A stretch of 64,000 nt of DNA from the NCBI GenBank assembly GCA_951406725.2, contig OX597825.1, positions 17,298,001 through 17,362,000 on the forward strand, written 5' to 3'. Below, piece by piece: positions 1 to 64,000 of this stretch (within the stretch, counting starts at the first letter, position 1; the number at the start of each line of letters is the position of its first letter). Source of the DNA: Octopus vulgaris. Lineage: Eukaryota. The notes beneath the pieces are model-generated. The model saw nothing but the letters and a program-made list of their open reading frames with translations, had not been told where the DNA came from and made no database searches. Both the position numbers and the translations under genes were made by a program.

Positions 1-486
1 AAATCGAAATTGATAAAATTTTAATTACATAGTTTTCAATGATACGGTATACTAAGTATTTTGGTGAGTAACCAAGTTTATATCATTGCAGCTTTGCTTT
101 GTATTACCCTTCCAATGAGTGCTATATTGAATTAAAGTAATATTAATCCATAATTCTTCTAAGCATTACTAATTGTAGTTTGAAGTTCCACAGACACAGT
201 CACACATACACGCACAAACAAATGTATTTAGGCTTGTGTGTATCATTTATTTCTATTTTGTTACATTTCTATTTGGTTATATTTAACTATAGAAATTAAT
301 TCCTCTTCGAAGGTTATTTTATTTTCAATTCATTCATTCTTAGAGTTTATCCCATCATATATAGTCTAAATTCATTTTTTTAAAAATTATGATACGATGG
401 ATAACATATACATATTCAAAAGAGTATTCTAACTTTTATTACCCTATATCACACATGATATTTAATCAGTTATAGATATATTCGAA

Positions 487-797
487 GGCGCGTGGCTTCG
501 TGGTTAGGAGCATTCGGCTCATGATCGTAAGGTCATGAGTTCAATTCCCGGCGGCGTGTTGTGTCCTTGAGTAAGACACTTTATTTCACGTTGCTCCAGT
601 CCACTCATCTGGCAAAAATGAGTTGTACCTGTATTTCAAAGGGGCAGCCTTGTCAAACACTCTGTGTCAGGCTGAATCTCCCCGAGAACTACGTTAAGGG
701 TACACTTGTTTGTGGAGTGCACGTTAAATTCACGAGCATGCTGTTCCGTTGATCGTATCAGCTGGAACCCCCGTCGACACAACCGACGAGGTGCTCC
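487..797 (+). mobile_element. tRNA-derived SINE, family A (short variant)
   Basis: tRNA-like head with A box (TGGCTTCGTGG) and B box (GAGTTCAATTCCC). The 3' body (TGTACCTGTATTTCAAAGGG...GGAACCC..GTCG..CAACCGACG) matches the copies at 13313 and 14452. Confidence 0.85.
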
Positions 798-1006
798 TTT
801 GATATATTTTGCATATATGTATTGCCGTTAAGGTCTTCGGATATTCACAATATATTGCTATTATCCGAATGCTACATATATATTTTTATGCATACATTGT
901 TCTCTGATATTTTGGTTTACATAACTTGTGAGCTCGTTTTTATTTCAAACCCCTAGCAGGTTTTACGACATGCTAGAAAAATTAATTTACCTTAAAACAT
1001 ATTACA

Positions 1007-1128
1007 ATGGTACTTAATTTATCGACCCCCGAAAGGATGAAAGGCAGAGTTGACCTCGGCAGAATTTGAATCCAGATCGCTAAGACGGACGAGATGGTGC
1101 AAAGCATTTAGACCGGCTCACCGCCTTT
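1007..1128 (-). mobile_element. SINE family B, partial
   Basis: TGGTACTTAATTTATCGACCCCCGAAAGGATGAAAGGC core is shared with more than 10 other copies in the window. Confidence 0.8.
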
Positions 1129-1353
1129 ATCACCTAGGAATATTAAAAATGTTTATCTTAGCGTAAGAAAATAATGCATTTTTTAATCCATAAAAGATGG
1201 AACGCATCACTGAGTCATACATGAGTTAAGATTACCATTTCTCAACTTCACATGCATGAGACAACTCATCTCTCGAAAAATATACCAATCTTGTGTCAAT
1301 ATCTCGTGAGATAACATAAAATGAAAATAATAATATTATTTATATTTGGGATC

Positions 1354-1590
1354 GGCGTGGCTTAGTGGTTAGCTTGTTGGACTCATGATAATAAGATTGT
1401 AGTTTCGATTCCTGAACCGGGCGACGAAATGTGTTCTTGAGCAAAACACTTAATTTCACGTTGCCCTAGTCCACTCAGCACAAATGAGTAAACCTGGAAT
1501 GGACTGGCGTCCCGTCTAGGTAGAGTATATATGTACCATGGCAACCGGGAAACCGACCCTGTGAGTCTATATGACTCGGGAAGGACCTTT
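1354..1590 (+). mobile_element. tRNA-derived SINE with a V-SINE-like central domain
   Basis: Head is like family A (GGCGTGGCTTAGTGGTTAG...GTTTCGATTCC). The body has TGTTCTTGAGCAAAACACTTAA and ATGGACTGGCGTCCCGTC, which resemble the V domain as I recall it. Confidence 0.65.
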
Positions 1591-2480
1591 ACTTTTTTTG
1601 TTTTACTATAGTATATAAAGAAATCAACTAAAAATCACAGGCTGGTAGGGAATGCAACTCAGAAATTGTACAATGTATTAAAATACGTGATAGGCATAAG
1701 AGTACAATAAGAGTAGGGAAGTCACATTAAATAGGAGTTTGAAAGGCAAAATTTACCAGTAGCAACTTCAATATATTTTATAGGATCTGGTATTCTGAGG
1801 ACGATCAGCCTATGAGAAATGCAAAGGTGTGTAGCGAAAGATTGCTGTGGATCGCAGCAAAAACTGATGTATTATCGAATTTATAAAGGTTACCAATATA
1901 ATCAATAGATCGTATACTCATTAACGAACGTCAATATAAATGAATAATATAAAGTGATTTTCAGATAATGATATGAAATAATAGAATAAAATGAGTTGAT
2001 AAAAATGAGATAATATTATATTACAGTAATGTAATTTCTTCCTTATCAAGATATTTGACGTGTCGAAAATATATATATATACGTATGTAGATGTGTGTGT
2101 GTGTGTGTGTAGTATCGAGTTCACTCACCTGTATGAAACTCTAGACTCTAGCTTGTAGAACATTTTGTTATTTTGTTGAAGGCACATCAATATCCAAGAA
2201 TTATCTTCTTAGAGATCTCCCATAGATATCGACGTATTTCATATCCCTTCACGTTTACACTTCTAGTGCCTTTGATAACTGTTGGCAAGATGTAAAACAC
2301 TTAAAAGCTCGCTGAATGAGGTTTAACCATACAGTACTTTGTTTTAAGCCTGTTTTATATTCTATAAAGCACTTTTTGCAAAACAAGCACACGCTATGGT
2401 GTCCTCAAATAAACAGCGCCAGTTGTGAAATGGTGCGACGCGGGACATCAAAAGCAAACACCCACTTCCATGCAAACACG

Positions 2481-2910
<430 letters not shown>

Positions 2911-3297
2911 ACAGGTAAATTGTGAAAGCGAAAGAACTAACACTGGTCTGTTCTAATCCTCGTTGTTATTTATAATTACCATTGCTAAAAATGGGCGACA
3001 AATACGCACATTCGTGATTGTTCTCAAGAACACAATGACCTTCTTCTCACAAAGACACATATAACTATGTGTACATGAATCTGAAATTCTAAAAGATGTT
3101 TAGATTCAAGATCCAATGGAAAATATCGTAATCGAAATAATAAAGAAATAATAAAGCAATCTAATGCTCGTAGAGAGTCTACGATGTTGCAAAATCTTTA
3201 GAATAAACAATGAAAAGATTAATAGTTTCGAAACATATCAAGAAACCTCAACGTAAATCATCTTGTGTTATCATTGAGAAGTAAGTGTATAGTGAAA

Positions 3298-3726
3298 TAA
3301 TACTTTTACTAAAATGTTGCATCAATTTCTTGAGGAAACAAAGAAAATGGGTCATATGTTATCGAAACAAGTTATCTAGTGAGTTAAATCCTGATTCCCA
3401 TAGTTATCTCTTTGGCCATTTTATAAAGGAAAATAGATTAAATAATAATTTAGAGGATACTGACAACAAGCGATATAAGCTTTAACAAAGTGGTGCAGGG
3501 AGTTTTTCACAAGTAACGATATTTCACACTTTATATATATTGCAAATTATACACCACTTTAGAATATTAAAGTAAGAAGTTTCAAGAAAGTGGGTTTTTT
3601 CTTTGATATTATGGCATAATCATGTCGCACTAAAATATACTGTTATATTATCAATTTCCTCATAAAGTGTTAGGAAATATTTTTCAAACATCGTGAAATC
3701 TGGAAAAATGTGATCCTTCAAAACAA
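3298..3726 (+). repeat. ~430-bp direct repeat, copy 1
   Basis: Highly similar to 7651-8080, with long identical runs (e.g. AAATGTTGCATCAATTTCTTGAGGAAACAAAGAAAATGGGTC...). Confidence 0.92.
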
Positions 3727-4626
3727 AGTGGTGCAAGGAGTTTTTCACAACCTTAAAGTAAAGGTAACATTTCAAAGAGAAAATATAAGATATATAACAA
3801 ATAGAAACATCCTTTCCCGCACTTGCATGAAAAAACGAGAACCGAACGTTTTCTATCAAATAATGAAAGCATTAGTCATGGCTAAAGGAGGACTCCAATG
3901 TATTTAACGCCAGTTTGAATATCCACCAGGTACTGAAGTGAGTTAAGGATTTGATTCTTAAGACACAACGAAAGGAAGAGAAATTGATCAGTCTGTTAAT
4001 GACAGAGTTATATTAGATAAGATATAATAATCGATACGGCTTCTCTGCTTACATCCTTTGTTTGATTATCACATGTCTCGTTTTCCTTTCCCATTCAATT
4101 CACTCTCCTTCTATCGCATCTATCTCCTTAATGTTCACTCCTTCTCTCTATATTTCTCTCCTCATCTTTCACCAATTTTCTCTTATCTATATCGCTATTA
4201 ATCTTTTTCTATCTATCGATTATTGTTACTTCGCCTCTCTTTCCTCTTTTTCCCTTTCTTGCATTTATTACACTCTTTTTTTTTTTGGTTTCATTTTTCT
4301 TTTATCCCCCCCCCACTTCATTCGATATGTCTGACTCTTAGGAATAGATGTTCTGACGGATAATAAGGACGTATACAATTACAGAATATAATAAGGTTAA
4401 TTTCTTCCATGTAACTCATCTATCAACGAGATGAACAGTAAACTATGGCTGACTATTACAGGTAGGATCAATAGGAGGTTAGACTCAGGAGAATTTCTAC
4501 ACGCATATACACACCGACACACAGACACACAAGCACAAGAACGCCCGCACACACAAGCACACATACACCATACATCTACATATCTATATGTGTGCGCATA
4601 TATATATTAATATATGCTTTATATAG

Positions 4627-4697
<71 letters not shown>

Positions 4698-4714
4698 TAT
4701 ATATTTATATATAT

Positions 4715-4752
<38 letters not shown>

Positions 4753-5075
4753 GTTGCACACTCATGGTGGCATGTGTGGTAGTATGTGCGGCGGTTTTGC
4801 TTTGCGAGTTTGAATGTGTATGTCGGTGTGATGGTTATTATTGTGTAGCTGTGTGTGTGAGCTAGTCTATTTCAGTATGTATTCCTTCTCTAACGATTAT
4901 AATTTCAAAATCATTTTTGCATTAATATTTTCAGAATTATCGCAATCGGTGCACTAGTTTTCTGCTCCAATTGTGAACTGCTGTTAGAATCCTCCGTTTC
5001 GTATCTTCTAGTAAAATGTAGACTAATATTCAGAGATGGTATTTTCTAATGCACACTTTCAATAAACTCAACACA

Positions 5076-5167
<92 letters not shown>

Positions 5168-5282
5168 AGGATGAAAAGCAATGTCGAGCTCGGTGGAATT
5201 TGAACTCAGAAGGTAAAGATAGACGAAATACTGATAATCTTTTCATTCGGCGTGCTAACGTTTCTGCCAGCTCGCTGCCTTT
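5168..5282 (-). mobile_element. SINE family B, 5' part
   Basis: AAGGATGAAAAGCAATGTCGAGCTCGGTGGAATTTGAACTCAGAA...TGCCAGCTCGCTGCC. Confidence 0.8.
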
Positions 5283-5285
5283 ACA

Positions 5286-5358
<73 letters not shown>

Positions 5359-5399
5359 AGATATATACACCTCAGTCTATGTATTATGTTTGTATGTAC

Positions 5400-5446
5400 G
5401 AATCTATTTATCCATCTATTTATTACTCTATCTATTTATTTATCCG

Positions 5447-5478
<32 letters not shown>

Positions 5479-5489
5479 ATCTCTCTCTG

Positions 5490-5566
<77 letters not shown>

Positions 5567-5600
5567 GTATTTGTTTGTCTGTCTGTGTATCTATTCATCC
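5400..5600. repeat. (TATC)n tetranucleotide microsatellite
   Basis: Direct reading. Similar tracts lie at 8340-8480, 37128-37216 and 43530-43795. Confidence 0.97.
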
Positions 5601-6754
5601 AACTATCAATCGATCCACCGCTATCTGTACAGCCACCATTCGATACAAAGGAAATTTCTTTTCGATAAATCTGTTCTTTTCAAAACGCGAGCTTTATCCT
5701 CGGTGCTTTTTCGAAGGCATTTTAAATCAAATAGCTATTGTATTACCGATTCCCTACAGCACACAGGCTTTGTAGTTTTTTTTCTTTGCGCATTTGGAAG
5801 CAATGTGCGAATGAAAAGAACGTGAAAATTTCCTTTAATAATGTAGGTTTTAATTCTATTAAAAAAATAATAAATGTTTATTGCACTATATCGAGATGGA
5901 ATGTTCATGTCCGTTAGAGCGGTGTTATAATGGAACTATTTAGCATCGAAATTGAAACTATATTGTGTGTGCATCTGTATGTTTGCCAGCATCTATTTAT
6001 GTATTAAATGTATTTATGTATAAATAAGTATCCATACACCCATACATATATACATACATACATTCCCCCTCCCCCATTTATATATATATATGTGTGTGTG
6101 TCTGTGTGCGTACATTTTGTGTATAGGTATAAATAGAAGTACACTAAACGACTCAGTTTGTAGTATTAAATAATTCGTTCAGGCTGCACTCAGCTCCACA
6201 AATAAAAGAATTAGACCAGGTTACATTTCTTCCCGCTCGTAAATACAAAAAAAAAACTATTAAAAAAAAACTATAAGAAGCGATAAGTTTTTCTCCATGG
6301 AATAAAATTTTATAAATCTTTCTTTGATGAAAATTTAACAACTCCAAAGTTAATCTCATCTCACAGATTTCTGCCCACAGAGACCCACGTATGGTATAAC
6401 AACTAACTTTGCACAAAAAAGATTCTATTTTGTGATTTCAAAAAGGCTAACTGACATATAAAAGGTAGTACGCATTTCGCATACATACGCACACATGCGG
6501 GCAGTGTAGTGTTACAATTCGAGATATATTATTTCAAACCGAAGCATTCTCTTTTCTTTCGATACATAATATTTATCTTATTCCCTGTAATCGAATGTGT
6601 ACCTTGGTAATTAGATTATAATCCGGATATTATTATCATCACTTTGCTTAATTAGGTAAAGCGTTGTAGCTACATTCTTCACAATTTTGAAAGAAAACTA
6701 AGATACTTTCAATAATAAATCTCTGAGCGAGGTATAAACAGTAGCTGCATGACA

Positions 6755-7252
6755 TCGTGAAGTATATTTGCCACTTAAATGTGGCTAGCCCTTAAGAGTG
6801 GATGCTACTGTAGCTTGTAGCCCCAGGAGAACATCTTCTCCAGCTGGCTACTTACACACTATCTGTGGCCTATCAGTATTTGTAAAGGGAAGCCATCCTT
6901 CCCGTCGTTAACCTATGATACACACGGACTCGAGTTTCTGGGTATTGACATGTCGTCATCGTGTGACAATAACCGGTTATCGATGAAAAAGGATATATAT
7001 TTGCAAAGGGATCCTATAATCTATCGAAAACCGATGATTCTCACACGGTGATAACGAGTCAATACCCAGAAACCCGAGACCCTGTGTATCATAGGTTGAA
7101 GACGGGAGGGATGGCTTCCCTTTACAAATACTGATAGGGCACAGAAAGTGTGTCAATAGCTAGCTGGAGTAGGCGTCCTCCAAGTTCTACAAGCTACAGT
7201 AGCATCCACCCTTAGGGGTTAGCCACATTTAAGTGGCAAATATACTTCACGA
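6755..7252. repeat. Long imperfect inverted repeat (arms ~6755-6966 and ~7042-7252)
   Basis: CGTGAAGTATATTTGCCACTTAAATGTGGCTA... at 6756 is the reverse complement of ...TAGCCACATTTAAGTGGCAAATATACTTCACG ending at 7251. Arms are ~210 bp with a ~75-bp spacer. Confidence 0.9.
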
Positions 7253-7650
7253 AAAATACTTTCATTTGTATATTATGTTTTATAGTTCATGTATAATAAA
7301 ACAAAGATGGAGAGGCGCATGCTTTTATTTCCGTCTTTTAAACCCGGATTAGATATGATCTCGTACACTAATACTAGTTGCATTAATGTTGTACTGAATT
7401 TTCTGTGCGTGCTTGAAGCAGGAACAATATTGTTTAAAATCTCTCATACGCAGCGCATAAATTGTTGGGTAATTGTATCTACTGTGTACATTAAAAGTGA
7501 TAAAATCACTGGATACAGTTGTATGAAAGTTTCTTAATTGAAGAAGTAGAATCCCAGCAAAATGGTCAAGAAGGTGAGTATCATTTCTTCATTGCAGAAT
7601 ATGTAACCACAGTCGCAATACAATTTTCCAGAAACAATCTGTAAATGTAA

Positions 7651-8080
7651 TAATATTTTTACTAAAATGTTGCATCAATTTCTTGAGGAAACAAAGAAAA
7701 TGGGTCATATGTTATCGAAACAAGTTATCTAGTGAGTTAAATCCTGATTCCCATAGTTATCTCTTTGGCCATTTTATAAAGGAAAATAGATTAAATGAAA
7801 ATCTAGAGGATACTGACCACAGGTGATATAAGCTTTAACAAAGTGATGCAGGGAGTGTTTCACAAGTAACGATATTTCACACTTTATATATATTGCAAAT
7901 TATACACCACTTTAGAATATTAAAGTGAGAAGTTTTACGAAAGTGGATTCTTTCTTTGATATTATGGCATAATCACGTCGCAGTAAAATATACTGTTATA
8001 TTATCAATTTCCACATAAAGCGTTTGGAAACATTTTTCAAACATCGTGAAAAATGAGAAAAATGAGATCCTTCAAAACAA
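7651..8080 (+). repeat. ~430-bp direct repeat, copy 2
   Basis: Matches 3298-3726. Confidence 0.92.
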
Positions 8081-8348
8081 TATCAACCTCGCATTATTAT
8101 TATAATAGCAAAGGAGATGAAGAGATACAAACTGATTAGTACATTTTCGGTCTGCAGTACTGGGGCTATAAAATATGACATTATTTTTGTATACACTGTG
8201 ATAGGTATATAGGATTAAAATAAGTACAACTGATAGAACAACGGGTGTATTAATTATAAAAGGATTGAAATTGTTTCATGAAGAACGGTTTTTGCATTCG
8301 AGCTTTCCTTCTGAATATCTTTTTCCCCCACTTCTCTCTCTCGCTCTA

Positions 8349-8393
<45 letters not shown>

Positions 8394-10072
8394 ATGTCTG
8401 TCTATCTATCTATCTATCTCTATCAATCTATCTATCTATCTATCTATCTATCTATATATCTAAATATCTATCTATTTATCTAGGTACATTGTAACCTCTT
8501 TTTAATGTATAGCTCTTTGCTTTGATATGTCTTTAGAGGACCATAGTGGTCTAACACTATAGAGGATCATACTGGTCTAACATTATATCGATAATATAAT
8601 TTTACAAATTATAATTTTACTAATTAAAAGTTACGTGACCCTGTCACATCAAAATTTTGTTTTAACATATAGCAATATATGTGTCAGTGTGTGTGTATAT
8701 ATTTGTGTGTTTATATGTGCGTGTGACTTGCTTATAACCTTGCGAATCTCTCCCAGCAGAGAAGAACATTACAAATAACCAATCTTTATACTTAAAGACA
8801 AAAACACATCACGCTGCCAGAACTCCCAATGGTTATGCCATACTATTTAAAATTACATGTTAGGCGTTCTAACGCCATTGTAAATCTTTGATAACAGTTA
8901 AATTTGCTAAGATGACATCCTAACGTAAATATTTACAAGGTCAACTTGATAGCATTTTCGTGTTCGCCCAATCTGCTTAAAATTGCCTTCAGTAACTCTC
9001 AAGCTACAACCGATATTTTTATGTAATAATTTCTAAGAATGAGACGATGAAGGATGATATTGTGTAAGGTGCATGCAAATATATTACCGTAGAATTTGAA
9101 ATGTTCGTCATTTGTTCGAACCTATAAGAATAAATGCCATATGTGACAGTTGCAAAATATGAACTTAAAATATGATGCCATTACAAAAGTACCAAAACGC
9201 ATTTCCGTAAGCGGCCTAGCGTAACTAAACATTTGACAATCTAGTATACGATATTCTAAGTCATAGTAGGCACACTACTCGAGCATTTTAGATTATAGGT
9301 CTTATCCCAGGCAACATAAGCACTTCACTATTGCTCCCTTCACATAGTACGCACAAATTTCACTTGGAGTAAAATATCTTAAGCATTTTTAGTTGCAGCA
9401 GTGTTTATAGGCTAGCTATATATATTCCCAAAAGAAATTCAGAAGGAATTGCTTTGTCAGGTTAAGTCGCAGCAAGAAGATAACATTCTTCGACATTGGG
9501 AGAAGCGCCAAAGTTGACAATTTAAATAATAAATTGCTTGAACTATGCTTATTCCAGCACATGATGATATATACCCATTAGCAACATGTAATCTGCAATC
9601 GCCCACGACGAAGTTTTACGCCCCAGAAGGAGGGAATTATATCATACATGTTTCATAAAATGGATATTATATGTCATATTTATCATGCGTTTATATATTT
9701 CATTCTTTCTCTACATCGCTCGGAATATTACACCCACACACGCGTACACACACCCACATAAAAGTCCAAGAGATACAGACGCAAAGTGAGAGGATATGCT
9801 GACAATTCAAAAGTAGTGTAAATAGTCATAGAACCTACGAATGCTTAGACCTTGATGCTATATATAAACGGCCTGACGAAAGGAATGTGAAAACTAAAAC
9901 AAGAAAATTCCAAATTCTTCGCACTTTGCTTGCCTTATACTAATATACAGCAACAAAAATACTTTGGACCAGAAGGAGCCGCACCCCAAGAGTTAAGTCC
10001 AGAGTGTGATCCGTGACGTGATAAGATCAATGACGTCTCCTTTCATCTATATATAACAAAGATACAGGCTAT

Positions 10073-10335
10073 ATGACAACTTGGAATATGAGAACCTTCA
10101 GAATAAGGGATACGGAAACTATGCCATTTCTATGGAGCATGTTTGTACTTAGCAGTTTGGCCTATTGCTCTGAAATGTGGTTATACCACTGTGTCAAATT
10201 AATAGCGGAACTTAAAGCAGTTCAGTGGTGCTACAAAGGGGAAATTGCATTAACAAAACCACTGAGCAACTGGGAGAGACTGAAAGATTCATAACTGTAT
10301 TCCTCATAGAGAAGACGGGAAAGATATGTGGTCAT
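10073..10335 (+). pseudogene. CR1/L2-clade LINE ORF2 C-terminal relic
   Basis: Translation FVLSSLAYCSEMW..CVKLIAELKAVQ...NWERLKD, then (frameshifted) LYSS*RRRERY. This resembles the CR1 post-RT motif LEYCS.VWSP...LE.VQ...Y.ERL..L.LYSL.RRR.R. Confidence 0.7.
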
Positions 10336-10442
10336 AGAATAAGAACTAGGCTTTGAAAGAATAAGTCCTGGGGTCGATTTACTCGACTATAGGCGGTGCT
10401 TCAGCATGGCCACAGTCACATGACTGAATCAAGTAAAAGAGT
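10336..10442 (+). mobile_element. SINE family C 3' tail
   Basis: AGAATAAGTCCTGGGGTCGATTT...GGCGGTGCTTCAGCATGGCCACAGTC...CAAGTAAAAGAG. Confidence 0.8.
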
Positions 10443-10470
10443 ATACATGTGTAGATATATGTATGTATGT

Positions 10471-10763
<293 letters not shown>

Positions 10764-11662
10764 GTTTGTGTGGCTGTGTATGTGTGTGTGTTGTATACTT
10801 TAATTTACCTTTTCTTTATTTTTTCCTAAAACATTTCTTACAATAATTACGCAATATTTCTCCTCACAGTTTATTAGTTTTATTAAAGAATATGAAAGAA
10901 TGCAAATGACAAAATTATGTTTGCTAGCTGTTGAGTTGGCGCCATACGTTCACAAGAAGAGATTCTCAATATTAACACGACGTTACTTTATTTTGTCGCC
11001 GCTTTATCCAAAAGGCTTGTTTATTGAATTGATTGTAGGCATTTACATGCAAGCATTGTACGGAAAATTTTGATAATAACAGCAAATATATCAGCACATT
11101 TTTTTTAGTTTTTGTACATGTTCCGATTCTACTGAAATTATGTTGAGAATTTCTATGCAAAAGTTTGGAATTCTATTTCTGATTTTACGGAAAATGTAAA
11201 TAAAAATCGGAGAATACTCTAAAGGCTTTGTGTTTGATAACATATATTTTCGATTTGATATCCGTTTTCAGATGCTATAATGCGTTCTTAATTAGCGGTA
11301 TTATTCATATATCAAGGAAAATGCATTAGAAGGCATCTCGGCTTGGTATGCAGCGCTACTAGAAAACTTCCGATTTATTCATATATGTTGTTTGTATACA
11401 GCACGGAACATATCTAAAGCCGGTGTTTTTCATAAAATTTGACGCTCATTCCTTTCCTTTTTGAATGTTTCCTCGCTATGTATATTCACGTACACAAGTC
11501 AGGAGTTACTCATCGATCCTTATGGCCTCTGCTTTTACGTTCCCTGTATGCAAACACCCAAAATTTGTGAAAATGTATTTAAAATTATACACTTCATCAT
11601 TGTTTATATTTTCCATCTGTAGGTTGTATCGGAGTGTGTTTCCTCATTTTCGCATGTTTCAA

Positions 11663-12080
11663 TACTCTTTACTCTCTTTTACTCTTTTACTTGTTTCAGT
11701 CATTTGACTGCGGCCATGCTGGAGCACCACCTTTTAGTCGAGCAAATCGACCCGGGGACTTATTCTTTGTAAGCCCAGTACTTATTCTATCGGTATCTTT
11801 TGCCGAACCGCTAAGTGACGGGGACGTAAACACACCAGCATCGGTTGTCAAGCAATGCTAGGGGGACAAACACACACACACAAACACACACATACATATA
11901 TATATATATACATATATACGACAGGCTTCTTTCAGTTTCCGTCTACCAAATCCACTCACAAGGCATTGGTCGGCCCGGGGCTATAGCAGAAGACACTTGC
12001 CCAAGATGCCACGCAGTGGGACTGAACCCGGAACCATGTGGTTTGTTAGCAAGCTACTTACCACACAGCCACTCCTGCGC
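11663..12080 (-). mobile_element. SINE family C, full length, internal microsatellite
   Basis: On the minus strand: tRNA head GCGCAGGAGTGGCTGTGTGGTAAG...GGTTCAGTCCC, internal (TA)/(TG), tail GACTGAAACAAGTAAAAGAGTAAA. Confidence 0.9.
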
Positions 12081-12222
12081 TTATGTTTATTATTTCTGTC
12101 AATGTAGCCGTTGTCATTATTATTCTTGTTATTCTTGTTGTGTTATGATTGTGGCGAACAAGCTGTTTATCATATTTAAATTATCTTTGAAATGTTAATA
12201 TTAATATAAATGCTAATTCATA

Positions 12223-12630
12223 GTGGATGTGTGGTAAGTAGCTTGCTTACGAACCACATGGTTCTAGGTTCAGTCCTAGTGCGTGGCACCTTAGGCAAGT
12301 GTCTTCTACTATAATCTCGGGCTGACCAAATATTTGTGAGTGGATTTGGAAACTGAAAGAAACCCGTCGTATATATGTATATATATATATATATATATGT
12401 ACGTGTGTGTATATGTTTGTGTGTCTATGTTTGCCCCCCACACACACACACAACATTGCTTGACAGCCGATGCTGGTGTTTACGTCACCGTAACTTAGCG
12501 GTTCGCCAAAAGAGACCGATAGAATAAGTACTAGGCTTACAAAGAATAAGTCCTGGGAACGATTTTCTCGACTAAAGGCGGTGCTCCAGCATGGCCACAG
12601 TAACATGGCTGAAACAAGTAAAAGAGTAAA
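12223..12630 (+). mobile_element. SINE family C
   Basis: Same family, head-to-head with the 11663-12080 copy. Confidence 0.9.
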
Positions 12631-13312
12631 TGAGTATTTAAATAGTAGACAAGAATTAAACAAATTTTACAGTCGCATCCAGATTTCGGTTCAACACTCT
12701 TTGATATTACTGCCAATATACCATTTCTCACCGCCACCTTTTATGAACGCTTTATTGGAAGACCAAATCACATCAAAGAATTAAACAGGTGAGCGATATT
12801 ATTTTAAATGTTTAAAATAATATTTTCTTTTCAAATGAAACTGTTTTTTTAGTGTCTTGTAAACATTCTAACCACGCCGTGCACACAATGACGCCAGAGG
12901 AGTAAAAGACTGGGATATCACTTCTGAAATAGCCGTGACGATGCGTTTTATTTATTTTAGAATTGAATGTAAATCTAAAAACAAATCAAAAATCTTGATG
13001 CAGTTCCACCCACTTACATTCACTCATACACACCACTGTATAGGACAAGTGTTAAATCTACGTCCTCTAAACTTGGGTTTTCAATCTGTTGTACAATAAT
13101 AGTTAATAGCTGTATATAAACATGTTATGATCAGACTTGAATGAAGCTGGTATTGGTCTGCATATGCTAGGCTTCTTTGTTTTTGTTGTTGTTGTAGAGT
13201 TGATGAAAAGAGGGCCGTGAATTTCTCGTGAATAATATAAAAGCTTTTTACAGGAAGAATTAAAAGGAGAGAAATTAATGAGAGACAGCTGAGTTTTATA
13301 TCCTCTAAGGTG

Positions 13313-13707
13313 GAGGCGCAATGGCCCAGTGGTTAGGGCAGCGGACTCGCGGTGATAGGATCGCGGTTTCGATTCCCAGACCGGGCTTTGTGAGTGTTTA
13401 TTGAGCGAAAATACCCAAAGCTCCACAAGGCTCCGGCAGGGGATGGTGGTGATCCCTGCTGTACTCTTTCACCACAACTTTCTCTCACTCCTACTTCCTG
13501 TTTCTGTTGTACCTGTATTTCAAAGGGCCAGCCTTGTCACTCTCTGTGTCACGCTGAATATGCCCGAGAACTACGTTAAGGGTACACGTGTCTGTGGAGT
13601 GCTCAGCCACATACACGTTAATTTCACGAGCAGGCTGTTCCGTTGATTCGGATCAATCGGAACCCTCGTCGTCGCAACCGACGGAGTGCTAAGAGAGTGC
13701 TTCCACC
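13313..13707 (+). mobile_element. SINE family A (long variant) with 15-bp target-site duplication
   Basis: tRNA-like head GAGGCGCAATGGCCCAGTGGTTAGGGCAGCGGACTCGC. ATATCCTCTAAGGTG is duplicated at 13298-13312 and 13708-13722. Confidence 0.92.
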
Positions 13708-14451
13708 ATATCCTCTAAGGTGAAATATAGAACCGTCTGCAACTGATACGCATAACAGAACCGCGTGGGCATCAAAGGTGAACAATATATCGTAGGCGTA
13801 ACTAAGTAAGAAGGAACAAAAGGAAACAGAAATGGTATGATAAGAAACAGGCCAAGTCGAGTGAAATGAAGCGGAAACATGGTGGGGGGGAAGGGAAGTC
13901 GAAATGAAAGAAAGAGTTTAGAGATTTAAGAGAAAATGCTGGAGCAGAAGAACGAAACGTTTACCTGTCGGTAGCGTGACACCAAGTTCCAATATTGTTA
14001 TGTCGCTACTTCTCTACTACTCAAATCTAATCTACTACTCTGACGTCTAGGCTTCTCCCTCTATATCTACGTATTGGGCTAGCCTACTTCGTCGTCTGGG
14101 GTCGTCCACACAACAAATATGAAATATCAATCTTTCCATTTCTTTCAGAATATGATACATGGCGTACATCAGAAGCAAATTTTGCGGCATACTTTGCAAT
14201 GTGGAAATAGGCCGTCACCATGTTGATCGATTTGCGAGGTATATTCGAAGCATTTTACTAGGCATGCTTTTTCAACCTGTCATCACCTTTTTCAACATTA
14301 CAGGCCATTCTACCACTCATCAGTGTGCGTAATCATGGCAAGTTCACTGTACTCTTCTTATTGGTTTTACTATAATCATGTTAGAAAAGCTAAACATGCA
14401 ACATATAGTTGTTATGTATGAACTAGTTTTAGCAATGAATAAAAGTATGGA

Positions 14452-14837
14452 TGGAAGCACTCCGTCGGTTACAACTACGAGGGTTCCGGTTGATCCGAAT
14501 CAACGGAACAGCCTGCTCGTGAAATTAACGTGTAAGTGGCTGAGCACTCCACAGACACGTGTACACTTAACGTAGTTCTCGGGGATATTCAGCGTGACAC
14601 AGAGAGTGACAAGGCCGGCCCTTTTGAAATACAGGTACAACAGAAACAAGAAGTAAGAGTGAGAGAAAGTTGTGGTGAAAGAGTACAGCAGGGATCACCA
14701 CCATCCCCTGCCGGAGCCTCGTGGAGCTTTAGGTGTTTTCGCTCAATAAACACTCACAACGCCCGGTCTGGGAATCGAAACCGCGATCTTACGACCGCGA
14801 GTCCGCTGCCCTAACCACTGGGCCATTGCGCCTCCAC
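14452..14837 (-). mobile_element. SINE family A (long variant)
   Basis: Reverse complement of 13313-13700. Confidence 0.92.
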
Positions 14838-16493
14838 AATTGAAGTATAAAAACTAAATATAAGTACACATATATTATATATAAGTTAACTAGGACGAAA
14901 TGGCATAAGAACAATTATAGATATGAAAGATTGGTAAAAAGACGATTGTGTTTGTGGTAGGTTAAATATGAGTTCCATGGTTTGAAATATGCTAACGATA
15001 ATTGAACTGAGGAATAAAGTATCCCAGTATATGAAAATACATGTGTTTGATATAGTAATGAATATTATACTGGAAATTTAAGAAACGTATTTTAATTTCT
15101 GTTTTGAAAAATATATAAGAATAATGATTATAAATTAGGTTTGCTTTTAGAATGAATTAAGTTTAGGTATAAACATGTAATATAATGAAATTATTGTTAT
15201 TTTAAAAACTTTGATTTTGCTTTAAACAGAAAGACACAAATTTCAATTATTTCACCAATTAAAAAAAAATTCTGCTTATTAGTAATTTGGTTATGGAAAG
15301 GTCGATCACGATGTCATAAATCCATTACACTTCTGCATTATAGTTAGTCTCTGATACCACTCTAATTCTTATTTTAGTGTTCGGTTAATTGCGATATTTC
15401 TCTAAGCTTCGCCAGGTTTTACCGGCTAAATGTAGGTCAAAATATACCGTAAATCAAATATAAACCGACAGAAACTGACAGAAATTTGTAATAGCTGCCG
15501 TCCAGATTTTTACCAACCTACTGTTATTAGGAAACATATTTAGAATGCATACTATCATGATATCACTGACCTTCCTTAAATCTTTTGATCACAGAGCATA
15601 ATCAAACAGTACTTTTTATTGTTTCTTGTCTTAAAAGAGAATATATTTCCTACTTCTAATATAATGTCGTGGACTTGACAATGGAAATTTAATTTGTAGA
15701 TAATAATGGCGGTTTGTTAGCAGTCATTGTCGTCAAACTGGGTGAAATGTCAGCTATTTTCCTCAGCAACATATATTTTTATAAAAAAAAGGTAAATGCG
15801 AATTAATTTTTTTGTTAGAATGGGTAAACATTAACATGTATTTAAAATTGAAGTCACATATCATTTTCAATGACAATCTGCGTTTGTTTACACTTCACCT
15901 AAAGAGTTTCCAATCTAAGAGTCTCATGATTTTTATGATACCATATTCCATATGTCGTACGTGTTATTGATATCTCTAGCAGTAGTATTTATATATTTCA
16001 AATATTTTTCTGAATATAAAATATTTCTTCTGAGTCTGCTATTTTGGAACACGCGGAAGAGAACATTTTAAAATTGCTGTAGTAAATTATAAGGTTTGAG
16101 TATTTTGTTCATTTTTTTTTCTTTTTGAAGCCATAATATTTTCCATTTTCTATCTGATCATATTGATAAGAGATTTAAAAATCGAAGCTTCTTTCAAAAT
16201 GATGAGAGAGAAATTTTTTATCAATGAAAAGAACTCGCCTACGGAAGACAAAGAGAAAGGTGTACAAAGAATAACATATATCCCTAAAAAAATATTTCAA
16301 CTTTTCTAAAGTGATCAATTCCTCGTGATTGTAAATATAAACTTCAGAAGCTCAACATCTCTTTTTAGATATATCTTCAGAATAAGATAAAACATATAAA
16401 TTAAGAAACACCATATTTCTGATAAAAAGAAAAAAACATCTATTGTACGAACAAATAAACATACGACCAGCGCATAAGGAATTATATCACGTC

Positions 16494-16534
<41 letters not shown>

Positions 16535-16819
16535 GCTCCCGTACGTTCATACACATGTCTATACATACATACATGCATATATATATATATATACATACAT
16601 ACATACATACATACATACAAACATAATACATACAAATATACATACATGCACACACATATATATAATCATACCCATGATTATGTATGTAGGTATATGTGTG
16701 TGTGTGGTGTGGGTGTGTGTGTGTAGAACTACAACGAGTAGAACGAAGCTGCTTTAATGTGAATACCAGAGTTCAGAAAGTTAAATACTGGAACCAAAAT
16801 AGTTGAAATTACCAAAATT

Positions 16820-17450
16820 CGCTAGAAGTACCTGTTTCTATACATTAGACATTTATAACATAGACTTTACTAAAAACTCCTTCCAGCATTCACAATATGT
16901 TTAATTTTCATGAATAGTGTATCAGATTCTCGAATTCTATGTAATTCTTGTATAAGGATTCATGTGTTGAGCTCCATCAAATTCTTAAATCAACTACCTT
17001 AGAAGCTGAAAACATGAACAAAGACCAATCAGAAACCAATAACTGATATACACATTGACATTATATAAGAAGCCAAAAAGGTGTATCCAATGATAACTCT
17101 GCTATTCCGGTTGTGTATAAGATATTTATTTCAGCTGACATCACTATATTGCTGCAGTTTGTATTTAAATGTATGGCATCTAACGATTCATCCTCGTTAT
17201 ATGTTGGTTTGTTTCTAAATAATGGTTTGTTACTATTAGACGGTCGACCTCGTTCCAAAAATATGGGAAATCCGCCCACATCGTTGACATAACACTTAAT
17301 CCTTGTAGCTTGATAAACTCAATAGCCTTAATAGATGGACAATTGATACGGATGCGTTGTAACACGACAGATACCATCGCAGCTACCTTTGTATAAAGCA
17401 ATAGAAACAGTTACTTTTGCCGAATACACTTTAACAACACTCAAACGGGA
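16820..17450 (-). pseudogene. Possible highly decayed Penelope-like RT relic
   Basis: Frameshifted translations LYTKVAAMVSVV, IKCYVNDV and GFPIFLE...LFRNKPT follow the order of the PLE RT motifs (Y.Q..G.AMGS, RYVDD, LPFLD...VYRKPT). The match is weak. Confidence 0.3.
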
Positions 17451-17828
17451 CAAGGAGCATCGAGATTTTCATTACCCGTTGTATAATTTACACTTAATAA
17501 CTCCTATAGTTAAAATAATTTTTCGGATCTCCAGTTAAACGTTTTGGATTGAAATAACAAATTCTATAACCCGATCCAGGCAAATATTATAAAGTAACTC
17601 GCACATAAAAACTAATATTTTACATATTATTATTCAAAAATAAGTACAAATATTTAAAAATAAAATAAATACTATTATTTAAAAATAAAAAATGTAACAA
17701 AACATATTTAATTGTAATGATTTCGGCACCAGACAACTTGTCCAGTAGCAAGAAGTTTTAAGATTTAATTTGAACTTAATCAAAATATGTGTAGCATGTC
17801 TTACGCACGCATATCCTGATGTCAGATC

Positions 17829-17859
<31 letters not shown>

Positions 17860-17860
17860 A

Positions 17861-17891
<31 letters not shown>

Positions 17892-17911
17892 TGTATGTAT
17901 GTGTGTATAAA

Positions 17912-18270
17912 AATACAAACTGGGACAAGAACGGAAAATATTTAGGAGACGATACAAAAAACACGGACGGGACATTCGAAGCCTTCAATCTTCAGTCAAG
18001 AACCGGATCATCCTCGCAATTTCGGCTGATTAATCTTGAGATTGCTCCAGCCCCAAGGAAAGAATAAGATAAGCGCATTAGATTCCTTGGAAGAAAGCTT
18101 CGAATGTATACAAAACAAGGACGGAAAAACGGACGATGTTACACGAATATGAATACAAAAATAATACGTAAAAACAATAATAATAATACATAGAAACAAT
18201 AATAATAATAAAATAGCAATAACAGGATATCACAAACAGGCGTCTTTCGACTAGACAGATTATCGATTTC
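17912..18270. mobile_element. Microsatellite-flanked interspersed repeat, unclassified
   Basis: Strongly A-skewed block between simple repeats, built like the family D elements. Minus strand has CTGAAGA..GAAGGCTTC.GAA, an incomplete HHR-like core. Single copy in the window. Confidence 0.35.
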
Positions 18271-19014
18271 TATATATATGCGCACAAGCTATCTAACTTT
18301 GTTACAATAGGTAAAACATAATTCCTGTATAGATGTATATTTTAAGCCGTTTTGTATTGCACCATTCTCCACCACCAATATGTTTACTGACAGATTGCAG
18401 AACATATTCAACACTAATGTTACAGTAAAATGTTCATTTTGATATTTAGCTTTTCCGTTTACTTCCGTTTTCTCGTCTTTCCACGTCTTTATATAGAAAA
18501 ATGCATTAAATATTTCTGTACAGATTTTAATTTTATTTATCAATACTTAATGTGTTATTCTTTAACAAATTCCAGTTTGACAAAGTTTTGCATAGAACAG
18601 CAAATTTGTTATTTACGTTTATGAACGGTTGATCTAAGTGGTGTTTCAACAATATCTCAAAAAGTGTACGGCACAGAAACACTTGTTCTGCATTTCGTTT
18701 AAGCCATTCATAAATCTGCGCAGCGTGTTACAACATACATTGTCTAAATAAGGAGTTTATCTCACCTCCACCTCAATATCGAATGTCATTCCACCACCTT
18801 CGATGCATACAAACATGTTGCATCGAACCGTAAACTTCTGGAATGATATGTGAGTTTGGTTGTGAGCACGTGAGCGTGTGTGATTGTGTGGATATATGTG
18901 TGTGCCTGTGCTATTATTAGTATCGTCTGAAAAGGCAAGGTCAAGCTTTTCTATTTCTTCTTCACTAAAGATAATAAAAAAATCTATACAAGAAAAGCTA
19001 ATTTTTGTCGTCTA

Positions 19015-19072
<58 letters not shown>

Positions 19073-19119
19073 GTGTGTGTGTGTAAATATATATAAATAT
19101 AAAAATATATATATTTTTA

Positions 19120-19156
<37 letters not shown>

Positions 19157-19193
19157 GCATATATATGTATGCACACACATATATATGTGTGTG

Positions 19194-19226
<33 letters not shown>

Positions 19227-22204
19227 CTATGTATATATATGTATATATGTACATACATATCTACATATATTCATATACATATCCAAAACATATATCTGTA
19301 TGCGCGCGCGCGCGCGTGTGTATGTGTGTGTGTGTTGAATGTGTTTATATCTGACATTTTAAGATAGATCTCGATGAAGAAGTTTGATCTGGAACAAGAA
19401 GGTCACTTTTATATTTTTTTTTACTAACATTGGGAGACTAGTGATGATGAACTGAAAAATAAAAAAAAAATATTCAAAGAAGACTATAAGGAAACATTGA
19501 TTTATTATTTTCTCTTTGGAACTTTCGATTCATTTATTTATTATACCTTTGCTGAATGTTATCACTTTCAATACTACTGTTTGGTTTGTTTTTTCTTCAT
19601 TATATTTTATTCCACTGATTTTCAAACGAAACACTTATAATGATAGAGAGTGGCTTGTTTCTTCCGTGTTATTACAACGTATGTCTTAATATATTAGAGA
19701 CAATGGAAGATATCATTGCTCGATAAATCTAAGAACTCTTTGCATAGAGCAGTGTAGCAGGTAATTAGGGGAAAATCAATATGATGTTGCTAAATACATT
19801 GAATCAAAGAATACAATTGATAAAATAAATATTGTCATTCTTGAAATTCACATCATTCTTAACCTAGAAGTTTCGACTATGAAAATATTCATCTCTAAGT
19901 ATTTAACATCTTCAAGTTCTGATGTAGTCTGGCGTTTGCTTGCATAATTCTTTCCGAGCAAGTGGCGCGTTCCATAATATAAGCTTATGTGTATTCGAGC
20001 GTCAAGAATTATATTCACAGTCCGTAGCACAATACCAATTATATATATGATCAAATGGTACTATGTCTGATAGGCATAATTTGTTTCAGTTATTGAAAAT
20101 CAGCTAAATACTTCCAAAAGGCATGTCAGCTAGGGAAACTACTTCATGCTTCTTTGAACTCAGAGGAAATGTAGCATTTGCTAATATGGTTAATTCCGAA
20201 ATTCAACATAAAGAAATAAATCTCTATATTGTTATTTTGATACTGATTTAGAGCAATTCAGATGTTCGGTTTTATTAATAATAATCGCATATGCTATAAA
20301 ACCAATATTGCTATAGCAAATGTGCTTTGCACATTAATATAATCAGCGATGGAATGTTATACACTGTAGCTAGTTAAATTGATACCATTAGGAGACGGTC
20401 AAGTTTGCCTAAATAACTAATCATCTCAACTACCCACATAAATGCATGTTTGCTATTCTCCTCAATATTCGGAAGAAATAGCGCACGTACACTATGTAAA
20501 GTACACTAAGGCCCAAAAGTGTTTGTGTCATCAAGAAACGTGATACATTAACTTATTACCAAATGCATTGACATAGCCCTGCCGGTAATAAATTAACTTA
20601 TAGTAATGTGGAGAGCCACATCCTATGTAGATTTGTAAAGAATTCCAAACCAGATTTGTTCTGAATTTTAAACCATAATATATTATGCGTATTAACGTGG
20701 ATATAAATTATACATATCAGAAGGGATATTCTTCCATGCATCACGTTTTCTGAACTCCTTTAGCTGTTCAAATTTAGTGTAAATATTCGCTAAATCTTAA
20801 CGTACGGCATGCTTATTGTTCGGTAAAACGGTGGAAACTTGACATAATACATCTAATAGAGTGTGAGTAACCTTTCTCTACAATCCGGCTCTTGTCTTGA
20901 AAACAAACTAACTGGCTGATATTTTGTATGTAGTTTGGAAATGACTTTTCACTGATAAAGATTATAATTCATTTCGGAAAAAATATCTAAAAATCTGTAG
21001 GAAGATAGACATGCACACATTCCATGAATGTTCCCCACCACCCAACAAACTCCTCCGGCTGAATTACAAGAAATCGCTCAGTTGTAAAAACCTTTCCGTT
21101 TTATTTCTCTTCGCTTACCAATGCGATATGTCTCATGGCAGGGTCGCTCGACTTACGTACGGTCAGACATTGACTACCCAATAATTTTTCCTTCTCTTGT
21201 CACATGTATAGTGTCTCGTTTCCCAATAATCCTAATATCGATTGCTTAGTATTAACTTATGTCTCTTTTCAATCGTACGATTGGAAATATTATAAGGTTA
21301 TATTATTTAATTCAAAAGTTGTAGGTCCTGGGTGTGTTGTTAAAGCAAAAGAAACAATTTATCTTCCACTAGACAACAATAATATCTATAGAATATATAT
21401 TGCAAAATATGTGTTTGCATATGTATCCATTTAAAGGAGAATTAAAACAAACTTTCCTCAGATTATTGGATTAAACCAAAGCTATTGCTGATGACTTCAA
21501 AATAATGCACAAGATTTCCTAAAGCATAAATATTTAACATTTTCAGAACAGTACTAAACCATGATTCATACAAGAATTGTACGGTAGAATTACATCATTG
21601 ATACAAAAATTAAATTCGCTTATTAGGTTCAACATCAACACCTTTAACTCCAAGAAATTATCATGCCAGTTTATTTTCTAGTCATACGAATATAGAAAAA
21701 TGTGTTCAGTATGTATTTCTATATTAGGGAACCACATTTTATTGCCTCTATCTATGTTATTCAGGATTTCCGTATTTTTTACGAATTCATTAACTAGAAT
21801 ACTTAAAGCTAACTTAGAAGTGCACTTATTGCTTCTTATGAGGTATGTAGAACAATCCCGTAAACATATGTGACCGACAATAGAGTGCTTATTAGCAAAT
21901 CGAGGGTAAAGTCACAATAGGTACATCACAGTATTTAGACAATGCCTGGGGAATGTTTATGTAAGAATGCAAATAAACTTATGCATTTTCCTGGCATACC
22001 CGAAAATAATTTGTACGCTATACGCATATAAGTCGTGGAGTGGTGATATCACTAATCGCCGATCCTGTTCGGGCATGTGATAGGGATAAGTCACAAAAAT
22101 GGCGAAACATCGATGTCCATAACTGCTAGACGGTATTAGAGGTGAGTTATATAGCCTGTCCATGCCTTACAGGTGTTTAACTGCAGGTGGTTTGAGAGCT
22201 GCAG

Positions 22205-22428
22205 GTGCGACGAGCTGTCAGAAACGTTAGCGCGTCGGGCGAAATGCTTAACGGTATTTCGTCTGCCGCTACGTTCTGAGTTCAAATTCCGCCAAGGTCG
22301 ACTTTGCCTTTCATCCTTTCGGGGTCAATAAATTAAGTACCAGTTACGCACTGGGGTTGTTGTAATCGGCTTAATCCGTTTGTCTCTCCTCTCTGTGTTT
22401 AGCCCTTTGTGGGTAGTAAAGAAATAGG
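22205..22428 (+). mobile_element. SINE family B, full-length monomer
   Basis: GCGACGAGCTGTCAGAAACGTTAG...GAGTTCAAATTCC (B box)...GCCTTTCATCCTTTCGGGGTC (Meta/Nin-like conserved core from memory)...GTAAAGAAATAGG. Confidence 0.9.
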
Positions 22429-22519
22429 TGCTTTGCGAGCATATTCTCAATCGGCCCAATTCGCAGCCTATTGGCAAATAAGCGCTTTGTGTGTGCTGAG
22501 TATATATGTCTGATAATGT

Positions 22520-22710
22520 TTATTACCTCCGCCTTAGCGAAGTCAGATATATTATTTTTAGACGTGTTTGTTTGTCCATGGACAAGATATCTCAAGAACC
22601 GCTGGATGAATTCGGATGAAACTTTCAGGGATATTTGGAATTGTGACTCGCACGAACTGATTAGATTTTAGGATCGGCCCGGTACACGAGAAGGACTCTG
22701 GATTATTTGT
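22520..22710 (+). mobile_element. Helentron/DINE-like non-autonomous element fragment
   Basis: TTATTACCTCCGCC start, GTTTGTTTGT repeat, then AAGATATCTCAAGAACCGCTGGATGAATTCGGATGAAACTT and GATTAGATTTT. This is a layout I recognise from Helentron-associated elements; no 3' terminus is visible. Confidence 0.5.
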
Positions 22711-23223
22711 TATATTAACTTTACGTTATATGAAGTATTACGATCTTACGTGCATTATCTCCCTTGAAAACCCGCTCATCGTTTCCACGTAAGCTATGGT
22801 AGCGTTACTGTTTCTAAAGTTTTCTTTTCTTGTCCGTATTATTAATCTTACTTGCGTTTCTATCTTAGTAGAATGTACATAAACTATATAAACAAACGGC
22901 AGTAAAATCACTCAAAAATTAAATAACACTAACATATTCAGTAACAATTATAAATCTAATTTATCCTCGACAATTTTTAGTTTTACCCATTTTGAATATA
23001 TCGCTCCTGTTTAAAACCTCTTACCTACTTAAAAATTGCATTTCTAGCCCTGCCCTGAAGGAAGCTATTCTTCTTCGACTCACGTTTTTGTGCACAACGA
23101 TGTTGTTAAAACTCCTTTAACTGCACCATATGCAGGTTCTTTCTGTTTTCTTTCACGCACGGATAATTTTTACACTATAGACCTCAATGGTCGTAAAGAC
23201 ACTATATCAGTTGATACGCTAAA

Positions 23224-23453
23224 GGCGGCGAGCTGGCAGAAACGTTAGCGCGCCGGGCGAAATGCGTAGCCGTATTTCGTCTGTCGTTACGTTCTGAGTT
23301 CAAATTCCGCCGAGGTCGACTTTGGCTTTCATCCTCTAGGGGTCGATAAATAAAGTACCAGTTACGCACTGGGTCGATGTAATCGACTCAATCCCTTTGT
23401 CTCTCCTTGTCTGTCCCCTCTATGTTTAGCCCCTTGTGGATAGTAAAGAAATA
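23224..23453 (+). mobile_element. SINE family B with 21-bp target-site duplication
   Basis: Full-length copy. TATATCAGTTGATAC(G/A)CTAAA lies at 23203-23223 and 23454-23474. Confidence 0.93.
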
Positions 23454-23884
23454 TATATCAGTTGATACACTAAAAATGGCCTTGGTAGAGAAAGCTGCCT
23501 CTGCCCCACACTGCAAACGACATACACTCAGCATTACAAACATGTCTCGCCCACTCAGCTTCACATTCCATGACTATCATTGGGATTGATCTGGACAAGG
23601 CTTCTGGATTATCTTACCGTTTTTCTTCTGAATTTCTGAGAGCGGTTGGGTTCATTTTTAGTATTCTTGTTTTTGAAAGCAGTCGAGTTCCTTGCCGATA
23701 TTCTTACTTTAAAATCCATCTCCGGCTAATCGTTGAGTGGACATTGGTGTTGCCTTGGCGAAGGTTTGTGCCCTCTGAGTGCTCTTGTTACAATTTGAGT
23801 TGCTTCGATCTCATATTTGAATATATATATATAATAACAACTGTCTTCAACATTCATTCTGTCGTCTGCCCATTTTCATCAGAT

Positions 23885-23995
23885 CACATTATTCGGTCCT
23901 GCGCTATAGCGTAAGACACTTGCCCAGATGCCGTTCTTTCGAACTGAAGCAGAAACCACAGTGTTACAGAGCGAGTTTCTTAAAGCACAGCTAAA
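23885..23995 (-). mobile_element. SINE family C head, degraded
   Basis: GCTATAGCGTAAGACACTTGCCCAGATGCC...GAAACCACA...CACAGC. Confidence 0.55.
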
Positions 23996-24619
23996 CTTTC
24001 ACTTATGTTAATGGAATTGGAAGACAAGTAAGGTATTATCAATTTCGACCGTTTGTGGCTACGTTAACAGGATATAAGCTCCGATGTGTGGATCACAGGT
24101 GTGTATATGTTAATACAGTTAAGCATGAAACTTTAGCTCACTACTCTCTCTGCCATATCATATCTGCTTGAATGAAAGGAAATTCATCAAAATTAGTTAT
24201 AACTCCTGGAAAAAGAGAAATCAATAGAGATAAATATTTCAAAGGCTGAATAAAATATAATCAATATAGATGACAACGAATAAATTTTGCTCAATTTTAT
24301 GTTTAGGTCGCACGAGTGATATAGCCGAATGTTACGGTTAAATGACATTTTTGTTCAAAAGTGTTTCATGGATCAGCGATCAATGTTTCTGGAATAACAA
24401 ATTGTATTATTTTGTATGCAAAATATACGTAACTATACACATGGAGACATACACAATCATATATCATGTATATGGGTGTGCGTATACATACATACATACA
24501 TAGTTACATATACATATATATGTATATATATACATGTATATATGTATATATACACATATATATGTATATATATATATATGTATATATGTATATATATATA
24601 TCTATATATATATATATAT

Positions 24620-24699
<80 letters not shown>

Positions 24700-25137
24700 A
24701 TATATACATATATAGAGAGCGAAGTATATAACTGTATGTGTCTGTACTTTGTGTCTGCGTGAATAAATCTATATCTACGTAGAATATATGTGTGTATTTA
24801 TATGTGTGTGTGTGTGTGTATGTGTGTGCGTGTGACTGTGTGTGTGAGTGTATATTCAAAGAAATAAAATCTTACTAGCGTTTTGATGTAAGACAACTAA
24901 AATTTTAACAAACAACATTTTTCATTGAAAACAGAAGACCCGGATGTAATATAGTTCAAAAAGTTACATAATCTATGTAGTGTTTGAAATGCCTATCACG
25001 CGCAATACATTCCACGTCTAAACCCCATTCATTTCATTCATATATACCTCCCACTCTCCATCTATATATATGTGTATGTGAGAGAGAGAGTGAGTGAATG
25101 TGTGTGTGCGTGCGTGTATTCAGTGATATATATATAT

Positions 25138-25543
25138 ACTCTTTTACTCTTTTACTTGTTTCAGTCATTTGACTGCGGCCATGCTGGAGCGCATCGCCTT
25201 TAATCGAGCAACTCGACCCCGGGACTTATTCTTTTATAAGCCCAGTACTTATTCTATCGGTCTCTTTTGCCGAACCGCTAAGTAACAGGACATAAACACA
25301 CCAGCATCGGTTGTCAAGCAATGCTAGGGGGACAAACACAGACACACACGCACAGACGCATATATATATATACATATATACGACGGGCTTCTTTCAGTTT
25401 CCGTCTACCAAATCCACTCACAAAGCTTTGGTCGGCCCGAGGCTATAGTAGAAGACACTCACCCGAGGTGCCACGCAGTGGGACTGAACCCGGAACCATG
25501 TGGTTGGTAAACAAGCTACTTACCACACAGCCACTCCTGCGCC
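25138..25543 (-). mobile_element. SINE family C, full length
   Basis: Matches 11663-12080. Confidence 0.9.
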
Positions 25544-25764
25544 TATAGTCAGTATAGTCTTTTTATGCAATAGAGAGAATAATTTATTGGAAGATGACAT
25601 TTCAGAAATCGTTATTTCGAACTTTCGTTGGCAATCGTCGGATGAAAATTCGAAGCACTCCTTCCTATAGTAGGACATATCATTTCCAATATTATTATGT
25701 GTTTATATCCTCGTGATCTTTAGCCGAAGAAGCAGGCATTAGCGTTCCTCGTTATCATAGAAAA

Positions 25765-25930
25765 AAACCCTGCCAGAATCGTTAGCACGTCGCACAAAAT
25801 GCTTAGCGGTACTCTACCGCTTCTTTATATTGTTTGCAAATACCACGGCGGATCACATCTCTGTTTCGTTCTTCCTGGTTCGATAAAACATAGTGTAAAT
25901 AAAATACTGGGGTCGATCTAGTCGGCTTTC
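25765..25930 (+). mobile_element. SINE family B, degraded
   Basis: CCAGAATCGTTAGCACGTCGCACAAAATGCTTAGCGGTA...TCGATAAAA...TACTGGGGTCGAT. Confidence 0.6.
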
Positions 25931-27536
25931 CCTTACACTAAAGGTACTGCTTGCTGATTCAGTGCGAAAAATATTAAAAATTAAAACCATTGGTATGAGG
26001 AGGAATTGTTAAAGGAACTGATATTAAGCTACAATCGATTACTCTCGTTAATATTTCCTGACTTCATAGAAAATAGGAATTATTATAGCGAATATTCTAA
26101 ACATCTACAGCGATAAGATGGAGACAGTTTAAGCTAAATATTTTTTGTTTCTTCAGCAACTATAAATATAAAAAAATTATTTAGAAATTCAGTTATGGGT
26201 TCATGTTAACGTTTTTAGTTTCGGATATATTTGTTCATTGTCTTTCAAAATTGAAAATTTATTGCGCCAAAGTAAAGTACGTGAGAGCAGAAAGCAGCAT
26301 ATCACTGTATGCACCCCATTTTACATATATGAAAAGATATTTACTGTCGAACATCTTCCTTTCGAGGCAAACTGTGAAACAAGCTGGGTTTACTGTATTT
26401 GGTCTCTATTTATTGACAGATGTGATGTTTGAAATAAATACAAATATTCTTAAATGTGCTATATTGTTTCTCATGAAAAACATCCTTATTTGGCGTATGA
26501 TCAGCGAAATCGTCCCTACACTGGTCAAAACAAGTGCCTTGAGAATTTTGTTTCAAAATTGTTATTATAGAAATAACAGATATTCCATCACCCGCAGAAT
26601 AAACATGATTATATTAGCATAAACTACACGTTTATAATCATGATGTTAAATTAAGGTAAGGATTTGCTTTTTGAATGTAAATTTAAATGTATTCTTCAGC
26701 TATTGAGACATGATTTTTCTCCAACGAAAATCATTTTTCTCCAATTAAAATTATAAAAACGATTATATATTGTCAAAGTTTTACGCAATAAAAAGAAGCA
26801 TAAATCTTTAGATCCAATTTGAATATCTCTACGAGTGATACAATAAAGACTCCACAATTCTGAAACGTACAAATAATTAAATTTAATACCCTAAAATGTT
26901 AATAGAAATTTAGGTTTTCTAACGTCAACAGTTGCCATCGTTCTCAGTTTCTATCTGTTGCAAAGATGTTTATTATCTAAACCATCTAGCCATGAGCATA
27001 TGTTAGATATCAATATTCTATATTATGCAAATGATGGATGTAGACTGTTGAGAGTATGGTAAGAATTCAAATGAATACGATTATATACAAATAGAAACGT
27101 TGGTTGCTTAGCCTCAGGAATTGTACACGTAAACAGTCTTAACTAGTCGCGAAGCTCTTTGTTATCATAAGAATTTAGCCGTGAGCCTAGATTATATATC
27201 AATATTTTATGGTATGCAGGTGCTGGATGGTAGATAGTCGAAACGTAGAATACCATTTTCGTACTATATTACTTTTGATCCTTTACGGTCTAACAGGACT
27301 AACCTATCAAGGTCATTCCTACCGGCTGATAGAATACGTGCCATTCAACTTTTAATATCGAGAGAATCAGTCATGTTCTCTTTTTAAAACAAGCATTCCT
27401 GTACTTCTATGAGTATCGAGTATTGTTTATGATATACATTATGGTTATGTATTATCAGCACAGGAGTACACCAGATAGCGACTGCATTAATATATATATA
27501 TAGATGCACATATGTATATATATGTGTATGAATGTG

Positions 27537-27608
<72 letters not shown>

Positions 27609-27610
27609 TA

Positions 27611-27640
<30 letters not shown>

Positions 27641-27641
<1 letters not shown>

Positions 27642-27830
27642 TAAGAGTAAATCCCCCAAAACGAAGAACAAACGCAAGAAAATAACAACGGGAGGACGTG
27701 GTACATGTAAAGTATTAGCAGACACTCAGGGAAGGAAAAAATATGTTTTTACGTTTCGACCCAAATTCTTCTTCAGGAACGCAGGAAAGTCAAAGGCAGA
27801 GGAAACTAAATCGCCAACGATTCACATGTG
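27641..27830 (-). mobile_element. Family D-like element with degenerate hammerhead
   Basis: Minus strand 27780-27746: GTTC-CTGAAGA-A-GAATTTGGGTC-GAAAC-GTA-AAAA. Shares GAGGACGTGG, AGTATTA and AATCGCCAACG with 53029. Its 3' end abuts (TA)n. Confidence 0.65.
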
Positions 27831-27833
27831 GTT

Positions 27834-27890
<57 letters not shown>

Positions 27891-27898
27891 CACATTTA

Positions 27899-28255
27899 TA
27901 GGCATAGGCGTGACTATGATAGGGAGCTTACTTCCCGACCACATGTTTCTGTGTTCAGTCTCAGAGCGTGGCACCTTGGGCAAGTATCTTTTACTATAGC
28001 CTCGAGCCGACCAAAGGCCTGTGAGTGGATTTGATAGAAGGAAACTGAGAGAAGCCCGCATAAGTACATATTTATGTGTGTGTGTGTGTGTTTGTGTTTC
28101 TCTCCCGCCATCGCTTGACAAACGATGTTGGTGTGTCTACATTCCCGTAACCTAGCGGTTCGGCAAAAGAGACTGACAAAATAAGTACTAGGCTGGCAAA
28201 GAAGAAGTCCTGGTGTCGATTTGTTTGGCTAAAGGGGGTTTTCCTGCATGGCTCC
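27899..28255 (+). mobile_element. SINE family C, diverged, 3'-truncated
   Basis: GCGTGGCACCTTGGGCAAGT...GTGAGTGGATTTG...GCGGTTCGGCAAAAGAGAC. Confidence 0.8.
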
Positions 28256-28636
28256 ATGCAAATGTGGTTTATGACGAATAAAGCAAGTCAATTACCAAAA
28301 TATTGCGAAGCGTTTGAGCTAACACAATTCTTCACCACATTGCTCCTGTTGTTTTATGTTTGGCATTTAGTCTTCCTATATGTTGCATATCTTTTTAATT
28401 CTTTTCTACCAGATGAACCACCATCAAACAAACATTTATTTGTTGCCTGTTTCCATCCCAATAGCTTCATTTTAATATTTTGTATTCTGTGTGGCTAGGA
28501 ATATTTTAAATAGGATATCTTTCAGTAGACATAGACTGATCTGATTGAATTTGATTCATAATAGGACACACCACCATGTTTCAATTGCAGTCGCCAGCTG
28601 AAGCATGCTGATGAAGTTCAGAGACTGAAATGTCAC

Positions 28637-28796
28637 GCGAGTGGCTGTGTGGTAAGTAGCTTGCTAACCAACCATATGGTTCCGGGTTCAGTCCCACTGC
28701 GTGGCATCTTGGGCAAGTGTCTTCTGCTATAGCTCCGGGCCGACCAATGCCTTGTGAGTGGATTTGGTAGACGGAAACTGAAAGAAGCCCGTCGTA

Positions 28797-28847
<51 letters not shown>

Positions 28848-29052
28848 TTGTGTGTGTGTGTTTGTCCCCCTAGCATTGCTTGACAACCGATGCTGGTGTG
28901 TTTACGTCCCCGTCACTTGGCGGTTCGGCAAAGAGACCGATTGAATAAGTACTGGGCTTACAAAGAATAAGTCCCGGGGTCGATTTGCTCGACTAAAGGC
29001 GGTGCTCCAGCATGGCCGTAGTCAAAATGACTGAAACAAGTAAAAGAGTAAA
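28637..29052 (+). mobile_element. SINE family C
   Basis: Very similar to the reverse complement of 11663-12080. Confidence 0.9.
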
Positions 29053-31106
29053 TGTTTCATTTAATTATTTAGAATGGCAATTTCCGATTAAGGTGGTCAT
29101 TTGTCTCGCTAAGTCTCATATTTTCGATGGAATGTGATGATATTGATGCTGAAATATAAACGGAGATATGCATTTCAAATATTTTGAGACATTAGTTCAA
29201 TATTCACAAATAGAAGAAAAGTACATGCAAAAAATACACTTGTAATATAATTTTAGTAATGGATTAGAACAGCTATAATTGACTTTGATAATAATAAGAG
29301 GGTAAGCACGGATATCACCATTTCCTATTTAGCGATAGTAAAATATAATAGCTGCATACTTAGAATAAATTCAACAATATTTTCATTATCTAGGCGAGCA
29401 GCTGTATTAATCAGTATTTTCCATTCTCTGTAAGAACAATTATGCTCTTGACTTTATTTACTTGAGAAAACACATTAATAACAGAAACTCATTCCCTATT
29501 TTCTCTTTAGACAAAGCATTCGTAAATCGTACAAAATTCTGCTGACAGTCTAGCTTAAGTAAGAGACCTCAAGTATTCTTAGAGGTCAGATAGAAGACAG
29601 ACTACAGTATAACGATCGTATATCATCACCGAAGGATAGCTTTCGTATCCTTTTACGTCACTAGAGCAATTGGGAAATTCATAAATCTTATAGCATCCCT
29701 TTAGCTCTCTTTATATCACACAGATCCCTTGTGTCGTCTAAAGAAATATCTCAACGACGCATCCGATAGGTTTTGGCAAATTGTATCCATTTCCTACTTA
29801 CTTTTCAGTGTTTAACTCATTATATCAAATTTACCAGTGTCGTTACATTTCTGACTATCACTTCTTTTAACTATGCATAAATAATATAACCCATCAATTT
29901 CAAGTAAAATTTTAGTGAGCTTGTCACATAATTAAAATTGTATCACGCATTCAAATGTTAAGATATTAATACTAGTTATAGACAGCTACTATGCAGATTT
30001 GCATAATTTTTCACTGAAAGAAATCCAAAAGCTGTCCTGAGGTAGGTCTCATTTCATAGCTAATAGGTTGCTAGTGGTTCATAGATAATAATCTGTTTTT
30101 GCGGCATATATTTCAATGGTTTAAACGTTCAATCATCAATTTTTCTTTTAGTGGAGAGAAACGATCACATTTTAATACCAAAATTTAATAAGTAGTTAAA
30201 TGTAAGACCGATATTTTTGAAATGATGTTTTAAGACTAGTGTTACTAATAACTTAGTACACAAGAAATAAATACCAATATTGGGAATTTAACTCGAGCAT
30301 AGATTGTCTCATAGTTTCGTTTGTGTTGCGTAAATATTGAAACAAAGATTTCTGGCGAGCTTCCACCCTGTTTTTGTTAACCAATTTCAATCAAAAGTCA
30401 TTTATTTGCAAGGGTTTGAGTATAAGAAACTTGGCGTCGGTGCCGCGCAGTGGCACTTAATCGGAACCTACGTGGTTGTAAAGCGGGCTTTTTTTAACCA
30501 CACAGACACACTTGCACCCCTGGTCATGCCAGTATCTATATATTCAGCAATCGTTTCTAATATAAGATAAAATTACGTCAATAAATTGTAGACTGCAGCT
30601 ATATGTAATCCGCTGAAGGCTTAAATAATATCACTAATCCCTTAAGTAACTTTAGTTGAGCGCACATATTGAAAATAGTTCTGACAGTTTTGAAACTCTG
30701 TTGCGCAAATTGAGACCGAATCTAAGGATACGGTCTCATGAGTCAAAAAATTCACATTACGCATATAAAAAGTCATATATACAAATACATTTAAAACGTC
30801 TATTCAAGGGATATACGATCACAGTGCAATTACTATGAAATCGAAATTATGGTAGAAATTATTGGAGGAGCAAATTTCATTATAAGTACTCCATCAGAAC
30901 CCAAATAAAAAATTTATATTTCTGGTATAGGAATTTCCCGGGAAATTAAAGTACCGGATGATGAACGTCGCATAAATACTAAGTAATTTACATTTCATAA
31001 TGTCGATAAACCAAGTTCCAATTATTCTACAACGAGATATCGTTTTGAAGAAAATGGCATAGGTTACGTATACGTGTGTGAGTATGTGTGCATGTATGCA
31101 CGCATT

Positions 31107-31206
<100 letters not shown>

Positions 31207-31208
31207 CA

Positions 31209-31248
<40 letters not shown>

Positions 31249-31261
31249 CACATATATATAT

Positions 31262-31300
<39 letters not shown>

Positions 31301-31387
31301 CAAAGACACACAAACACATACATGTATGGATATCTACGTATATGATTTATATATTTATACAACACATATACATAAAAGTATTAAAAA

Positions 31388-31434
<47 letters not shown>

Positions 31435-31900
31435 CATATACATGTATATACACATATATACATATAAATATACATATATCTATCCGTCTATACAGACACA
31501 TATATTTCATGTAGAAAGAGATATTGAATGTGTTAGAAAATGAATAGTTTCAATATATTAGGTTTGTAGCCAATTTTAGTAGGGAATTAGGAGATAAATA
31601 TAAATAGCGAAAGGAAGAAATCTACAATATCGAGATCCTCATATACCTTAACAATTTCTTTCATGAATAAAGAAGTGAATCGATGTGAATGGTCGAAATA
31701 TTCAATTACATATTAATGATATCCGAAATTGAGTCAGCAATAAGACTTACATTATTTGTGAACAGAAAATAATTGAGAGATACGGACACATACCACGCAA
31801 AAATAATAATAAACAAATGGAATACTGTACAGCGAAATGCACCTGTACTATAACACATATATATGTTTCGTATATAATGCGAATATATATAAATAAATAC

Positions 31901-31970
<70 letters not shown>

Positions 31971-32124
31971 GCATTATATATATATATTTATATATATTAT
32001 TATATATATATATATCGAATGCACACGTACATATTCTTCAAAAATACATTTACGCATACACAAATATACCTATTATATAGATCCATGTATACGTGCACAG
32101 ACACACACACACACACACACACAC

Positions 32125-32174
<50 letters not shown>

Positions 32175-32194
32175 TTATATATATATATGTACAT

Positions 32195-32233
<39 letters not shown>

Positions 32234-32810
32234 ATCATGTATCTGTGTTTGTTTCAGGTTAGTAACGAAGCTCATATCACCCTCATGTGGATTTATGTGA
32301 AGTATTTATGATTGTAGAATTCTGTTATATAAAACATACGTAAGAACGCTGTCTAGGTAATCTCGCGACTAGTTTATTAACTAATCGAAACACAAAAAAG
32401 AAACATCTTCCCATTTTCCCCTAACATCAGACCTTAAGAAATGAAATTCAAAATGGAAGATAATTGCATTTTCACTATCAATCGTTTTCCGCTTACTGAC
32501 AGGAATACGATTACAATTTGTTTGAATTCCAGTCGTTCAGCCTGCACGGAATTTCTCCAATATACACGAATTCGGTTAGAGAAATTAGCGTGAAATAATG
32601 TCTGGATAGTTTCAAGGTAGATTTGAATAAACCTACTAGCTCAGAGTGGAATTTCATGGACATCTTCACGAAAACTTGGATTATATGTCGAAGCAATTAT
32701 CATTCGCACTGAAAGATAAAACAATAGAAAATTTGTAGACGATCAAAGTGAATCTTTCAGGACATAAAAGAAAGATCCGAAAAAAATATAATAGACATAA
32801 GCGTGCATAT

Positions 32811-32893
<83 letters not shown>

Positions 32894-33082
32894 TACTTAT
32901 ATATATATATATTTATACATATATTTTTTTCGGATCTTTCTTTTATGTCCGGAAAGATATGTTCTGAAAGATATATATATGTATATATACATATATATAT
33001 ATATGTATATTTATAAATATATAGATGTATATCTATACATATATATATTTATATATATCTATATATATATGCATATCTATAC

Positions 33083-33160
<78 letters not shown>

Positions 33161-33179
33161 GATTAAGTAAACAGATGAT

Positions 33180-33400
33180 GTAATTGATATAACTCTCTGT
33201 TGTGGACGACGATCGTTTCGACCCAGGCTGCGACTGTTCTTTATGGGTGGGATGTTGTGCATCATAGTATGTTGCATCCGTTTTGCAGTATGGGTCAGGC
33301 CAGGTATATTCGTACAATCAGTTACGTCCATCAATGTCATTTCTTCGCCATTTCCAACTTGATCAAGGATATATATACACTCTAATTCGGATCTGCTTTA
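33180..33400 (-). pseudogene. Possible RTE-clade LINE C-terminal relic
   Basis: Translation LYEYTW...KTDATY...QHPTHKEQ resembles RTE LYG.ETW..KRLDGTY...QHPTKEQLYG. Confidence 0.4.
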
Positions 33401-33699
33401 TGTCTGTCTCTCTCGGAAATCCCTTGCACACGGGGGGGAAATGCCTAGCAATATGCGTTCCATCGCATTGCACTTCAGTTTCAGATCTTGGATTGTGCAA
33501 CGTGTCATTTCATCTACTCGCGGTCGATAAAAGAAAACAATAGTCAATTACTGGGAACGATGTGGGTTAACGAAGTCCACTTCTAAATACTGCTGGCCTT
33601 GTGCTTAAATCAGAAGACATGATGTGTAGTGTTAATATTCTGCGAGGTATTTGGCACTCGTTCTTGATGTTGTTTTTGTGGTTGCTGTTGTAGTTGTTG

Positions 33700-33721
33700 T
33701 CCTTCATCATCATTATCGCCG

Positions 33722-33789
<68 letters not shown>

Positions 33790-33905
33790 TTCTTCTTCTT
33801 CTTCTTCTTCTTCTTCTGCTTCTTGTTTCGCATTGTCCTACCTCATCATCTACTGCTCCTGCTTTAGTGCTACTGCCGTTGCTGCTTCTATCACTACTAC
33901 TACTG

Positions 33906-33942
<37 letters not shown>

Positions 33943-34132
33943 AACCACAACTACTACTACTACTACCACTATTACCACCACCACCAACATCACAACCACC
34001 ACCACCACAACCACCACCACCAATACTACTACTACTACTACTACTACTACTACCCACCACCACCACCACCAATACCCACTACTACTACTACTACCACTAC
34101 TACTACTACTACCACTACCACTACCACCACCT
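33700..34132. repeat. Compound trinucleotide microsatellite (CAT)n(CTT)n...(CTA/CCA)n
   Basis: Direct reading. Explains the poly-H/L/T/M ORFs. Confidence 0.95.
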
Positions 34133-34766
34133 CTGATGCTTTCATTGAGTCATTGCTCCGACTACTGCGTACATGCGTATTTTGCTGACGCTCCACCATT
34201 TCTTCATTGGTGAACTATAAACGATAATGTTTCGAGAAGCGAGAGCTCAGCCTTAACTTCATTTTGACTAATTGCATTTGGTAAAATATATCAGATTGTA
34301 AATATTGACAAGCATTAGCTGATTAACGAATTAAATAGTCAGAACATATACACATACACGCATCTCCAATAGACCCAACACAGGGACACAACCGAGAGGG
34401 AGTTGGAGAAAAGGAGACGAAGAGAGAGAAAGAGGGGGGATGAGGCAGACAAACTGACTGTAGGAAAGTGATATACACACCGTGATGTCTCTCATCTTTA
34501 TTTCTCGCTCTCTGCACTTTCCCTCATGCATAATATATACCTTTCTGCTCTTGCTCCAATATGAAGTCTGCTAGGAAATTTGTGAATAACGTATATATAT
34601 TGCCAGTGAAGTCCCAAATGACAGGACAAATGCCAGAGCAGAGATTGCTGAGCATGAGGCAAAATATGAGTCGAATACAATTTCTCGTTCGGTCGTGAGC
34701 AATAGCTGAGCATCGTAATTTATGAAGAAACGCTGCTGAATCACTCGAGATGGTGGCATATTCTTC

Positions 34767-34997
34767 CTATTTCTTTTCTACTCACAAGGGCCTAAACACA
34801 GAGGGGACAAACAAGGACAGACAAACGGATCAAGTTGATTACAACGACCCAAGTGCATAACTGGTACTTAATTTATCGACCACGGAAGGATGAAAGGCAA
34901 AGTCGACCTCGGCAAAATTTGAACTCAAAACGTAGAGGCAGACGAAATACCTATTTCTTTGCTACCCACAAGGGGCTAAACACAGAGGAGACAAACA
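34767..34997 (-). mobile_element. SINE family B, headless multimer fragment
   Basis: One complete body plus part of another, joined at GACGAAATACCTATTTCTTT (34941). Confidence 0.85.
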
Positions 34998-35015
34998 ATA
35001 TATATACATATATAC

Positions 35016-35106
<91 letters not shown>

Positions 35107-35323
35107 TGGATGGTATTAATACATATCGTGACACGAGGCAAATGAATTATCAGCCGTACAGGTAAATTAATAAAATATATACATACAATATTAGCTATGC
35201 ACATACGTACACAAGTGCACTACATGAGCAACTACATTGCTAAAAGTAGATGTCAAAAATACTTCTGCGCCACCGCATACTCACAAATCTACTACAGACA
35301 TGATACGATAAGATATTGTATTA

Positions 35324-35356
<33 letters not shown>

Positions 35357-36350
35357 CCTTTATATCTCATTATATACATGCGTGCTTCTACGTGAGAGTG
35401 TTCTGTGTGTGTACGCACGCTGGATGTGTATATGACATATAATGTATTTTTAAAATTGTTCTATGAACAGTCTATTTCGTATTATATAAAACCACAAAAA
35501 TATCAATAAATTTTTCAAAACTACTGACAAATTTGTATATAAGAACTAACATGGAACTGCTTCTGTACAATTTTGCATTTGAGTAATGGTTAACAAACAA
35601 AGTCGCTTACGGTTATAGTCTTCTCTATAATATATTCCCTGTGCAGGATGTATAGTTTAAGTTCCACTATTAGATGCACAGTGTATTTCAGAATACTATA
35701 CTATGCAGTGCATAATTATTTGAAATTTCGTCTCCTCGTACAGCATTTAATTATTTTTAACCATTTGTAAGTTCTTCCCTCGTAATGATCCACGTTGCTT
35801 ATGTTTAAAGCAATGGTTGAATTATCGATTATTCCTGCTCTTCTCAGAATAAATCGTAATACAGTTCGCTGGCTCTTACATTTGATCTGTGAGGTTAACT
35901 GATAAGCTTGGTTTTAAAAACTAGCGTTTGATAAAGATGATCTTGTCTCTTGATGTCTTGCGATATACAAGTCAATTATGCTAGCACTTGATAAAAACAG
36001 TCCCCATATATCAAGCATGATTGATGATTGGTTTCAGATTACAACACACACACAAATGCACACACATGCACACACACACACACAAACACAAGCACTCGCA
36101 CAAGCATTCACACGAAAACACACACACACAAACATCCACATCCACACATAACTTCGTGTATGTGTATATATATAATGTCTCTCTATATATATGTATGTAT
36201 ATATATATACATATATATATATATATGCACTTCATATACTGACGTAGCATGCGTGCATAAATGTCCTTGTTCATATATAACTATATTATTATACATATTT
36301 ATATATAGGCATAAATGTATACACATACAGACACACACAATATATATATG

Positions 36351-36400
<50 letters not shown>

Positions 36401-36422
36401 TATATACATATCTACATGTATA

Positions 36423-36467
<45 letters not shown>

Positions 36468-36999
36468 ATAAAAATATATACTTTATTATGAAGGATAAAT
36501 TTGTTACATAATAGTATTTACAAAAGTTTGAGGTGATAAATGCTAAATCAGATTAAAGAAAGTTTGCTGCTCGTTTTCCAGACTTATGCATGCAACGTCT
36601 GCTTTATCTTTTTAGCGTAAGTTAATCTAAACACTACTCCCTTTGATTATAACCATCGTTGTTGTTTTATCTATTTAGCAGAACTTGCTGGGAGAAACAT
36701 GGGCGTAGAACGTTAACGATTGTGTAATATGCAGTAATTAAATTAAGTATAACATGTTACTATGGCTATATCTAATTCCATGTCCATACGGATTCCATTT
36801 GATAACATGCTTTTAAATATCTATAAAACTTTTCTAAAATGATCGTAATGTTCTTATAAAGTGAATTTACAAAATTTAAACAATGTTTGTTTCTTTGAAA
36901 AACGTAGAATAAAATATTTTTCCATATTTTCATATTTTGGTTTCTATCCTGATTATCTACACACTTCTGTAATATTCTTCTATTGCGATTCGTAGGCGT

Positions 37000-37128
37000 C
37001 AAGAACTTTGCTTCCTAATCTCATGTTCAGCCTTGGGGAAATGTTTTCTTCTATAGCCTTAGATATACTAAAACCATGAGCGTGGATTAGATAGACGGAA
37101 ACTGAAGGGAAAGTAGTGTGGGCGTGTG

Positions 37129-37218
<90 letters not shown>

Positions 37219-37268
37219 GTGAAGCGATGGTGGGGAACAAACACAGGCACATTCAAAATACACACCAC

Positions 37269-37321
<53 letters not shown>

Positions 37322-37325
37322 ATGC

Positions 37326-37364
<39 letters not shown>

Positions 37365-37520
37365 TGTCTGTGTGTCTGTGTGTGTGTGTGTGTACATACG
37401 ACGGGATTCTTTTAGTGTCCGTCTACGAAATCTACTCACATGTCTTGGTCGGCTCGAGACTATAGTAGAAGACAATTATCCAAGGTACCACGCAGTGGGA
37501 ATGAACAGCCACGCCTGTAC
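37000..37520. mobile_element. Two degraded SINE family C fragments (+ 37000-37110, - 37220-37520) around a (TATC)n tract
   Basis: GTGGATTAGATAGACGGAAACTGAA on +. CATACGACGGG...GACTATAGTAGAAGAC...CCACGCAGTGGGA on -. Confidence 0.65.
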
Positions 37521-37913
37521 CTATAATGTTTATATAATTGCATTACCTATACCTGTACAAATACGTTAAGATATGCAGATTCCATGCTCTAAACAGACAC
37601 AAAATGTTTACCTGTTTATTCTTTATTTCATTCAAATACGCATGGCAATCGATATCGGTCTGTTTTAGTCTCCAAACTCAGCATTTAGAGAAATGAATCA
37701 ATAGGATTACTACCAGGCAGGTCCAATAACAAAAAGATGAAAACCTAAAATCCATATAGCATGAAATTGTAATAGTATCACTAATATCATTGTCATAATT
37801 ATAAAAAGCAAAACCGGTCGACTGATTAAAAGTTATCTCATACACATATTTATGTATGTATGTATGTATGTATGTATGTTTGTCTGCCTATCTATCTCTA
37901 TATATAAACTCTC

Positions 37914-38052
<139 letters not shown>

Positions 38053-38706
38053 GTATGCATATATATTTTTTTTTAATATATATATTGATAGGTATATTTA
38101 ATGTGAGAAATGCTTATTCTGATTAGATGCAAGAAAGATTGTACGTACTGTATGTAACAGGACTAGATAGAGAATGTAACGTGCGAAATCTAGGTCTTAT
38201 AAGAGAAATTTCTGTGAATAATGTACGGCAGTTATACTGGATACACAGCTGTTATATTTCCTGAAACTATGATATCTTGTCGATCCCTGAGGACACGAAG
38301 TCAATGATGTGACCAAATGTAATTAAAATCACCCTGAAAGTAAACACTATTGTAATAGTGACGGAATAATCAGTGTGTGGATACGGTGCTTTTGTAAGAT
38401 GGAGGTTTTATTGTGTTTGTCAATTTAGTAATTCGTTATTAAGCAAAACAAACAGATGTTCTCAGAGTAAGATAATAGAGCGCATGTAGCTGGAAATTAT
38501 TATCACAGCGCAATAATCATATCCGAGCTCTTACAGAAAAGCATTACAGCTTACTTGAATAGGAAATACTTGCTAAAATATTGTGTATCCTTGGAATGTG
38601 TAGAGGTAAAATTGTGTTGAGGGTGGTGTACATGGGATGATGTATTCATGAGATGAGCTGAGTTCAGTGGACGGAGCATATATTTTCTACAGTTAGAAGG
38701 TTGAAT

Positions 38707-38802
38707 GGGGAGGCGCAATGGCCCAGTGGCTACGGCAGCGGACTCGCGGTCGGAGGATTGAGGTTTCGATTCCCAGATCGAGCGTTGTGTGTGTGTTTAT
38801 TG
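38707..38802 (+). mobile_element. SINE family A head only
   Basis: GGAGGCGCAATGGCCCAGTGG...GGTTTCGATTCCCAGA, truncated by the family B cluster. Confidence 0.8.
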
Positions 38803-39465
38803 GAAATGCCACGAAGCATTTCGTCCAGCATGCTAACGACTCTGCCCACTCGCCGCCTTTGTAATAATCCTTTCTACTGTAGGCCCAAAGCCTGGAAAAT
38901 TTTGCGGGGAGGGGCTTAGTCGATTGTAACGACCCCAGTGCATAACTGGTTAATAATTTATCGACCCCGAAGGGATGAAAAGCAAAGACGACTTCGTCTG
39001 AATTTGAACTCAGAACGTAGAGCTGGATGAAATGTCACACAGCATTTCGTCCAGCTTGCTAACGATTCATATTTCTTTATTGCGCACAAAGGGCTAAACA
39101 GAGAGGGGACAAACAAGGACATTAAGTCGATTGCATCGACCCCAGTGCGTAAATGGTACTTAATTTATCGACCCCGAAAGAATGTAAGGCAATGTCGACC
39201 TCGCCGGAATTTGAACTGAGAACGTAGCGGCAGACGAAATACCTATTTCTTTACTACCCACACATACGGGACAAACAAGGACAGACAAACGGATTAAGTC
39301 GATTACATCGACTCCAGTGCGTACAGGGTATTTAATTTATCGACCCCGAAAGAATGAAAGGCAAAGTCGACCTTCGCGGAATTTGAACTCAGAATGCAGG
39401 GGCGAGCGAAATACCACAAATCATTTCGCCCGGCGTGCTAACATTTCAGCCAGTTCACCGCCTTT
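38803..39465 (-). mobile_element. SINE family B cluster (nested and tandem copies)
   Basis: Three ATTTATCGACCCCGAA cores (38956, 39164, 39335) and a multimer junction at 39233. Confidence 0.88.
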
Positions 39466-39784
39466 GTAATAATAATAATAATATTAACAATAACAATGAG
39501 AATAATGGTTAACTCAGTCTATCTTGCAAGAACATTGTTTTTCTGTAGTATTACATATTGCTTATAAGTATTAGCTATGACGAAAAACATTGACGTCTAG
39601 GCAACTTTTAACGAAAAGTAATGTCATAAATATTAATGAGTCAGAAAAATCATACTAAGATAAATGGCACTTGTTTTTAATACTGCAAGTGTAAAAGCCA
39701 ATTTGTTGTATAAATATAGCATCTACATTACATAGACTTTCATAAATATAGTCGTGCTTGCGTGCATGTATAAACGTGCGTGTA

Positions 39785-39874
<90 letters not shown>

Positions 39875-40642
39875 TATATATGACGTATGTATATATACGT
39901 GGTTGTGTGTAAGAATACATATTCTTGGAGTTTTTCGGAAAATAATTGCAATTTGTTAATTTCTCCCGGGGTTTATATGTCTATTCTAGCATGAATAATC
40001 AGTATTGGTCTGGAAACTTGCCTGCTTTCTACTATACGTCTCAACAGATTTGGCAGTGTAGTGTAGTTGTTTAGTTTACCTGTAAAATATATATGAAAAC
40101 ACCACATTTCCTAAAACGCAGTTTCGGTGTTGCTGATCAACTGAATTTATATCGTAGCTGAAATGACAGAGGGACGGTAGCTCAGTTTTTAAGTTTTCCG
40201 CTTTCCGCCATTACAAACGTGTTTGATGACTAATTCTAATAACTTGCAGAAGTAATCCAAATTAGTAGAAACAATATTTCATATATTCCAGCTTGACATG
40301 GATTTAGTAAATGTTTATATAAAGGAAATGGTATAGTGATAACTGCTATGCTTTCGAAGATTCTGCAGTATATAAATGGCGACATTTAAATGTAATGGAA
40401 TTGGTTGAAATTGAGACAGTGGCACATAAAAATCACGTTGTATACATTCAACACAATGCAAATTCTAAGAATATCATATATGTATTTGTGTGTGTGAGTG
40501 CGTGTGGATGACGTGTATATACATACATTGTATGTATATATATACATTCATCTACATAAAGATAGAGAGATCTCTAGGTAGACAGATATACAATGTGGAT
40601 GTGGATGTATGTGTCTAAGATAAATAATACACACATCTGTTC

Positions 40643-40693
<51 letters not shown>

Positions 40694-40701
40694 TATATAT
40701 A

Positions 40702-40732
<31 letters not shown>

Positions 40733-40735
<3 letters not shown>

Positions 40736-40850
40736 GTGTTAATCATATATATAACTATATATACATACATGGATATAAATAACGTGTTAATCATATATAT
40801 AACTATATATACATACATGGACATAAATAACGTGTTAATCATATATATAC
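40733..40850. repeat. 48-bp minisatellite (~2.5 copies)
   Basis: GTGTTAATCATATATATA at 40736, 40784 and 40832. Confidence 0.9.
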
Positions 40851-42343
40851 ACACATATAACTACATAAAACACACACACAAACGCACACACACATACATA
40901 TATATATATATGTACATATGTGCATGCATACATATATATATATATATATATAAATATGCATGCACACAAAACTTTTGTGTACATTTATATAGAAGAGGAA
41001 GACTCTGTGTTACTCATATAGTTATTCTTTTTTGTACAAAAGCAATAATATTATTAAATGATGCACTCAGATGTAAGTAACTCCTACCCAGAATTACAAC
41101 TCTTCGGCATTGTCAATTATATCATTGTGCGACTCGATAATGGATAGGCTTGAATAATATAAATGGAAAAACTGTTTCTTTCCGCCTTGGATGGAAATAC
41201 ATAAAAGATATAAAATACGGTTTTCTGTTAGTCATGAAAATCCATTTAGTAAATAAATGAAGATATGTCAGATAGTCTTCGAGTCAGCTTGTCTCGCTAA
41301 GTTATCAAAGAAAGACTTGTTTAAATACAATGCACACAAGGATGAATAAAATAGCAAGTCAATATAAGAACTTATTCTTGCCTACGTGATGAGTGATGAG
41401 TTCATTACCCTTATATAACTGCCGTTACTGCTTGTGGGGAATTTCCCCCTTCATCTATACCTAAGACGTGGGTATTTAAAGATAAAACCAGTAGTAAAGT
41501 AAGCTGATATAGATACAATGAACTAATACAGCAGTTACGAACTTGAGCGGCTGTAGGCGGTGATAGTAATTCAGTAATTGATGACATTATCTAAGGACAA
41601 TTGTCTCTGAAAAACCCGTATTATTTAGTGTTGAAATATATCCAGGTAACCTTCTAAGGCGTGTTGGTAGTAATAAGTGAGCAATGGATTTATCATACAA
41701 TAGGCTGCGTGAGCCTGAATGCGCCATACAAATAGGGATCTCTATCCTTCCTAGATCGTTTAAAGGGATACAGTTAAAGTTAATCTTAAATAGACGCGAA
41801 TTTAAAGCAACGGGGAAATTTAAAATGTATTGTGAATGAATCAAAGAGAAGTGATGTAGTCCTGAGGAGAAATTGATGTGCTTCTCGTTAATGTAGTCAG
41901 TGATAGACAATGTGTATGAGAGGAGATGTGCAGAGACAAACGCATTCGGTGTGCTGTAATATAAGAAGGAAACCTAAAACAAGAAGACGCATGTGTCACT
42001 ATCGTGTCATTGGGAGATAGTGAATATATGTATGTATGCATGTAAGTATTCACGAGTTAAAGTCTATTTCTCAGCACATTGGCATATAGCTTTTTTTCTT
42101 TTGCCCTTATTTATAATTGTTTGTAATTTTCACCTTAAATTAGCTGGCTACGATGAAATATAAACCAAGATAAACTATATTAATAATAAAATAAGTGAAA
42201 GAAATGAAACGTCTCGATAAAGTGTGATACAGCCATACCAATCCTTATCAATAATGATGTAAAATTTGTAAACATTTTATGGAATTAGACAGGACTGAAA
42301 ATATATGTGAACCAAGCAACTTAATAATACGCCAGAAGATACA

Positions 42344-42704
42344 TCTCTATATATAAATGGCAAAATGTCTGCGTGCGTATCCTTTATACAAATCCACAAT
42401 TTTTCAGTTAGAGGGCTCGCACTTTCTATGGTCATTTAAAACCGTCCAAAGGTGGTCGTACACATCTTTACATTTCCCCAGTCACCCCGCAAAGCAATTA
42501 AAAAAATCAATAGAAGTGACTGTTTTGTTAATTTTCTATCTAAAACCCAATCAAAATGCCCGAAACTTGATACGCCAATTGAATGCTAGCTATCCGTATG
42601 TGATTGGTTGGAGATTTGGACAGTAGTCGAGTATGTGCGCACGCACGCAGCTGTATATGCATGTACTAGAATTATGACCCGGCGTTGCCGGGTCATATTG
42701 CTAG
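42344..42704 (+). mobile_element. Non-autonomous Helitron (361 bp)
   Basis: A|TCTCTATATATAAA 5' end, subterminal hairpin TATGACCCGGC-GTT-GCCGGGTCATA (42673-42697), CTAG|T 3' end. Confidence 0.9.
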
Positions 42705-43572
42705 TACATAATAAAGCTTTACTCTAAAGTAACAAATATTGTCCAACTTTATTTCACTAGAAAAAATCAAGCATATCCGAATGAATTATATATTAATCAA
42801 TGAGTATAAAATAGCATGAATGTAATCCTGCTTTATTCTGGATTCTTCACATTAAAGACTATAAGTTAGAGAAGTATCAGTATATTTACTCGTTTTGGTG
42901 GAAGCTGTAACAATTATCCTTGAAATCACATTCTACCGTTTTGAGAATAACACAGTAGATCTTGTGGTTCTAGCACATTACCTACGAATACTCTTGGCCT
43001 CATTTGTAACACCTTTACTAGCAGAGGTTTGAGTAATTTGAACTGACCTGGAATTAAACAACAAAAAGAACAAGAGCGATGGAAACATAACTCATGCAAA
43101 CGACAACAAGTATATCTTCACGGGCTCATTAAACTCATAATAAATGCTATTACGCTATTACAACATTCTATAACTCACAATGGAATAGATTCCAGAATTG
43201 AATAATATTGATATAATAATTATAATGTTAATATAATAATTAGGACGGTGAAAATTATCATTGAAATTCTCTATCGATTTTCATCCTCAGATTGTAAGAT
43301 ATGCTTAATAGTGCTTGCAGTCTTTTAGATTTTGTATAAGACTGGCATTGTCATTTTTGCATATGTTTATTGGTGCCAGTGTTGTTGTGAATTACATGGT
43401 GGACAATGGAAACAATGTCAGACACTGAGGCATACGTTATACGGTTCTACGCGGAAACACGGTCTTAAGACTCACACACAAACACACGCAAAAACACACA
43501 CACACACGCAAACACACACATACACACTTGTATATCTATCTATCTACCTATACACCTACCTACCTATCTATC

Positions 43573-43605
<33 letters not shown>

Positions 43606-43606
43606 C

Positions 43607-43642
<36 letters not shown>

Positions 43643-43643
43643 A

Positions 43644-43729
<86 letters not shown>

Positions 43730-43730
43730 C

Positions 43731-43781
<51 letters not shown>

Positions 43782-43984
43782 ACTATCTATCTATATGTAC
43801 ATTTGCATAAATATAATCAGCGAGCTGTGAATATATTGTCGTATAAATTACGCAAAAAATGAAAGTAACACTAACCTCTCGTTTTAACAGACATATTTAC
43901 CAAAATTACATAAAATTATCTTAAAATACTAAAGAGTAGATTTATTCTTGGGGGTGGGGATTATAAAATCAAAGGGGATTATAA

Positions 43985-44640
43985 AATCCCCATTGGCTTC
44001 AACCATGGACTCCAGACAACTTCGAAATCTTCTGCAACTCTTCTGGAAGGTCTCCTTGTTTATGTGGGGGAATGCTGCTATAACACCAATGATGAACTAA
44101 AGGCAAGGATGCCTTCAGTTCATCTTTGATATTACAAAGACTTTTTTTTTTTTTTTGGTTTCTTGCACAACTGCGCTCCGCACATGAAAATCAAAGGCGT
44201 TGCAGTCTGAGGAGTAAGGTGGCCAAATGTTAGGTGTCATGTGGATGCAGAAATTTCTTGATTGTTATGACTAGGTTCTCCTGTTTGTGTGGTGTAGTGC
44301 AGAGTTGTGTTGCCGAATATAGGGTCTTCCAGCAGCCGGCCTCTTGACCCAGGGCAGCACTAACTCGTCCAGTCCCTTTATGTAAGACTCCTGTTGACAG
44401 CGAGAGTGAGAAGACAAATGGAGCATAACTGCGTCATGATGCCGACTGGATATTTGATCTTTATCATTCTCAGTACCTGTTTTGGAGACACAGAAGATCC
44501 GTAATTTGCTATATGAAAACCGTTCCGTGTTTATAAAGACAATATGCATACAGTATGAATTCGTGTGACAACAACACACGGGATTATTTTTGAAGATCTG
44601 ATCATGAGCAAAACAGGTGCGCATTTGTCCCTGGGGTGCT
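43985..44640 (-). pseudogene. Tc1/mariner (maT/DD37D-like) transposase relic
   Basis: YIKGLDELVLPWVKRPAAGRPYIRQHNSALHHT, NFCIHMTPNIWPPYSSDCNAFDF and KSCRRFRSCLESMVEANGDFI match the QQDSAP.HT / WPPNSPD.NPLD motifs. Contains stops and frameshifts. Confidence 0.85.
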
Positions 44641-44719
44641 TAGTGATGAACAGAAGGAAAGATGCGTTGGTGGCAGCGGGCAGATAGGTCATCTTATTAA
44701 CTCTAATCCAAGGGTACTG

Positions 44720-45270
44720 AATACCTGGTAACCTGTGACGAAACCTGGATCTACATAGTGCCCAATCGAAAGATCCTGGCTCTCTAAACCCAAGAAGGCG
44801 AAATGAATTAAGTCCAACGTGAAGAACATAATAATCCTCTTTATCAGAAGTGAAGTAACGTCATCCAATCGGTTACCTCTACCTCTAGCCACGCCGCCAA
44901 AGAGTCTTTTGTTTTGAGTTTTTTCATGAAAAGATTTCATTGCAAAAGAATAGAGCCCTTCAACTGCCTGGCAACAATGCCTGACGATAATGCACCAGTC
45001 CACAATTCCATTGTGGCAAGCAACTTCTTGATAGAGTGGGACACCAAAACCCTCTCTCAATACAATCCAGATATTTCCCCTCGTGGCATTTCATTGTTCT
45101 TCAAACTGAAGGAAAACATCAGTGTTTTGGAAGATTGGAAAGATGGACGAGACTGTGACAATGGCCCTAGGCGGCTTTAATTTGAAAGAATATCAAAGGG
45201 CCTTCATAGGTTGGCTGGCACGCCACAAGAAGTGCATTAAGCTTAAATAATTCTAATTTGAATAAGATTA
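44720..45270 (+). pseudogene. mariner (DD34D-like) transposase relic
   Basis: LVTCDETWIY, DDNAPVHNS, YNPDISPRGISLFFKLKE and EYQRAFIGWLARHKKCI; deleted and frameshifted. Confidence 0.8.
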
Positions 45271-45635
45271 GTAATTTGTACACTTTGAAATGTGTATAAT
45301 TTTGCAAACAAAAAGAAAGTTTAGAAGAGAGTTCAAACGCAGATGCATTTATATGTGTGTTTTTCAGTATATACACACGTATCTGTGTATGTTTACATGC
45401 ATACACTACACACATAGAAGTAAACACATACACACGGCCTCACACATAAAGGCACCAGTGCGCATGTACATTGCGTGTAGTAGAGATAGCGCTAGTTTCA
45501 TAGTACCATTATTTCTTCCTCATTCGCTCATCTAATATTTAAGAACTCGGCGTAAATGAGAAATCCAGTGACGATCACTCGCACGAATATGAACACGAAT
45601 AGATATACATATACATAAGCAGATACGTATATATA

Positions 45636-45684
<49 letters not shown>

Positions 45685-45924
45685 TTATTTATATATACAC
45701 ATACATACATACACATATATATGTGTATATATACTTACAAACATACATACATATATACTGACACACACAGTCAGACGCATACTCACCCACAAATTTTTCG
45801 CATATATATTAAATTAGAACAGACAGACCCGGATTTTATACCACAAAACATTTTGTCTAGTCCTTTAGTAATCATTTTAAATTTTAGCACATGGTCAGCA
45901 ATTTCGGTTGAGGAATTAAGTCAA

Positions 45925-46085
45925 TAACATCGACCCCGGTATTTCACTGTTACGTTATTTATCGATCTCAAAAGGGTGAGGGCAAAGTTGATCTCGGCAG
46001 AATTTCAACTCAAAACGTTATGACGGACGAAACCACGCTAAGTATTTTGCCGTGCGTGCTATCAATACCGTCAGCTCGACGCCTG
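45925..46085 (-). mobile_element. SINE family B, degraded
   Basis: ATCGACCCCGGT...TTTATCGATCTCAAAAGGGTGA...CAGCTCGACGCC. Confidence 0.7.
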
Positions 46086-47260
46086 CCAAACACAACCACA
46101 CACAGACACACACACACACACACACATACCCCCCCCCCACCACACACACACAGCACACATACACACGCACATACACACACACATATATCAATATTCCAAC
46201 GAAACATTGTCTGCTTACATAGATTTGTGGTTGTACACCTGGACAGCTTCGTGTAAGTTTATTTATGAATGGTTTTGCGTGGTGTTTCTAAATATCAGTG
46301 GACATTGCTTATGCCAGGTTATTAAATATTTAATTGGAAATTAATATATTGTTCATAATAATACACTTTCACTAATAAGTACGTGCGTCACACAGAATCT
46401 TAAATAAGTTTGTATTATTTTTTCTGTGATACCATGATTATGACAACGACTGTTTTTGTAATTAATGCTCGTAGTCGAACTAGTGAGAACTTAATCAATG
46501 CTTGTTAATATTATTTCTAAGATTCAGCAGTCATCGATACTTATATAACCTATGAACTGTTTTTTGCGAATAGTTTTTAAAGGGAATTTAGGACATAATT
46601 CATTGTGATGTGTGAGAAAATATTGATGCGATAGATAAAAATTTCGGACCTTAGTTTTGGGTGTGCTGTTCTTCTTTATCTCATATTAAAACGTAAACCT
46701 ACACTTCTACAGTACAGTGATGCGTCTAAAGGAATTTGCTCACAGATAACCGCACCAATAATCTTCAAAACTGGATCAGCCTCAACTACATAGTTGGTAC
46801 ACGGTATGTAAATGCAAATAAACAAAAACAAAAAAAGAAACGCATCGCAAATTGAATGTATGAAAAAATGAACCAAGACGTAAATAATAAAACTGTGAGG
46901 CCGATTCTCTAGTGGTCTCATAATGATGTCTTATACCAGATTACTATCACAAATACAGATATATTTTGAGTAAGACCTGACTTCAGTAGTACAAGTAATA
47001 CCGTTTAAGTCATGATTTCATAGATAAATCAACTAATGTAGAATTAGGTAAACTCAATGTTTACGCGTATGTAATTTGGCAATGGCACATAACCTTAATC
47101 AAATCATCGGATATATAAATGTTTGAAACATTGAGCTATAGCTTGTTCGTTATCATATCGCTCTCTCATCAATATAAGAAAAAAGATGACGTTGGCACAT
47201 GTCGAATTTGAACTAGTGTTAAAGGATGTTGAAATTATGGAAATTGTATAAACATAGAAT

Positions 47261-47673
47261 TCCTTTATTGCCCACAGGGGGCGAAACATAGAGGGGACAA
47301 ACAAAAACAGACAAAGGGATTAAGTCAATTGCATCGACCACAGTACGTAAGTAGTACTTATTTAATCGACCCCGAAATGATGAAGGGCAAAGTCGGCCTC
47401 GGCGGAATTTTAACTCAGAACGTAACGGCAGACGAAATACCTATTTCTTTACTACCCACAGGGGGCTAAACACAGAGAGGACAAACAAGGACAAATAAAC
47501 GTATTAAGTCGATTATATCGCCTCCAGTGCGTAACTGGTACTTCATTTATCGACCCCGAAAGGATGAAAAGCAAAGTCAGCCACGGCGGAATTTGAACTC
47601 AGAACGTAGCGGCAGACGAGATACCGCTAAGCATTTCGCCCGGCGTGCTAACGATTGTGCCAGCTCACCGCTT
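47261..47673 (-). mobile_element. SINE family B: head plus two bodies inside one 12-bp TSD
   Basis: TAAACATAGAAT at 47249-47260 and 47674-47685. Internal junction GACGAAATACCTATTTCTTT at 47431. Confidence 0.9.
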
Positions 47674-48675
47674 TAAACATAGAATAATGTCATTGGTGGT
47701 AGAGATAGATCATGACAAGATAGCTACTCGATTAATTCAAGGTGGTAGTGACATCAAGTAGAACCAAGACACAACAATAGCTAAGACATTTTTAATTAAG
47801 GTACGTGCACTCCACCTGTAATATTCGTCATAAAGTGATGGCTATTAACTAACTACTAAAATAAATATGTTGAAGAGAACGGATATACCTGACATCTTTA
47901 ATATAAGAATGAAATGAGAATTGTCTACACAAAACTATAATAATATAGTTCAAATGTCAATGTGAAGAATTCATATCCATATAGAAGCGTTCAATTACAA
48001 AGACGAAAACCAAGTTAAGTTATTCTGAATGTTAAAGGTGGGTGGCGTGATAAGGAAACATTTTGAAACTAAATAATGTAACATGTTTCTAACAGCGGTT
48101 GATAAATGTCTACTTACTTTTGTCTGGCACCGCAATGAAACGGGCACGTTGTAGAATGAAACGATCATTAAAAGACTTACTTAATAATTGAATTTACTTA
48201 ACAAAAACATTGAACTCCAAGCAATTACCAAAATATCAATAGAAAAGGTCACAAATTGTTTGATCATATATAATACATACGCTGATATAAGTTAGTTATT
48301 GGACAAGAAACGCATCTATAAATCGATCATTTACCAAAGTACATCTTCGTAAGCTCTGGAATAATAGAGTTTTCATTTAGGCTTAATGCGGCGTTCTTTT
48401 TATATTCTGTTCCTCAACTACTAGATAATGCAAATTTGAAAATATGAATATGTCTTAAGCATTGGAATTGCAATTAGATCTGTTTCTTTATTCAAATTTA
48501 CGTGTGAAAATCTGATATCAGTTAAATTTTCATTTTCTTAAAGTGGGCGTTACATTAAATGTATAACTTTTCGTGATGCTTTATATGATGTGGGTGACGA
48601 GGGAAACCAGTGAGAAGAATAAGGGGAAACAGCTATCTGGTAATGCAAGAAACTTCTTTCAGCAAATGTAAACAT

Positions 48676-48825
48676 AGGCTTAGGAGTGGCTGTGGGGTAA
48701 ATATCTTGCACACCAACCACATGGTTCCGAGTTCGGTCCCACTGCGTGAAACCTTGGGGAAATGTCTTCCTTGCCTACCAAAGCCAAATGAGTGGATTTG
48801 GTAGACGGAAACTGAAAGACGCCAG

Positions 48826-48875
<50 letters not shown>

Positions 48876-49115
48876 GTATGTATGTGTGTATATATGTGTG
48901 TGTATATGTTTGTGTGCCTGTGTTTGTTCCCCCAACATTGCTTGACAACCGATGCTGGTGTGTTTACGTCCCCGTAACTAAGCTGTTCGTTCGGCAAAGG
49001 AGACCGATAGAATAAGTACTAGGCTTACAAATAATAAGTCCTGTGTTTGATTTGCTCGACTAAAGGCGGTGCTCCATCAGGGCCACAGTCAAATGACTGA
49101 ACCAAGTAAAAGAGT
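48676..49115 (+). mobile_element. SINE family C
   Basis: GGAGTGGCTGTGGGGTAA head, internal (TA)/(TG), tail GACTGAACCAAGTAAAAGAG. Confidence 0.88.
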
Positions 49116-49469
49116 ATACTGTACGTATGCAATATATGCGTGCGGGTATATCAACTAGAAAAAAAGAACGTAAATATTTCTCTTTTGCTGTGATATATGT
49201 GATAAATTCTGTTCGAAGTATTAGTATCAACAATGTATTATCAAGAGTAAATACAAAATTTTCAACAACGAATTACACCTGCTCACTTTTCATTGGAAAT
49301 ACGTACGTAAGGTAATCTCCGATATGATCGGTTTCTCAGCAGCAGTCCTGGAGAAATTACATCCGCACTATAGCTAAGGCAAGAGCGAATCTAGCGTAAA
49401 AGCCCAGAACATAACTATTTTCTCAAAATTTTTATGGGGTATTGTTACTTGAACTAATAGGACGGTAAA

Positions 49470-49864
49470 TCTTTATATATAAAAGTGAAGTTGTGTGTCT
49501 GTCTCCTACGATTTAGATTCCTAACTACTCCCACATTTTGCGGTGCAGTTTAACCAAAACCGGTATCTTATAGTCGTGATTCATATCGAACCCTTCTGGG
49601 TATTAGCGCGCGTCTACAATGAGTCTACGATTTAAAAAAAAATTACCATCATGTTTTTCCATTTTAATGCATTTTTTCGCTATCATATAAGGGAAGTAAC
49701 TTTCTAAAAATGTCTACGATGAGTCAACGATTTAAAAAAAAATTACCATCATTTTTTTTCCATTTTTAATGCATTTTTTGCTATTTTTTTGGCTATAACT
49801 CTCTAAAAATGCTTATATAGTTATTTCCCTTACAAACCCGAGCAACGCCGGGCGATACTGCTAG
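49470..49864 (+). mobile_element. Non-autonomous Helitron (395 bp)
   Basis: A|TCTTTATATATAAAAG 5' end, CCCGAGCAACGCCGGG hairpin, CTAG|T 3' end. Internal ~70-bp direct repeat at ~49613 and ~49713. Confidence 0.88.
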
Positions 49865-50174
49865 TATATATACAAAAGAAAACAAAATATCCTTTACAGT
49901 ATTTAGGATAGACACACCAAACAGACTGACATAAATTCACAAACATGTTAGTCTGAGGCCCAGAGAGGTCTCTATAGACTGCCGTCAGTGTATTTGTGTA
50001 GAAAATATCGAGGCTCGCGAGTAGCCTTCAACCATTTATACCCAAAGGGGATTTGAACCTGATATTTACCCAACAATTGTACGACGCTGTTTGTAGCTTT
50101 ATCTGCTTCGAGTAAACAATTTCTTGAAGTTATATGTATGCACACACACACATACACACACACACACATACACC

Positions 50175-50214
<40 letters not shown>

Positions 50215-50221
<7 letters not shown>

Positions 50222-50480
50222 TTATTATATAGAAGGAGCTTCTACAGGACTAGTACTGTTTCATTCAAGAGAAATCTTCAGAAATACACATGTATATATA
50301 TATGTGTGTAAATACACATGTATATATATGTGTGTAAATACACATGTATATTTATTTATTATATAGAAGGAGCTTCTACAGGACTAGTACTGTTTCATTC
50401 AAGAGAAATCTTCAGAAATACACATGTATATATATATGTGTGTAAATACACATGTATATATATATGTGTGTATATATATA
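50215..50480 (-). repeat. 134-bp tandem duplication carrying 5'-truncated hammerhead (family E)
   Basis: Minus strand CTGAAGA-TTTCTCTTGAAT-GAAACAG-TACTAGTC-CTGTA-GAAGCT at 50281-50237 and 50415-50371. The 5' strand of helix I is largely lost. Confidence 0.75.
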
Positions 50481-50528
50481 TATGTTTATATGTGAGTATG
50501 TAGAGATATAAGTATATGCATGTGTATA

Positions 50529-50561
<33 letters not shown>

Positions 50562-50733
50562 GTATGGGTATGTGTATCAGTGTATATGTATATATGTATG
50601 TGTGTGTGTATGTATATGTATGTATATGTGTATATATGTATGTGTATATGTGTATATATGTGTATATATATATATATGTATGTATGTGTATGTGTATGTA
50701 TATGTATATGTGTATGTATATGTATGTGTATAT

Positions 50734-50790
<57 letters not shown>

Positions 50791-51261
50791 TGTGTGTATG
50801 TATGCATATATGTATGTATGCATGTATATGTGTATGTATGTATATATGTGTGTAAGTGTGTGCATATATGTATATGTAAGTATATGTGCGTGTATGCTTG
50901 CACACGTGTATATATGTGTGTGTGTGTATATATATGGATGTGCGTGCGTGTGTGCACGTGTATGGGTACGCATGTATATGTGTATGTGCGTGTATGTGTA
51001 TGTATGCATATATGTATGTATGCATGTATATGTGTATGTATATATGTGTGTAAGTGTGTGCATATATGTATATGTAAGTATGTGTGCGTGTATGAGTATG
51101 TATGTATGCTTGCACACGTGTATATATGAGTGTGTGTGTATATATATGGATGCACGTGCGTGTGTGCACGTGTATGGGTACGCATGTATATGTGTATGTG
51201 CGTGTATGTGTATACGTGTATGTATGTATGTGGGTGCGTATATTTGTATATGTATGTGTGA

Positions 51262-51302
<41 letters not shown>

Positions 51303-51407
51303 TGGGGGTGTGTGTATGCGTATAAATGCATGTAAGTATGGATGTATGGATGTATGTATGTATGTATACGTATGTATGTGTTTGTGTGTATATGTATGTA
51401 TGTGTGT

Positions 51408-51441
<34 letters not shown>

Positions 51442-51490
51442 GTGTATATATGTTTGTGTATGTATATATATGTGTATGTATATGTGTGTG

Positions 51491-51521
<31 letters not shown>

Positions 51522-51528
51522 ATGTGTA

Positions 51529-51584
<56 letters not shown>

Positions 51585-51977
51585 GGTATGTATCTGTATG
51601 TAGGAGTATATGTGTGTGTGTGTATGTATATGTGTATATATATATATATATGTATATTTATTGGTGTATATGTATAGACTAGCCTCCTAAAGTGTAGACA
51701 CGAATCTGTAGGTACGAGTACGTATGTGTATATACGTGAACGTATGTAGATGTTTGTATGTATGAATATAACGCGTGCGTACGTGTATGTGTATGAGTGT
51801 ACGAATGGGTGAATGTACGTGCTAATGAGTGTGCGTGCGGGAATGAGTACTTGCCTTCTAGTAGACAGACAAATGGACATGCTGCCATAGCCAGGATCCT
51901 TAGCTCTAGCGATCAAAGATAACAAAAGTAATAAATGAAGATAATAAAATTAAAATTAGGGAATGGGCCTGTATTGG

Positions 51978-52024
<47 letters not shown>

Positions 52025-52454
52025 GTGTATGTGTAGGTATGTATAGGTACACATGTGTATGTGTATGTGTATGTATATGTGTATGTGTATGTATGTGCAC
52101 ACATGTATATATATGTATGCGTGTATATGTATATATATATATATATATATGTACATGTGTGTATGTGGGTGTATGTATATATAGGTGTAAATATGTGTAT
52201 ATAGGGAACTATAAGTGTGTTGTGCGTGCATGAGTGTATGTGCGTATGAATATATATTTTTCTGTGTATATATGTATGTGTGGTCGTGGGTATATATATA
52301 CATGTGTGTATGCGTGCATGCATGGGAGGGAGTGTATGCATATATACGTGTGTGTATGTGTAGACAGGTATATGCATGTGCATGTGTATAAATTTGTATA
52401 TGTGGGCGGGTGTATGTATGTGTGTATGTAGATATGTATGTATATGTGTATATA

Positions 52455-52501
<47 letters not shown>

Positions 52502-52545
52502 GTGTATATATATGTGTGTAGATACGTATACATATGTGTATAGGT
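50480..52545. repeat. ~2-kb degenerate (TG/TA) microsatellite field with a ~200-bp higher-order duplication
   Basis: Alternating purine-pyrimidine sequence. 50804-51000 is repeated at ~51007-51212. Confidence 0.9.
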
Positions 52546-52984
52546 ATAAGTGAGAATCTCCTTATTTACCTATAACTCTATCCCCCTTTTTTATATATAT
52601 ATTTTTTTATATATATATTTTTTATATATATTTTTATATATATTTTTATTTTTTTATTTTTTTATTTTTTTTATTTTTTTATTTCTTTATTTTTTTATTT
52701 ATCTATTCTTTCATCTAACTTACCACTGACTCCTTGACCACTCCCCCAAGTATGATATTTTGCGCTATGCCTACCCCCAAAAAAGTCCCCCACCACCACT
52801 CCTTTAAACCTGCCTAAATGTATAAATGCTAATACATTTCTTGTTAAATAGCTTCCTGAAGATATCTCTTGGAATGAAACAGTACTAGTCCTGTAGAAGC
52901 TCCTTCTATATAATAAATTAATTTTACTCTGCTATGTATTGAGTACCTTACTTACTGTGGTTATCCCCGAATCAACCCGGGACC

Positions 52985-52987
<3 letters not shown>
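52540..52987 (+). mobile_element. Hammerhead-bearing short element, family E
   Basis: Shares ~65 bp with the 50215-50480 copies in inverted orientation. Its 3' end runs into (TA)n at 52988. Confidence 0.65.
52850..52901 (+). ncRNA. Type I hammerhead ribozyme motif
   Basis: AGCTTC-CTGAAGA-TATCTCTTGGAAT-GAA-ACAG-TACTAGTC-CTGT-A-GAAGCT: 6-bp helix I, 4-bp helix III with palindromic ACTAGT in the loop, GUA cleavage triplet. Helix II is imperfect. Confidence 0.75.
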
Positions 52988-53028
<41 letters not shown>

Positions 53029-53029
<1 letters not shown>

Positions 53030-53236
53030 AGTTAATCCAAACATGGAAACACAAAGAGGAAACACAACGACGCGAGGACGTGGAACAAATGTAGTATTAT
53101 TCGACGCCCAGGAAGGAAGGGAAGAAGCAGGTTTTAACGTTTCGAGCGGAGCTCTTCGTCGGAAACATAGGAGAAGGAAAGATCCAGAGAAGGAAAGACA
53201 GAGGAAAAAAAATCGCCAACGGTACACACGCGGTCA
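53029..53236 (-). mobile_element. Family D element with hammerhead (core U4>C)
   Basis: Minus strand 53166-53131: GTTT-CCGACGA-A-GAGC-TCC-GCTC-GAAAC-GTT-AAAAC. Reverse complement of 10471-10667. Confidence 0.75.
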
Positions 53237-53295
53237 CATTTTGAATGTATATATACGTATATATGTAGAGAGTGGCTGTGTAGTATATATATATA

Positions 53296-53633
53296 TATAT
53301 GAGTAGAACGGATAAGAGATGTGAGGGGCGAGAGAATATTCATTATTTGAATGTCTATTTCTACTACGTGTGTGTAAGTGCTTTAGTGTGTATGTGTGAG
53401 GACGTTGAAATGCATACTCGAGCACAGATCACTGTCTTTCTCTATCTTTCTCTCTTTATTCATACCAAAAAACGCCGAAATAATGCATTGTCTAGAGAAG
53501 AACAGGGTAAATGTTTTTTTTTATTTTTTTTATTTTTCCTTAGATTTCGGAATTACTACTATTTGCGGTTGGAGCCCTGGCTGCTATTTCTAGTGGGTCG
53601 AACGGCCTATTGTGGCCGTTCCTCAATTGTTGT

Positions 53634-53670
<37 letters not shown>

Positions 53671-53960
53671 TTATTTATTAGGGAATAAAACATTCCGGCG
53701 TCACAGGGATTCAAATAAAATTAATTATTCTTGATAAGGAAGTATACGAAACAAGTAAAAGGGTAAAAGATTATACACGTGTAATTATTTGTATGAATAA
53801 AGAGAGAAAGAGAGAGAAAGACAGTGATCTGTGCTCGAGTATGCATTTCAACGTCCCCACACATACACACTAAAGCACTTACACACACGTAGTAGAAATA
53901 AAGATTCAAATAATGAATATTCTCTCGCCCCTCACATCTCTTATCCGTTCTACTCATATA
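53296..53960. repeat. Inverted repeat, ~170-bp arms (53296-53465 and 53791-53960)
   Basis: The arms are near-identical reverse complements; the ORF track shows the same peptides on both strands. Confidence 0.93.
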
Positions 53961-54769
53961 AACAGACAGACGCACACATCAACACACAAACCTACACACA
54001 CACACACACATGCATATATAGATGCGTATATATGTACATATATACATATACACGTGCATATATTTTATATACACACGCACATGTATATATGTATGTGAGT
54101 GTATGTGTATATATGTATATACATACGAATATACATACACATATATGTGTATGTATATAATAGTACATTTTTAATCTTCGAAAGGTAAAACGGCGTGTTC
54201 CATTTCTTCCACCAAACAAAGACAGCGAAAATAACATATCAATGTTTATCTACATATTAATTCAGTTCCATTTCTTCTACGTCTCTGTCGCTTAATGTCT
54301 GGTCATCTTTAATAGTCTTCGTGTGAACTAATTTCAGGAAACTAAGCTCATCATATTAAGAATAATTGATTTTGGAATTACTTTAAGAAAATCACGTTTT
54401 ATTTAAACTTAAGGACTTTAACAATGGAAATGCCAGATTATTTCTCATAGACTTTCTTGAAATGTATTCTTTGACCTTAACAAACGTTTTGCTGTTCATT
54501 AGAATAACGTTCGGTTGTGGATAATAAGATAATATAATTGTTTAGTTTGAAAATTTCTTCAGGTATTTTCCAGCTATTATCAGCCTCATCCGTGAAGAAA
54601 TCAGCAATACTGGAAATAATTCAAATGCGTATTTACTGATATGAAAAAAAGCCAAAGTGCGTGTTATCAGTGGCATAACGACTCTCTAGGAAACAACAAA
54701 TCGAAAATGATATTAATAAGTGATGAACCAGCAGAATGAAAAAGAAAACGAACTACAATTATACTAATA

Positions 54770-55239
54770 ATGCTTTCTACTAGAGGTACAAGGCCTGAAA
54801 TTTGTGGGGAGTGACTAGTTGATTAGATCGACCCCAGTGTTTTACTGGTACTTAATTTATCGACCCCGAAAAGATAAAAGACAAAGTAGACCTGATGTGT
54901 ATACTGGATGCTGTATATTTTACCCTAGTGTTACTGTGATGGCATACACTGTTCTCTCACTCAATAAAAATAATAATAATAATAAAAATAATAATAATAA
55001 TAATATATTTCTTTACTACCCACAAGGGACTAAACACAGAGGGGACAAACAAGGACAGACAAACGGATTAAGTCGATTATATCGACCCCAGTGCGTAACC
55101 GGTACTTAATTTATCGACCCCGAAAGGATGAAAGGCAGAGTCGACCTCGGCGGAATTTGAACTCAGAACGTAACGGCAGACGAAATACGGCTACGCACTT
55201 CGCCCGGTGTGCTAACGTTTCTGCCAGCTCGACGCCTTT
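54770..55239 (-). mobile_element. Two SINE family B copies (54770-54892 partial; 55007-55239 full)
   Basis: TTTATCGACCCCGAAA cores at ~54857 and ~55110, with (AAT)n tracts adjacent. Confidence 0.88.
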
Positions 55240-55246
55240 AATGATG

Positions 55247-55305
<59 letters not shown>

Positions 55306-55669
55306 TGCAACTCAGATCGTGAACCTGAAAACTGACAAAGATGTCTGGGATGTGATTTAGCAAACTGCATAGGTAAATTCTGACACCCCCACGTATCTGT
55401 GGTAGCACTAGAATACAATATGATGTGTCGCTTTAAATCGAATACTACGAAATGAAAAATATTCGGAAGAATCTATAACAGTCCATGATTTGTCTTGTAA
55501 GAAAAACCGAGATGTTTTTTACACATAAGAGAAACACTTTTTTATCTCATCAACGTAGCATTATTCAGACAGGATTAATAAAGATATACCATACACCAGG
55601 CAGGGTTGTCTAACACGATCATACATACATACATACATACATACATACATACATACATACATACATGCA

Positions 55670-55706
<37 letters not shown>

Positions 55707-55907
55707 ATGTAGGGATAACATTTTTCGGGAAAAAAATGTTATCAATGGCCAGCATATCAAAAAATACCTTTAAAGGTTAAATTTATATATATGTATACAT
55801 ACATACATATACACATACATGCATGCATTCATGTATTTATATATATATGTATGTATATATATATATATGTGTGTGTGTGTATGTGTATATATATCTGTAT
55901 CTATATT

Positions 55908-56014
<107 letters not shown>

Positions 56015-58190
56015 CTATGTGTGTATGTATATAATACATAGGGCCTAAAAGTGCAGGATAAGAATTTTGCGAATTCTGATATTTACACTTTAATTCTATT
56101 ATATTTTGGGGCATTAGAGGCTATGGAATCCTTCGATAGTTAATCGAGACTCGTATCGGTTCGTTCCTACATTAAATTTTCTTGTCAATTACCACTCACC
56201 TCTGCATTATTTTACTAGCTGGAAATTGATATAGTCTTGCACAATATGTCGATATCCTTTACCTGTAAATATTTTGAAGTGGCCTGTGAACAATAAAGAT
56301 GAAATAGAATATGGGAAATGTCTTCCTTTTATTCAGTGAAGAATCTGGAATGGTATGTGGGATTAAAGCGTGAACTGTCATAGTAAGAAACAGTTTAAAA
56401 TGATGGACTAGAACTGCCAGTCGAGAATGCAATAAAATCGTGTGCAGTATTATTAATGAATATTTAGGGATTTAAAGCTTTGATACAATCACAGATATAG
56501 CTTGAACGAACTATTTCGAAAATATATTTTTACGGATATGAGATTATTGTCGTATTCTTATTTGCGAAAATGAATCGATTCAATTCTCATCTGAGATATA
56601 ATGGCATGTTTCAAACTTAGAATAAAGAACTCGTTAGTTTAGACAGATAAATCAGAAATTTAATAGCCATCTATACAGAGAAAATGATTCCAAAGTGATA
56701 TCACTTATATGTATATATACAGAATGAATAGAGATCATGTAGGAATATAGGGAATAGTGCATTAACGTTTATAAGGAATCACATTAAACTATGCTTCTCT
56801 GAATAAGTATATTTCTATGCCGCAGCATTGGAATTTATAATACAGTCTCAGAGAAAATAAACTGAAATGATTGCCCTTATTATTTCTCTGTTAGGTCTAA
56901 ATCTTCACACTAGCTACAAAAGCGCGAATGAAGTTAAGAATTAAATATCCTTTCACTTAGCATTATCTGTATATATAGATTTACACCGTGGTTTATGTAT
57001 AATGGAAATTACTTTCTAAACGCTATTTTTGTTCCAAAGTTGGAAATTTTCGACGAAAGCTCTTGGAGAGAAAAATAATAATTTTCGGCGAGAATGTATT
57101 CCATTTAGCTACTTCACCAGCTTATTTATTATACTTTACTTGTCAAAGGAAAATGGAATAATCGGTTAAAGGCAATGGTGGATTAAATTAATATGGTAAT
57201 ATATGTATGTTTTGGCTGTGTAGAAGATTGGTACTTGTCTCCCTTGAACTAGAAATCGTTATCAACTACTCTCTGACACAGGTAAGACAAATATTATATT
57301 TAGTTCTTACGATTTTATAATTACGAATTTTGAATGATTATCATCTGCGTGTTATACATCATACATTTTGGCATAAATAAACTAATAAAAAAAATAACCT
57401 ATCCTATTTATTAGAGTATCAATAAATTTGTCTCGGAATCCACTGTTTCCTTCTACAATGCTTGAAGGAAAATTAAATAAGGATACTTTTCCCAATTTAA
57501 TTGCATAAATTTGTAACCTGGAGTACATCAGGTTTTCAAATAGTTTTCAGTATTCCTTACTGAAGCGCCTTATTTCTCATGTTATTATTCAACTACAATA
57601 TTTAAGCAACATTCTGTACATTCATAATCAATAATCTATGAATATAAAGCAAATCTCATTGACATTTCAAGAAAAAATTCGCAAAGGTACTCACAGCTCT
57701 TAAAAGCACAATCCTCACACCGTTTGAAATTGATTTTGTTCGACCTTGCATTATTAGATATGATGAAACCAAAACTTTAGTTATACATCATTGATTTTCA
57801 CACAGATATAGATAACTTCAGAAAGTAATGAAGTATCTACACTTGAGAATTAAAACTATAATATTTTAGGAAGCTTATACTTAGGAAGATTCTACTACAG
57901 TGTGTTCACATTAACAGTTTAACGTTTTACTTTTAAATGTATATTATATATTTCATAACATCAACATTTCTATTGAAACAAAATATATTTGCCATCTTCC
58001 TGTAGTCTAAAATGCAAGAAAATGCTCCCTATAAGAAAATACTTCACCAAATAATGTTGTTTATGCAGCTAAAATACTAAGTAATTTAAATATTTTCAAA
58101 AACTAGTGAATTCAGCTATTGCCTTAAGGAGTGCAATTAAAACATCGCACCAAAAATTGATTTGATTTTTAGATGTGTAATATATTTCTG

Positions 58191-58278
<88 letters not shown>

Positions 58279-59516
58279 CAGATGAATATGTACTTAAGTT
58301 GACGCAACAGAATTTAGTACTGTATTATCCATACAATTTCAAAGTAAGGTGATTGAAATCAAAATAAGCAAGAAGCATATCCAGAGGTAATGCCCTACGA
58401 TCGTTTCATGCAACTCCATGTGTTTGTGTGGGTGGGTGGGATATATGTTTTCAAAATTAGACTGGATCTTTTACTGTCAATTGTCACAGATGACCCAACT
58501 TCACAACAGGAAATAGAAATGCTAACTATTAAAGGTGTATGAATGAAAGTGTAACAACACTATTTAACGATGCTCCAGCGTGACCACACCCTTTGACCTG
58601 AAGCGAATATATATGTATACAACACGCACACATACATACAAACCACATACCACACATAATACATACATACTCACATGCAAACACACGCGCGCACATAGAC
58701 ATTCACTCACATATACATACATGTATTTATAATCTGTGTACGCCACCAAAACTGTGGCTTCAAATTGAAAGTAATACTGTCGATGAGACGGTGTTATACA
58801 TCATTGATGAACGTGTAATATGTTTTACAAATTTAATAGCAGATATTTCTAATATGTTTGTAAGTTGTATTCACATCTTCCGATTTATCTGTTATTTAAA
58901 TAAGAAATTCATCCTTTCTTAAATATGTGTGTTCTTCTAGCAATGCTTATCAGATGCTCCATATTGAGTCTAAATTAACACAAACTATGTTATAGTAACC
59001 TGGTTTTTACAAGGTGTGAATGATGAAGACACACATATACTGGTGCAGGAAACAATCTAGCAAATGATTTATAAGTTATATTTAGTTTGAAGATGTGTTG
59101 CCGCTAGAGATAACACACAAATCCTCGGTTTTTTCTCGAAACATTTGACCTTTAAGAATGAATCAATATATTTAGGCAGTTGGCAATCTTCTTCGCCCAA
59201 CGGATACAAGCATTATTCTTGTATTGTATTATCGAGGACATTAGAAACGATTCTCCGTGTTGCAGCCGGTAGGCTCCAATTCGAGTTGGTTGAAAATATT
59301 GTACAGTTTATGGCAGTTTGTTCAACAGATTCCGACAATAAACACTAAACGCTTTACTGTAGTGGTTTTACAAGAATGTAGAATTTGGCATAATAGTATA
59401 GACATTTCCTTTCTTGGAGTTACTTGGTATTTTGTAAAGGTGGTGCGTAATGTCGTTTCTCACTAATACACACACACATACACATAAAACAAGAACATGG
59501 TATATTTGATAAGCAC

Positions 59517-59581
<65 letters not shown>

Positions 59582-59582
59582 G

Positions 59583-59626
<44 letters not shown>

Positions 59627-59660
59627 TACATATATATATATATATATATATATACATATG

Positions 59661-59708
<48 letters not shown>

Positions 59709-59749
59709 GTATATATATATGTATATATATATACCTACATCAATACATT

Positions 59750-59798
<49 letters not shown>

Positions 59799-60084
59799 CA
59801 ACAATTGAGGGTAAAATTAATTAATTAATTATTAATCAATTTCACCAAGTGTTCAGTATGTAAAGGGACCATTTAAGGCGAATTCAAATTATTACATTAT
59901 ATAAAAGGGCTTAGTAAAATAAATTACTTTGCCACATACTGAACTCATTAGAAATAGCAGCTAAAAAAACTTTTTAAAACTATTTCTAATACTTAAAGAA
60001 AATCTCTCTCATATAGTGCTTGCTCAATTCAACTCACGAAAGTATTGGGGTAAAGACATTAAAAAATCAAATGCAAAGGTTATT

Positions 60085-60137
60085 TGAGAACGTACGTTTC
60101 AAGATTAGTCAAACTCGACATTTCTATCATCAGCTCA
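60085..60137 (-). ncRNA. Type I hammerhead ribozyme motif (inverted copy)
   Basis: Exact reverse complement of 60331-60383. Confidence 0.7.
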
Positions 60138-60330
60138 GAACTCCTTGGTTTGGATTTGAAAACACTGAAAGTGGGAGCATACCCTTTCGGCTTCCTATCG
60201 CTTCTGAAGATCTGCTCGAAACTAACAGTGCAAGCATACCCAAAAAATGCAAGCAGATCTTCAGAAGCGATAGGAAGCCGAAAGGGTATGCTCCCACTTT
60301 CAGTGTTTTCAAATCCAAACCAAGGAGTTC

Positions 60331-60383
60331 TGAGCTGATGATAGAAATGTCGAGTTTGACTAATCTTGAAACGTACGTTCTCA
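60331..60383 (+). ncRNA. Type I hammerhead ribozyme motif
   Basis: TGAG-CTGATGA-TAGAAATGTCGAGTTTGACTAATCTT-GAA-AC-GTAC-GT-T-CTCA: canonical CUGAUGA/GAAA core, helix I TGAG/CTCA, helix II AGA..GTC/GAC..TCT, palindromic ACGTACGT helix III. Predicted cut after U60379. Confidence 0.72.
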
Positions 60384-60893
60384 AATAACCTTTGCATTTG
60401 ATTTTTTAATGTCTTTACCCCAATACTTTCGTGAGTTGAATTGAGCAAGCACTATATGAGAGAGATTTTCTTTAAGTATTAGAAATAGTTTAAAAAAGTT
60501 TTTTTAGCTGCTATTTCTAATGAGTTCAGTATGTGGCAAAGTAATTTATTTTACTAAGCCCTTTTATATAATGTAATAATTTGAATTCGCCTTAAATGGT
60601 CCCTTTACATACTGAACACTTGGTGAAATTGATTAATAATTAATTAATTAATTTTACCCTCAATTGTTGAAATTATAATTCATCTCTCTCTATTTAATGT
60701 TTCGGATTTACCGAAAAAGCTTAGCGTTTGCTGATTTTAACCCACGCTGGTGGAAAGGGGAGAGCAGAAATTCTTCGCTTGCATTTTTTGGGTATGCTTG
60801 CACTGTTAGTTTCGAGCAGATCTTCAGAAGCGATAGGAAGCCGAAAGGGTATGCTCCCACTTTCAGTGTTTTCAAATCCAAACCAAGGAGTTC

Positions 60894-60946
60894 TGAGCTG
60901 ATGATAGAAATGTCGAGTTTGACTAATCTTGAAACGTACGTTCTCA
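60894..60946 (+). ncRNA. Type I hammerhead ribozyme motif (second tandem copy)
   Basis: Identical to 60331-60383. Predicted cut after U60942. Confidence 0.72.
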
Positions 60947-61329
60947 AATAACCTTTGCATTTGATTTTTTAATGTCTTTACCCCAATACTTTCGTGAGTT
61001 GAATTGAGCAAGCACTATATGAGAGAGATTTTCTTTAAGTATTAGAAATAGTTTTAAAAAAGTTTTTTTAGCTGCTATTTCTAATGAGTTCAGTATGTGG
61101 CAAAGTAATTTATTTTACTAAGCCCTTTTATATAATATATATATATATATATAAATAGGTAACCTGGTTATAAACATGTATATTTTACGTAAATGAATAT
61201 AATCACAAAGCCCGTTAGATGCAGTGTTCTGTTTTGCTTTGAATTAATACATGATATTTTCTATATAATGCTTCTAGTGAAGCTTTTGTATATACAGGTG
61301 TTTCAGACTTGTAAAACCTTATGTATGCA

Positions 61330-62188
61330 TAGAGGGATGGGGGACCCAAAAGAAACCAGAATTTTGCAATATTATATTATTCACTCAGTTTTACATGTTT
61401 ACACTCTTATCGACTTCAAAGTATTTTCCATTTGAAGCAATGCATCAGTACCAGACGTGTTTTCCTCTGTTCGAAGCAGTCCTTGAACTCTTGCGAAGTG
61501 ATGCTTTTTAACGGTCTGACGTTATTTTCGTTCTCTTTTCCAAATCTGCAAAAAGTTCTCCTTTAATGACATTTTTCAATCGAAGGAACAAAAGTAAAAG
61601 TGGCAGGAAGCAAGATCAGGTGAAGTGGGGATGTGGATAAGCAGGGTCATGCTATTTTTGTTTTCAAAAACTTTCTCACACTTCCCTACGTGAGCGAGGT
61701 ACGAATTTTGCTGTAACTCTGTTCATTCGCAATTCCACGTTCAAAAATCTTTGACAGGAACTCCAGGACACGCCAGTCATATCAACAAGTTTTCATCAAA
61801 CGCCCTGTTCGAGGTTGGACATCAAGCACCAAGTAACTATTCCTAAATATGTGAAAACCAGATGTAAACGTGTGTTTGCTCGTCGAACGACACTTGTAAG
61901 TTGGCGGTTTGAAACATGACAACTGTTTCAGCTGCAGTTTTCTCCAGCAGAAAGTAGAACTGCACGCAAGATCGCTGTTCCTTCGTTTCAGCAATCGCAA
62001 ACAATCAACGAACAGGAAAGAAGCACTGCAAAGTAAAGACGCACCACGTTGCAGTGTGACCCTACCGGATGCTCAAAGTCGGCAGACAGACGACCGAGGG
62101 TTGCATGGAGTGTCTTCTAGCAGTGGAAGCCTGAACTACGACGGGTTACTCCACAGAGAACGTTTGGGTTACTTTTGACTACCTATAT
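61330..62188 (-). mobile_element. Internally deleted mariner element relic
   Basis: Minus strand KNSMTLLIHIPTSPDLASCHFY (YSPDLAP.DF motif) at ~61600-61660. Degenerate terminal inverted similarity CCAAAAGAAACC / GGTTACTTTTGA. Boundaries are approximate. Confidence 0.6.
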
Positions 62189-63317
62189 GTGTGTCAGTTT
62201 ATATATATATATATATATGCATACATGTACATGCGTACATATACATGTATATATGCAAGCATGTATGGATACAGGGCGTCAAATTGAGAAATTAGACAGG
62301 CAGCATAAAGGGCATTCCCTTCGTCAGTTGTCCCCTAGTGTGTGTGTGTGTTTTGCGTGTGTATATATACTATTGTGTTTGTATATATACTAGCTAATAG
62401 CTAATACATATGCCATGTTCCATATGATATACTCTGCAACTGCAACATTTGGTGTGATATCTATGTAAATGTGTCTACATTGAATATATCTGATATCATT
62501 GTATATATTCTTCGTGCAAAATTCGGTTATGTGTGTTTCGTCTACGTCATACTTTATGGTCGAATTTTATTGATGTAATATATTCAAACGAGAGAAATGC
62601 TTGGGCATAAACATAAAAAAATAATACTAAGAATATGTTAATACAATAAAAATGTGAAACAAACGCACACCATACATTGTACAATAAACAATGCCTATAA
62701 ATAGACGTAATTCTAAAAACTAGATAATACGGCTATTCTTTGAAGAATTGAGATTTGAAATAACTTTTTTACATTGATCTGCTTGTGATAAAAGAAAAAT
62801 AACGAGTTATTCAAATTCTATGCTGTATACCATAGCACAAATTCATGGTTATCTGAGGTTACTTCGTAATCAATTTGCATGCAAAATACATTCTAGCAGA
62901 AAGCTAACTGTTAATTTATTCTGAGTCACTTCTTACACCATCATGTTCATGATCAATACATACTTAACTAAAGTGGTAAGTTAACCTAGTGAACATGTTC
63001 TGGTGGAATTGAAATGTACTAAATATGCCAGACATGCTTTCTTTCTAAGAATGCTTGCACCATAGAAATAATATTGCCTCATACGAAGGATCAATCTTCC
63101 AGGCTACATAAACGTCCAGTTAGATCATATAATATAGAGGGGTACAGACCTGGCATGGTCAAAACTGTAATGGTACTTCGGCTTTTCTTCTCAGAGATGA
63201 TATAATTCTGCCTCCTCACCTTCTAGCCTCATCCTTTCCAGTCACCTTATTTTCTTCTTTCTCCATCATCCTTTCCTTCTTTTTCCTTCTTATACTTTTT
63301 CACCTACCAATTCTTAT

Positions 63318-63520
63318 CTCTTTATTGCCCATAAGTGGCTAAACATAGAGGGGACAAACAAGGACAGACAAAGGGATTAAATCGATCAAATCGACCCCAG
63401 TGCGTAACTGGTACTTAATTTATCGACCCCGAAAGGATGAAAGGCAAAGTCCACCACGGCGAAATTTCAGAACGTAACGGGAGACGAAATACTGCTAAGC
63501 ATTTCCCCGGCGTGCTAACT
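63318..63520 (-). mobile_element. SINE family B
   Basis: CTTTATTGCCCA...TTTATCGACCCCGAAAGGATGAAAGGC...GGCGTGCTAAC. Confidence 0.87.
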
Positions 63521-63689
63521 AAATTTTTTCGATAAAGTTTTCAGAAACAACCCGATAATTTTACCGTTAATTCCAAGAAATATTCATGGGTCCTTCTTAT
63601 ATGAACAAAATGAGCTTTAAAATTGGCAGAATAATTCAAACACTAAAGGGTTAAAAGTTGAATAGTTGGTTAAAAGATGGATGAGATTC

Positions 63690-64000
63690 ATATTCATGGT
63701 TTACCTGTATGCGCTCAGCCAGTTTTCTATTTTGATTGGCATCTCAGCCAGGATGAGGGTTATCTCCCATCACGTTATCTCCGTGACAGAATATCAAATT
63801 CTACATTACCTCAACTAACACCTAAACCGCAGCGGAAGAATAGGTACACATATGGTGGACTCTTCTGCTAGAGACAAGAGATGAAGGTACAGCAACTTCT
63901 TGGTGAACAACCCGTGATCAATGCTTTAAAAAAGGCCCATTTTCAATCCGTTTATAAAGCAAATCGCAGATGGAAATGCGATCCAAAAGGATCCCATATG
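63690..64000 (-). pseudogene. Possible L1/Tx1-clade RT relic
   Basis: Frameshifted FINGLKM...SRRVHHMC..PL.F..VLVEVM*NLI...LSAY follows the order of FI.WIK...RGVRQGCPLSPLLF.LV.EVL...AYADD. Runs off the window edge. Confidence 0.4.

Follow-up and report, generated by a model that had tools for sequence, protein, structure and literature searches.

Animal non-LTR retrozymes, as portrayed by Cervera and de la Pena (2020; PMC7229834) and by Li, Clavereau and Pollet (2026; bioRxiv 10.64898/2026.07.22.740005), are tandem non-coding units of 51 to 972 bp with one type I hammerhead each, a GC content of <50%, no LTR, and a self-paired predicted circle. They share their genomes with Penelope-like elements (PLEs), on which their dependence has been proposed from co-occurrence and from likeness to pLTRs. 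The more recent study surveyed 35 species, and its account names no mollusc among them. Here, we describe a 563-nt unit from Octopus vulgaris that has all of these characteristics, including the length, which the original prediction had placed beyond the size known for metazoan retrozymes. The unit differs from its animal counterparts in being longer than their RNAs of 170 to 400 nt shown by northern blotting and in forming inverted two-armed inserts in (TA)n with two fixed ends, an arrangement that the sections of the two papers drawn on here do not describe. It also differs in that no target-site duplication was discernible and no homologous pLTR was found. Our literature searches found no paper describing a cephalopod retrozyme, while repeat libraries and supplements may hold the sequence; in the main text of an octopus repeat annotation (PMC13282606), the words hammerhead, ribozyme, and retrozyme do not occur.

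The endonuclease-bearing PLEs of the Hydra and Neptune clades (Craig et al. 2021, PMC8557442; Arkhipova et al. 2013, PMC3846280; Frangieh et al. 2024, PMC11167929) are the other closely related system. Their copies are described as inverted and 5' truncated, lying in (TA)n targets and having a tail of 30 to 40 bp on just one of the two ends (PMC8557442, PMC3846280). The enzyme is reported to use two internal reverse transcription start sites that bound the tail, to cut both strands, and to be a predicted dimer (PMC11167929). The octopus copies resemble them in the tandem plus inverted 5'-truncated layout, the one-end-only tail, two apparent internal start sites, the (TA)n targets, and a hammerhead upstream of the ends. 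They differ in having no ORF and in the length of the tail (ca. 100 nt). As for the ribozyme itself, hammerheads that cleave as dimers (newt satellite 2, axolotl HHR_Amex1, and PLE; PMC7229834, PMC6765202) are reported to have a self-complementary helix III region, an unstable monomer fold, and tandem neighbors that can pair, all of which hold for the octopus motif by prediction. The latter is set apart from them by a palindrome of 8 nt, a long helix II that contains a 3×3 internal loop, an extendable helix I, and a switch between U.U and A.A at positions 10.1/11.1.

The copy that we analyzed lies in a window of 64,000 nucleotides (the whole stretch of DNA under study), and its features are collected in Table 1. 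The two hammerhead motifs of the plus arm are, as originally predicted, the same 53-mer at a distance of 563 bp within a head-to-tail repeat, whose direct repeats are 99% identical. Each has the type I set of a CUGANGA and GAAA core (CTGATGA and GAAA), an NUH triplet (GUU), and helices I to III, with the palindrome ACGTACGT in helix III, TGAG/CTCA in helix I, and AGA/TCT plus GTC/GAC in helix II; in motif 1, helix I can be extended to 60316:60400. The span first proposed (60252 to 61135) corresponds to the tandem arm, but the inverted arm, with a third motif of identical sequence, had been overlooked. What had been taken for the end of the unit (ca. 60673) is site B, which together with site A makes up the pair of fixed points at which insertions end; the plus arm itself stops at site A, at 61139. 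The absence of a recognizable reverse transcriptase (RT) or endonuclease was confirmed: no frame longer than 123 amino acids (aa) stop to stop overlaps 59700 to 61300, and none of the frames is kept as an ORF among the copies. Tandem Repeats Finder, with a period limit of 500, misses the 563-bp unit, and Rfam matches of miRNA-like type were discarded as a reflection of the inversion hairpin.

Table 1. Features of the two-armed insertion and its surroundings (positions are those of the window)
Feature	Position	Strand	Description
Two-armed insertion, whole (inverted plus tandem arm)	59790..61139	.	Arms meet at their 5' ends, with the 3' ends facing outward; flanked by (TA)n tracts; locus L001 911-2260
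Inverted arm	59790..60254	-	Unit positions 398-563, then 1-298; stops at site B in (TA)n
Tandem arm	60252..61139	+	Unit positions 436-563, 1-563, 1-196; stops at site A in (TA)n
Inversion junction	60252..60254	.	3 bases common to both arms
Left (TA)n microsatellite, target	59520..59796	.	From repeat scan
Right (TA)n tract, target	61134..61153	.	From sequence
Hammerhead motif 1, type I	60331..60383	+	Palindromic helix III at 60371-60378; GUU triplet; predicted cut after 60379
Hammerhead motif 2	60894..60946	+	Same sequence as motif 1; predicted cut after 60942
Third hammerhead motif, type I, in inverted arm	60085..60137	-	Core at 60133; predicted cut between 60089 and 60088
Cut-to-cut monomer, 563 nt	60380..60942	+	34% GC, no ORF, predicted circle strongly self-paired
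Site A	60570..60578	+	Unit positions ca. 191-199; first of the fixed 3' end points in genomic copies; putative start of reverse transcription
Site B	60673..60677	+	Unit positions ca. 294-298; second fixed 3' end point; A-to-B tail of ca. 100 nt

This insertion is young, and it is probably a dead-end product rather than a source of circles. The plus arm has only 79 nt before motif 1, and in any transcript that enters from further upstream, all 53 nt of this motif are predicted to pair with the inverted arm. For these two reasons, the locus appears to be a poor source of the monomer (60380 to 60942) whose release here had been proposed. Such a release would need a transcription start within a narrow interval; longer arrays are thus likelier sources. 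Elsewhere in the window, a SINE-like repeat of very high copy number is found at 63315 to 63508 and 55006 to 55204, and the decayed multicopy repeat fragments at 61330 to 62140 are, judging by eye, what we take to be DNA-transposon-like.

A genome-wide search for the unit, proposed as a check, was run on 2.8 Gb in 227 contigs and revealed a many-copy family. With the monomer as query, 198 matches were obtained among the best 40 of 1,451 candidates, with full units 95 to 100% identical and copies dispersed across most large contigs. The exact motif pattern gave 1,429 matches, in comparison to none for the reversed control, and therefore the motif is not a chance occurrence; a second, partly overlapping pattern gave 639 matches versus 2 in the control. 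As the first 100 pattern matches fell into 49 clusters, the first pattern implies ca. 700 insertions. Subfamilies are 85 to 99% alike, and the longest array (L134; C3:97078242-97086131) has 14 hammerheads in a row. The copies are tandem units with at least two consecutive ones carrying a complete type I hammerhead, dispersed and multicopy, with a GC content of <50% and no LTR structure. The family thus belongs with the animal non-LTR retrozymes, as a tandem, non-coding repeat bearing type I hammerheads. It is a fresh member of an already known class, and the retrozyme assignment of the original prediction holds, with a Penelope-type insertion footprint in addition.

We studied variation of the motif in 261 copies from 108 of the 111 loci given. 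That other genomic copies should keep the core, as a working ribozyme would require, was borne out: the 11 core positions were intact in 254 of the 261 motifs, and where loci had been selected independently of the motif pattern, this held for 72 of 74 motifs. Mean variation was 0.3% in the core versus 5.8% around it, a conservation that is inflated in part by the use of the pattern for selection and by the youth of the family. For that reason, position-specific change is more telling. N7 appeared as U, C, A, or G, while H17 was U or A and never G; loop II was variable, and helix changes across the 108 loci were mostly wobble preserving. One helix pair had changed from G-C to A-U in 8 of the 108 loci, probably in a single event. 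Judged from sequence comparison, this variation fits a working ribozyme. In hammerhead numbering, positions 10.1 and 11.1 usually form a G-C pair. Here, they are a U.U mismatch (60342 and 60367), and the usual base pair is absent from most motifs of the 108 loci (U.U in 64, A.A in 35, G.U in 6, A-U in 1, and a gap in 2). The two positions switch jointly between U.U and A.A, the A-U combination being restricted to that single locus.

Cleavage as a dimer through the palindromic helix III, also part of the original prediction, is supported by fold prediction: helix III is fully formed only between two copies, and the minimum-energy fold of the plus arm pairs both palindromes, as a double hammerhead needs. 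Nonetheless, the fold that would be active is not the most stable one predicted, since the monomer hammerhead fold reached −1.4 to −2.8 kcal/mol versus −11.6 kcal/mol for the minimum, and the double hammerhead reached −19.4 versus −35.4 kcal/mol for the dimer minimum, a gap of 16 kcal/mol. The 116-nt hammerhead region folded no better than its shuffles (z, +1.1), and Rfam gave no hammerhead match either at the gathering score or at an E value of ≤10. The U.U or A.A at 10.1/11.1, together with the GUU triplet, suggests slow cutting, and we infer that cleavage would be slow, dimeric, or protein assisted. Axolotl HHR_Amex2, which like the octopus motif has U.U at the base of helix II, reached 22% cleavage within an hour in monomeric form and did better when dimeric (PMC7229834), and a PLE hammerhead needed protein for cutting in vitro (PMC11167929). 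On the other side, eight of nine predicted Xenopus dimers showed no cleavage in vitro (bioRxiv 10.64898/2026.07.22.740005).

In order to describe how the copies are inserted, we mapped the arms in 92 loci chosen by motif pattern. The 3' ends fell at unit positions ca. 191 to 203 (A) or 286 to 299 (B), and 155 of the 159 ran into (TA)n, the target of Neptune, Hydra, and Naiad PLEs. Among the two-armed insertions, 61 of the 63 that could be classified (2 of 65 could not) had one A and one B end (P = 2e−16 against 50%), that is, the inverted 5'-truncated arm and one-end-only tail of PLE insertions; the copy in the window is one further case. Of the 159 arms, 133 crossed the predicted cut site and 71 exceeded one unit. 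At the 5' side, 8 breakpoints lay near the cut site versus 6 expected, and those that were remapped were found 1 to 18 nt upstream of the cut. An apparent enrichment at the cut itself was rejected, its six starts at position 1 being an alignment edge effect. Given that the 5' breakpoints are scattered and do not cluster at the cut, cut linear monomers are not the main template.

The same footprint was found in autonomous PLEs of this genome, which holds intact ORFs of 781, 727, and 718 aa, so that PLEs are co-resident here, as in other retrozyme hosts. Ends of one of each type were seen in 2 of 2 insertions of the Neptune-type 781-aa family (tail of 40 nt), in 3 of 3 of the 727-aa family (ca. 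70 nt), and in 5 of 6 opposed end pairs of the 718-aa family (ca. 70 nt), not all of these pairs being confirmed as single insertions. All of these tails are shorter than that of the 563-nt unit, and the distance from the hammerhead to site A is ca. 195 nt in the unit versus 25 to 40 nt in the Hydra-type families. Since the footprint is common to the unit and to the autonomous PLEs, it provides support for mobilization in trans that is independent of the co-occurrence and pLTR arguments, and the one-of-each ends shared by both thus indicate two-site priming by a PLE enzyme. We consider it likely that the insertion is a young copy of a non-autonomous 563-nt retrozyme for which a PLE provided, in trans, the enzyme that placed it into TA microsatellites.

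The cycle that we propose would begin with transcription of longer arrays elsewhere, after which adjacent hammerheads would pair through their ACGUACGU palindromes and cut slowly as dimers. In a third step, some monomers or multimers would be ligated into circles, while others would remain uncut. A PLE RT-endonuclease, probably as a dimer, would then cut both strands of a TA tract, and the two chromosome ends would prime on the RNA at different places, one at A and one at B. Finally, each cDNA would pass the cut site for 0.04 to 3.4 kb, and both 5' ends would be joined to give the inverted two-armed insert.

The nature of the template in the third step was approached through the variation among units. 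After masking variants beside homopolymers (unit positions 113 to 120 and 406 to 407), we counted 119 singleton minor variants versus 31 shared ones, 21 of the latter in two insertions, L136 and L015; 31 of 39 multipiece insertions had no shared minor variant at all. Divergence between units of one insertion was 0.8%, compared to a median of 6.6% between loci (41 loci), and the unit junction was exact in 257 of the 257 cases matching the flanking pattern. Most arrays therefore look, from sequence comparison, as if a single template unit had been copied repeatedly, which either a circle or a homogeneous multimer would produce. A monomeric circle is also plausible as a predicted species, with −150 kcal/mol and a z score of −6.4 versus 40 shuffles (−6.2 for the linear form), the high self-pairing that is characteristic of retrozymes; in this predicted circle, the hammerhead is held in an alternative hairpin. 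On balance, we lean toward circles being part of the cycle. A variant of this step, possible but to our judgment rather doubtful, is that an uncut linear multimer is always the template, with an inherited hammerhead that rarely cuts, no circle, and arrays regenerated by template switching or unequal crossover. Insertions L136 and L015 speak for it: they are mosaics of distinct units with their arms in register, so that their template cannot have been a single monomeric circle and mixed multimers are needed. In L134, minor variants recur at a spacing of about three units, a partial periodicity that may come from a trimeric template or from later unequal crossover. Besides, an end point shared by both arms suggests a shared RNA end, and PLE insertion in vitro is reported to proceed without the need for hammerhead cutting (PMC11167929). 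Against the linear multimer stand the scarcity of shared variants outside the two mosaics, the low divergence within insertions, the strong self-pairing of the unit, and a core conserved across subfamilies. Expression data bear little on the question: contigs of the presumed-RNA runs X1, X4, X9, and X10 cover the unit, strand, ends, and circles not being readable from contigs, and the summed contig depth of the unit relative to the SINE-like repeat (63278 to 63505) was ca. 0.0009 in X1 versus 0.044 in the large run X15, with almost none in run X21. This is a poor measure, and it counts neither way.

How the two arms arise was examined in 53 simple two-armed insertions. It has been proposed for PLEs, from palindromic junctions, that a cDNA can prime on itself (PMC3846280), and the tail has been ascribed to endonuclease resolution (PMC8557442). 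Accordingly, the inverted arm might come from fold-back of the first cDNA and the second end from an endonuclease cut at the other site, with no second priming on RNA, an explanation that we regard as unlikely. Eight of the 53 junctions are indeed near-perfect palindromes, and the short arm of L136 is the distal part of its long arm. Nevertheless, fold-back is geometrically impossible in 16 of the 53 insertions, and the 37 in which it is feasible are no more than expected with shuffled arms (33 ± 2.9), and we rejected strict fold-back as a general rule on these grounds; the register of L015 fits two primings instead. Arms starting within 5 nt of each other were found in 8 of the 53, versus 1.2 expected and a maximum of 6 in 5,000 permutations. 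Two primings on one RNA fit best, and fold-back may explain a subset. Against priming at separate sites stands the report that a PLE in vitro showed no difference between strands in the start site of reverse transcription (PMC11167929). More tentatively, and with somewhat less than an even chance of being right, a dimeric PLE enzyme, probably of the Hydra clade, could grip one RNA, often a circle, at two sites ca. 100 nt apart, in which case the tail of PLEs would be the obligatory mark of asymmetric twin priming.

We also considered whether the unit could be the pLTR of an undiscovered autonomous PLE, its copies being 5'-truncated elements or solo pLTRs, as retrozymes are thought to derive from pLTRs (bioRxiv 10.64898/2026.07.22.740005). 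The comparison extended to five PLE families (781-aa, L117-type, L120-type, L135-type, and 718/727-aa) drawn from 150 of 6,136, 150 of 14,679, and 147 of 5,733 candidates, a coverage that leaves some room for this origin. None of these five had a pLTR with clear homology to the unit; the closest resemblance, seen in the 718-aa family, amounted to 18 of 20 nt out of register (2 of 500 shuffles, with four targets tried) and is a weak lead. No ORF with RT and GIY-YIG adjoined the repeat in the 92 pattern-chosen or the 30 best-match loci, and given that no sampled arm runs into an ORF, the sampled copies are not merely the pLTR of an autonomous element, the outcome that the original prediction had named as fatal to it. 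On the contrary, all 71 arms that exceed one unit enter a further unit, the 24 one-armed copies begin either at (TA)n (17 of them) or in unrelated DNA, and PLE coding remnants near arrays are separated from them by TA tracts or other repeats, all of which makes this origin highly improbable. Two apparent links to ORFs by tblastn were discarded: in L151, TA tracts and other repeats lie between array and PLE remnant, and in L056, it is the TA-flanked 3' end of the array that points toward the remnant. A satellite spread by DNA-level mechanisms alone, with a fossil ribozyme, is scarcely credible, for despite the long near-identical arrays, the dispersal over most large contigs, the fixed 3' and variable 5' ends, the (TA)n targeting, and the inversions are marks of retrotransposition.

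With the retrozyme mobilized in trans as the preferred reading, our best guess for the helper is the young Hydra-type PLEs of 718 and 727 aa, which bear hammerheads and target TA, with the Neptune-type 781-aa family as the alternative. Both Hydra-type families carry the RW(K/R), DKT, CxCX5C, CxxC, and CxH motifs given for that clade (PMC8557442), and their assignment to it follows these motifs. The 718-aa family (40 scored copies of 1,304 candidates, 99% alike) is also represented in the window, where positions 52540 to 52990, with a hammerhead core at 52856 (+), are the 3' end (pLTR, longer end) of one of its copies. The 727-aa family is likewise young, with many intact ORFs and a hammerhead in its pLTR (L281 to L287 and L294 to L296); Pfam found neither RT nor GIY-YIG in it. 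The young 781-aa PLE (L114 44-547 and 4757-5260) has an upstream ORF1, and a motif scan of its pLTR gave no canonical hammerhead. Matches to the unit inside the 718-aa element were rejected as its pLTR, as they correspond to a small two-armed remnant in the 3' untranslated region (UTR). This remnant of a relative of the unit, 220 nt long and hammerhead-less, sits in a microsatellite-rich 3' UTR and travels with the PLE (L292 4255-4467, L291 1577-1799, and twice each in L249 and L293), with an A end one way and a B end the other; it shows shared targets, not partnership.

The finding would add one more animal lineage to those known to have retrozymes. Beyond that, the footprint, in which fixed ends at A and B each occur once and are combined with the inversion and the TA target, constrains the mechanism of PLE integration, and the family supplies a short RNA together with three intact candidate enzymes for reconstitution. 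If the twin-priming reading is true, a protein-free 563-nt family would be a minimal substrate with which the unresolved integration of PLEs becomes directly testable.

Other hammerhead repeats exist in the same genome. Further families were seen at L126 1126-2025, L228, L119 3234(−), L112 5530(−), L131 4314(+), L203, L209, and L290. The hammerhead of L131, whose palindrome is shared with the 563-nt unit, was set aside as belonging to an old unrelated family in which no ORF was found. One of these families is a 495-bp tandem unit with an end motif that resembles site A. Finally, an older, very abundant PLE family (3' ends in L219, L225, L226, and L230) has, by eye, a minimal hammerhead-like motif, with a CUGUCGA or CUGUUGA core in which A6 has become U.
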